A stretch of DNA of 64,000 bases from Paraphysomonas bandaiensis. Its lineage: Eukaryota; Protista; Chrysophyceae. The translations under genes and the position numbers were made by a program. The notes beneath the pieces were generated by a model. That model made no database searches and was not told the DNA's origin. It saw only the letters and a program-made list of their open reading frames with translations. Shown one piece after another: positions 1 to 64,000 of this stretch. Every line of letters starts with the position of its first letter. The stretch's first letter is position 1. The stretch spans positions 186,001 through 250,000 of the forward strand of contig CBFFRP010000371.1 in assembly GCA_965644295.1 (NCBI GenBank), given 5' to 3'.

Positions 1-293
1 GTGGCCGGATGCAAGCATATTTCAAATAATTTTGGATGAATATGGTGATGTTGACGTCAGCGATGATGGATCAGAGGATGAGGACGAGGTGGATTTTTAT
101 TAGCTATAAGCAGTTGTTACTTACTAATACTAAAAATTGAATCTACGGATGTGTTTACTTACTGCTTAGTCATACTAATATATTGCAATATATTGTAATT
201 GTGTTGTTGAGCCTGCTTAAAATCTCCATCAACAATAGTATTGATAGAACGCTAACTTACAATAGTATTGCAATATATTGTTTCCTAGCCCTG
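1..293 (+). mobile_element. hAT-like DNA transposon right end (transposase C-terminal tail, subterminal TATTGCAATA motifs, terminus CTAGCCCTG)
   Basis: 1-306 matches 13490-13795 and is homologous to 63801-64000, which follows a hAT dimerisation-like coding remnant. The terminus reads CAGGGCTAG on the minus strand. Confidence 0.7.
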
Positions 294-880
294 ATCTGGA
301 GGTGTACCGCAAGGGCTATTTTACGCCAGGAGGATGAACATACAGCCTTTCTAGATTTCGCTACGGTCGATGGTAAAACTGGTGGGGTTTTTGAAAGATC
401 GATAGTCACTATACGCAGTACGCACTGGCGTTAGCTCTACAGGAAATCGATGATCATGAATCGGATCTAAGTCGTCCATCGACGGAATTCAATAAAATTA
501 GTGTTTCAAAGTCTGGCACACCATTGTTTCCAACCAGAGCTGACGCAGCACGGCATATTCAAAGTAGCGATAGATCGCTGCAGAAGAACTGAGTTTAGCC
601 CTTCAAGGAAGTGATAATGTTTAAGAATGGCGTTGCTGTGTTACCAGATGGGTCAAGGGTTTCCGAGCACGACTGATTGCTGGATGGTTTATTGAATGGA
701 ATTTCGCTAAGGAAATTGATGGTGTAGGAGATTTAGATTCCGCCTGGGTTGACGGTAAGAGTTATTTTAAGCAATTTTAATCAGCAAGTTGTTGTGAGGA
801 ATCCAATCCTTTAAAAATCATGAAAACTAGAAGTAATTGCTATAGAGATTGTTTTTCACTTTAACTGTAATGAAATTGTA
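294..880 (+). pseudogene. Deleted remnant of an LRR multi-TM receptor paralog, interrupted by ~370 bp of unrelated sequence
   Basis: 295-342 encodes SGGVPQGLFYARRMNI (cf. ~10815-10862), then jumps to TAFLDFATVDGKTGGVFE (cf. 12761-12814). 770-880 matches the stop and 3' flank at ~12830-12925. Confidence 0.75.
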
Positions 881-891
881 CGCAGTATAAT

Positions 892-1208
892 CCCTCAACA
901 AAGTCGGACTCGCACCTTTTCGTGGTGTTCTGGGGGATAAGTACCGGATATATTTCTCCGGTAAACTAAGGCGAGCCGCATATATATAGTCAGAAAATAT
1001 TGTTGTTCTGCCCACTCATATAGCCTAATGCATGTTGTGTGGTACAAGGGGCACTAGTGAGTTACTTACAAGTTGTGTACTGTGTATAGACAACATTGGG
1101 CCTTGACAAATTAACAGGCATCTGGGTATGGCCCCACCTCAAGGTCATCCGGGGTATGAGGCTGCCTACTGAAGCCAAACATCCGGGCTGTTCACCTTAA
1201 GGCCACAA
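892..1208 (+). mobile_element. Ribozyme-headed retroposon, 5' part; 3' part appears to resume at ~2320-2506
   Basis: Starts CCCTCAACAAAGTCGGACTCGCACC and is colinear with 20801-21120. Confidence 0.8.
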
Positions 1209-1872
1209 AGGGAATGTATATAATCTGATTATTTAGCAATATAGGCATGTAAGTGTTTAAACTATAAACAGAAATCTATCTAATACTTTAATACTAATAT
1301 CCACCAATAGTGTCTGTTCATTCATATATACACTAATTGAGTTATTAAGCCGTGAGCTCTATTACAACAACATGACTTCAGAAGTTGTATTAAGATTCAC
1401 ATGCTATTTACTAGTAGCTGAAGGCTCATTCATGTATTTTCTAGTATTATTGTCTAAATAAGTATGGAATTGTTTTACAAATTACAGCCTGGCCTAAACG
1501 AACTGAACTTTCATATTATTTCACTCTCATAATACCATCACGCACCATTAATCTGCAATTCAAGCCGTGAAAAGTGTCAATGATCTTTTTCAAAGGTCAC
1601 AACCACACAAGGAGTGAAAATATTTCAATAGCATCCACGATGTCCTATACTAATGAATACACCCTCACGTATCCCTTTGATGTACAATGCAGAGTGAAGT
1701 GGTACACAGAATTACGAAAAACGTTTTAATTCGGGAAATTTCTATAATTGGGAGTTCTCTGTACCATGTATAATATCGCTCTCCCTGTCGACGTAAACGA
1801 GCCTGCTGGTGCAATCAATGTTCACAAATATGACAACTGTATATTATTACCCTTTCTTATCATTTCAATAGA

Positions 1873-1900
1873 TTAGGGTTAGGGTTAGGGTTAGGGTTAG
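1873..1900 (+). repeat. Interstitial telomere-type repeat (TTAGGG)x4.7
   Basis: Read directly. Confidence 0.9.
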
Positions 1901-2319
1901 TCAGCGGGTGAAAAGTTAGCAACAGAGCATGTCCGTCAAGTGTAAATTTGTGAATGAGGTGAATTCAACATATGTCTATGACATTATTAGCCAGGAATTT
2001 TTGAGAGCCAAAGACTAAAAGGTGTATCTTACAACGTTCAATAATTGAAATGTTGGGAGAGAGCTTACCCTTACAATAGTGTCATACCACTACGATTTTG
2101 ATTGCCTAAATACATAGAGTTATACAGTTTGTACTAGTTGTGTGGTTGGAGCATATGGTTGTGTGCATATTGTAAGCATTACTTTCTGCAATTGTTATCA
2201 CTCATTGATACAGAATCTCCTCCACGAAGTCCTACCCCAAGGGGTGTCCCCTGACTAACCCCATCTACACTTTCAAGACTCACGTCTATAGTCTATAGAG
2301 ATCTTCTACACATACAAGA

Positions 2320-2506
2320 ACTGAAGTGGTCGCGCCTTGGTGACTTGCGGCGACGCACAAGCAGCTTCTGTAGCGACACATAGTAGGATATGAGGATTTG
2401 TGTTAGTTAGTTACAGGTAGAAGTCGATCTAGCTTGACTAGTCTTCATCTAACTACTTATCCGGTGTTGGTTCTTGACGCCCACTGCTAATAATAAGACT
2501 TTCAAT
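2320..2506 (+). mobile_element. 3' part of the ribozyme-headed retroposon
   Basis: Colinear with 21128-21310; ends GCTAATAATAAGACTTTCAAT. Confidence 0.7.
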
Positions 2507-2674
2507 ATTGCAATTATCACAATTCTTAATCAGGGCCAACAAAAGGCAGGGATTAATAGCTCACCCAAGGAGGCATCCACACTTACATTCAATATTGCAA
2601 TTATCACAATTCTTAATCAGGGCCAACAAAAGGCAGGGATTAATAGCTCACCCAAGGAGTCATCCACACTTACA
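2501..2674. repeat. Tandem duplication, 2 x 87 bp
   Basis: TTCAATATTGCAATTATCAC...CATCCACACTTACA occurs twice with one mismatch. Confidence 0.9.
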
Positions 2675-2893
2675 TACACCAGCAAATGTCAATTGGTATA
2701 TAACACAGTTGACTATAGATCGATGTATTCTATGTTGATATCATATCGTGTTGCCTTAGTATACGTTTATGTATTCAGGTACAATAGTCGCCCTACATGA
2801 CACCTGCGAGACAACATACCTATGTAGCTCCACTCTCTAGGCTATCTACAGTTATTCCACATAAAGGCATGTGCAACAAATTATATTCTATAT

Positions 2894-3376
2894 CTACTTT
2901 GTGCTCTCGGGTTCCTGATCTGGTTCAGTTTTTTCCAGGGATGGAGGAATCTGACTAAGTGGTACAAGTACTAAATCATGTTTGAAGAGCTCCGGAATAA
3001 CCGATACTATCAATTGATCCTCTCTATCCGGATGTATTAATTTAACTTTTGTTTCTGTTTTTTTAACATATCCATATTGCCATTTTGTTAAATCATTCTT
3101 TGGACGATCATATAAATTTGGTAATCTGGACATAATAAATAATGCTTCTTGATAAAGTAAACTCCTTCTATTCATATGATTTGATGTGTTGTATTGTATC
3201 ATAGTTCTTAACATAATAAAATTAACTTTTCTTGCATCAATTTGTATTTCACCAATAGATGGACTGAGACCAGTAGGGAAATCATCAACTAGATATCCAT
3301 GTGAGTGTGTAACAGGCATGTTTTGACCATATACACGAATTGTTAAACGAATATAACGATTACTTCTGTTTTCCAT
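2894..3376 (-). CDS. Hypothetical protein, 160 aa
   Basis: Uninterrupted ATG-stop ORF with protein-like composition in AT-rich DNA; no domain recognised. Confidence 0.55.
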   Translation of the reverse strand: MENRSNRYIRLTIRVYGQNMPVTHSHGYLVDDFPTGLSPSIGEIQIDARKVNFIMLRTMIQYNTSNHMNRRSLLYQEALFIMSRLPNLYDRPKNDLTKWQYGYVKKTETKVKLIHPDREDQLIVSVIPELFKHDLVLVPLSQIPPSLEKTEPDQEPESTK

Positions 3377-3462
3377 TGTACGAATAGGAGAGAGAGGTGT
3401 GATAGTAGTGAGGGAAAGGAATTGAGATGGAGATAGAGTTGTAACATAGATCGTTAACTGTT

Positions 3463-3739
3463 ACATACATACATACCTACATACATACCTACATACCTAC
3501 ATACATACCTACATACATACATACATACATACATACATACATACATACATACATACATACATACATACATACATACATACATACATACATACATACATGC
3601 ATACATACATACATACATACATACATACATACATACATACATACATACATACATACATACATACATACATACATACATACATACATACATACATACATAC
3701 ATACATACATACATACATGCATACATACATACATACATA
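3463..3739 (+). repeat. (CATA)n microsatellite, left flank of the Ginger-like element
   Basis: Read directly. Confidence 0.97.
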
Positions 3740-3990
3740 TGTTACGACCCGTGAGAAAAATGTGCCAGTCGATGAACTGGCAGTGCCAGTTCATCGACTG
3801 GCAGTTTTTGACTATCACTCAAAAACCCACCAAGAAAGTGAGCCCGTCAGTGAAGTGGCTTATCCAGCCGTGTTTTTTTTCATTCCACCCACATACCATC
3901 GTAAGATATCGTAGTTGATGATTATCGCTCAATGCAACAGCCTGATAGTAATATAAGTGCTACATATATCATTGTATCAAACAAGAAGGA

Positions 3991-4800
3991 ATGACATCGG
4001 TGGTTAAAACTGTCTCATCAGGGAGCACTGTACGACCAGAAGTTGCATCGTCAGTAGACGACAACACTAGATCTATCACTGATTCCATTAAAATTGAAGA
4101 ACACAAACGACTGTTCTATCTGAATGCACAAAACGCTTTCGCAAATTCAATTAAAATTTTCTATCAGTCGAAATACCTTGAGATCGTCGAGTCGATGAAA
4201 TCATTTGACTCCAAGCCTCATAGGAACCGCTCCTGTCTAGACTACCGATGGCTCCTGTTGCAGTATTGGTAAATGAGCACGGTGATACTCCATCAAGAGG
4301 GGCGAAAAGTAAAGCAGTGAGTGCCGCACTAGCTGAACAATGCGAAAGGATGAAAAGATTTTCCACGTCTGGCACTCCAACCGACGAGGCGGAAGTCCTA
4401 CAGGTGGGTAGTGTTGTTTTAGTCAAACCACATCAGGTGGACCGAGGACAAGTTGATGAAATCAGGTTTCCAGTTGTTGTTGTTGAGGTTACCCCCAATG
4501 AATTACTTCGTCTGTACGCTCCCGGGGGAGTTTTAAACTCGTGTTATAACCGATCAGATCTGATTCACGAGCCAAATAAGACCCCTGCTTCATACCAACG
4601 TCATCTTGGAAACTATGAGAACTGGAGAAATTGAAGACTATATCAGAGAGAGAAGCTGCAACTATGTTTTCTCCATCCCTTGGACAGGGGTTTAGTAATT
4701 GTAGTTGCAAGGGTAAGTGCAACAGTAATAAATGTGTGTGCAAGAAGAATGGATTTCTCTGTAACTAGGTGCCACAAAAGCAATTTGCTTGCGTATTGTA
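3991..4800 (+). pseudogene. Frameshifted transposase remnant with KRBA2/Ginger-like C-terminus
   Basis: VGSVVLVKPHQVDRGQVDEIRFPVVVVEV...GVLNSCYNRSDL, then in another frame GQGFSNCSCKGKCNSNKCVCKKNGFLCN (Cys-rich tail). No DDE core seen. Confidence 0.65.
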
Positions 4801-4884
4801 ACAAGTAGTTGGTGCCATAGTAAACTACAGACTACTACTTAACTGAGTAGAAAAACAACCTTAACAAGTAACATGAATCTTATT

Positions 4885-6196
4885 TGGTACTGGTTGCATG
4901 AATCTTATTAGCAACTAGTGATATATAAATCGCTATTTATTAACATCATCAGTACATCAGCTCTAAGTATTTTAGTAGCTATTTACCTTAATATTGTGTC
5001 CACTGTCTGCAGATGATATATGTAATGAATAGAGTGTAGAAAGCCTATCACATAATAGCCATATTATTGAGTAGATCTTGATTCATATAGAGTCGATATT
5101 CATAATAATTGTACATATTCAAACATGGAATATGTACAAGCGAAAGCATATACAATAGAGAGCTCATAGTATAAAATAACCCCATAGCTGGTTACTACAA
5201 GTAACATGAATATTATTTGCTACTAGTGATATAAACTAACATCACTAGTACATCAGTTATAACTAATGTAATCAGTTGTTATCGTACAGCCTATAAGGAG
5301 TATCCGCTGTCATCATATATGTAATGAATATAGAGTATCATCTGTACAATAGTACTACATTAATTAAAAACATCAGTATATCAGTTATAAGTAATTTAGT
5401 CACTATTTACCTTGTTATCGTGTCCACTGTATGGGGAAGTGGACCAACTAATGTCCCCCAGGGACACAGCACTCTGCAGTTGATGTAACGCACATACTGG
5501 AAGAATTCCTCACCACGGGTTAATGGCACCGTCGAAGATCCGATGCGAACTTACTCACAGACATTGGTCCAAAGCTAGGAGATATTACAGACCCCAACCA
5601 CCAATGGGACCTACATCAATACATCCTCAGGCGAGACAGCACGTACGCTACACAAACGCAGCGAGACCCGCAGTGGAACGAGGCTCCCACACAAACTCCA
5701 TCCAATCCGCACCCATAACTCCCCTAACACTACATCTCTTTCCCAGACCGCATACGCGAAACGGTATACGTCTGGAACAAATCCTATGCAATGGGAAGAA
5801 ATCGAGTCAAAAGCAAAACCGGGAATGACCAGACAACAGCTGCCGCATGCATAGACTGTAGAATCACCAATCAGAGAATATGACAAACCAAGTTAGTAAG
5901 ACTATACATAGCTTCTAGTCACAACCGTTCCCATGTAAAAATAAGATATTCTTATGTCTTATCCATGCTCTCATGAAGAAGGAAGTAGCACTGAAGAGGG
6001 ATACAGATATCTATCTTGATACTGAAGGCTGGTAGGCTGGAATAGCATCTTGTGGGCTAATAATCAGGAGCTCTTATGATACTAGTTATGAGATGCTGTC
6101 TACGCTGGGAATCCGAGTGGACTTGCTGTATACTTGACTGTATTTCCCGTATATCGTTTCCTTTCAACATCATCAAACCAGTCGATGAACTGGCAG
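4885..6196 (+). repeat. Left arm of a 1312-bp inverted duplication (partner 8262-9573)
   Basis: Reverse complement of 8262-9573 on spot checks; identical 101-aa and 91-aa ORFs are called on opposite strands. Confidence 0.95.
5430..5885 (+). pseudogene. Non-LTR retrotransposon ORF C-terminal fragment inside the Ginger-like element (mirror copy ~8573-9028, minus)
   Basis: Encodes VWNKSYAMGRNRVKSK...AACIDC, similar to MWNKSFSIGKNRAKATFSDCG in 19474-19947. Confidence 0.55.
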
Positions 6197-7665
6197 TTTA
6201 TGTTGAACATCATTTTAGCCAATGGTACAAGATTATATATAGATTCTGGAAGAGATCCTGTTAGCCAGTTTTGGTCCCCATATAAGGATACCAAGTTGGT
6301 TAAGTTTCCTATAGAAGACGGAAGCGAGGAAGAAAAGAAATTCGAGCTCAGACTCACACTCTTTAACGCAGTCATCATTCCGAAATCGACCGGAAGACTA
6401 TTGGTGAAATAGTTATCAGAAATGTCCATATACTCCAATGATGTGAGCATGGAAAGACCATCAGGAAGCTTTCCAGTTAATGCATTGTCATAAAAGTAAA
6501 GCCTATCTACTAATTTCAGGTTGGATATCATGGAGGATACTGTACCAGAGAGCAAATTAGTGGACAGATAGAGTCTGCCCAAGTGGTTGGACTCGTAAAT
6601 TGAATCTGGAATATGTCCTGTGAATAAATTACCATCTAACCCTAAATAGTGAAGTTGCGATAGATTTCTCAATGAAAACAAATTTCCAGTGAGTGCATTT
6701 TTCGACAGTCTTAACTCACTTACTTCAACGAGATTCCCAACAGAGTGTGGTAGTGATCCATAGATACCTACTTGTTCCAAGGCCAAATATTCAAGTTTCG
6801 AAAGAGATCCAATGTTCTCAAGTAGTGTACCATGAATGGAATTAAAAGATAAGTCCAAAAACGTTAAGTCGTGCAACAGCAAAACATTTGAGGGAAAGGT
6901 ACAATTTAAATAGTTAGCCCAGTGGTTGAGGGTTTGCATTCTCTCCCAGTCGCCTATTTTGCAAGGTCCAGTTAAACGGTTTGACCGAAATGAAATATAA
7001 TCCAGATTAGACAATCGCAATATACACTCCGGGATTGTTCCATATATATGATTATATGACAAATCCAAATGCGTGAGTTTAGTACCAGAACATAAATCGG
7101 AGTCTTCAATGGCACTAAATATCCCTTCCACTAAACGGAGTTGCTTTAAATTTGGCAGTTCAAATACTAATGACGGTATGGCACCTGACAATGTCGTGAT
7201 ATCAAGATCTAGAGTTTCGAGAAGCTGTAATTTCATGATACTGTGCGGCAATGTCCCAACTATTTTGTGGTTAGTTTGTAATCTCAAATACGTGAGTTGG
7301 GATAAGTTTCCAATCTCATATGGAAGACTGCCCGCTAATTCATAGTCATCTAAATACAACTCAACTATATGGCAGGTCGTGTTACTATCATCGGTGCAGT
7401 TCTCGGGTGGATTCGAGCACTGAATGCCCTGCCAGACAGTGTGATTGTCGTTACAGGGGTTGATTTCAGTGAGGATTGTATTAAAATGCCATCGAGCTCC
7501 ATATGACTCATTTCTCCACAACCACTCATCTCCATGAGTGTCATTATACAGGGCCCATAGGGCATCAATCTCCTCTACAGGTACTGGAGAAGAAAGCGTG
7601 GATTGTGTGGAGATAAGGAGTAGGATCCCTGTGGTTAGTATAATGGACTGCATGTTTATCAGCAA
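6197..7665 (-). pseudogene. N-terminal half (signal peptide, Cys cap, plant-type LRRs) of LRR receptor copy 1, inverted relative to its C-terminal half
   Basis: Highly similar to the first ~490 aa of ORF 22909-25662; stops at LAKMMFNIN, where the paralog continues YLSGSLC. Confidence 0.9.
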
Positions 7666-7830
7666 CTAACACCTACACGCATACTCATACATAAGGCTCC
7701 TATACGACATCTCACACATGATGAGAGTGAAGTGAAGTGAAGTGAAGACGAAGTCTAGAAGTGTTTGAGGTGCAGCAGTGCACATAAGCACATCTAACAA
7801 CAGGCAGGACTGCTGTATACCAATCAACGT
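7666..7830 (-). promoter_or_regulatory. Upstream/5' region shared by both LRR receptor copies, including a short pentamer repeat
   Basis: Near-identical to 25663-25823. Confidence 0.5.
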
Positions 7831-7927
7831 TCTGTATATTTGGTATATACGGTAGATTTGTACGTACAATACTGGTAGGAATCCTACTGTACAATATGTG
7901 TACAAAAATTTTCACCATATCCTACTC

Positions 7928-8217
7928 ATGTATGTATGTAGGTAGGTAGGTATATATATACGTATGTACGTACGTATGTATGTATGTATGTATGTATGTA
8001 TGTATGTATGTTGTATGTATGTATGTATGTATGTATGTATGTATGTATGTATGTATGTATGTATGTATGTATGTATGTATGTATGTATGTATGTATGTAT
8101 GTATGTATGTATGTATGTATGTATGTATGTATGTATGTATGTATGTATGTATGTATGTATGTATGTATGTATGTATGTATGTATGTATGTATGTATGTAT
8201 GTATGTATGTATGTATG
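7928..8217 (+). repeat. (TATG)n microsatellite; inverted original right flank of the Ginger-like element
   Basis: Read directly; abuts the terminus at 8218. Confidence 0.97.
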
Positions 8218-9573
8218 TGTTACGACCCGTGAGAAAAATAAACCAGTCGATGAACTGGCAGCTGCCAGTTCATCGACTGGTTTGATGATGTTGAAAGGAA
8301 ACGATATACGGGAAATACAGTCAAGTATACAGCAAGTCCACTCGGATTCCCAGCGTAGACAGCATCTCATAACTAGTATCATAAGAGCTCCTGATTATTA
8401 GCCCACAAGATGCTATTCCAGCCTACCAGCCTTCAGTATCAAGATAGATATCTGTATCCCTCTTCAGTGCTACTTCCTTCTTCATGAGAGCATGGATAAG
8501 ACATAAGAATATCTTATTTTTACATGGGAACGGTTGTGACTAGAAGCTATGTATAGTCTTACTAACTTGGTTTGTCATATTCTCTGATTGGTGATTCTAC
8601 AGTCTATGCATGCGGCAGCTGTTGTCTGGTCATTCCCGGTTTTGCTTTTGACTCGATTTCTTCCCATTGCATAGGATTTGTTCCAGACGTATACCGTTTC
8701 GCGTATGCGGTCTGGGAAAGAGATGTAGTGTTAGGGGAGTTATGGGTGCGGATTGGATGGAGTTTGTGTGGGAGCCTCGTTCCACTGCGGGTCTCGCTGC
8801 GTTTGTGTAGCGTACGTGCTGTCTCGCCTGAGGATGTATTGATGTAGGTCCCATTGGTGGTTGGGGTCTGTAATATCTCCTAGCTTTGGACCAATGTCTG
8901 TGAGTAAGTTCGCATCGGATCTTCGACGGTGCCATTAACCCGTGGTGAGGAATTCTTCCAGTATGTGCGTTACATCAACTGCAGAGTGCTGTGTCCCTGG
9001 GGGACATTAGTTGGTCCACTTCCCCATACAGTGGACACGATAACAAGGTAAATAGTGACTAAATTACTTATAACTGATATACTGATGTTTTTAATTAATG
9101 TAGTACTATTGTACAGATGATACTCTATATTCATTACATATATGATGACAGCGGATACTCCTTATAGGCTGTACGATAACAACTGATTACATTAGTTATA
9201 ACTGATGTACTAGTGATGTTAGTTTATATCACTAGTAGCAAATAATATTCATGTTACTTGTAGTAACCAGCTATGGGGTTATTTTATACTATGAGCTCTC
9301 TATTGTATATGCTTTCGCTTGTACATATTCCATGTTTGAATATGTACAATTATTATGAATATCGACTCTATATGAATCAAGATCTACTCAATAATATGGC
9401 TATTATGTGATAGGCTTTCTACACTCTATTCATTACATATATCATCTGCAGACAGTGGACACAATATTAAGGTAAATAGCTACTAAAATACTTAGAGCTG
9501 ATGTACTGATGATGTTAATAAATAGCGATTTATATATCACTAGTTGCTAATAAGATTCATGCAACCAGTACCA
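8218..9573 (-). mobile_element. Right end of the Ginger-like element (TIR, 44-bp palindrome 8240-8283, internal sequence), inverted
   Basis: TGTTACGACCCGTGAGAAAAA matches 3740; 8262-9573 is the reverse complement of 4885-6196. Confidence 0.8.
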
Positions 9574-12500
9574 GTAGGTCATTGTGCGGTGATATTGGCC
9601 GCCTTACCCGTGTGAATTACGTTGACCTCACTGATAATGCAATAACCGGACCTATACCATCATCAATAGCGAATATGTCCTCACTACGGTATTTTGTTCT
9701 CCGCAACAACCGCATCACATCCACCCTTCCACTTTCACTGACGACCATGACATTCTTGCAAAATTTAGAATTAACATCGAATATGATATCAGGTCCGCTA
9801 CCAGCATATATTGGCGTGTCCCTTAGGTACTTGTATGTTGGTGATAATTACTTGACGGGAAGCATACCTTCTTCTCTATTTCCTGACATGTCGTCGTTGA
9901 TCCATTTACAGCTCACTGATAACTACTTGACATCTACTATTCCGACATCTATTAGTTCATTGTCCAATCTCATATACCTTTATCTCGGGGGCAATAAGTT
10001 CACGGGGAAATTAGAGGAGGGTATTACTGAGTTGTATCGTTTGCAAGATGTCGTTCTGGATACGAACTCTCTTTCAGGTTCTGTGCCTGCGTCTCTTTCA
10101 CAACTTACTCTCCTAAATTTTCTTCAGTTGCACCATAATAATTTTGAAGGGACGTTGCCATCATCGCTGAGTAACCTTCAGCAGTTGCGTGTGCTTCAAG
10201 TAAACAACAATGAGATTTCAGGATATGTGTCCCACATATTTGACTCTCCTCTCCTCAGAAACCTTGTGAATGTAGATATGAGTACGAATCGATTTAGCGG
10301 AATGGTGCCGCAGGATCTGTTCATGATTCCCAGTATTCAGACGATTGCATTGAGTTCGAATTGTTTTGAAGGAACACTTCCTTTATCAATGTGTAATGCA
10401 TCTCAACTCAGTGTGATTTCAATGGATGGATTGCGAGCTGCGCGCGATTGTCCTCGAACTTTTAGACTTCCTTTTTCAGGAGCTCTAATATCACTTTCCA
10501 CACACACTGCTGGTACTCTTCCCAGTTGTCTCTGGGAACTCCCCAATCTGAAAGTACTCCATGTGGCCGCGAATTTGCTCACTGGAAATCTTAAAGTAGA
10601 TCGTATTACTCCAACACTGTTGAATGTGAGTCTTGCTCATAATCACTTGGAAGGAACTATTCCCGATGCAGTTGATAAACATTACTTTCAAACACTCGAT
10701 CTATCTAACAACAAGATCACTGGAGTTGCCAGTAACAGATATTATCCTGATGTTGTCAAAAATGATTCAGATTCGGTTTTTATGACGAAACTGACCTTAA
10801 TAGTGAACCGATTGTCTGGAGGTGTACCGCGAGGACTATCTTACGCCAGGAGGATAAATATACTCACTGGAAATTTGTTTGGGTGTGACGATTTACCCTC
10901 GCATGACCCCCATAGGAGTGAGTACAACTGTGGCTCAATAGAAATGGATGAGTCGCTATATGTTCTTCTTGCTGCTGTGGTGGCGATAGCTGTAATCGGC
11001 GGAACTCCGTACCTATTTTGGTTACGGCGTCGCGGAGAAGCCTCTGGTATCAGTGATTCTGACATACTAGAAGCAGACAAGGATAATAATATATCCCTCC
11101 CTGCTCTGTACCGCCTTGTACAAATATCTCTCTCTCAGGCTAAACTATTACCGTGGGACGTAATGCCCTATTTAAAAGCCTTTTTGTGTATGCTTGACGC
11201 ATTTCAGTACTACACAATTCTTATTGCCAGTTGCGGTGTAGTTTTTTGTCTTCCTCTATATGTACTCAAGATAATTGCGGATGAGAGCGAGGGAGTTGGA
11301 ATTGTAACGCATACTCACACGTACCGATGGATACTAACTGCAGGATTTATCACTGGTCCGATTCCAGCTACCATGCTTCTCGTTGCTTGGTCTGTAGGTG
11401 CCACTATATTGGTTTTAGGGCTGCGTCAATCTGTATGTAATTCCCAACGCAAAGTGAAAATTGAGCACACGTCGAGTAGCTACGAAAATGAATTAAATAG
11501 TTCTACCGTGGTTCGGTCACGGTATAACTACCCGCGAGTTGCTGCCTTAGTAATGTTTAATACGATCATCGTGGGCACTGTTAATGCTCTGTACGTGTAT
11601 TCCTCTACTATACATATCACGTCCGCGATACGACTTGCAATTCAGTTCGCTGTAGCCATATTTAAGGTATAAACTATCTATCCTCTATAATTATTATTCT
11701 AATGTGTACGTTGAAGCTCTTCTGGAACTTTGCAATAGTTCCATCGCTTGTTCTTCCATTTATCGACAGTCCCCGGCAGCGTGCACGACTAAAAGTACTT
11801 ATTCTTTTGATGAACAGTATAATTGCCCCCCTTTTTGTACTAGCAGTCTCGGGTCCATCGTGCTTTCGTGATTTGTTTTTTCTGCCTCCGACATTGTCAT
11901 CATCATACAGTTATGAAGAGTGTGTAGCCTTCTCGTTGTCATCTGTTACAGTTTGTGACGAGTTTGAAACTGTGGTATCTACCACTGACCCGTTCCATCC
12001 TCCTTTCAATTACAACAATCTCTGCACCTCAAATGTCATCACTGCGTATGTTCCGGTTTACATATATACTTACTCTTTCCTTCTACTTCTTCCGTGCGTA
12101 CTACTTGTAATATATAAATATGCTCGCTGGAGTGATTTGCCTGTGTGGATAGTCAAGTATACTCCTATGATTCTCTGGCCATTTCGACTATCATCCTCAG
12201 GAGAGTATGTACACACTTCAGATTGTGAAGACCATATGTTAGAGGCACATTTGACAAAGTTGAAGTTATTAACGAGTCATTTCCTACGAAGTGATATGGT
12301 AGTATCGTCTTTCGCTCACCACCTTGCAGTTCTATTGTCATTTGGGTTACTAAGCCCTGTCCTAACTGTTGAAATTGCAGCTGCATTGTGCTTATCGACA
12401 TTCCAGTGGCGATTTTTCATTGGAAGATTTTTGCTTCATCGCTCTCATTCTCATGGTGTCAGTGTATCTGCAGATGACAGAGAAGCACCACACCATATTG

Positions 12501-12871
12501 CCAATCCGCTACATGATCGTTCCGTTATTCTCAGGGATGAGAGTCTGAAAAAGCTGAACTTTGCTGTCGAAGAGGCTGCGAATTCGTTTGTTAGTTGTGT
12601 CGGACCTGTGATGTGTGTTACGTCGATGTTTATATGTTCGCTCTGTTGGGATATTGTCAGTGATAGACGTGGTTGGCAAGTAGGAATTTATGTACCTGTG
12701 TTTAGCTTTGGAACACTTGCAATTCTATTTACGCTAGTTTATCTTCGTTTCAAACCGACTACAGCATTTCTAGATTTCACTACGGGTGATGGTAAAACTG
12801 ATGGAGTTTTTGAACTGGAGCTTCGACAAAGCAATTGGAATCAACAAGATGTGAGTAATCCGATCCTGTAA
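9574..12871 (+). pseudogene. C-terminal half of LRR receptor copy 1: LRRs plus multi-pass TM domain, no kinase; intron 11667-11716
   Basis: ORFs 9582-11672 and 11702-12871 join in frame via a 50-nt GT-AG intron (IFK|LFW); many hydrophobic segments. Confidence 0.88.
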
Positions 12872-13046
12872 AAATCTTAACAAAATAGATATTCTTTTTC
12901 ACCTTCACTGTAATGAAATTATTACTTTTATTAATTATTTCAGTTGAGTGATACAATATCTGGATATTATTATTAGTAATTAATTATTTCTGGATATATA
13001 TGCAGTTTATACGTTTATACATATTGTCACGTATAAATGGCGTACA

Positions 13047-13177
13047 TGTTGATGAAACTTTACTTTCAAACCTTCGATTTACCTAACAACAAGATCACTG
13101 GAATTGCCAGTAGCGGCTATTATCCGGATGTTTCTTATGACAAATACCTGACATTAATAGTCAATCGATTATCTGGA
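13047..13177 (+). pseudogene. Short diverged LRR receptor fragment
   Basis: YFQTFDLPNNKITGIASSGYYPDV...LIVNRLSG, cf. ~10680-10820. Confidence 0.75.
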
Positions 13178-13189
13178 CTCCAGATAATA

Positions 13190-13782
13190 CATGTAGTATG
13201 TACTTCCAATACATGTGAAAAATAAGATTTAAGGTTAGTCTTGATATTTAGTAAGGATATACTTGGTATTATTAGAGATAAAGATTGAACGATAAGGCCT
13301 AATAGTATAATAGCAAGACACATTTGAGCAGAGCGTTAGCACCACACAGGTGCAGGGATATACATGAATCAATGACTCCTAATAGTGAACGCCGCTCAGC
13401 GCAGCTAAACTTATCATTTCAGTGTTGCGCAAAAGTATGCATCCTTCTACACTTAATATGCTGTTGTTTCTGAAAGCTAATCGACAGTTGTGGCCGGATG
13501 CAAGCATATTTCAAATAATTTTGGATGAATATGGTGATGTTGACGTCAGCGATGATGGATCAGAGGATGAGGACGAGGTGGATTTTTATTAGCTATAAGC
13601 AGTTGTTACTTACTAATACTAAAAATTGAATCTACGGATGTGTTTACTTACTGCTTAGTCATACTAATATATTGCAATATATTGTAATTGTGTTGTTGAG
13701 CCTGCTTAAAATCTCCATCAACAATAGTATTGATAGAACGCTAACTTACAATAGTATTGCAATATATTGTTTCCTAGCCCTG
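13190..13782 (+). mobile_element. hAT-like transposon right end inserted in an LRR remnant
   Basis: Homologous to 63670-64000; 13490-13795 matches 1-306, including the LRR junction ATCTGGAGGTGTA. Confidence 0.7.
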
Positions 13783-14696
13783 ATCTGGAGGTGTAATCTT
13801 CTAATGGTTTAGATATTTTATTAATATTATCAAGATTGTTTATGTAACGATCATTCCAACCATCCGTTAGAGTACAAGTAACGGATCGCTTTCATCTTCT
13901 ATACTATAGTCTGAAAATCTTTCTAATAGAGATCTCTTTTTATTTTCTGGTTTCTAATGCTTCATTGTCTGGTTGTCATTCTTATTATGCTGCTCGTAGT
14001 AGCATCAACTGCTCTCATAGTATGACTATAATGATCCAAGATACAGTCCAAGGAGTGACTAAATACCATTACAAATATACAAAACCAGGGGTTTATAGTA
14101 TAAATAATGTAATCTGTGAAAGAAAATCAGGATATATAGTGCGATTGGAATAGAGGAAGTGGCTGATAGGATGTACTGCTGCATAGAGTACGCCCCTACC
14201 CATATTAGTACTATATTCAATAGTACGGTTCGTAGTGATGGCAACGTATTATGACGTACTACAAATCGTATGAACACCCCCCCATACTCTGCTGTACCAT
14301 ACATACTATACCACTGTCGTATACCATACATATACACACACACCACCGCACCATACATATACTGCTGTATATACCACACACACCGTACATACTGCTGTAT
14401 ATACATACATACATATATACAGTATATGTATATATACATACCACACACACCATACATATATACATATATACACATACACATATCATCATTATCCATACAT
14501 AGAACAGCCATTGCTATCATAGCCCATCTAATTAAATAACTCACACCAATATACACATCCATATCCTCTACACACCATGTAATGAACCTATAAAGATATA
14601 TCATATCATGTACACAACATTACAGTGATATATACATACATACACACGTATATACATACATACATACATATATATATACATCTATTATTAACAATA

Positions 14697-16072
14697 ATGA
14701 CCAATATATCAATCAAACAATCTGATTCATATATTAATAATGATTTAGATTTAAGAAATATAACTGTTTCATCCTTTAAAACTATACAAGGAGACTCATC
14801 GAAGTATACTGTACGTATATATATAGATCTATAGTGAGAGATATCACTGTATAATATACATACAGGTATATGATATCGACATCGTTACTGAATGTGGATT
14901 ACGTTGGACAGTTTGCAAAGTATGTATATTTATGTATAATGACTCTGTAGTTGAGTGTGTTAATTGTTCGATTGTAGCGTTTCTCAGAGTTTTATTCACT
15001 CCATCGAAAGTTAAAACGCTATCATGATGTCCGAGATATGGACTTTCCATCGAAGTATGTTTTCTTCAATTTCTCTACAAAAACATTAAAGAAGCGACGA
15101 GATAAATTCAATGAATATCTTCGAAATCTACTTGTTTTGCAGACGTTGCCAATAGAGCTTTGGGTTTTTCTAGGAATTGCTGAGGTGAATATATTACCTG
15201 ACCTATTATACACGTGCGTTATATGTTTTCGTTTGAATCTCCATGTGGCTGAAATCTTTATGACTCTCTTAATAATCTAGAATGCTCAGCGTGGTGCTTC
15301 ACGTACACTTGACTTGGTTGAAGCTGAAGCCCGTGAGTCTATTGACCGTCTCAGTTGCGATAGCGACATCGCTAAAGGTCGCCCAAAGAAAGCTATCGGA
15401 TACATGAAAAAAGAAACTGGGGGCATTTTGAGTCACTGGTCACAACATATGTTTCAACTATTTGCTACGGAAATGACCTCTATTTTGGCTTATTATGGTG
15501 ACAATGACGAAAAGCTTGGGGTTGTTGACCTTCGTGGCTACGACGTTGAGGAGGAGGACTCCATGATTCGTTTGACTGGGCCAGATGGACGGGAACTACA
15601 TCTACAGTGCTGTGAGCACAACACGGTGTATTGGATGACATCTCTTACAGCTCATGTTGAATACGCATTGTCCCGTATTCCGTTGAGGATGACGGGGTTT
15701 ATAAGAAAGAGAGGACACGTAAGGAAGAATTGGAAGAAGCGTTTTTTTGTGTTGGAGTCCACCGCCACCACCACTATGATGTACTACTATTCCAAGGAAT
15801 TAACGAATTCTAATGGTAAGGCTGACGATGATGAGGACGATTTGGTGCCACCACATAGACGCCAGGGAGCAGGAGAACCCAAAGGAATTATAAATATGGC
15901 GGACTATAAACACCGTGTAGATACGAAATACCTAGTGCTAGAGAGTGTGATGACCAAGCACCCTGTACATACTTCATATCATTTTGACTTCTTATCTGAA
16001 GATGATCGAGAGTTATGGATTGCAGCGATTGAAGCTCACGTTAATTACTTAGCTTCTGTTGTGGAAGAATGA
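14697..16072 (+). CDS. PX domain + tandem PH domain protein (about 4 exons)
   Basis: Spliced: ...KYT|VYDIDIV...WTVCK|RFSEFYSLHRKL...FPSK...RRDKFNEYL (PX), then GYMKKETGGILSHWSQ and GFIRKRGHVRKNWKKRFFVL (PH). Confidence 0.85.
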
Positions 16073-16884
16073 GGTTCTTCCAGACTAACGTTCTAGCTGC
16101 TGCCTAAGGTCCAATTAAGCGATAGCTAATCCATATATATAATTTATATAGTCCTAACTCTCTCTTTGTATTACGTGTTATTCTCTTTACATCTTGACGT
16201 TGAGCATTTCGTATTGAAATTATGCACAGCGACTTCTATATTTTGCTACTACTACCTACTACGTATGCAGAGAATCCTTATTATACAAAATAATAATAGA
16301 TGCTGAGCATTAATTAGTAAAATGATGAGACTTGTGTAACTTTTGAGAAGAGTTGACGACGCATTGTGTATCCTAATTCTAATGAAATACAAATTACAAA
16401 CTGCAACTTTTAGACTTAAAGTAGTGACACTTGTCTTTCATTCAGATATAGTCAAAGTAGTGAATGTCGTATTATTACCAATAGGCGTGTAAGAGTCAGA
16501 ACACTCAATACGATATGGTATAGACTTTTTTATTAGCTTAAGGTTTCTTCAATGCTGTAGCTTAAGCTTTCTAATTTATAATCGTTAGTGGCGAATACTG
16601 CAGTAAAGTGTAGGTGTAACTGTTAGCTACTGAGGGTCATGACTGCTTTGTAACAATTGATGTAGCACGTAAATAGAAATTGTGAGAAATAATCACTAAG
16701 TAATTATTAACGACAATTTCTCGTGTAGTTCTACTCGTCCATATATACTTTCAGATTTAGTTTGACACATTAAAGAATTTCATATTTTAAAAGTAACAGT
16801 ATGTACTAAAGCCGATATCTGAAATGTGTAAACGAACAAAGAGACTTATTCTGCACATGCACTTAAAATACGAAAACGAAGAAG

Positions 16885-18079
16885 CTACTTCCTTCGATAT
16901 TGCTCAGCCACGTCTTGCCATGGTGGCAGATGCATATTCATCTCAGTAGGTGTCCAGTAAGGGTAATAGCTGTTCACCTTGTTCACAATTAAGCTAAACA
17001 ATTGCTTGTTACCCCTACATTATGAAGATGATATGTTACAGCAAATAGCATATACACAGGGACGCAAGTCTTACTTTTCATTAAGATGAATTCCATCAAT
17101 GAGGTAGTCTTTTCTAAGCTCTGAGTCTCCTTCCATCCCCTTCCAAGCATTCACAACGGGGAGTGTGAACTGTAACGCAAGCTGGTTAAGACACAACTAA
17201 ACCGGCACACAACAGATTCACCTCACGGCCAACTTTTTCTGCGACCTCGACATACCGATAAGTCCTAACCCAATAGCAATAAGCTGTAATGTTTATGAAG
17301 TCTTCACTGCTTACCTATCGTTGAATCTGTCTACGACACTGCCTTTTCCCTTTTCCATATTAAAGACCTTAAGCTTTTCTTCGTAAATTGGAGGAGGAGT
17401 AATGATAATAATATCAGTCGCAGGTAGTCGCTATGCAACTTCATATTACTACGCATAATTTACTACGATATCATTACCTCTTGCACTGATGCTACCATAC
17501 TCCGAAGATTAGATTCATATTCTTGCAATGGTACATACTGCACACTACTTTCAATTGCAGCATCATTAGCACCAAAAAAAATGAAAAGAAGATCAGGTTT
17601 CATTAATATGACTGTTTTTTCGAACACCTCAAGTCCCCATCTGTATATATATATATGAGGACATGGGGACATCACATGTGGTCTACAAGTGCACTGTAGG
17701 AATTACTCTACCTCGTGTTGTATCCAGAAAACCCTCTATTCGTTATATCCACTTTTCTTGACCACCATTCACCAAGACGTGATATCCATCTATATGATAT
17801 CAGTATAATCCCATGTAATCATGTATATATATGTATATATACATACCCAGCCCCCTCATTAATAGCATATCTGTTATATACATATACATTAATACTCAAT
17901 CATATCATACGTATGTATTCTATATACCCAAATTGTGTGATACTATCACCAAAAAATATAACATGTTTACGTTCTCTCTTTGGAGTGGTAATGAAGCCTT
18001 TAATACATGTAACCATGATAGTAGCTACACACATGCCACATATGAATATAAAGGCACGATTATTTAACCATCGTTGCAT
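16885..18079 (-). CDS. IAH1: SGNH/GDSL esterase, isoamyl-acetate-hydrolysing esterase-like, multi-exon
   Basis: Motifs IFFGDSITQFG, NRGFSGYNTRW, IFFGANDAA, IIITPPPI, LIDGIHLN across short introns. Confidence 0.85.
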
Positions 18080-18236
18080 AAGGATAGAGTTAATAGATGA
18101 AGTAGAGGTTGATTAAGGTAATATGAGTTTCTTCTTGGTGGAATGCATGGAGAGACAGTGTTGCAATTGATGTCTCTATATACAGCAGTATATGATACCA
18201 GCCTATATAAGATTATGCTGATATACAGCGGAATAC

Positions 18237-18237
<1 letters not shown>

Positions 18238-18267
<30 letters not shown>

Positions 18268-19328
18268 TGTATGTATGTATGTATGTATGTATGTATGTAT
18301 GTATGTATGTATGTATGTATGTATGTATGTATGTATGTATGTATGTATGTATGTATGTATGTATGTATGTATGTATGTATGTATGTATGTATGTATGTAT
18401 GTATGTATGTATGTATGTATGTATGTATGTATGTATGTATGTATGTATGTATGTATGTATGTATGTATGTATGTATGTATGTATGTATGTATGTATGTAT
18501 GTATGTATGTATGTATGTATGTATGTATGTATGTATGTATGTATGTATGTATGTATGTATGTATGTATGTATGTATGTATGTATGTATGTATGTATGTAT
18601 GTATGTATGTATGTATGTATGTATGTATGTATGTATGTATGTATGTATGTTTGTATGTATGTATGTATGTATGTATGTATGTATGTGTGTATGTATGTAT
18701 GTATGTATGTATGTATGTATGTATGTATGTATGTATGTGTGTATGTATGTATGTATGTATGTATGTATGTATGTATGTATGTATGTATGTATGTATGTAT
18801 GTATGTATGTATGTATGTATGTATGTATGTATGTATGTATGTATGTATGTTTGTATGTATGTATGTATGTATGTATGTATGTATGTATGTATGTATGTAT
18901 GTATGTATGTATGTATTTATGTATGTATGTATGTATGTATTTATGTATGTATGTATGTATGTATGTATGTATGTATGTATGTATGTATGTATGTATGTAT
19001 GTATGTATGTATGTATGTATGTATGTATGTATGTATGTATGTATGTATGTATGTATGTATGTATGTATGTATGTATGTATGTATGTATGTATGTATGTAT
19101 GTGTGTATGTATGTATGTATGTATGTATGTATGTATGTATGTATGTATGTATGTATGTATGTATGTATGTATGTATGTATGTATGTATGTATGTATGTAT
19201 GTATGTATGTATGTATGTATGTATGTATGTATGTATGTATGTATGTATGTATGTATGTATGTATGTATGTATGAATGTATGTATGTATGTATGTATGTAT
19301 GTATGTATGTATGTATGTATGTATGTAT
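18238..19328 (+). repeat. ~1.1-kb (TATG)n microsatellite
   Basis: Read directly. Confidence 0.98.
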
Positions 19329-19329
19329 A

Positions 19330-20441
19330 CTGTGTATATGGTATATGGGGTGGCTCACATAACCTTCTATAGCTATATGGTCAGCTAATTATAAGTGGAT
19401 ATAGTAGTGTAGGCTGTCACTCACCCGTTCACCAAATAGTAAGCAAAGAACCAGCGGTTTCTATCTTGTGTTTCTACGTTTCAATCGTGTGTTGATACGT
19501 TGCTAACATGTTATGGTGGGAGTTTATGTGGCCCTTTGAGTGTGGTGATGTAACGACGACTGTGGCCGTTTGTTTGACTGCAGCGTAAAGTTGCCGGAGA
19601 AATTTGGCAGTTGCAATTTCTAGAGTACGAAGTCCTTGTGAGTTGAAAGCACAGATATATTGCGTGCCAAACTCGGTTACAGTCCTCTTCCAGAATCGCT
19701 CAATTTGTGGTATTGAGGTATTCCAAGCTCTGCTGGAGAGTCTCTTGGGAATGGCTGCACTCCAAGTTGGTAGGGTCGGGTCTCGTTGTAGTTCCCGGAG
19801 TCTCTCCTTGTGTCTCTGAAAGGTGGATTCTCGTATCTGTCGGTGGAGTCGTGTGCACATATGCTTGAGAGAGTCAAATCGAAAACCACAGTCGGAGAAT
19901 GTGGCTTTGGCCCGGTTCTTACCAATGCTGAAAGATTTGTTCCACATGTCACGACTGCATTGAGTATGCGCTGTTGTAGGTGTTGATTAATAAAATACCA
20001 TAAATGCTAATATTGTACCATACAGCGCTACGAGAACTATTTGTGCGTCACCGCAAGCACCAAGGTGCAACCATCATCGCTATCTATCACTAAAAGCAAA
20101 CGCAGTGAGCAAGCAGAATGTTGATATATCTGACACCTGAATTTTCGGAATGTTCTGAGTCCTTATAATGAACAGATCGAATGCTGGGCTTCAGCAGGCA
20201 GCCCAATACCCCGGATGCCTGTTTATTCGTGAAGACCCAAAGACGTCTACGCAAGTGAATCTTGTTTGTGTCCCTGTTCCACCACTGCACCACGCAAGCA
20301 TTAGGCAGTGAGTGGGCAGAACAACAATATTTACTGACTGTATATGCTACTCACTACTCACGTTAGTGTTCCGGAGAAATAATTTCCGGTACTTATCCCC
20401 CAGAACAACACGAAATGTTGTGAGTCCTACTTTGTTGAGAG
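19330..20441 (-). mobile_element. Composite or internally deleted non-LTR element: ribozyme-type 5' end, LINE C-terminal ORF remnant (19474-19947), 3' region running into (CATA)n
   Basis: The minus strand from 20441 matches the retroposon head; the ORF has a degenerate zinc-knuckle-like DCGFRFDSLKH. Confidence 0.55.
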
Positions 20442-20621
20442 AATGAAAAACTTCTTCTTAAAATTTGTTGTGCCAGTGAAACAAGCAGCATTACTAATAC
20501 TTGACACTGGTGACTGTACGTGTTCCACCTGTGATAATATATATATATAATATCGGTTACATGATTGCAAGACGCAAGACAGTAACACATTATATTAAAA
20601 TAGTAATAACCTCATTATATT

Positions 20622-20745
20622 CCTCAACAAAGTCGCACCTTTTCGTGGTGTTTTGGGGGACTAGTAGCGGAGATATACAGTCATCAGATATTGTTCTACC
20701 CGCTCATAGCCTAGAGCTTTTGCGTAGCAAGCAAGGGACACACGC
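20622..20745 (+). mobile_element. Deleted ribozyme-headed retroposon 5' fragment
   Basis: CCTCAACAAAGTCGCACCTTTTCGTGGTG... Confidence 0.7.
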
Positions 20746-20800
20746 AGCTTTCGTAGTAGGATATCATAGTTAAGCACTAGTTAGTTAAATTGTTTTGCCA

Positions 20801-21312
20801 CCCTCAACAAATTCGGACTCACACCTTTCCGTGGTGTTCTGGGGAATATGTACCGGTGAGATTCTCTCTGAGAAACCAACGTGAGCCGCAAACATATAGT
20901 CAGCAAATATTCTTCTGCCCACTCATAGCCAAATGCTTGTGTGGTACAAGGGACACCAATAAGTGTCACTTGAGTAGATGTCTTGGGGCCCTGACGAATA
21001 AACAGGCACCCGGGAATGGGCCCACCTCAAGAGCATCCGGGACAGGGCCCACCTCAAGGGTAACCGGGGTATTGGGCTGCCTGCTGAATTCAAGCATCCG
21101 GGAAGTTCACCTCAAGAACTCAGAGCGGAAGTGGTCGTACCTTGGTGCTTGCGGCGTCGCACAAGCAGCTTCCGTAACGTCAAATAGTAGGATAAATAAA
21201 GTCTGTACTGATTAGTTACAGGTAGAGGTCTAACTAGTTTGTCTAGCATTCATCTAGCTACTAAGTTGGTGCAGATTTTTAACGCCTATTGCTAAATAAA
21301 CAGACTTTTATT
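20801..21312 (+). mobile_element. Ribozyme-headed retroposon, short (~510 bp) form
   Basis: Colinear with the reverse complement of 35522-36032; possible decayed TSD (ATTGTTTTGCCA / ATTGTTTTATGGCA). Confidence 0.85.
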
Positions 21313-21441
21313 ATATTGTTTTATGGCACTAGTTCCTACTCTTACACGTCTATAGCTAGTAATCAGACATTCACTACTTCTCATTATATTGAAGGCGAAA
21401 AATAATAAATACAGCAGCCACATCATACAATATAATGAATA

Positions 21442-24400
21442 CTAAATGATAGGGTTGCTGACAGCGTGCTGATTCATATTGCTTTGTTGAAACTCCACTT
21501 CAAAGTGTCCATCAATTTTACCGTCGCTATTGGCCAAATCTCGAACTGAAATTTCATACTGCAATGCTATGTTCGGTTTGAAACGAAGATAAACTAACGT
21601 AAATAGAATTGCAAGTGTTCCAAAGCTAAACACAGGTACATAAATTCCTACCTGCCAACCACGTCTATCACTGACAATATCCCAACAGAGCAAACATATG
21701 AACATCGACGTAACACACATCACAGGTCCAACACAACTAACAAACGAATTCGCAGCCTCTTCGACAGCAAAATTCAGTTTTTTCAGACTCTCATCCCTGA
21801 GAATAACGGAACGATCATGTAGCGGATTGGCAATATGGTGTGGTGCTTCTCTGTTATCTGCAGATACACTGACACCATGAGAATGAGAGCGATGAAGCAA
21901 AAATCTTCCAATGAAAAATCGCCACTGGATTGTCGATAAGCACAATGCAGCTGCAATTTCAACAGTTAGGACAGGGCTTAGTAACCCAAATGACAATAGA
22001 ACTGCAAGGTGGTGAGCGAAAGACGATACTACCATATCACTTCGTAGGAAATGACTCGTTAATAACTTCAACTTTGTCAAATGTGCTTCTAACATATGGT
22101 CTTCACAATCTGAAGTGTGTACATACTCTCCTGAGGATGATAGTCGAAATGGCCAGAGAATCATAGGAGTATACTTGACTATCCACACAGGCAAATCACT
22201 CCAGCGAGCATATTTATATATTACAAGTAGTACGCACGGAAGAAGTAGAAGGAAAGAGAAAGTATATATGTAAACCGGAACATACGCAGTGATGACATTT
22301 GAGGTGCAGAGATTGTTGTAATTGAAAGGAGGATGGAACGGGTCAGTGGTAGATACCACAGTTTCAAACTCGTCACAAACTGTAACAGATGACAACGAGA
22401 AGGCTACACACTCTTCATAACTGTATGATGATGACAATGTCGGAGGCAGAAAAAACAAATCACGAAAGCACGATGGACCCGAGACTGCTAGTACAAAAAG
22501 GGGGGCAATTATACTGTTCATCAAAAGAATAAGTACTTTTAGTCGTGCACGCTGCCGGGGACTGTCGATAAATGGAAGAACAAGCGATGGAACTATTGCA
22601 AAGTTCCAGAAGAGCTTCAACATACATATTAGAATAATAATTATAGAGGATAGTTTATACCTTAAATATGGCTAAAGCGAACTGAATTGCAAGTCGTATC
22701 GCGGAAGTGATATATATAGTAGAGGAATACACGTACAGAGCATTAACAGCGCCCACGATGATCGTATTAAACATTACTAAGGCAGTAACTCGCGGGTAGT
22801 TATACCGTGACCGAACCACGGTAGAACTATTTAATTCATTTTCGTAACTACTCGACGTGTGCTCAATTTTCACTTTGCGTTGGGCATTACATACAGATTG
22901 ACGCAGCCCTAAAACCAATATAGCCCTCGCGGTACACCTCCAGACAATCGGTTCACTATTAAGGTCAGTTTCGTCATAAAAACCGTATCTGAGTCATTTT
23001 TGACAACGTCAGGATAATATCTGTTACTGGCAACTCCAGTGATCTTGTTGTTATATAGATCGAGTGTTTGAAAGTAATGTTTATCAACTGCATCGGGAAT
23101 AGTTCCTTCCAAGTGATTATGAGCAAGACTCACATTCAACAGTGTTGGAGTAATATGTTCTACTTTAAGATTTCCAGTGAGCAAATTCGCGGCCACATGG
23201 AGTACTTTCAGATTGGGGAGTTCCCAGAGACAGCTGGGAAGAGTACCAGCAGTGAGAGTGGAAAGTGATATTAGAGCTCCTGAAAAAGGAAGTCTAAAAG
23301 TTCGAGGACAATCGCGCGCAGCTCGCAATCCATCCATTGAAATCACACTAAGTTGAGATGCATTACACATTGATAAAGGAAGTGTTCCTTCAAAACAATT
23401 CGAACTCAATGCAATCGTCTGAATACTGGGAATCATGAACAGATCCTGCGGCACCATTCCGCTAAATCGATTCGTACTCATATCTACATTCACAAGGTTT
23501 CTGAAGAGAGGTGAGTCAAATATGTGGGACACATGTCCTGAAAGCTCATTGTTGTTTACTTGAAGCACACGCAACTGCTGAAGGTTACTCAGCGATGATG
23601 GCAACGTCCCTTCAAAATTATTATTGTGCAACTGAAGAAAATTTAGGAGAGTAAGTTGTGAAAGAGACGCAGGCACAGAACCTGAAAGAGAGTTCGTATC
23701 CAGAACTACATCTTGCAAACGATACAACTCAGTAATACCCTCCTCTAATTTCCCCGTGAACTTATTGCCCCCGAGATAAAGGTATATGAGATTGGACAAT
23801 GAACTAATAGATGTCGGAATAGTAGATGTCAAGTAGTTATCAGTGAGCTGTAAATGGATCAACGACGACATGTCAGGAAATAGAGAAGAAGGTATGCTTC
23901 CCGTCAAGTAATTATCACCAACATACAAGTACCTAAGGGACACGCCAATATAAACTGGTAGCAGACCTGATATCATATTCGATGTTAATTCTAAACTTTG
24001 CAAGAATGTCATGGTCGTCAGTGAAAGTGGAAGGGTGGATGTGATGCGGTTGTTGCGGAGAACAAAATACCGTAGTGAGGACATATTCGCTATTGATGAT
24101 GGTATCGGCCCTGTCATTGCATTATCAGTGAGGTCAACATAATTCAGACGGGCAAGGCGACCAATATCACTGCATAATGACCCACTTAGGTAATTGCTGT
24201 TTAAAATAATTTTAGCCAATGGTACAAGATTATATATAGATTCTGGAAGAGATCCTGTTAGCCAGTTTTGGTCCCCATATAAAGATACCAAGTTGGTTAA
24301 GCTTCCTATAGAAGACGGAAGCGAGGAAGATAAGAAATTCGAGCTCAGGCTCATACTCTCTAATGCAGTCATCATTCCGAGATCACCTGGAAGACTATTG

Positions 24401-25662
24401 GTGAAATAGTTATCAGAAGTGTCCATATACTCCAATGATATGAGCATGGAAAGTCCACCAGGAAGTTTTCCTGTTAATGCATTGTCATAAAAATAAAGTC
24501 TTTTCATTGATTCGAGGTTGGATATCATAGAGGATACTGTACCAGAGAGCAAATTGGTGGACAGGTAAAGTCTGTACAAGCGGCTAAACTCGTAAATTGA
24601 ATCTGGAATATATCCAGTGAATAAATTACCATCTAATCCTAAATACTGAAGTTGCGATAGATTTCTCAATGAAAACAAATTTCCAGTGAGTGCATTTTTC
24701 GACAGTCTTAACTCACTTACTTCAACGAGATTCCCAAGAGAGAGCGGTAGTGACCCACGGATACCAACTTCTTCCAAGGCCAAAAATTCAAGCCTCGAAA
24801 GAGATCCAATGTTCTCAGGTAGTGTACCATAAATGGAATTAAAAGATAAGTCCAAATAAGTTAACTCGTACAACAGCAAAACATTAGTGGGAAAGGTACA
24901 ATTTAAAAAGTTTCCCCAGTAGTTGAGGGTTTGCGTTCTCGCCCAGTCGCCTATTTTGCAAGGTCCAGTTAAACGGTTTGACTGAAATGAAATATACTCC
25001 AGATTAGACAATCGCAATATAAACTCCGGAATTGTTCCATATATATGATTATATGACAAATCCAAATGCGTGAGTTTAATACCAGAATATAAATCGGAGT
25101 CTTCAATGGCACTAAAAATCCCTTCCACTAAACGGAGCTGCTTTAAATTTGGCAGTTCAAATACCAATGACGGTATGGCACCTGACAATTTTGAGGTTTC
25201 AAGATCTAGAGTTTCGAGAAGCTGTAATTTCATGATACTGTGCGGCAATGTCCCAACTAGTTCGTAGTTATTTCCCAACCTCAAATACGTGAGTTGGGAT
25301 AAGTTTCCAATCTCATATGGAAGACTTCCCGTTAATTCATAGTCATCTAAATACAACTCAACTATATGGCAGGTCGTGTTACTATCATCGGTGCAGTTCT
25401 CGGGTGGATTCGAGCACTGAATGCCCTGCCAGACAGTGTGATTGTCGTTACAGGGGTTGATTTCAGTGAGGATTGTATTAAAATGCCATCGAGCTCCATA
25501 TGACTCATTTCTCCACAACCACTCATCTCCATGAGTGTCATTATACAGGGCCCATAGGGCATCAATCTCCTCTACAGGTACTGGAGAAGAAAGCGTGGAT
25601 AGTGTGGAGATAAGGAGTAGGATCCCTGTGGTTCGTATAATGGACTGCATGTTTATTAGCAA
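21442..25662 (-). pseudogene. LRR multi-TM receptor copy 2; a 568-bp deletion leaves a 917-aa LRR-only ORF with the TM region out of frame
   Basis: At ~22920, GGVPRGL is joined to sequence equivalent to 11404 via CTAT microhomology; the downstream exons are near-identical to copy 1. Confidence 0.88.
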
Positions 25663-26240
25663 CTAACACCTACACGCATACTCATACATAAGGCTCCTAT
25701 ACGACATCTCACACATGAGAGTGAAGTGAAGTGAAGTGAAGACGAAGTCTAGAAGTGTTTAAGGTGCAGCAGTGCACATCAGCGCATCTAACAACAGGCA
25801 GGACTGCTGTATACCAATCAACGTATATATACTCTACAAACGAGTGTGGGGTATACTGCATGTATTTGTGTGCTGTACAATGATCTAAATACTAGTACTC
25901 TGTACAATGTGTGTACAATAAGATATGTACGGAGTATGTTCAGCAGTATAGTATGTAACAAAATACAAGGTTTAGCACAAAACCTAGATATTTATTCTGC
26001 ACTCTATTAATCTTGTACAAATATGGGGATATTCTGCACCAAATATCCTCCAACTATCCTCCTGCACATACTGTATATATATACTATATACTATACACGT
26101 TGAGCTCAACATGTCCTGAGTAAGATTTGTAGAAGTTAATAGAAAGTGCTTCAGGTTACTATACTAACATCCAACTATATACATACAATGAAATATACAT
26201 ACACTTACATATCATTATATTCCAATACAAACAAAGAAAG

Positions 26241-27815
26241 ATGATAACAGATGATGACTGGATATCTACTACAGGAACTCTATCAGATGATGATGAGATT
26301 CATTCTTATTGGCTACAAACACTCTTACCAAATAAATCCAAAGATAAAATCAATCAATGGATTAAATACTTAAAAGATAATGAATTTGAGACTGTATCCG
26401 ATATGAAACATCTTGATGAGAAGGATTGGGAGTCACTCACTCTACCGCTAGCTGTTAAAGCTGTATTAAAGAGAGCTATAGCTCATAGTATGACTATTAC
26501 AGCATCCTCTACATCCTCTACAGACTGTATTCCACCAGTATCTCAGATTGATTGTGTGGTGATTGATATCAGTGCATCTATGCGTGCGAGATCCTCTGTT
26601 GATGTTGATAAATCGCGTGAAGATGTCAGCAAAATGCTGTTTCATACTCTTATTGATAAGCTTGTTGTCTTGGAGCTATATCATGCAGTGGGGCTACTTG
26701 CATTTGGTGAGAGTGTGGTTCCTATCGGAATTACACGTGACTACGAAAGATTTCATGATGAGTTAGGCAGATTGGATGCCAAACATGGTCGTACGAAGCT
26801 CTATGACTCAATATATGCTGCTGCTGATATGATTGTGCAGTATGAAGGGGCTCATTGCGATTCAACTGATGCTGCCGATGCCCCAGTGAAACGTGTGTTT
26901 GTTCTAACAGATGGGGAAGATAATGCGAGCAGTCAAGCACCCTGGCATGTAGCTCAGTATCTACAACAAAAAAATATTGTGCTTGATGCCATTCCACTTG
27001 CAGGTCACAATCGTATTCTACAGTCAATTTGCACGGCTTCTGGAGGGATTTGTTTTGATATTGTCTCACAGGAACAGGGTATAGAACTGTTTGAAAGGGA
27101 GGCTACACTTCACCTTGCATACCGCGAGGCAAATGTGGTCCCACCTCCTCTAATTGTAGATATCTCATCCCTTCGAGCACTAGAAACATCTGCTCCGCCT
27201 GTGACACAAATACGCTCGGCTCCTAGTGCTACACTTCTTGCTTCAACTTTGACCACTGAGCAAGCTCTTCAAGTTGCTCACTCGACAGTGGCAGATTCAA
27301 CCGCGCCGTCTCCCTCAGAAAACAACAACATGAAATCTGTCAGACGCCGAGTCATGAAGGAGTATTCTGAAATTATATCGAAACCCATAGAGGGATGGAC
27401 TGTATTTGTCAATGCCTCGAACTACTTTGGATGGAAAGCTGTTCTATCTGGTCTTTCGCACCCATACGACGGAGGTGTGTGGCTGTTGACGATTGATTTT
27501 CCTTCGAATTATCCATTCAAACCTCCTAGAGTAAGATTTTGCACTCCGGTGTATCATTGTAATATCAACAATGATGGAGACATCTGTCTGGATATACTAA
27601 AAGATTCCTGGACTCCCGCTCATAGTATATCAACAATTCTTCTGTCTGTGAAAAATTTGATGAAAGAATGCAACCCCATTGATCCTTTGGATGCTTATAA
27701 AGGTCAACTCTGCAGGGATAACTGGGAGTTATATGTGGAGGAGGCTAAGAGACACACAGCTGCACATGCAAGTGAACCATTGGAGGTACTGTCAACGCGA
27801 TATGGACTTTCTTAA
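26241..27815 (+). CDS. SAM-like + VWA + ubiquitin-conjugating (E2/UBC) domain protein
   Basis: MIDAS-type DISASM, TKLYDSI, FVLTDGEDNAS; UBC motif FPSNYPFKPPRVRFCTPVYHCNINNDGDICLDIL with the catalytic Cys. Confidence 0.92.
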   Translation: MITDDDWISTTGTLSDDDEIHSYWLQTLLPNKSKDKINQWIKYLKDNEFETVSDMKHLDEKDWESLTLPLAVKAVLKRAIAHSMTITASSTSSTDCIPPVSQIDCVVIDISASMRARSSVDVDKSREDVSKMLFHTLIDKLVVLELYHAVGLLAFGESVVPIGITRDYERFHDELGRLDAKHGRTKLYDSIYAAADMIVQYEGAHCDSTDAADAPVKRVFVLTDGEDNASSQAPWHVAQYLQQKNIVLDAIPLAGHNRILQSICTASGGICFDIVSQEQGIELFEREATLHLAYREANVVPPPLIVDISSLRALETSAPPVTQIRSAPSATLLASTLTTEQALQVAHSTVADSTAPSPSENNNMKSVRRRVMKEYSEIISKPIEGWTVFVNASNYFGWKAVLSGLSHPYDGGVWLLTIDFPSNYPFKPPRVRFCTPVYHCNINNDGDICLDILKDSWTPAHSISTILLSVKNLMKECNPIDPLDAYKGQLCRDNWELYVEEAKRHTAAHASEPLEVLSTRYGLS

Positions 27816-28349
27816 TATATTCGTGTGTTCTTGAAAAAGTTTCATGGTGACAGAAACAACTTATGATAATAATATAATTTGACAATTCAGTAGTGCACTA
27901 TATACTTAAAAACGACATATCATCTTTCACATTTCGCAAATAAAATTGTTGTCGGTCAACTTACCTCGTCAGGATACGACCTCTATGCTCTAATCTGATA
28001 TGCTCTCAGAACATGAGAAGTTTCTGAGATACTATGTCGTGTTGCTGCACTGTACTCTGTATAAATGACAACAATAGTTCTGAATTCTGAGCCGCTGTAA
28101 ATTTATATTGAACCTAGAAGTGAGCACACACAACAAGAGATTAACATGAAGTGCTGATTGTTATCTCAAGTCATATGCATTTTAACAAATTTGTAAAGCT
28201 AGTAGGTGAGGAAATTTTTTTATTGAGAATACCGTGCATGCTGAAAGCATTATTACAGACATAGTAATAGTTACGTAAAGCCTATGCGTATGCATGTACA
28301 TTCATTACTTGACAAATACACGAATGCACTTCTCCAACATATAATACTG

Positions 28350-30107
28350 CTATACAGTAGTTATATCGTTTATATTGTTGCTAGGTTGTTTCATATTTCT
28401 GGATACTTCTGGTGGTTGACTGCACGCCAGATGAAATGCTTGGACCCAATTTTCAAGTTCAGATAAAGTATCTACTCTAAACTCCCACGTCCTTCTGCCG
28501 TCATCAGGATCTTGTGGCTGCATAAGAAGTATATTAAGACATATCGTAATATTTATCGTAAACATACTGTCAAATTTATTTGCAATATGCCCTTGTCTCC
28601 TTCGAATGCTTCTACTCTATACCTGCATTACATTTTACGAAATGTTACAGTAAACTACGAAACACAACTCATTTACCCTGCTATGCTGATCGGTCTATTT
28701 TTTATCGATTTTTTGGGGGCACTTTCAAAATGCTCTCTCGAGTCGTAGTAATACAGAAATGTTGTATGTAATACAAAGTATTTACGACTGTACAGTGGTT
28801 TAAAAATGCCTGTTCGTTGATTTCTCTTTGTGAGATATCCCTCCATAAACAAGTCATCAACGTCTTCCTCCATTTCACCATTTGATTCTTCACTACTCGA
28901 ATCATCGCTATTTATGCCATATATACATTATTTGTTTGAAAACATATACTTGTTCATCCATAGTACATTCATGCCAGAATAGTATATAGCATAGAGCACG
29001 GAATCGCACCTACTATCTTGATTTCTGTTGACTATTTTATAAAAGAAATTTCCACCACGTCTTTGCTCTTTATTGTTACGTTCCTGCTCCATAGCCTCCT
29101 TCTCTTCCTTATCATGCTGATATTTTATAGCTGCGACGAGGTCCTTCGTCATAATTCCCGACCTGTCAGCACTATTGAAACTCTGACTTTCGTACAGTGC
29201 CCGTCTAGACACCAGGTCCACACTATCACGGCTCCATACATGTACTTCGTCCAACTATGTATATACAAATTAGCAAGTACTTATTAACCGATGCAATTAA
29301 TCTCTGGAAAATTCATAAGTTATTAACCTCAACTCAATATACTCACACAACATGTAATGTGACCTACCCTGAACCTTTCATAAACTCGGAAACACGCCTT
29401 GTACCAATAGTAAAGACCCAGCGCAAATATTCCAGCACAAGCCCAAGCAGCATGCGCACTCATAAGCACAAAGCATATACCGAGTGCTGAGCACTGGAAA
29501 GCGAGTAGAGAAAGGATGAAAGAGAGGAAGATTGGATTGGTTTCCTTGACCATACCCTGGACAGCTTTGACAACTGACCTAAAATTATATGTAGAGGGAA
29601 TAACTACATATTTTGAATAGCTTCAACGAGTAGTTAATATACATACCCAGCTTGTCCACGCAATACCATCCCCGGTCCATAGATATCCACAAATGTAGAC
29701 GTCAATACCGCATGCAAACTGAAGACCATAACTAAAGCTGATGCAACCCAATACACATCTTTCCACCAGTAAGGAGATTCAGAATCTAATGCATCAACAT
29801 TTGTTAGTGCTTGCACAGTGAATCCAGCAAAGAGGGCGCCCTGTGTCCCAAACCTATACATATACCATAATGTTTAGTAACATACATACATATATATATA
29901 TATGATCAATCAGACTTACGCGCTGAATATCTTAATTAAATAATTGACTTCTTCTTGTCTAATTTCAAGGAGCTGTTGATTAGCCTAATTCAATTAGTAG
30001 TATTAATTATATGATAGCTTACATATATGTATGTATATGCATATGTATGTATGTATATGTTATACACTGACCTGTTGAATAAGAGCAGACTGCTCCGCTC
30101 GTAACAT
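28350..30107 (-). CDS. Orai-like 4-TM membrane protein fused to a C-terminal PH domain (multi-exon)
   Basis: In-frame splices ERFR|LDEVH and QDS|SDDSS link the TM exons (GTQGALFAGFTVQAL) to the PH exons (EGYLTKRN...RKYFVL, WEFRVDTLSELENWVQAF). Confidence 0.7.
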
Positions 30108-30595
30108 GCTACCCTGATAAAGATTACAGGATGTTCAAAGGAGTGTTGATAGATCAATAACTTGAAACCATGAATAGTACTATGGTTTTATATATATATG
30201 ATTGCACTGTAATCATACACACAGCATTCACTCTGTCCACTTAACGTCTTTTGCTGTATTATCAGTGTCGTACGGGTTTTTAACCATCGAAAACAAGGGA
30301 ATTTAGAAATTTGTATTCAAAAAACCCTTGAAAAAATATGTAATTGTGCAGTAGGCTATTGGCGTATGCGTCGCGTTGTTGTGTAGGTGTACAGCAGTGT
30401 ACATATAGAGTATGTACATGACAAACGGATGTATGGGTTAATATGAACGGGTTACATGAAGGGGGGTTATATTAGTGGCTTCTGCTGAATGTTTGGAGCA
30501 ATTTGCACCGCTAATAAGATGCCAACACTCAAAAGGAAACCTTTCACAATACATATATACTCAACACACTTGCCATTAATAGACACTTTATAAAT

Positions 30596-31072
30596 ATGGA
30601 TAACGAATTCTCAGCCGTACAGATGCGTCTCCAAAGCGCAGTGGATTCAATGATTCAAAACATCAGTAAGAATCATATTAGGCCAATGCAGAAGCAAGGC
30701 TATCTCTGCAGTGCCAAATGTTTTGAAAACAACAATATATCTGATCAGCAATTAGAACATTGCATTCAAAGTTGTGGACATAAAGTTCAATCATGCAGTG
30801 CAGCTGTCCAGAATGAAATGAATAATTTTCAAGCAAGACTGCAGAGATGCTCTCAAGTATGCCAGGTAATATATGCAAATTGGTCTGTTCTCCAGTAATT
30901 ATATTACTAGGATGAAGCTAATGATTTTGTGACTCCTGAGATGCAATCTAACCCATCTAAGATGGAAGCTGTGCAGAAAAAACTGTACAAATGCGCCCAA
31001 GGTTGTGCCGATAAACACATTGCTATGTTGCCATCAATTGAGGCCAAAATTGTTAATGAAATCAAGAAATAA
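30596..31072 (+). CDS. FAM136A: FAM136A-like (DUF842) protein, 2 exons
   Basis: IRPMQKQGYLCSAKCF...CIQSC...EMNNFQARLQRCSQVCQ|DEA...CAQGCADKHIAMLPSI; paired CX3C motifs. Confidence 0.88.
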
Positions 31073-32212
31073 GTATGTAGCTGTGTATAATTTCTTGGAG
31101 CTAGTTCACATCATTCTTATCCTTCTGCAGTGAAAACTGTACACTTTCTCAGTTCTTGATGACAGTTTTTCGTCTCATTAATAAATACTGATACTTCCTG
31201 TGTAGTACATCTTTTAGTTTGAATACCTCACTTCTAAAATATACAGTTGTGGTAATACCAGCAGTAGTGATAACAGTGCAGTGCCCTATAACCAGTGCTC
31301 TGCTTCACTTCACAATTACGTGAAGTTACGATTATGAGGAAAACGGCGACATACGGATTAAGGTGCTAATACTTAAGCAATATTACTATTGCAATAATAT
31401 TCTTGGGCTGGATACAAAATCATTGCTAATTGTATATTTGTGCGCTAGCTGCTCCGTCGCCTTGCAAAGACATACTTGGGATCTTGGGATATCACCGTCA
31501 ACATCCACAGTGAACAAATTCACTATATAGAATATAGAGATAAATCTGTACTAGTACAGAATGTACAGTATATATTTCTCTACTTATAAGTTACTGCTTT
31601 GATGTCCAATCCTCATCATGCTATTCTCATGCAAGTTATTTTCGATGATTCATAACAAAAGCATAAATATAGAGCACGCTGTGTTAACATGGGAACCAAT
31701 TTACTAAACAAGTGAAGTTAGAAACGAAATTCTTGAATATGAAGATGTGATTAGAGTATGCACGTATGCACAAACGTTGATGATCACAGTCTACACTGTC
31801 TCATTCCGAGATTGTACGTTAGTGTAGAGTTACTTAATCTAAGCAAATACACAAATCCTTATTAAGCCCCAGCGTACTCTTTGTATGGGAGACTAAGTAA
31901 GCTCCAGCTAACTCTACACAACACTTGCGTGGTCCATACCTTGGTATTTCTACATAGTATTAATGTACAAAACAACCTGGAGTGGAGCTTGTACCACAGA
32001 AATAGAGTGAATCATCCCGATTCAAAACTAGCTATCATTTCTGTCAACAGGACCGTTTATTAACGATACTTTACAATCCTCAACAAATCCTGCGCTCTTT
32101 ATTGATGAGGTGACAAAGTAAATGGTAGAATTGTTACTTTAGTTACCTTTTCCATTTTAGTCGTTGTTTATGAGCAACAGACCAGACGGATAGGCAGGCA
32201 AAAAGTCTGAAT

Positions 32213-32470
32213 TGCCCCATACTGACAGCGTAACTAATCACTGCGTGCGCCCCCCCCAGTGGGTGCTGCTGAGTGTTGCGACCGCGCACTTTTATCTATG
32301 TACACATTGCTAAGTTCAGCGGTTCCCCACTCTGGGTTCTCACTGCATATTCAGCGCTGAATACCGTGTGATAATGATGTAGCTAGTTGGGTTCAGTAGG
32401 TAGCTAGCAAATAACGTATGGGACTTAAATCAAGTATGAGTTAGGTACCCACCCGGCCCCCACCCGGCTC
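32213..32470 (+). mobile_element. ~285-bp MITE, right-truncated copy followed by CCCTAA-like repeats
   Basis: Near-identical to 36468-36727. Confidence 0.85.
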
Positions 32471-32941
32471 TAACCCTGCTAACCCTAACTTTTAATGTCA
32501 TATGGTATAGCTACTCTTGTATATCAGCACCCTTAAAGGTATCGTCCATGTTTGGACCCCTCCACACAACTGTATTACTGCTTAGAATACATTGCAGTAT
32601 AATCTCCATGTATATACGTATATATACGTACTCTGTAGTCGTGTAGACTGTATAAAGAGCAACGGGGGTATTCTGTCCGTATACGATCTGTGACGTCCGT
32701 TAGCGATTTGGCAGAATACCGTATTTTTCTCTGCCTACGGAGCACTGATGTTTCACTCAACATCTCATTTTTCGGAAATAAATTGAAGCAAGTATACTCG
32801 ATATTAATGATATACAATTACGGCTGGAATACAGACAATTATTGTCTCAATATTAGAGGCATCTTGGAACAAAAATATACAAAGGATGCCGATAACGCGA
32901 GTGCACCCTTAAAGTCACATCTAATCGACTATGCTAATATT

Positions 32942-34991
32942 ATGGAATCAACTAGCAACTTAAAATTGACTCCAAAACAAAAGAAAAGAAATCAGCAACG
33001 AGCAAATGCTAAATTGAAACATCATCAAGTAAAATCCTTTTACGTTGGAGGTCCGATAGATGTAGCAACACACTATTCAATCAGTCGTGTTGATGTTTGT
33101 AATGATATCGCTCGGAAACTGGAAGATGGGTCCTACATTTTGCTTCATGCCCATCGTCAGGCAGGTAAAAGTAGTTTGATTGCGCCCATCGTGTCGTTAT
33201 TGCAAGACAATGGCTTTCTACCAATAAGTGTGTCATTGCAAGGTATCGATGAAACGTCGTTTTGGGAGTCTCTATATTCTAGAATGCATGCAGTTTGTTC
33301 CACAAAGGTCAATACACCTTTTTCGACAAGCGATGGTTTCTTGAAAACATTCGAGACACCGAATTTCAACAGACGAGTTATACTTTTAATGGATGAGTTT
33401 GACATGATACTATCACTTTCAAGTAAACGTAATGAAATTCTGTCTACTTTTCGCACGTTTAAGACTGTAAATGCAAGTGATGCGAGTAAACCGTACGCCA
33501 TCTGTGGAATTCTGGGAATTGGTGTGTTTCATATCACAGAATTAGCGCTTCCGGAAAATACTAATACGTCTTCACCATTCAACATATCACAGTGCATTCG
33601 CCTCGAGCAGCCTACACTTGCAGATGTAAGAATGATGTTTGAAGAGTATGGGGCTCAACTTTCTAAAGATATAAGGGAATATTGCGATGATATATATGGG
33701 CGCACTCATGGGCATCCAGGGTTGACGTCACTACTCGGTCGAATACTCGAGGAGTGGGTGCATAGGAATGGCGTAAATTCCATTACGATTGGCGGTTGGG
33801 TGGCGCATATGTGCGGGAGTCTTGTCTACGGTGAGTTGGCCCAGTCGTCAGTAGTTGAATGTGTCAAGGCCAGTTTGTTGCGTGTTGGGAAACACGTCGA
33901 ACTTGCGAGGGAAATTACCCGCACGCTTCTGAGTGGGGACTCGATTTCTGATCCTTCCTGTCTATCCGAAGATCACTTCAAAGCTGTGAATTATATGGAA
34001 ACAGAAGGTATAATTGTTCGTGTGAGTATTGGCTCGGAACAGACGATACGCTTCGCAGCTCCCCTGCTACGATTGGCTTTATATTCGACTTTCGTGACGC
34101 ATATTTGCTCGATACCCACGGGAGTATCATTATCGATTACTCTACTTGGTTCTCACACTCGAGAACTCCATATGCTCAATACGCTAATGCAGTGCGTGCC
34201 TTTTTTTTGACAGAAAATCACTGTTTCACGAGACAAGCTTAAGAAAAGATGGAACTCCGTTTGAATTTGCTTACCACTTTCAGTTATATGGTATTTTGCT
34301 GCAGATGGCTGTTAAAATCAATTGGCGAGTGACAAGTGAGGCACGAAATGCATGTGCGGGGTTTCGAAAACGAATGAATATTTTTGTTTCTAACAACGGC
34401 AGTAGATACGGCTATGAATTGGTTGCTAATTCGTCGAGGGATAGGCTCGTAGCGCACTACAAAGACCAAGCAGTTGTTTACAGGACGGCACTCAACCTTT
34501 CTAAGGTATTTGTTGTCAATTTTATATCCGAATTACCAGAGGACCGGCCTGATTGGTGGCATATTGAGAATGACCCACTTGTGAGTGTTGTGCACGTTTA
34601 CATTCCACGACCTGAGAAGGGCAACGACATTTTCATATTTCACTCAAAGGACAAAAAAGAAATCATCAGCATATCTGCAGACAATGCTCAATCTCAAAGC
34701 ACTGTATTGGACCTCCCCATGACGCAGCTCTCATTAGCACTAACTCCGAACAGTGAAAATTGCGCCGACTCCAACGCCATAGAAACAGTGTGGATGATCC
34801 TGCAAGATGAGAAGTGTTTTCATGAAAATGATAGATCTGGTTTTCAAGCGTTTGCTGACAAGGAAGGTTTGAGATCTGCTGATTATTTGAAGTACCTTGA
34901 GGATAGTGATCATATAAAAATAGGACATTTTCTGAAACGCTTACCAGGAAAAAAATACTTTGAGCTACTAGGTGTTGGAAATCAGACATAA
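32942..34991 (+). CDS. P-loop NTPase + PD-(D/E)xK-like nuclease domain protein (Crinkler-type NTPase/REase layout), frameshifted at T8 (34201-34208)
   Basis: Walker A HAHRQAGKSS; Walker B ILLMDEFD; GRTHGHPGL. Removing one T fuses the ORFs (VPFFDRKSLF...EFAYHFQLY...SEAR...RMNIFV...GYELVA). Confidence 0.7.
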
Positions 34992-35181
34992 TAATTAATA
35001 CCAGTAGCAAGTAATAATAATATAGCAAGTAATACCTAAAGGGTATACCGGCTTAACCAGCTTGCCAGCTACTTTAGAATAGAACTACCGGCTTAAACTA
35101 TTTAAGGAAACTATAAGAAGATAGCTACTAATAATATAATGGAACATTGTCATTAATTTGAATAAAGAATTAATCTTCTAC

Positions 35182-36032
35182 TATTGCAAATCTGATTATT
35201 AAGAAGCGCAAGCTTGTGCGTTGCCGCGACGAACCTAACAACTCGCGCGACACTAAACATAACATAACTCTCATCTAGTTAGTACTGCATGCACCGACAA
35301 GTGCTCAACTATACAACACGATTTAGTTAGCTACATGGACATACGACGAGTTGCGTGTTTCAGCCGGATCATACGCTCCTGCCCAATCTACTTGTCCTAA
35401 CACAAACAACTTGCGGTCGGTGTCTTCGGCATATATCTCCTGTATATGCGGCAGATCTTCAAGGTGGTGTCCACAGCAGCAGGTAGTCTGGAGGGGAGAA
35501 TAGAGTAGCTCTAAATGTACCTATTATTGAAAGTCTTTTATTTAGCAATAGGCGTTAAAAGCCTGCCACCGATTTAGTAGCTAGATGAATGCTAGTCAAC
35601 CTAGTTAGACCTCTACCCGTAACTAATCAGTACAAACTCTATTATCCTACTATTTAACGCTACGAAAGCTGCTTGTGCGTCGCCGCAACCACCAAGGTGC
35701 AACCACTTCCGTTCTGAGTCCTTAAGGTGAACTTCCCGGATGCTTGACTTCAGCAGGCAGCCCAATACCCCGGTTACCCTTGAGGTGGGCCCTGTCCCGG
35801 ATGCCCTTGTGGTGGGCCCATTTCCGGATGCCTGTTTATTTGTCAGGGCCCAAAGACGTCTACACAAGTTACACTTATTGGTGTCCCTTGTACCACACAA
35901 GCATTCGGCTATGAGTAGGCAGAACAATATCTGCTGTCTATTTGCGGCTCACGTTAGTTTCCCAGAGAGAATATCTCCGGTACTTATCCCCCAGAACACC
36001 ACGAAAAGGTGCGAGTCCGACTTTGTTGAGGG
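35182..36032 (-). mobile_element. Ribozyme-headed retroposon: short form (35522-36032) followed by the 3' ~330 bp of the long form
   Basis: 35182-35512 is the reverse complement of ~47725-48064. Confidence 0.85.
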
Positions 36033-36467
36033 AATAAAATTAGATAGACCCAATTATTATGTATGTATACACAATTGTGTGTAGACAAGTACAACATCTT
36101 ATTATCAACAACAACACAATTATAAGTATAACCACTGATCCGTACCTTGAACCCTAATGATACTTCCGTTTATCAGCTATATAGCTATAACCGTTAATGG
36201 TTATGTCATTATAATTTCCGGGACATTTTTTATAATGGCATTACAATACCGGGAACTGCCCACCCATTACTAATAACGTACTGGTACTTGATATATATAA
36301 TATGCTAAAAAAAGAATTAAGCCTATTTAATAAATATAGATAAACTCTAAACAATGTTCATGCAACTCTACGGCTACTTTTTGTGGAAACTTATTAGTGC
36401 ATTATCAGCGTCAAACTTATTGCTATTAGTGCTAGAAAATACGTCTGTGAGCAACAACATACTCGAC

Positions 36468-36753
36468 TGCCCCATACTGACAGTGTAACTAATCACTGCG
36501 TGCGGCCCCCCCAGTGAGTGCTGCTGAGTGTTGCGACCGCGCACTTCTATCTATGTACACATTGCTAAGTTCAGCGGTTCCCCACTCTGGGTTCTCACTG
36601 CATATTCAGCGCTGAATACCGTGTGATAATGATGTAGCTAGTTGGGTTCAGTAGGTAGCTAGCAAATAACGTATGGGACTTAAATCAAGTATGAGTTAGG
36701 TACCCACCCGGCCCCCACCCGGCTCTACCTAAGTACGCGCTCAGAATGGGGCA
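36468..36753 (+). mobile_element. MITE, complete 286-bp copy with imperfect ~25-bp TIRs TGCCCCAT...ATGGGGCA
   Basis: Four copies in the window; TIRs visible. Confidence 0.85.
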
Positions 36754-37959
36754 TGAATTGAAGGCTAGAGAACAAATTTATTGTAGAAAGCTCACGACAC
36801 AGTACACGAACTACTACCATGTAAATGATAATGCATAAGACAATGCATCATATGTCTAGTGTGATGCCGTTAAGTCATATATATATATATATCTGGTTCA
36901 GATAAGCATTCTAAGAAGTAGTCTCCATTAACAGCTTGCTCCAGCTCTTTAATAGTCTAAGATAAAATATGATACGAGCAATAGATATGCATACATCTCC
37001 ATATAGACGAGTGCACTATTGCTTTGATATATGCATGATACACGGCAGCTAGACACGGAGAATTTTCCCCACAGTTTATTGCTTTTTGTTCATCAAAACT
37101 CCTATTTTTTTTGGTCTCTAGAAACTGAAGATGTCCGCATAAGATTCGAATAATTTTCTTTTCTTGTCGTTTTTTTTGAATTTTTTTTTTGTGTTTTTTG
37201 TACAATCAAAGAAAATGTGAAACGCAACATATACATGAAAAATTATTTAGCCCGCACCGCAGGTGCGGGATCCCGCACCCTTGTTTTTACACAAAGGCCG
37301 CACAGCAAGTGCGCCCATCGAGTGATCCAATCAGCAGAGTGCATCATAGCATAGTGCATCATATCACATGCATCGAGTATATGTATATAGTAATATGACG
37401 AGGCAGCCATATGCAGCAGATACACGTTAATGAGTGCTTGAATGATAGGTGATAACATGTTGCTACCATCTTATTTCATGAAACTGTGAGATGAGATATG
37501 CAGTTACTGGACGAGGTTTATAAGGCTGTATGGAGAGGAACTGTGAAGGGCTGTATATTATGGTATGAAGTGATATGATATGGATATCAATGATTGAATT
37601 CCAGGTGGGAGCATCATGCTCCCATCATCCTATTTAAAGTGTCAGGTATGCAGAGAGATGAGAAGTGGTACATTTGAAGGAATAGAAGGCTGTATATCAT
37701 GCATGCACTATGTTGTGTGATGGTATATGAGATGCTGAATGTTGTCATGGTTTATTATGCTGTTGTAGGCGCAATGACGTTTATACTTACCGGTGCAAGA
37801 GGGATGCCTAAGCGACACAAGCGCCCGGCTGCCCCTGTACCATCTTGCAGTGAATATGTGTCATGTTGTGTAAGGGTATGCAGTATGGCTGTATGTGATA
37901 AGAATTCTGAACGGTGTGGAATAATAAAATGCTGAAGGCTGTGATGGTTTATTATGCTG

Positions 37960-38808
37960 TTGTAGGCACATCCAGTACATTGAATAAGCGAAGAAAACAC
38001 AAGTCTCTAGACAAGAGTAGTCGGGAAAAAAGTTCATTGTTTTGATAGAAGCCACCTTCAATTCTGTCCAATCAAACGTTAAGTATCCATCGCAGTGCCA
38101 CATTGCATTATTATACGAAGCAAACATTGCTTCAGACACCCGACCAACAGCAGCAAACGTGAAAACCAAATAGAGATTGTACAATGAATACTTCTTCACT
38201 TCTAAATAAAGTTTATTAGCATACAGTAAATCATAGATATGTGAAGTATGTCCACTTACCGGAGAAATCAGATGCCCGATGTATAATGTATTCACCTATG
38301 CGCTTCATTAGTTCTTTCCCCACTGGACTTGTTTTCTCTGATATACGCACTCCTTGTGCGATACACCGCTTGATAATATGCTTTGATACTGCCGCTCTCA
38401 CATCTTTGTACCACAGCTCATTGGAGCTGCTTAATAACTCATTTCTTTTAAATCGCTTCGTCAGCGCAGTCTTCGTGTCTGACAAATACTGCCAAGCAGT
38501 ACCTAGGGTCAAAGGCTTCTTCGTTGTTCCATGGACGGCGTGATCGATCAAAAAGCCACCGAAACATTGAAATAGTTCTACATTTATATCACTGTCTATG
38601 AGTTCCTTATACCTCTTCTTCCCGTCGAACCGCATCTCCAAGTACTTCGCAAACTGAGCTAACGCAGAGGAGTTACGATTTTTGGTTTCCCCATCACCGA
38701 CTTTTCTAATGCCCCCTGTGGTAGTTGATTCCGTGGTAGTTGATTCCGTGGTAGTTGATTCCGTGGTAGTTGATTCCGTGGTAGTTGATTCCGTGGTAGT
38801 TGATTCCA
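37960..38808 (-). mobile_element. Crypton-like tyrosine recombinase gene, truncated, with intron 38202-38259
   Basis: LGTAWQYLS core-binding-like helix; AVGRVSE box-I-like Arg; WTELK; GTAAGT..TTAG intron joins the two ORFs in frame; HxxR and Tyr motifs not found. Confidence 0.65.
38718..38807. repeat. 15-bp minisatellite GTGGTAGTTGATTCC x6 (encodes ESTTT)
   Basis: Read directly. Confidence 0.95.
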
Positions 38809-39100
38809 TGCTACTATGATATGTTCTCGCTGTTATTATGTTCTGTATGTATGATACCATGCTGTGATGAGAGAGCTCCTCCTTCAACACCCACCTCCCT
38901 GGATCTATTACTCACCAGCAACACCATACATACCACTGGTCACTCATCATCACCACTTATATAGTTCCACACCATTATGGTGCGGGCTTGAGTACGGTAC
39001 CTTCCACATTTTACAGAATAATCCACATCGTTATATTAATTATATTATTCATTAACCTCGTTATATACACTCATAACACCTTATTGCTCTCGTAATTGAC

Positions 39101-39475
39101 ATGGCAACATATCAGGTATTAGATCTTTTATATATTTCTAGTGTTTCCTATATAATTATGACTATATAGACACCAGAATCGAAGAAACAAGAGTTCAGGA
39201 AGTATCTTGAAAAGAGCGGTGTAATTGATGCTTTCACAAAAGGTTAAATCACATATAACTACTTTCTATAGTGAGTAATATGATTTATAGTACTCGTTGG
39301 CCTTTATGAAGAGCCTGAAAGACCGCAAAATGCAGTCGATTATATCAAAAGGTATATGGGCGCTCCTGCTGGTGTCGATGTGGAAGCTTTAAAGGCAGAA
39401 TGCGAACAACTCCGTAAAGACAAAATGGACTTAGAGAACACTATTAAGGAGCTGAACTCTCGCTTAGAGAGCTAA
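39101..39475 (+). CDS. MYCBP: c-Myc-binding protein homolog, 3 exons
   Basis: ESKKQEFRKYLEKSGVIDAFTK|VLVGLYEEPERPQNAVDYIK. Confidence 0.93.
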
Positions 39476-39851
39476 ATATGTTTTGTTTCAAATAAGTCGT
39501 GTAATGGAATTTTCACATTGTATAATTTTATGATTGTAATGTTAAGACACAATGATCACAGTAATAATATATATATCAGTGCATTACTTGAATTGGTGAG
39601 GTAGCTTTTAATGCTTATGACGTAAGATGATATATAATCTAATTTAGATGCAACCAGGTGTTGTGAGAATTTCGAGGTATTATAGATCAGGATCATACTT
39701 AGTAGTTAAATAGAACTTGGTTTCATTCTGGACCGGATCTACTGTGACGCTATTGCGACATTATATTTCCAATCAGCTGTATCTTTCCACACATATGGAG
39801 TAGCATTCGACAGAAAGAACATCATTAGATAGCGTCAACAATAAAGTACAC

Positions 39852-41543
39852 TTAAAGTTGCTTCAAATTTTGCAAGAAGTCATTCTCGAATCGCGATAGA
39901 TCACGTGTAAGACGTAGCATCACCACATCATGGGCAGGCAAGACGGCTGTGAATCCATCTGTCACAAGTCCCACATCCTTTCTTTCCCACAGATCTCTGA
40001 CGTAGACTTTATCTTCAGCGGACCATCCCACTTCTTCCCATGATACAGATACACTCACCCCGTCCGAGTTACCCGAGTTGTAGAGAACAACACACAAGTC
40101 GCCGTTTGAAAGAGGTCGAGACCACACCTATAATGAATATTTGAGACTTAACATTTGTATAAGGTGTTACAATAAGTACTCAAACTTAGCCTATTGTGAT
40201 TAGGGTGTCACCGACCTGTCCTCCAGTAGTTTCGTTGTCGTTACGAATTCTCTCTCCAGCCACAAATGCCTCATCTTGGTTAATAGCAATAACCTCCGGG
40301 TTCATGAGAATAGAGCGCTTTTCTTCGGATAGGTCAGCAGGGTCCGTAGCCACCAATAGAGGTGCACTCCACAAAGCCTGGAATATATATAGGTCATTAA
40401 ATTGATACCAACATACTGATTCAAATATGTAAAATACAAAACTACTTTAGCACCGAAATTTTCACTAGTACCTACCCAGAATGTGTACTCGGTCCTGGAA
40501 TTCGTATAATTCATAGTAATAGGATTGTATTTGTCCAAAAAGAGTGTCTCCAAGAAATCTGGGTCCATCCAAGCATAGGGGCGAGTGTACTTGCTTGGAT
40601 GGAGGTCAGCCATGAAGTCGATAATATTCTTTGTGCCAGCTCCGTATCCTTCACCCGCAGCAGTTGGGGGCCAGTTCCAGAACGGAATATGATCCATTTG
40701 AATACGGAACATCTATAAAGTAAAAAATGATATACATATTGTTAGCACAGAGAAAGTAACATAAGTTATTAAATACCTGTGAAATGTCACCTCCCCATTC
40801 GCTTACATTGTCTACACCCCACTGACACATAGCGAATACCATAGGGCGTCCAGTAGCATTCAACGCCTGGCTAAATTGAGTGTATAGATCACGGCCTGTT
40901 TCGTTACTTGGCTTATTACAGTAGTCAGCTTTAACCATATCTGCTCCCCATTTGGCAAAAGTATTGGCATCCGTTTCATAGTATCCATATGACCCTGGGC
41001 GGTTCTTTTTACAAGTCTCCGTACCCACGCAAGAGTATAATCCCAGAAGCATGCCCCTTTCGTGTAGGTAGTCCGCCAACGCTTTCATACCTGAAGGAAA
41101 TAAGTGAGGAGATGGCTGCAGCTCACCATTCTCATCTCTTTCGTGATCAGACCAGCAGTCATCAAGGAGAATATACTTGTAACCAAGCTCAACCATTCCC
41201 TGAGCAACCATTGCCTAACCCACAATACATTACAAAAAAAACTCACAATATATATGAAATCAATTATATAATAAATAATACATATAAATATCATGTATAA
41301 TACACATTATGAGTACTACATATATGAGTATTATATATATATGAGTATATTCATTCTTACATCAGCTTTATTACGAACTTCATACTCAGAACATCGATCA
41401 GGTATACCACATAAATCATTCGTACACCATGTTGACCATCCCATAGGAGGGGTAGCTGCCATGCCGTTATTATACCCCCATACATATGGTAATAATCCAG
41501 CCCCAAGTGCAGTAACTACTAAAGAGAATGATGAGACTGACAT
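39852..41543 (-). CDS. Secreted alpha-galactosidase (GH27), about 6 exons
   Basis: Signal peptide, NGMAATPPMGWSTW, LDDCW, DMVKADYC, DPDFLE, WSAPLL, VIAINQD, VRDLW. Confidence 0.95.
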
Positions 41544-42239
41544 ATGTATTTCACCACTTGAATTGTATTGTTTTTAAGGGGTGTATTATTAAGTAATAGA
41601 TGTAGATAATCTGTCTATATATCTATCTATATATGCATATATGCCACTATACCTGCATATGTATGTACCATGATTGACTACGAATCCAGGCCAGCTGCAG
41701 AGTATACAGACTACCATCTTGGAATTCCTATACATGGATATATACTGCTGTATTACAACAGTATTTTGGATGTATTTACTCGTAGTCTGTGCATTTCAAG
41801 ATGACAAGAAGCAGCCAGTACGAGTATCTTTGAGCACCAGTTGCATAATTACAACAACAACTGACTGTAATTGGGTAATTGCTGCTTGAGGTCCTCAATT
41901 TGTGTAGTATCGATTCCATTATTGCTATAGGGGGTATGCACGTGCAATACGACAAATCTTGAAGTATAAGAGTGTACTTGTTGAACATGCAGAAGTGTAG
42001 CACACAATGACCGTTACTACTCCGGAAAAGTGGCGAACAAGTTAGTTAATTGCAACCTCCTAGTAATTACTACAAAAAGCAAAATGTGAGCAATATACAT
42101 ATTTTGAACACATGGAGATGTGTAAAGAAGATGGGAAACTACGCAATTGGCAGCCTGTAAATGAAGTGCTGTAGATCGGTGCGTGAGGGTATTCGTGGAT
42201 ATTATTCTCCGTTAAGGCGTCATATTGATTTACTTTGTT

Positions 42240-42432
42240 ATTATTCAAAGTCTTATTATTAGCAATAGGCGTTGAAAATCTGCACCAGCTTAGTAGCTAG
42301 ATGGACAAACTAGCCAATCTAGATAAACATCTACCATTTAATAATTAGTGTAAACTCTTATATCCTACTATTTAACGCTACAAGAACATCTTGGGCATCA
42401 CCGCAAGCACCAAGGTGCGACCATTCTCGCTA
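42240..42432 (-). mobile_element. 3' fragment of the ribozyme-headed retroposon
   Basis: Reverse complement matches ~21130-21312. Confidence 0.75.
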
Positions 42433-42803
42433 TATGATAGATGTGTATGTAGGTTCGTTGTAAAACGTACAACAGTGTACAGCATGACAAGTGAAAGCAG
42501 TGATATAAGTCAACTACTACCACACTGGATCGCGTAAGACTACACCTACATTTTGTGCAATATGCATCTGGGACCTGGGTCTGAGTCGATATGTACATTC
42601 TATGTAATCTCATTAAATTACTTAGTAGTAAATAGCTTTCAGATGGGGAACTATTCCTCAGAGTAACTACTTGCTCCAAAATATAAGGTATCATCGTTCT
42701 TTCAAAATATTGAGTTAGAAATAGTGTCAAGTTTTAACATAATTCATAAGAACACTCCATAGCGTCGTGTCGCATACAAATGCCATTGCTTGTCACACGA
42801 AAC

Positions 42804-43533
42804 TTAATCAAATCCATCGCCCTTAGCAAAATCAGTGACAATAAACTTATTGTACTGTGGATATTGTTCATGAAGTCGTCTCGCACGACGCTCCTTCATC
42901 CATTCAGTATATGGCTGCGCGTGAAGGTTAGAAAGTTGTGCTCTTGCGAACTGTAGGCACAACAGAGCAAAGCTAATGGTTCCAAGTGGAGGCTCCATCC
43001 AATTCCAGGCCCATGCCCCAACTTCTAGCGGAGTTTCCAGGTCGGCTGGCTCAGGAATATCTAATATAAATGTGAATACTACCAAGTACAAATCAAAGAC
43101 TTTGTCGTCTACCTGTAGTTACATACAGCTCATTAAACCACATCACCGTATTGAGCTCGAACACCATAGGTACGGAGAGAATAGCGGCGCCAACAGATGT
43201 CACCAATCCAACTTTATAGGGGAATGTAGCCAGCCACATTCCTTGTCTGTTGGCTGTCATCATTTCACGAAATCGTGGTTGAGCATCAGCCCATGTGACC
43301 CCATCTACAGCCATAATTTCACGTATTAATCGTTCCTCACGAGCCTCTTGATCACCAAGCACTGCCATAATAGTGATAACATCATTTGACATCTCTTCAA
43401 ATTCACGGGGTAATTTTTTAGCTTCTTCCAATGAAACAACTTTAGAGGATAGACAACGAGCAGCTCTACCCCCATATATTCCCGTCATTTGACGTAGAGG
43501 CATGGATAATCTCCTCATCATTCTTGATGCCAT
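42804..43533 (-). CDS. Uncharacterised membrane protein with a mitochondrial-type transit peptide, 2 exons
   Basis: Arg/Ser-rich N-terminus; intron joins LYVTT|DIPEPADLETPLEVGAWAWNWMEPPLG. Confidence 0.8.
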
Positions 43534-43606
43534 GATAAATTATTAAGAAATATCTCTTATTAATATGTATATACTCACTTCAGTTAAATATATTTATGTT
43601 CAATCA

Positions 43607-43637
<31 letters not shown>

Positions 43638-43980
43638 GTATATCGTATCTGCTGTATATATCTATGCATATAGTCGTATCTGGATATTGATCGTACATGC
43701 ATATGTTGATGAATATACATACAACACACGAGAATATAACGTTCATATATCGTAATTATTGTAAAATTGTAAAAATAGTTGAGAAACTGATATGTAAAAT
43801 CTGATAATTATTATTTTTTTACATAGTAATTTTGTAAATATATGATTCTAGAAGGACAACATCATAAAAAAAATTGTCTATGTATTATATAATTGTATTT
43901 CAACACCTACGTACCAGACACTGTACATAATTTTCTATACATATGCGTATAGTATACTACACTACGTATACACTATGAGA

Positions 43981-44130
43981 CGTATCGGCATCCTTTGTAT
44001 ATTTTTGTTCAGAGATGCCTCAAATATTGAGTCAACAATTATCTGTATTTCAGCCGTAGTTCTATTGCAGTAATATAGAGAAATTTTGCTTCAATATATT
44101 TACGAAAAATAAGATGCTGACTGCCGATAT
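43981..44130 (+). mobile_element. ~150-bp MITE-like repeat (partner 52187-52338)
   Basis: Termini CGTATCGGCA...TGCCGATA(C/T); two diverged copies. Confidence 0.6.
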
Positions 44131-44331
44131 AATGATACACTATACATAGCAGTGCAGTATCCAGCTCTTCCCTTATCTCTCTATTGTAGATATGTGTATG
44201 TGATCGCTCATAGTAATAGACATAGTCATATCCATCTACTACTATAGGTAGTAAAGATATAACACGCTTATTACACACTATTTATTCATCATATGTCTAT
44301 CTGATACTTGTATAACGTTAAGTATATCCCA

Positions 44332-46018
44332 TATGGGGGCTGTCCAGTCACTGTACACACGTAAACTTCTTCATAACTCCGATACAGAAATTCAGTAAGT
44401 AAATTTATTCTTCATTCTATTAGTAACGTATGTATAGTGTATGTATGTACAGTGTATGTATATCTATATATGTATTTATGCACGTATATCACTCTCTCTA
44501 TATATATGTATATATAGCTGGAATGGAATGCGTATAGGAGACAGAGAAGTCAGTGATATCGCCAATGCACTACAGAAGAATACATCTCTTAAAACACCCG
44601 AGTATGTCACTGTATATACATACATATATAACCATATAACCATATATAGTTTAAAGGATAATTCTATTACGGATAAGGGGGCTTCCTTATTAATCAATGC
44701 ACTACAAGTGAATACAACACTCATTCAACTCAAGTAAGTGTTTTGATATATTATTTATAATATATTAATATATACATATATATACAGTCTTGATGGCAAT
44801 AGTGTGTCTGATGATACATTAAGTGCTCTATCTCAAGCACTTATTCATAACAATGCTGCTATCTTAGAAAAAGAGCTTTTGGACGGAGAACTGAAGTGAG
44901 TATTTATATATGCAGTGTGTTTTCTACTATGTAATGTCATATATAGTTTGGATTTTAAAGGAATAAAAGATAGTGATTGTGCTGCAGTGGCAGAGGTAAT
45001 AAGGTCAACGACTGGACTGACAGGGGTCAGGTGATGCGTTTGTTTTGAAGCACCCATGTTGTAATTGTATATAGACTGGGGTTCAATAATTTCTCTCGTG
45101 ATGGCGTGGAGTATATAGCCGCTTCTCTGACGGGAGGGTGCCATATTACATACCTACAGTGGGTGCAATTGTTTGCAGTGTATATTTTGTGAACTCACGT
45201 AATACCAGTTTGAGTGGAAATGAGTTCAGCGATCAGAGTTGTGAGATTCTTGCTGCAGCCTTGCAGCACAACATCTCCATCCACGAGCTCGTGTACGTGT
45301 TGCTATTGGACTTTCTACTCAATTAATGCGCTCCCCATTGAGCAGGTTAAATAATGCAAGTATTAGCGCTATTGGAGGGGCTGCACTTTCCACGGTCATT
45401 GCAAAGAATACTCCCTTGACAGCGTTGTAGTAAGTAACTCATTATGTCCTGTAAACAGTATGTTAATTTTTGTATTGTCGGTATGATAGTTTATGGGGGA
45501 ACAATATCAGTGATGGGGGCTGTGAAGCACTAGCAGCTGCAATGAAGACTAATACTACCCTCCATGTTCTCGAGTAAGTATGGAATATTGTAGACGGTGA
45601 AGTTTAACAAGTGTTTTTCACTCAGTTTAAAAGAGAATAATGTCGGTGATGATGGTATATGCGCTTTAGCCACGCTATTCCGGTACGCCACGCGTATTAT
45701 TTCACTAGAGTGAGTATATATATTACTTGATTTTATTATATTTGAGCGTCTATCATGCAGCCTGGAAGGTAATGTCTTCTCATGTGTTGGGGAGTTAGCT
45801 CTTGCCAAAGAGATCAACTCTTGTTCGTGTCTTCACCTAAGAGAGTAAGTGATAACGATGAAAGCCAAAATGTTGGACTCATGTTTGTTATGCCCAGCCT
45901 GAATGGAGTAGACTTAACTTCAGGAGAGTGTCGAGGCATTTTGGGTATAGATAAGTCACACTGTTCAAGCACTTATGAAGTGCTTGATATTGTGCGCGCT
46001 AGATATATTGACATCTAG
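44332..46018 (+). CDS. Ribonuclease-inhibitor/NLRC3-type LRR protein, 12 exons, possible N-myristoylation (MGAVQS)
   Basis: Nine internal 84-nt exons each encode one 28-aa LRR (e.g. LWGNNISDGGCEALAAAMKTNTTLHVL); all introns are in the same phase. Confidence 0.88.
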
Positions 46019-46850
46019 ATATATTCTTTTTGACTTGTTGACGTTTGTATGTTGAAAAGCGTTTCTAAAGTGTAGTATTTATGCTATCTGCATAAAAGAG
46101 TGTTGCCCCGAAATCTCTCAAATATATTATACTATAATATATATCTTTGCGTTAAAGAATATTGAGTCTTCAAAATCAGCCACACACTCTATACTTCTAA
46201 ATATTTCAGTGTGACATGACTTTCCAAATGTGAAACACATCACTCGTATAAAATACTGCAACGCATTTCTCAAAAAGCATGGATTATTTTATCCGTGGAT
46301 TCAGTTGACTGTGCCGTAAATAGTTAATGAACTTCTCGGCAAAATCACATAAATTTTATCTTACCATTACTGTAATTAGCTTTAAAATCTTAATATCTAA
46401 AGTTACTTTTTTGTTACTAAAACGTTACATCAGACCTGTGGGAAACACTTTATTCTAGTAGTATTGTGTATGGTAGGGTTCATCTTAATATAAAATATAA
46501 GATAGTGTATATATGAAATGTAATGTTCAATGAAATATATCATGAACTGAATAATTAACAATAGTATCTGTCGAAAATACTAGATCGTCATCTAACTATT
46601 ATTCCTTTGTGTGTGATAGTTATGTTCTGCATTGCTGTGTTCATTCTTCTCACTATTGCGAAGCTTAAATCTCCATTGTTCTAATAATGCCATTGTGGTT
46701 AAAATTTTAAGCTGGTTTTAAGATTTTTACAATAAGGATACAATACCTTATATTGTTCACAAGCCCAGCTGGTCAAAATAGCAAAAATCTCTTTTGGCAG
46801 CAATAGTTTTTAGAGTATCAGTGTAAATAATATATCTATGATGTTTCAAC

Positions 46851-46938
46851 CCCTCAACAAAGTCGGACTCGCACCTTTTCGTGGTGTTCTGGGGGATAAG
46901 TACCGGAGATATTTCTCCGGGAAACTAACGTGAGCCGC
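46851..46938 (+). ncRNA. Candidate HDV-like (L1Tc/ingi-type) self-cleaving ribozyme
   Basis: P1, P2, P3 and P4 pairings in HDV order; J4/2 CUAA; pairing-preserving variants among copies (see findings). Confidence 0.65.
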
Positions 46939-48064
46939 ATATTATATAGTCAGCAGATATATTGTTCTGCCCACTCATAGCCAAATGCTTGTGTGGTACA
47001 AGGGACACTAATAAGTGTCACTTGTGTAGACGTCTTTGGGCCCTGACGAATAAACAGGCATCCGGGACAGGGCCCACCAGAAGGGTAACCGGGGTATTGG
47101 GCCCACCAGAAGGGTAACCGGGGTATTGGGCTGCCTGCTGAAGTTAAGCATCCGGGATGTTCACCTTAACAACTCAAAACACCTGAAGTCAGCAGATGTC
47201 AGGTATATCAACATTCTGCTTGCTCCCTGCGTTTGCTTTGAGTGATTGATGCTGAGTATGAGTTCACATTATTCGGTATCTGTGTGGCCGGCCAATGACC
47301 GAGGTAATGCGTCAAACTTTCATCATGGATGCATGGCAATGGCAATGATGTGATTAGACCTGTCATGTCTTCTCACACGTCTACTGCCTAGTCTTGGTTT
47401 CTCCTGACCCAGGTCATTGAGATTATATCAAGGCTCTGGCACTGTTCTCCAAGCAGTGTCAGGTACATTTGTGGTGCTTTTATGTTATTCTTGCTTAGTA
47501 GGTTTTCATCCGAGCGGGGAAGGTGCACGGTTTCCTACTAGTGTAAGTCACTCGGGAGAAGAGTGCAAGGTGGATGCATGTGCTGGATGAGTGCACACAA
47601 TGGAGGGAAGACATTGGAGTCAGCTTGAATTTGTAACAGATTTTGGTAGATGTCTGTTTCATGCGTCAGTGTGCAAAATTGCACCAGTGAGACCGCTTCG
47701 TGACCGTGGGAGGACCCGGCGCTATAGCTACTTTATTCTCCCTTCCAGACTACCTGCTGCTGTGAACACCACCTTGAAGAGGGCCCTAAAGATCTGCCGC
47801 ATATACAGGAGACATATGCCGAAGACACCGACCGCAAGTTGTTTGTGTTAGGACAAGTAGATTGGGCAGGAGCGTATGATCCGGCTTAAACACGCAACTC
47901 GTCGTATGCCCATGTAGCTAACTAAATCGTGTTGTATAGTTGAGCACTTGTCGGTGCATGCAATAGTAACTAGATGAGAGTCATGTTATGCATAGTGTCG
48001 CGCGAGTTGTTAGGTTGGTCGCGGCAACGCACAAGCTTGCGCTTCTTAATAATCAGATTTTCAA
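46851..48064 (+). mobile_element. Full-length ~1.2-kb non-autonomous retroposon with 14-bp TSD TATGATGTTTCAAC
   Basis: TSD at 46837-46850 and 48065-48078; both ends are shared with other copies; no long ORF. Confidence 0.92.
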
Positions 48065-48889
48065 TATGATGTTTCAACTCTATATGAGTTTATATCAAAA
48101 GGTTTCCCTTATACTGCAATGGTTGTACATTAGGAGATCACTCGAAGTCATGTTAACGAAACAGGTAACTGCATATTATATATTATATATATGTAACTGT
48201 ATTAGTGTATATGTGTATATAACACATAACACACGATGTTCAGATGGTGCGTTAAATAACCCATATGAAAATAATTATTCTGCTTCGTGAGTAAACCGGC
48301 TTTGTCAAATGTGCTTGCCAACAGACGGGAATGATGATGGGAATTATACTTGTACACTGCACACGATCCGTAAAACAACACTTTTCACAATAAGATTCAA
48401 GAGATGGGTGTTATGCTGAGCCGGAAGCCGGAAGCAGCAAGAACGCGGTATGTACTGATTACCTTGCTTTTCTTCAGACCACGTGCTTCCAGACTGCCTC
48501 TGAACTGTAATCGCATGGCTATGTTTCATATAGTTATAATGAATATTGATAGATACTAATCACTGGATTATAGGCACTCAGTAAATATATATCGCTCTTG
48601 TATATTATCACTGTCCGCTGATGTCGGACATCAGCCGTTATTGGTCCTAATCTCTAGTCGTACATCACTTGCGAGGTATGTGCGAGATATATATTGTCCT
48701 ATACATCCTTAAATCTTGTGAGTGCAGATTTCTGTACTACAGATGTTGAAGTATATGTATATTGTTCTGAAGGTCCCGTAAAAAATCAAGTACTAAACCG
48801 ATATTGCTGCAAAATATGTGTAATATGTTTACAGTTCTGTACATATATCTTAAGTATTTACTCAGGGGGCATTGTGAGCTCAGTAAAGC

Positions 48890-49240
48890 CTTTAGTGGTT
48901 ACCAGGCGCCAGGCCCTGGTATATAGTATATAGGATACATTATTATATGTAATATGTACCCATTCCAAGAAGGAAAGCAGTACATGTATAAGCTAGAAGC
49001 TAAAAAGGTGTCTTTTTTCAGTTAAGGTAGGCGCGGTGCTAATAAAATGAAGTAGTGATGCGTGTAAAGCTAGAAAGATAGATGATATTCAGTAGACGAT
49101 ACTGCTAATTTATTACATTATTGCACAACTTCAAGGGGAAGTACTCAAGTATACTGCTGTAAAATCCAATCCCATGAAACTTTAAGTCATTTCCAACGCA
49201 TAATCTAAGGGCTAAAAGGCAGTAAACACACACTCTCAAA
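48890..49240 (+). repeat. Local direct duplication (~350 bp) of 50513-50856
   Basis: Colinear sequence; near-identical ORF tails ...YFPLKLCNNVIN. Confidence 0.9.
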
Positions 49241-49486
49241 GTGTCCGTTGTCAGCAGCATCTTTATACGTCCATGAATCCCAATCGCAGCCATTATCTCT
49301 ACACCATTTCAGTATCTCGAAGTAACCGTTACATGCAGCAACTGCACATGTTTGTGCATCCCAATCACAACCACTGTTTCTACATGAGGCTGTGATTGGA
49401 ATTCATGGACATGCACAGCTGCAGCTGGGAACGGTCACTTTGAAATATTGAAATGGTGTAGAGCTAATGGTTGTGATTGGAATAAG
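49235..49486. pseudogene. Back-to-back inverted fragments of 25-aa GCDW-type ankyrin-like repeats
   Basis: Plus strand: GCDWNSWTCTAAAGNGHFEILKWCRANGCDW. Minus strand: GCDWDAQTCAVAACNGYFEILKWCRDNGCDW. Confidence 0.8.
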
Positions 49487-49854
49487 CAACATTTTTGCAT
49501 ATATTCACATTTTCGTATATTAAGATAACGTGCTCTTGCTCTTGCTTATATATATGGATGTATATGCATGTATGGGACTACAAAATCATGATTCTGCATC
49601 CATAACATCATGTCCAATTCTGGAAAAAGTATCATGAAAAGACATCAAAAACTCTTCTTAAACTGAAACAAACAAGATCTTTAAAAAAAAAAAAAGTTTT
49701 CCCATTGTAGGCTGTTTTTTATCAACATACAGTTGTATTTTGCCAATGAGAAAAGAGGGATTTTTATGGTTGATCGGGGCCATAAATCCCTCTTTTCATC
49801 ATTCTATATTCGTGTCCCATTATGAGAGCGTGGCCATAGTGCCGTGTAAGCTCG

Positions 49855-50122
49855 CAGGTACACCACCTCCAACACCGAGATATAGCACTGATTCTATCAT
49901 CCACCTATCCATGATCGCATACACCACGCACGGTTTATGTTTCCACCCCACCCGTGTTCACCTTCGCTAAAATTACGAGGGAATTCTCATAGCTATGTAT
50001 GACTTATGTATGAAATTCTGCAGATTCTAGTGGGACCATGTTTATCTTCCCATTACCCCAACAAATATTACGCCAAGCTTCTCGTGACTATGCATGACTC
50101 AGTATAGGTCTAGTGTGGCATT
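49855..50122 (+). repeat. Diverged dispersed repeat (partner ~58315-58614)
   Basis: Shared blocks GGTACACCAC, CTGATTCTATCA, GTGTTCACCTTCGCT, AGCTTCTCGTGAC. Confidence 0.75.
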
Positions 50123-50375
50123 TATATCTGAAGTATTTACTCAGGGGAACTCAATCAAACCTTTCAATGTAGTATCATTAATAAGAAGTTATACTTAATG
50201 CTAATCATAAAGATCACATGACAACCATACTCACTACGCTGGTAAGCAAAAAGACTACATACAGCGCAATCATCAATAATGTCATCATCACACACATTTA
50301 TTCAAAAGTAATTGAAATATACTTGCGTCCGGCCACAAGGGTCGAAACATCATCATGTGAGTGGGTTGTATATAG

Positions 50376-50542
50376 CAGGGCCTGGTAACCCTTAGTGGTC
50401 ATGAAAAGAGCACCACACTATTTATTATGAGAGGTATTATCTACTTAGGTATGTATTATATATGGGCCATTAATGCCATTATAATGCCAGGAACAGGACT
50501 ACCATTAATGGGCCTTTAGTGGTTACCAGGCGCCAGGTCCTG
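50376..50542. mobile_element. hAT-type MITE with 8-bp TSD GTATATAG
   Basis: Termini CAGGGCCTGG...CCAGGTCCTG; GTATATAG at 50368-50375 and 50543-50550. Confidence 0.85.
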
Positions 50543-50907
50543 GTATATAGTATATAGGATACATTATTATATGTAATATGTACCAGTGCCAAGAAGGAAA
50601 ACAGTACATATATATACTAGAAGCTGTCCTTTACCAGTTAAGGTAGGCGCGGTGCTAATAAAAAGAAGTTGTGATACGTGTAAAGCTAGAAAGATAGATG
50701 ATATTCAGTAGACGATACTGCTAATTTATTACATTATTGCACAACTTCAAGGGGAAGTACTCAAGTATACTGCTGTAAAATCCAATCCCATGAAACTTTA
50801 ATTCATTTCCAACACATAATCTAAGGGCTAATAGGCAGTAAATACACTCTCTCAAACGGGATGCACTATTCCGGTACTGAGCGAAATGATAAGACATAAT
50901 TTCACCA

Positions 50908-51838
50908 CTAGTATCTGACCAGGGGTTCCACAGGCCAATTATTTTCAGATTCCAACTCAACATGATACGAGTCCGCAAACACCTCTACGTACTCCTATGA
51001 ATAGGGCTGATTAAAAAGTAAACGTCAAAATGGATATTAAAACAATACCTCAATTGAAAAAAAATGTTCTGAGCTTGAGAGAGCAAGAATCAAATTCTTT
51101 CCAGGGAGGTGATTTGAATACCTGAACATCATATTTCATAAATGTACCCAACAAATATTTCTCATGCCCACCTGTTGAGTTCAACTTCACCGGGCGCAAC
51201 ATTTTGGAGTCCTTTCCCAACCTCGAACAGACCCACAGCCATATCGTGCACAATATCCCCACTAGAGTCAGCAGTTACATCATCCACCTGAGAACGTCTT
51301 TCCTGTATTATGCACGAGTACCATTCTGGATAAAACCTGCATGGTCGATCTTCAATGTTATAAACTATTCTACCACTTTGTAGTCCATCCTTTTTGAACT
51401 GAGAATGCTCTGATAGGGAGCGAACGATATTCAACACAGACACACATGGACCTTCCAAAAGATGAATGATACCACTTCCCTAGCAATATACTATAATCAA
51501 TCTAACACATATAAGTTTCATATATATTACTTGTCCCATTAATATTCCCGTAATATTGCACCCCTCATTATTGACTTCATCCTCAACAATCTGTATACAG
51601 TTACACAATACAAGAGAATGATATCATTCTTCTACCTTTCTGTGGGTTGCTAGAGCCTAATAACATACATACACATCAAAAGAATATATATAAATATATA
51701 ATTCCATACATCACTCATATCAGCTTCAGATTTTATACTTCCACAGTATATAACAGTTGAAACACCACCATCTTCAGGTAATGCTTTCTTTCTTATTTCA
51801 GATAGATGGTCTAAGAGAGATGGTTCATCACTATGCAT
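50908..51838 (-). CDS. TEX47/C7orf62-like protein (BLUF-like fold), multi-exon
   Basis: NITGILMGQ|GSGIIHLLEGP, EDRPCRFYPEW, C-terminal VELESENNWPV; GT-AG introns. Confidence 0.65.
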
Positions 51839-52186
51839 TTTGTATATGAAATATTTATTTAACACCGTTACTACAAAGAGTTGAGGTGAGTTCTTTACAT
51901 TTGGATGTTATGGTAGTGGAAGATGTGTAGAGGTCTATATATAAGGCTTATATAGCTATATGTATATGTATATGTGTATGTGTATATGTATGTGTGTGTA
52001 TGTATGTATAGGGACGTTAAGGGTGACTTGCCGTTTCTCTTTTTTTTAATAGTATGTGAAGAGGCAGTTTACCCCAATTATGATTGGAATACACACACTG
52101 TATACTTCTGTAGGCATATAGATTGGAGCAGTGGATATATATGCATACAGCTGTGTACATCGTGTGTACATACAGCAGCAGCTGTG

Positions 52187-52338
52187 CGTATCGGCATCCT
52201 GTGTATATTTTTGTTCAAAGATGCCTCTAATATTGAGACAACAATTATCTGTATTCCAGCCCCATATATGTATGTAGGTAATATAGAATAATTTTGCTTC
52301 AATTGTTTTCCGAAAATATGATGCAGACTGCCGATACG
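52187..52338 (+). mobile_element. ~150-bp MITE-like repeat
   Basis: 10-bp TIR CGTATCGGCA/TGCCGATACG; possible GTG TSD. Confidence 0.65.
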
Positions 52339-53199
52339 GTGTGTCCTGTTAGATATAGATAGCTATACTCTGTCACAGTGATCTCACTCGTAATATACGA
52401 ACCCACAACAACAGATACATATGACTTGAATGTAATTATTGGGCTTCATCATGTATTTCACTTCCTATAGTATAGTATAGTATCGCCTAGTTTCATTATT
52501 TGCGTATATATATGTTAGAGGTTCATAATGACAACAGGACACACTCTTTGTTTCCACATCGATTCATATTGTAGCTATGTCTTTTGTTTGTAGTATTGAC
52601 ACTGTCAATACTATTTAGGTAACTACAGTTTTTTATTGGTAAGTGCCTTGTAATCAAGAATCCTGTAAACAAGCATAGTAGCTGTGTTGTGTGTTAGTAA
52701 GCATTAAGTTGAGATTTATCATGAGCAACCTTTGGCGACCAACATGATGAACATAAAACAAGCAAAATTCACAAAATATATTAATCCTCTGCTCAATCCA
52801 CTAATTTCCCATGTCTTTGATATGTATTATTTATATACTCCTTGTGGTGATTACATTTACCGTCATATGGCTATACATGCTAATAATTCAGCCTTTCAGT
52901 TAAAAAATCGATAGTGCTGAACTGTTAAATATATATCTCGCAGATAAGTATTGCATTGAACTAAATATGTTAACAATATGAAATTTCTGAGTTAAGGAGG
53001 AAATACTTTGGTATTTAGGTATTTTACCACAGAGTGTAACCCAATTCTACTGAATGATCATTTATCTGAAATATTCTTAAATAACTTAATCTGAGAAATA
53101 TATCTATACACAACTACTCGGAGGCGCCCACATCTGTATCTTCATTGAGAATCAATACAATAACTAAAGTACCACCGCTGAAATCATCATGCATGCTAT

Positions 53200-53483
53200 T
53201 GCCCCATATTGACAGCGTAACTAATTACTGCGTGAGGCCCTCTACTAGTGGGTGCGGTTGAGTGCTGCTGTGATTGCTCGCCTCTACCTATGTACACATT
53301 GCTTAGTTCAGCAGTTCCCCACTCCGGGTACTCACTGGATATTCAATACCGTGTTATAATGATGAAGCTAGTTGGGTTCAGTAGGTAGCTAGCAAATAAC
53401 ATATGGGACTTAAATCAAGTATTAGTTAGGTACCCACCCGGCCCCCATCCGAATCTACCTAAGTACGCGCTCAGAATGGGGCA
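53200..53483 (+). mobile_element. TGCCCCAT-MITE, complete copy
   Basis: Homologous to 36468-36753. Confidence 0.85.
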
Positions 53484-54350
53484 CCCCCCACCCGAGTTCC
53501 TAAATACAACTGCAGTACAGTATTCCCATGTGTGATCAACTTGGTCACGGTCCCACATAACTCATTTGACCAGCACCTTTTTCTTACCCTAAGTCGCCGT
53601 GGACCAGGTCGTGCATACATCATCATTGTTGGCTGGTCCACATACATGTTCATCATCATTGTCGCTCGTATGCTTGACGAAAAATTCCCCTTCTTCCGCT
53701 GTGTGTGTCTAAAATTCGTTAGGATTTTACACCAAAACTAGTGTGACACTATAATTCTACCAAATTGACTAGGCTAATAAATTTCCCCTCAAGTGAAATG
53801 TGATGACGTAACCCTACGTCAGCTCAGATAAATTAAGTTGGTAGTGAATATTTATAATCTCAATTTTTATAATAGAAATCAACATTTACTTATCTAATTC
53901 ACTTTTGTAACTGCTTTTATATCTATCTTTTTATTTCCTAATTGTGCAATCAATGTAGCTATATAATCATCAAAATATCCTAATTGTGAATATTTTTTGT
54001 ATATGTTATCATAATATGAATGTATGTCACCTATTCCCATTTTTTCAATAGAAATTGTTTTTAATTGAAATGAATTTGTTTTTGTATAATAACATATTCT
54101 ATTATATTTACCATTATTTTGGCTAAGTGAAACTCTTAGAAATGCAGCAATGGAAAATTGGCAATAGTTACATGTAGCAACATACTATAAAGCATAAGAA
54201 ATAGCAAAGCGAAAGATGTGGTGAGAGATATAGGAAATGAGTATATTTAAACTGAAAAAGTCTTCTGAATATGATCGTTGTGTAACGACTAAGAGATAAC
54301 TAATGTTGAAGACGAAAAGTACTGCACTTTCCAGATCAGTACGTTATCTC

Positions 54351-55559
54351 CTAGCTTGATAGTGACATCCCCTTAATAGATTCACTCAAATCACTTGCAA
54401 CCTTATGGTCAGCATCTTCCCCAGTAGTTGAATCCACCGCTCGAAAATCCACCGCTCGAAAATAATATTGAGTTTTAGCCTGGAGAAACAGCTCCCACAT
54501 CACTGAGCGGTCCGGATGGCAACCTGCGTGGACTTCAGATGAGCCTTTAATTCTTAAATTGCTGTTGATATCAAGGACAATTCCAGCTTTCATTTGAGCT
54601 GTTCTTAGAGCACATTCAAGAGGCGTTTCACCAAGTCTTCGTGAGCCTCCTGGAATCGCAATGTCAATTAAATCATCATAGTTGACGACAGTCAGGAGCA
54701 TATGGCTGGGGAAATCTACACGCAATAGTCGCGTGTCATGCAATGCGCCCATTAAGTGGTGATTCGTATCGATTTTACGACCAACTTTACCCTGCGCTTG
54801 TAAGAATGCCTTCACTTCTTCAAGCTCTGTGACATCGGTACAGTTCAACAACTCCTGAGTTTCCATGCAAATGAGATCCGTTGGAGTTACGCACATATCC
54901 CTTACAATAGTGTCCAGTATGTCTTTATCACCGAAGAAAAGTGCAGATGCGGTAGACATATCATGATAACTTGTTACACCATTCGAAATTCGTAAGTCCA
55001 CTTTGCCATCTCTGTACAAGCGAGATGATGACTTCAGTATATCGACTAGACGTTCCTCCTTCAGTAAAAATTGGATCTTTTGTTCAACAGTAGCGTCTTG
55101 TTTTCGTAGCGAAAGTCCATATAATAAACTCTGTCGAATACGGTCAGTGGCCGATTGCAACTCATTCTCTGCCGCAGGTGAAGCAAGATCGTTCACTGAT
55201 ATTTCTATATACTTCTTGCATCGAGGCGGTTTAAACTTCGTGGATCCATGATACTTTTTCTTATAGTCGCCAGTAATAACATACGACACCGCCGTTCCTG
55301 AAGCGTTCAGCTTAACATAAATAGTGGCGTGCACCTTCCCATCGCGAGATGGATTCACATGCCAGTCCGCAAAGCAGTCGTAGTCAGGTGAGGTAGATGT
55401 GGTAGATGGGAGGTGAACCCCAACTACACCGGGTGCATGTAATGCTTCATCACTCACTGGACACTTATGGTCTAGTTCAGAGTTGCAGATGGGACACGGG
55501 CCACCACTGGATGAACCCGCTCGTGTGTTTCTGTTTCGCGGACGAGATTGATCAGTCAT
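54351..55559 (-). CDS. Uncharacterised protein with N-terminal CxxC..H.C motif and a degenerate NUDIX box
   Basis: Long intronless ORF; IPGGSRRLGETPLECALRTAQMKAGI; start codon uncertain (55559 or 55673). Confidence 0.7.
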   Translation of the reverse strand: MTDQSRPRNRNTRAGSSSGGPCPICNSELDHKCPVSDEALHAPGVVGVHLPSTTSTSPDYDCFADWHVNPSRDGKVHATIYVKLNASGTAVSYVITGDYKKKYHGSTKFKPPRCKKYIEISVNDLASPAAENELQSATDRIRQSLLYGLSLRKQDATVEQKIQFLLKEERLVDILKSSSRLYRDGKVDLRISNGVTSYHDMSTASALFFGDKDILDTIVRDMCVTPTDLICMETQELLNCTDVTELEEVKAFLQAQGKVGRKIDTNHHLMGALHDTRLLRVDFPSHMLLTVVNYDDLIDIAIPGGSRRLGETPLECALRTAQMKAGIVLDINSNLRIKGSSEVHAGCHPDRSVMWELFLQAKTQYYFRAVDFRAVDSTTGEDADHKVASDLSESIKGMSLSS

Positions 55560-56979
55560 TTTACAGGTATTGAAGGATGAGGAGTTGTGTTGTTGTAGTT
55601 TGCTTCTTAAGTGTATGATTGTGTTCTTATCTGATGGACATCTACATGCACATTCATACATACATGTATCCACATACTGCCTGCTGGATATTCAGGCCCA
55701 CTGGCAGGAAAATTCCTCACAAAGGTCCACGTATAGCGGTATATCCGATATGTATACCAGGTATACCACCGTATGGTATCTTGAAAGGACGTCTAACCTG
55801 GCGAGTGAACTACAGTAAATACAGAAAGTACAGAACTGAATCTAAAATCTCCGGATTTGATGATATGTGTGTTCTATCATGTCTTAAAACCCTTGTTTTT
55901 CATGTAGTACTGTACTTTTTGTCCAGATGTTACAGCAATAATCGACGAAAAAACTCACAGAAAAACCTACCGAAAAAAACTATTGTACTGTAGATTTCGG
56001 CTCAAAATTCGTGAATTTGAGCACCCAAAAACCTCCTGATTCCACTCCACCTCACACCCATATCCAGATATATGCATGACCTCACATTGGAGTCTTGTTA
56101 ATATTAATGAAGCAATGAGCTAATATTGATGGGGAGCAAGACACAATAGCTGGAGACTTGTGGTTGCAAACAGATTTTTGGTGGGCAAGGTCTTTGACAC
56201 CCACACTTGTTCAGGACTGAGAGAACAATATGCACTCTTGGCTGCATAACCCAAAAGCCAGGAATGCAAGTTATCCACGGCGAGAGTAATATTGTTGGAT
56301 AGGCGCTATAGAATATCATTGAAGGGCACTGTGAGTTGTGTGTTGTTGAGTGTAAGACCAACCCCAGTGTGAGCACAACTCTCCGAATGCCCAGACCAAT
56401 CCGACTCCAGTCGAACGCACTGGCCACTTAGCCCAACCTAGGGAAAGGAAGGTCAGAAAAGTTTTGTGTGCCTCTAGCTATCCCAAACCTTGTACTCATT
56501 AGGCTTGAACAATACTATAGAATTATCTTAGCTCTGTGTCAAGACACTTGTCAGTCTAACTAGATCGTGCAGAGTATGTCGTTCACTGCAATCCAGGTAG
56601 TAGCATAGTGGTATATGGATGTAGAGGTAATAATGACAATGTTAATGTACAGCATAGTATGTAGTACATGTATAATATATATACATATCTGTGTGTGTGG
56701 CAGAGCTCGCGGTATCATATATCATATAAGATCCTAATGTCGCACAATCATACTACTGCACATTATACTATGTACGTTGATATGTACCTGTATGTATCTA
56801 GCAGTACCATATAAAATCCTAATTGCACTATTCGACTATTCAATTACAAATTGATATAACTAACAGTCCATTGTGACCAAACTTGGTCAACACATCAACC
56901 ACTACCACCGCGGACCGTGGATATCATGATATCCGAAACTGATACGATAGCATTACTGTATTTTCCTCATAGTCATGTT

Positions 56980-57112
56980 ATTCAGTAGATCTTGATTCAT
57001 AGAGAGTTGATACTCATCATAATTGTATCCATTCAAGCATAAGAATATACGAAATACGAATACACAAATAGAGAGCTCATAGCATAGAAAAACACTGTAG
57101 CTGGTTATTACT
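56980..57112 (+). repeat. Diverged homolog of Ginger-like internal sequence ~5066-5198
   Basis: AGTAGATCTTGATTCATA...ATAGAGAGCTCATAG...TAGCTGGTTA. Confidence 0.65.
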
Positions 57113-58641
57113 AAAACATATAATATCCTGTTTTCTTAGGAGCCAATTCTTTTGAATTGTATATCGAGCTATAGTAGTCATTAGTTTTACTCTTATATTT
57201 GCTGCGGTAGTGCTACAGGAATTAGAAGGATAATGAAAGAAGTAGTTATTGATTGTCGAAGAGCTCCGAGTTTTATAGCATGACAGAGTAACTACTATAT
57301 GGTGGAGTGATAAACACGATGTCATCACGTAAACTGTTATACATTATTCATGTGAACAATCCTGTTCAAGCACTTAAAGAGGAAAGGCCGAACCTCGTAC
57401 AGTTGGGAGTTTATACGTTTAAACAGTATTTTAAAAAGTACGACTTCAATTGCATCGATAATGCATGGATACACAACAGCGGACAAAACTATGAGGAAAA
57501 TAAGAGACCTATAGTCTCCGTGTTGACGATACTGTGGCTATACACTACGCCTCGGTTTCTCTTGTCTTTGAGTATTAACTGAAGTCATAGTGGCTTGGAA
57601 ATCTCTTGCAAATCTAATCAGGGTTAGAGGACTTCCTCGTTGATATTAATTCTCTGCGAACTGCTTTTTGATAGAGAAAGGGATCCAGTGAGCATATGTG
57701 AGTATGATATTAGATTTAATTTAAACTTTCCATGCAGACTTTGGGTGGTTGAGCTACCCACAAAAGAAGTTCAAGATGTTGTGACTTCTAGATAATGTAA
57801 TTCCAAGATTCGATAAGGCGCCATGGAGAAAACACTCTTCCCAAGTTTTTCTATCAGGTGACAATTTCTTACTGCTGTTCTTACTCCAAACAAACGCTAT
57901 CTTGAATGTAAAAGATATAGGAAGCTTTATCTAGAAAATCGTCCAGTATCTCACCAGGTTATGTCACAATAATCACAATCAGACTCAGTATTATCCCACA
58001 AGAGGGTTTCCAGGTATTCGCTATTACTATTCGTCATGGTTAGTGATGTTATAATCATATATAGATGGTTATAGTGGCTCTCTATGTGATTGGAATGAAA
58101 TCTTCAGGTCAAACTGTGAGGTCACTTTTCCCAACCCCACAGGAGTTGGGAAAATTGTGAGGTAGGTCAACAGGGAGGTCAAATTGGTAGGTTTTTTGTG
58201 AGTTTTTTTGTGAATTATGGCTGTTATCTGTGACTATGACTGTGCGTGTGTTGTTGGTGTTGCTTTATATTGTGTCTTATTCCAAGAGTGTGTTCATTTA
58301 GTGTAGGGGCTCCTTGGTACACCACTTATAACACCCAGATATAGTACTGATTCTATCACCCACCTACCCATGTACCAACGTAGCTGACCGCATAGATCAC
58401 GCGCAGATTCTGTTACTCCCATTAGTGTTCACCTTCGCTGAGATTACGCAGGATTTCTCATAACTATGTATGACTATGTATGTATGCACGACTTATGTGT
58501 GTAATTCGGTCAAATTCTAGTAGGACCATCATGCGTTCCTTCTCATTACGTAACAAAGACTACACGGAGCTTCTCGTGACCGTGCATGACTCATTATAAG
58601 CCTAGCGTGACATTGCCCCACCCTCCCTTAGAATAAGCGGG

Positions 58642-58915
58642 TGCCCCATATTGACAGCGTAACTATTTACTGCGTGAGACCCTCTAGTGCTGCTGCGATT
58701 GCTCGCCTCTACCTATGTACACATTGCTTAGTTCAGCAGTTCCCCACTCCGGGTTCTCATTGCATATTTAGCGCTGAATACCTTGTGATAATGATGTAGC
58801 TAGTTGGATTCAGTAGGTAGCTAGCAAATAACACATGGGACTTAAATCAAGTATTAGTTAGGTACCCACCCGGCCCCCTTTCGAATCTACCTAAGTACGT
58901 GCTCAGAATGGGGCA
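58642..58915 (+). mobile_element. TGCCCCAT-MITE, complete copy
   Basis: Homologous to 53200-53483. Confidence 0.85.
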
Positions 58916-58977
58916 ACTATGCTATAGATAATAGTCAGCAGTCAATCTAGTATAACCGATACTAAAACGTTCGGTAT

Positions 58978-59988
58978 TTATTTTTTTTTGTCGTGAAATA
59001 ACTCGGACATAGTTGCCACAGATCCCATAAGTGCGCTACTCTCATATGGCATCATTATCACCTTGTCATTCTTTCCCTTCGTTACCTCAGGAAGCATTTT
59101 CAAATAATTCATTGCAACTAAATACGAAGTAGGATCACCAGATGGTAGTGTACGCTTCAAAGCATCTATGTACTCTATCTCAGCATTCATGGAGATTAAC
59201 TTGGATTCCGCTTCCCCCTGTGCGCGTGCGATGAGAGTCATCTTTTCGCCTTCACCTTTCAGTATTGCTGCATCTTTTTCCCCCTGAGCTTGTAAGATAG
59301 CAGCATTTCTCTTTCCCTCCGCCTCGACAATTAGTGCTCTCTTCGTGCGTTCGGCTTTCATCTGTAGTTCCATGGCATCGCATACGTTCTTCGGAGGAGT
59401 AATTTCTTGAACCTCAACTGTGGTGACAAGAGCACCCCACCGACCAATAGACTCATTTACAGCAGTACAAATTGCACGATTGACATGTTCACGAGATGCC
59501 AAAGTTTCATCAAGCTCCAATGATCCAATCACATTTCTTAATGCCGTCTGTGCAAGTTTCTCTATCGTATTTGGCAGATTAGAAACACCATATACCGCAG
59601 CTTTCACATCATTAATTTGATAATACAACAGCGCATCAATTTCGATAGAAATATTATCTTTAGTGATAACTTTTTGTGCCGGAAAATCGTACAATGTTTC
59701 ACGAGTACTTATGCTGCGGATGTATTCAATCTTACGCTTCACATCACCATGAGAGTTTTCAACAGTAAATTGCCATAGAATACTCTTAGGACTATCAATG
59801 AATGGGACAATAAAGTGAATTCCAGGAGATAAAACCTTTAAAAATCCACCAAATCTCTCAATAATTACGGCTTCACCTTCACGGACTACTATGACAGATG
59901 CCTTATATATAATAAATGCTGTCAATGTCTTTATTATAAGGATAGCAGCGAAAGGGGTTGAGAGTAAAAGATCAATATATTCAATCAT
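58978..59988 (-). CDS. SPFH/Band-7 stomatin-like (QmcA/paraslipin-type) protein, intronless
   Basis: N-terminal TM; IIERFG..L.PGIHFIVPFID; VITKDN; LRNVIGSLELDETL; QMKAERTKRA. Confidence 0.95.
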   Translation of the reverse strand: MIEYIDLLLSTPFAAILIIKTLTAFIIYKASVIVVREGEAVIIERFGGFLKVLSPGIHFIVPFIDSPKSILWQFTVENSHGDVKRKIEYIRSISTRETLYDFPAQKVITKDNISIEIDALLYYQINDVKAAVYGVSNLPNTIEKLAQTALRNVIGSLELDETLASREHVNRAICTAVNESIGRWGALVTTVEVQEITPPKNVCDAMELQMKAERTKRALIVEAEGKRNAAILQAQGEKDAAILKGEGEKMTLIARAQGEAESKLISMNAEIEYIDALKRTLPSGDPTSYLVAMNYLKMLPEVTKGKNDKVIMMPYESSALMGSVATMSELFHDKKK

Positions 59989-60582
59989 TGTATTTAGAAT
60001 AAGTTCTTTGGGTTAGTAATTGATGTAATAATGAGGACTTGATATGGCTATATCTCATACTAGATATCTATATGTGGAAAATTCCAGTAATGATTACGAG
60101 GCAGCAGTATACAGTGACAAGTGGAACACTGAGGACACATCTATGTATGGGAAAAGTCGACCATGTGAGAAAATCCCCCTTTTTTTGCTCGTTGTTTGAG
60201 AATACTGTACAGAATACATGTACAGTACAGTACTGTGCACAAAGTACCATCAAAAAACACTATATATCACCTAAAAAACTGGAATTTTGTTTTGCCTGGT
60301 AGAAATTCCTATACGTACAGCATACAGCTGCTGAAAGATATCAACAGAAGAACAAAGTCAAGAAAAGTGTCCACTGACATTTCGAACGCGAATATACACG
60401 TATGTCTCTGCTATATATAGAGAGATCAGGCTGTATTTGACCTGGTATTAAGTACACAAATCTACGTATAGGTGTCCACTTTGTACAACTATATCCTCTA
60501 GAGACACTTTCATATATACATACATATATATATATATACTAATACAAATCTTCCTCATATATATATAATCACAACTATTCAC

Positions 60583-62412
60583 ATGAATTTCATTTTATCA
60601 GATTGTTGTACATGTTGTTTAACAGATGAACAATTAGCTCATAAAAAAGCACATAAATATCGATATCAATCTCATTCTAATAGAAATTTAGATACAATTA
60701 TACGTAGTTCCATACCTGTCTTTGTATCATCCGCTATATCAAGAGCTGCTGTAACAATAATAAATAATTTAGTAGGTGGGAATAATCTCAATATATCAGT
60801 ATTTATAGCATGTCTTATATATGCTAGTATTATATGTCATAGTATGGGAATATGTGTTGCATTATTATTATCTGATCATTTTGAATTATATCATTTTTAT
60901 CTACATATTGCAATTGATACAACATCATTTGCATGGAAAGAAGCATGTGCATTATTAATTGCTCATGAGATTATTAACAAGCATGGTATTGCACCTGCGA
61001 TTGGGGTGTGGTTTTGTATTCTGTTATTTGCGTCAATGGTGATATATATCATCCGTTTAATTAGCACAGAGTATCTGCATGTGACTCCTATACGTATGAA
61101 GTACCTTCAGACTTTCGAAAGTGAAACTTTTGCCCTAGCAATTGCCTACTCATTTACCCTTATTGTGGCCTACCTGGTATATTCCACTGATACTCTTTTT
61201 TACTTCTCCGGGGCAGACGATGACGCTGACAGCGGTACATCTTTTATGGATCTATGGGTATTTTTTATATATGCCATGCTGGTTACGATAGTAACAGCTA
61301 CTGTCCAAACTTATGAAAACCAAGTAACTGAAGGTATGCAATCTTTGTCCTCACAAAGCCAAGAGGGCCAACGGGATTTCATTGAGAAGTACAGTAAAGA
61401 AGAGAGACAGGAGAGGGAACCTGTTCCTCTCACTAGGGAGTGTAGTACCGAATCCTCGTCCTCACTAGTTGCTTTATTGTATTCTGACTCATATCACGAA
61501 GGTGATTCTAACCACTCTGGTGACGATGTAATCACAGTACCCCTCTCCACGACTGGCCCACCGCCAACAGCGACCACGACTTCTCATGTTCACGGTACCT
61601 GGGATGAGGCGTTCTTCAAGCTGTATAAAACAGTTCTTTGGTGGGACACAGACCTGCGGTACTTTTTTTCTATGGTAAATTTATTGAAAACTACACAAGG
61701 GTGTCTTGTGGGAAGTGCATGGGTTACATGGAGTATTCTCTCTCTTCAGGTAGGTAGTCCTTTTCTAACTCCTTAATTAACTTTGATATCTGCAGACTCT
61801 GTTTGTGTTTGAAGGAGCGGATCTAGTCAGTGCAGTGATCTTTGCCTTGCTAGTTACATACACAGTTTTGTTTGTTATAAACAATATGACAATGCGTCTG
61901 GAGACTCTATCATCAATGAGTGCTGAGAAGCAACACAGCGGCCTTATGGGTAGATATACTCTTGTTAGAATACAAAGGACTCAATTGCTCATATCATCGG
62001 CAAGGTTCTTATTACAAATTTAATATTCAATGCGCAGTACATGCACAATATATAATTGTTTATGCTAATTGTATTGTTCTGCTTAAATGTAATGAAGTTT
62101 TCATTTAGGCTGACGGTTGGTTGGGTTTGGGAGGAGGTTGTAGGGGTTGCTATTAACTTTATTGATTACGAAAGCGTCACTGTTGTGGGAGTAGAGTGGG
62201 TGAAGGCTGCAGTTAATTGTATTGTAGCACTTTTGTTCTTCATTGTCGGTTGCTATGTGCAGCAACGTTTGAATCGTAAGGACCCCACTTGTGCCGTTCA
62301 TGGAAATATACATACCTCAAAGTCATCTGATTGTACAAGAAACAAGAAGGACTCCAGTCGTGATTCACTAGATGACAGTATGAAAAGAGGCCTACTTAAT
62401 GACAGTGAATAG
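60583..62412 (+). CDS. Uncharacterised multi-pass membrane protein, about 3 exons
   Basis: Three hydrophobic ORFs separated by short GT-AG introns. Confidence 0.75.
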
Positions 62413-62638
62413 AAATTGTTCTGTATGTGTTGTTTGCAATATCTAAAGTTCATATATTGTATCGAGTTGTAAGTATCAGAAACGATAATAATACATACAG
62501 GTTGCAGTGGGTGGAAACCTGGCTGTGTTATACGTGTGACCAATGAATTAAAAAGTGATTAAATAAATAGCTAAATAGTATTGACGCTAGATCGTTGAAA
62601 AAAAGTTAATTCGTCAGACTAGAAAGATTATAAATTGA

Positions 62639-62802
62639 CCCTCAACAAAGTCGGACTCGCACCTTTCGTGGTCTTCTAGGGGATAAGTATCGGAGATATT
62701 TCAATGGAAAATAAACGTGAGCCGCATAATATATATAGTCAGAAGATATTGTTTTGTCTACTCTTAGCCAATATCAATGTGTGATACAAGGGACACTAAT
62801 AA
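62639..62802 (+). mobile_element. Degenerate ribozyme-headed retroposon 5' fragment
   Basis: CCCTCAACAAAGTCGGACTCGCACC...; P4 and J4/2 eroded. Confidence 0.8.
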
Positions 62803-62898
62803 GGAATAAGTGTCTGCCCCATCATTTCGAAGGCGTGGTGATAGTGTAGGCTGGCTGGTATATCCAAAATCAGGCTGTTCGGTTGGAGCGTTTGCAAT

Positions 62899-63246
62899 CT
62901 CAAGAGAGGCAAATGCAGCTAGATGTGAGAATATGATATTACAAGACACAAGTAGCAGGATTGGGCGCTCCCCCTTCCCCTAGAATTTGCGGGGTTTCTC
63001 GTAATCTTATATATATATAGGCTAGAATCATTAGGGCTCTTATTACCGCTTGCAGTTACTAATATGATTACTCAAGAGAGGCAAATGCAGCTATATATGT
63101 GAGAATATGATATTACAAGACACAAGTAGCAGGATTGGGCGCCCCTCCTTCCCCTAGAATTCGCGGGGTTTCTCGTAATCTTATATATATATAGGCTAGA
63201 ATCATTAGGGCTCTTATTACCGCTTGCAGTTTTACTAATATGATTC
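62899..63246. repeat. Tandem duplication, 2 x ~172 bp
   Basis: CTCAAGAGAGGCAAATGCAGCTA...ACTAATATGATT at 62899 and 63071. Confidence 0.9.
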
Positions 63247-63269
63247 CTGCTCCTCGACAGAATACCGAA

Positions 63270-64000
63270 ATCATCGCCCTTGTAGATGACCTGAGGAAGT
63301 TTGAAAGCGTCTAAAATTGCTTCAAACTGGAGGATCAAGTCAAGTAAACCTTCATGAATGCCGGAACAGTTTTGATGGCTTATTGAGGGACTTTGGGCCA
63401 AAGTATCCACTATCTGCTTTACAGAAAAACAGTTCCATTGTTAATGATTCGAATTTCGAGAATGGAATTGGTAAACTCCAAGCAGGCGAAGAATTGGACT
63501 TGACAAGATCTGAGAAAGATGCTGTTAGAATATATCTCCGTTCAGACAGTGATTATTGCAACAATACAGAGGATAATGAAGCTGAAGTTGGCTATGCGGA
63601 AAAAATTCTTCAATCAGCTCAAAAACTTAAGAAACGGAAAGTTTAAATATCTAAGTACAGGTGCACGAGTCATGTAATATGTACTTCCAATACATGTGAA
63701 CACCTGTTCAGCGCAGCAAAACTGATTATATCAGTGTTGCGCAAACGTATGCATCCTACTACACTTAATATACTGTTGTTTATGAAAGCTAACCGACAGT
63801 TGTGGCCGGATGCAAGCATATTTCAATCAATATTGAATGAATATGGTGATGATGATGTCACCGATGATGGCTCAGAGGATGAGTATGAGGAAACTTTTAA
63901 TTAGTTAAGAGTAGTGGGTTTGATTACCAATTGATCTTAGACCTTGTAATGACAAGTACTAAAAATGGAAACTACGGATGTGTTTACTTACTGATTAGTC
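63270..64000 (+). mobile_element. hAT-like transposase C-terminal pseudogene
   Basis: IVNDSNFENGIGKLQ...CTSNTCEHLFSAAKLIISVLRKRMHPTTLNILLFMKANRQLW (hAT dimerisation-like), with an internal stop. Confidence 0.8.

Follow-up and report, generated by a model that had tools for sequence, protein, structure and literature searches.

The analysed window comprises 64,000 nucleotides of contig CBFFRP010000371.1 (C371) of Paraphysomonas bandaiensis; all coordinates below are window positions unless a contig is named, and C-prefixed numbers denote contigs of the same genome. The locus is organized, as an earlier note on this DNA had proposed, around a 1312-nt inverted repeat, the arms of which (4885-6196 on the plus strand and 8262-9573 on the minus strand) are 100% complementary, with 0 differences when aligned arm against arm. 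The 2065-nt spacer between them (6197-8261), also delimited correctly in that note, carries the upstream region and the N-terminal half of an LRR receptor gene (gene 2) on the minus strand, and the C-terminal half of the same gene follows the right arm on the plus strand. Two microsatellites, (ACAT)n at 3454-3739 and (TGTA)n at 7900-8217 (both as read on the plus strand), represent the left and right flanks of a transposon copy. Other copies of the family likewise reside in microsatellites of the (ACAT)n type. The second tract is now inverted with respect to the first, so that the two flanks lie on opposite strands here, in contrast to the other copies checked, where both occupy one strand. 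A scan of positions 3300-9700 against Rfam returned nothing above the gathering score, the microRNA-like matches corresponding to microsatellite and hairpin sequence, and no match was found for a nested repeat at 5400-5950.

The N-terminal half of gene 2 (6197-7665, minus strand) encodes a signal peptide and LRRs, and its ORF continues for 32 codons into the left arm before reaching a stop at 6100. The upstream, or promoter, region occupies 7666-7899 on the same strand, with homology to an intact tandem copy (gene 1) extending to 7783. The C-terminal half (9573-12871, plus strand) encodes further LRRs and a multi-pass membrane part, and contains a candidate 49-nt intron (11668-11716; GTATAA...AAG) proposed from the reading frame and GT-AG signals. 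Compared with the reference separately, the protein products of the two halves are 89% (N-terminal half) and 96% (C-terminal half) identical to residues 1-488 and 493-916, respectively, of the paralog at 22912-25662. Gene 3 (21563-25777, minus strand), the paralog used in the earlier note, shows no break at the position corresponding to the split in gene 2. Gene 1 (C371:175192-180539), located 18.8 kb upstream, reads AACATAAACTACCTAAGTGGG across this site, and its comparison with gene 2 reveals that 5-8 nt are missing at the break, in agreement with the previous estimate of about two lost codons. Gene 1 is collinear with the window from 7783 to 6197, in inverted orientation, and then from 9573 to 13795, including downstream DNA, with 0-4 mismatches per 200 nt on either side of the break. 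This continuous identity indicates that both halves of gene 2 share one history. A word search of public proteins with the intact gene 1 ORF returned only LRR proteins, with at most 33% identity, and no independent allele. Likewise, genome-wide searches with the N- and C-terminal halves identified three occurrences of each, all on C371, and no second haplotype of the locus in the assembly.

Sequence comparison across the genome assigns both arms to the right-hand part of a ~2.5-kb Ginger-like (integrase-type) TIR transposon residing in the (ACAT)n microsatellite. That the arms, and the palindrome discussed below, can be attributed to a multi-copy integrase-type TIR transposon had not been recognized in the earlier note. 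The copy in the window (3740-6196, plus strand) is internally deleted and truncated at the axis of the subterminal hairpin on its right side, with its last 44 nt now lying inverted at 8218-8261. Its left TIR (3740-3803, plus strand) has a hairpin of its own, composed of two 20-nt arms around 1 nt, whose folded form has a 19-bp stem and a 3-nt loop. The left arm of the large repeat is native transposon sequence, contiguous with 3740-4884, and the right arm is its inverted copy; both match a single 1312-nt stretch of one transposon copy, and the locus contains only one left and one right terminus. The outer 44 nt of the right TIR (8218-8261, minus strand) are natively contiguous with the right arm. 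Full copies on C92, C285, C357, C358, C460 and C400 are 95-99.8% identical to the copy in the window, and other copies align directly across both 4884/4885 and 8261/8262. The only novel junctions are hence those at 6196/6197 (J1) and 9573/9574 (J2). The sibling copy on C400, which differs from the arm by 1 nt in 1312, was considered as the other allele of the locus and ruled out: the transposon copies are 99.8% identical, but their flanks share nothing over 40 kb, indicating that C400 harbors a separate insertion and not an alternative haplotype.

Like Ginger elements (Bao, Kapitonov and Jurka 2010, PMC2836005), this family presents TIRs of ~65 nt, termini of the TGTNR type (TGTTA, within TGTTACG...CGTAACA in all copies examined), 4-bp target site duplications (TSDs) and, in its long copy, a putative integrase ORF of the rve type. 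The TSDs are TATG/TATG on C92, TATA/TATA on C357 and CATA/CATA on C285, on C358 and, in the ancestral order, in the window, with a mismatch in one of five copies (C370) and with the CATA pairs being uninformative within the microsatellite. The integrase ORF, encoding 591 aa, lies in the 4.5-kb copy on C370 and matches the Pfam rve domain with 35.2 bits against a cut-off of 32.6, which makes it a candidate for the Gypsy-like DDE integrase of Ginger transposons; it is deleted in the copy in the window. The C370 copy is of autonomous size. Unlike Ginger elements, for which CCGG or RTATAY targets have been described, the copies analysed here sit in (ACAT)n/(TGTA)n microsatellites, and their TIRs carry 20-bp-stem hairpins that are not mentioned in that description.

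The right subterminal hairpin of the family is a perfect 44-bp palindrome (8240-8283) with its axis at 8261/8262. As single-stranded DNA, it folds into a 20-bp stem with a 4-nt AGCT loop and an energy of -24.2 kcal/mol. The same palindrome is native to the right end of the family's other copies; it was in place before the rearrangement and is not its product. Several copies of the family present deletions centred on these palindromes, which suggests that they are fragile. Half-palindromes joined to foreign DNA were not found elsewhere in the genome, four other orphan arms being small deletions inside elements.

The coincidence of the left break (6196) with the symmetry axis of this palindrome, already noticed previously, was confirmed, with the left arm ending in one palindrome arm. 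The break at J1 (6194-6197) maps by alignment to the palindrome axis or to at most 2 nt left of it, within the 4-nt hairpin loop. This junction, 44 nt inside the right end of the transposon, connects the loop to the minus-strand gene break through 2 nt of microhomology (AG/CT; 4/5 nt if imperfect). J2 (9573-9574) connects an internal transposon position, equivalent to 4885 and ~1.1 kb from the left end, to the C-terminal half of gene 2. A TACC microhomology had been suggested for J2, and this tetranucleotide indeed occurs both where the arm ends and in the intact paralogs; joining via TACC, however, would have retained the missing TA, and the strict microhomology amounts to 1 nt (A). On the gene side, J1 and J2 lie only 5-8 nt apart, which is what one break would produce.

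Comparison with gene 1 and with the other transposon copies points to an ancestral order in which an (ACAT)n microsatellite, the transposon (3740-6196 together with its outer 44 nt), a further (ACAT)n tract, the upstream region and the N- and C-terminal halves of gene 2 would have followed one another on the plus strand, with gene 2 being a collinear tandem duplicate of gene 1. With respect to this reconstructed order, the segment between the arms lies inverted in the assembly. The inverted copies that flank it derive from sequence that was once single-copy at one ancestral breakpoint. The proposal of an inversion with duplication therefore stands insofar as a formerly contiguous gene has been split, with one breakpoint at a palindrome centre, but needs to be amended in that 8261/8262 is ancestral transposon sequence and only two junctions are novel.

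In our assessment, the locus is probably the product of a recent, one-off structural mutation and not a device, consisting of an inversion with inverted duplication that was broken at the tip of a transposon hairpin. The event can be considered young because all the ORFs of both gene 2 halves are still open and the arms present no differences, although the latter observation dates it only loosely, given that the C400 copy is itself a single nucleotide away from the arm. A genome-wide look revealed the same arrangement to be absent in genes 1 and 3 and at other elements of the family. The lack of such a junction in any other family copy, together with the integrity of both paralogs at the break site, argues for a singular event. 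With its two halves separated, gene 2 would at best encode a secreted LRR protein truncated to 521 residues, and would otherwise constitute a very young pseudogene.

The rearrangement would have involved breakage at two sites: the loop capping the 20-bp stem of the right-TIR hairpin, and gene 2, with the loss of 5-8 nt. The 3.4-kb piece extending from 4885 to the gene break would have ended up inverted, while its first 1312 nt would also have remained in place as a second copy. As the underlying mechanism, we favour a repair or replication template switch. The 3' end at the gene break would pair through 2 nt with the hairpin loop in its single-stranded state; 1312 nt of transposon sequence would be copied backwards, and the other gene end would then be rejoined through 1 nt. 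The resulting perfect arms would subsequently permit the 2065-nt middle to flip, or may be the trace of a flip that has taken place; the template-switch route yields the other isomer first and requires this later flip. Alternatively, two nicks staggered by 1312 nt and repaired by fill-in and end joining would generate the assembled order in one step. This route requires the unwinding of 1.3 kb of duplex, a difficulty conceded by the authors of the model (PMC1885836). The sequence would fit both routes and cannot separate them, with the minimal microhomologies of 2 and 1 nt compatible with either.

Breakage at palindrome centres and inverted duplications arising by foldback or template switching form a known class of rearrangements, which encompasses human PATRR translocations, the hairpin-primed palindromes of yeast and FoSTeS/MMBIR. 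The locus resembles this class in the location of the break at the tip of a stable hairpin, in the templating of the inverted copy nearby on the same molecule and in the 1-2 nt of microhomology. It departs from it in that the product is local and balanced, contains a spacer of 2065 nt and is neither a translocation, nor a dicentric chromosome, nor a palindrome lacking a spacer, and in that the palindrome is a transposon TIR module. More generally, the locus bears the established hallmark of inversions with a flanking inverted duplication, whether through staggered breaks or template switching. Inverted duplications flank 17 of 29 inversions in Drosophila (Ranz et al. 2007, PMC1885836), and, as in those staggered-break inversions, two inverted copies of a once single-copy breakpoint sequence bound the segment, the junctions display little or no homology and a gene is disrupted at the breakpoint. 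The inversion reported here differs from them in its very small size (3.4 kb), in the combination of duplication at one breakpoint with a 5-8-nt loss at the other, in the origin of the duplicated DNA as part of a transposon and in the placement of one nick site at a hairpin loop.

It could be argued that the true locus retains the simple ancestral order and that chimeric hairpin reads or a wrong repeat path created the duplication during sequencing or assembly. Palindromes are sites of polymerase template switching in vitro, and the identity of the arms is exactly 100%, yet simple foldback reads give rise to spacer-less palindromes and not to a 2065-nt spacer. Both novel junctions and the assembled order are those of one assembly, which provides no second haplotype of the locus for comparison, in a region where young transposon copies and nearly identical tandem paralogs make assembly difficult. 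The locus is nonetheless interior to a 291-kb contig, and two independent chimeric junctions would need to have fallen 5-8 nt apart and to have closed an inversion topologically. Such a pair of junctions is the outcome of a single biological break and would be unexpected from random chimeras, making an artefact unlikely.

Less probable still is a classical transposon inversion, in which a second copy of the element would have inserted in inverted orientation in gene 2 and ectopic recombination between copies would have flipped the intervening DNA. In its favour, the arms do consist of transposon DNA, the family is both active and young, as illustrated by the C400 sibling (99.8%), and one of its copies is of autonomous size and carries an rve integrase ORF. 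The model was rejected, however: neither J1, inside the right end, nor J2, fully internal, is a transposon terminus, the gene break presents a 5-8-nt loss in place of a TIR and a 4-bp target duplication, and the locus has only one right terminus.

A functional invertible cassette was also considered, following a speculative suggestion of the earlier note: recombination between the arms would flip the promoter and N-terminal half, pointing the promoter toward or away from the C-terminal half and turning the receptor on and off, with the arm being spliced as an intron in the on state. Taken in full, this scenario would have the 2065-nt segment flipping across the cell population, with the arm removed as a long non-canonical intron and a full-length LRR-channel receptor produced in a subpopulation only, which we regard as barely credible; if true, it would amount to recombination-based on/off variation of a protist surface receptor, arisen from a transposon hairpin accident. 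As in bacterial fim/hin-type invertons and in the inverted-repeat flip-flop of plastids and the 2-micron plasmid, a promoter segment lies between perfect inverted repeats, and repeats of 1.3 kb can recombine. Unlike in fim/hin-type invertons, however, no dedicated recombinase or conservation is evident, the gene is intact in neither orientation, and the arms are 1.3 kb of transposon DNA instead of short recombination sites. Since the arms are identical, each gene half adjoins the same 1312 nt in either orientation, and flipping alters nothing nearby. The ORFs all remain open, yet the frame is restored in neither orientation, with that of the N-terminal half stopping within the arm. The GT...AG pair put forward to restore it (NCQSLC) is arithmetically correct, but the 1310-nt GTTCAT...TAG intron it defines, with no pyrimidine tract, is unlike the 49-nt candidate with its canonical donor, the one intron proposed for this gene, and this splice remains speculation. 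No site-specific recombinase was evident at the locus, with part of the ORFs in 1-13000 compared with Pfam, the integrase ORF of the transposon is missing from the copy in the window, and neither another copy of the gene nor another copy of the transposon shares the arrangement. The switch is thus not supported, and its operation as a functional device appears extremely improbable.

Interpreted as a repair accident, the locus reveals no new kind of regulatory system. It would instead provide a clean natural example, at base-pair resolution, of a gene inactivated by a local inversion with duplication that arose from the hairpin of a transposon itself, with an ancestral state that can be reconstructed from an intact tandem copy just 18.8 kb away. 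It also points to the hairpin-bearing ends of this Ginger-like family as fragile sites in the genome of this protist. In a family of tandem receptor genes that is diversifying rapidly, it may also record how a pseudogene, still very young, or a secreted LRR protein of truncated length comes into being.

All the features described in the earlier note were present: a perfect inverted repeat with arms of 1312 nt each (4885-6196 and 8262-9573; 100% identity) separated by 2065 nt, a perfect 44-bp palindrome (8240-8283; axis 8261/8262), and an LRR receptor gene split in two. The left arm terminates at 6196 in one arm of the palindrome, where the minus-strand end of the LRR ORF directly adjoins it (junction J1, 6196/6197), and the right arm terminates at 9573, after which the plus-strand continuation of the ORF begins (junction J2, 9573/9574). 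LRR domains (Pfam LRR_8, LRR_1 and LRR_14) were detected in both halves of this gene (gene 2; N-half 6197-7665, C-half from 9573). Compared separately, the halves match consecutive segments of a paralog at 22912-25662, the N-half covering residues 1-488 (89% identity) and the C-half residues 493-916 (96%).

The LRR receptor gene has three copies in the assembly, all on the same contig (C371): the intact gene 1, 18.8 kb upstream and just beyond the window edge, the broken gene 2, and gene 3, the paralog used in the earlier note. Gene 1 aligned with 7783 to 6192 in inverted orientation (95.5%) and then with 9573 to 13326 (99.0%), its downstream homology extending to 13795 after removal of a retrotransposon insertion. 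Genes 1 and 2 present 0-4 mismatches per 200 nt on either side of the break, with mismatches clustered in the mid N-half, indicating that the two halves of gene 2 share one history and were formerly contiguous. Over the break site gene 1 reads AACATAAACTACCTAAGTGGG, whereas the two sides of gene 2 retain AACATAAACT and AGTAGG, respectively; hence, 5-8 nt were lost. The best public relative in a word search with the intact gene 1 ORF shows 33% identity, so that no outside allele was usable for comparison.

A 5.3-kb Ty1/Copia-type LTR retrotransposon (L025:4540-9833; C371:180540-185833; window -5461 to -168), with identical 294-bp LTRs, a target duplication of roughly 5 bp (equivalent to window 13322-13326) and ORFs matching rve and RVT_2 (199 bits; Pfam), lies ~450 nt downstream of the last long ORF of gene 1 and is missing from the gene 2 copy. 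These Pfam matches do not support reading the stretch as a one-ended hAT insertion. Gene 3 lacks, at 22917-22923, some 555-560 nt found in genes 1 and 2 (10843-11403 of gene 2), and the edges of the deletion overlap by 7 nt. The long ORF of gene 3 (917 aa) stops at this deletion, and this copy may be damaged as well, or differently spliced. The three paralogs diverge chiefly in the middle LRRs of the N-half (6600-7400, minus strand; N-half alignment positions 400-1200), where mismatches reach 30 per 200 nt between near-identical flanks, a mosaic suggestive of diversifying selection or patchy gene conversion.

Searched against the whole assembly, the arm matched more than ten long copies on other contigs, at 93-100% identity. 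Genome-wide, there are 26 occurrences (0-2 mismatches) of a 21-mer adjoining the palindrome, most of them forming inverted pairs with a spacing of 2.5-4.5 kb; aligned to the window, these loci outline a single element family. In alignment with other family copies, the window transposon spans 3740-6196, with its last 44 nt inverted at 8218-8261, which makes the arm the right-hand 1312 nt of the transposon. The family has TGTTA...TAACA termini and a 4-bp target duplication in four of five complete copies (informative in two, TATG and TATA), as does the window copy after restoring the ancestral order. A 4.5-kb copy on contig C370 encodes a 591-aa ORF matching the rve integrase core (35.2 bits against a Pfam cut-off of 32.6), most of which is missing from the window copy. 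Such termini, 4-bp target duplications and an rve-type integrase have been described for Ginger elements (PMC2836005), and the element supplying the arms is here called Ginger-like.

Copies of this family lie almost always within (ACAT)n/(TGTA)n microsatellites and occur there in both orientations (window 3740-6196; loci L004, L005, L007, L008, L013 and L026), suggesting target specificity for the ACAT/TGTA tetranucleotide repeat. A stretch of ~387 nt inside the arm (5488-5859), with more than 25 copies at ~80% identity on many contigs, represents a different repeat of higher abundance, which the transposon has captured or which is nested within it; this repeat showed no Rfam match, internal repeats or convincing ORF. 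An 8.6-kb C370 copy owes its larger size to a nested retroelement (L026:6118-9330; C370:50118-53330) whose ORF contains RVT_1 and RNase H.

A hairpin module was identified in each TIR of the family. The right-end hairpin comprises, in all copies, an arm, two central bases and an arm; most copies have CC or GG at the center, which are one asymmetric center in its two orientations, and the window copy and a sibling on contig C400 have GC, making their palindrome perfect. The palindrome at 8240-8283 is thus native to the transposon family. Folded as single-stranded DNA (-24.2 kcal/mol), it forms a 20-bp stem capped by a 4-nt AGCT loop. Several family copies present deletions centered on the hairpins, which are hence fragile. 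Among 47 palindrome arms genome-wide, five have no partner; four of these reflect small internal deletions and foreign DNA is joined only at J1, so the rearrangement is a one-off. At its right end, the C400 sibling lacks the outer TIR portion (L013:6820-7200; C400:176820-177200), stopping 18 nt beyond the palindrome axis and directly abutting (CATA)n/(CCTA)n, a further lesion adjoining the same hairpin.

Since other copies align unbroken over the equivalents of 8261/8262 and 4884/4885, these points are ancestral transposon sequence and the only new junctions are J1 and J2. The ancestral order would have been microsatellite, transposon, microsatellite, upstream region, N-half and C-half, from which the piece between 4885 and the gene break was apparently inverted, with 4885-6196 also kept in place. 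Equivalently, after flipping the middle, a 1312-nt inverted copy of the right part of the transposon is inserted at one gene break. Microhomology at J1 amounts to 2 nt (CT/AG; 4/5 nt if imperfect), so that the break on the transposon side maps to 6194-6196, within the hairpin loop. At J2 it is 1 nt; the TACC previously proposed there does occur in both partners, but joining via this motif would have retained the missing TA. The two junctions lie 5-8 nt apart in gene 2, which suggests that the gene broke only once, and the position of the other breakpoint in the loop points to the hairpin as a second lesion or landing site.

Two known routes could yield this arrangement, and the sequence cannot separate them. 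We lean towards a template switch, in which a 3' end from the gene break would anneal to the hairpin loop via 2 nt and copy 1312 nt of transposon backwards; recapture of the other gene end would generate a collinear isomer, and recombination between the perfect arms the assembled one. Alternatively, staggered nicks separated by 1312 nt, one lying in the loop, would give the assembled order in one step through fill-in and end joining. This model was proposed for inverted duplications at 17 of 29 Drosophila inversions, its own authors conceding the difficulty of unwinding long duplexes (PMC1885836).

The exact 100% identity of the arms, the single-nucleotide difference in the arm of the C400 sibling and the near-identical repeats packing the region would suit an assembly artefact, but this would require two chimeric junctions only 5-8 nt apart in the gene, closing as a balanced inversion, and the locus lies in the interior of a 291-kb contig; we hence regard it as unlikely. 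The switch by flipping envisaged in the earlier note is not supported, because with identical arms the same 1312 nt follow the N-half and precede the C-half in either orientation, leaving the neighbors of both halves unchanged, the N-half ORF stops 32 codons into the arm, no recombinase is evident at the locus (ORFs of 1-13000 compared in part with Pfam), and genes 1 and 3 lack the inverted-arm arrangement. The accompanying splice, from a donor after 8267 to an acceptor before 9578, does bring the halves back into frame, but through a 1310-nt intron with a GTTCAT donor and no pyrimidine tract; the only intron inferable in gene 2, judged solely by frame and GT-AG signals, has a length of 49 nt (AAG/GTATAA...GAAG/, 11668-11716).

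On a small scale, the structure belongs to two known kinds of event, inversions that carry inverted duplications at their breakpoints and palindrome-tip breakage, the palindrome being supplied here by a Ginger-like transposon. The rearrangement of gene 2 is a tidy and reconstructable case, and not a new kind of system.
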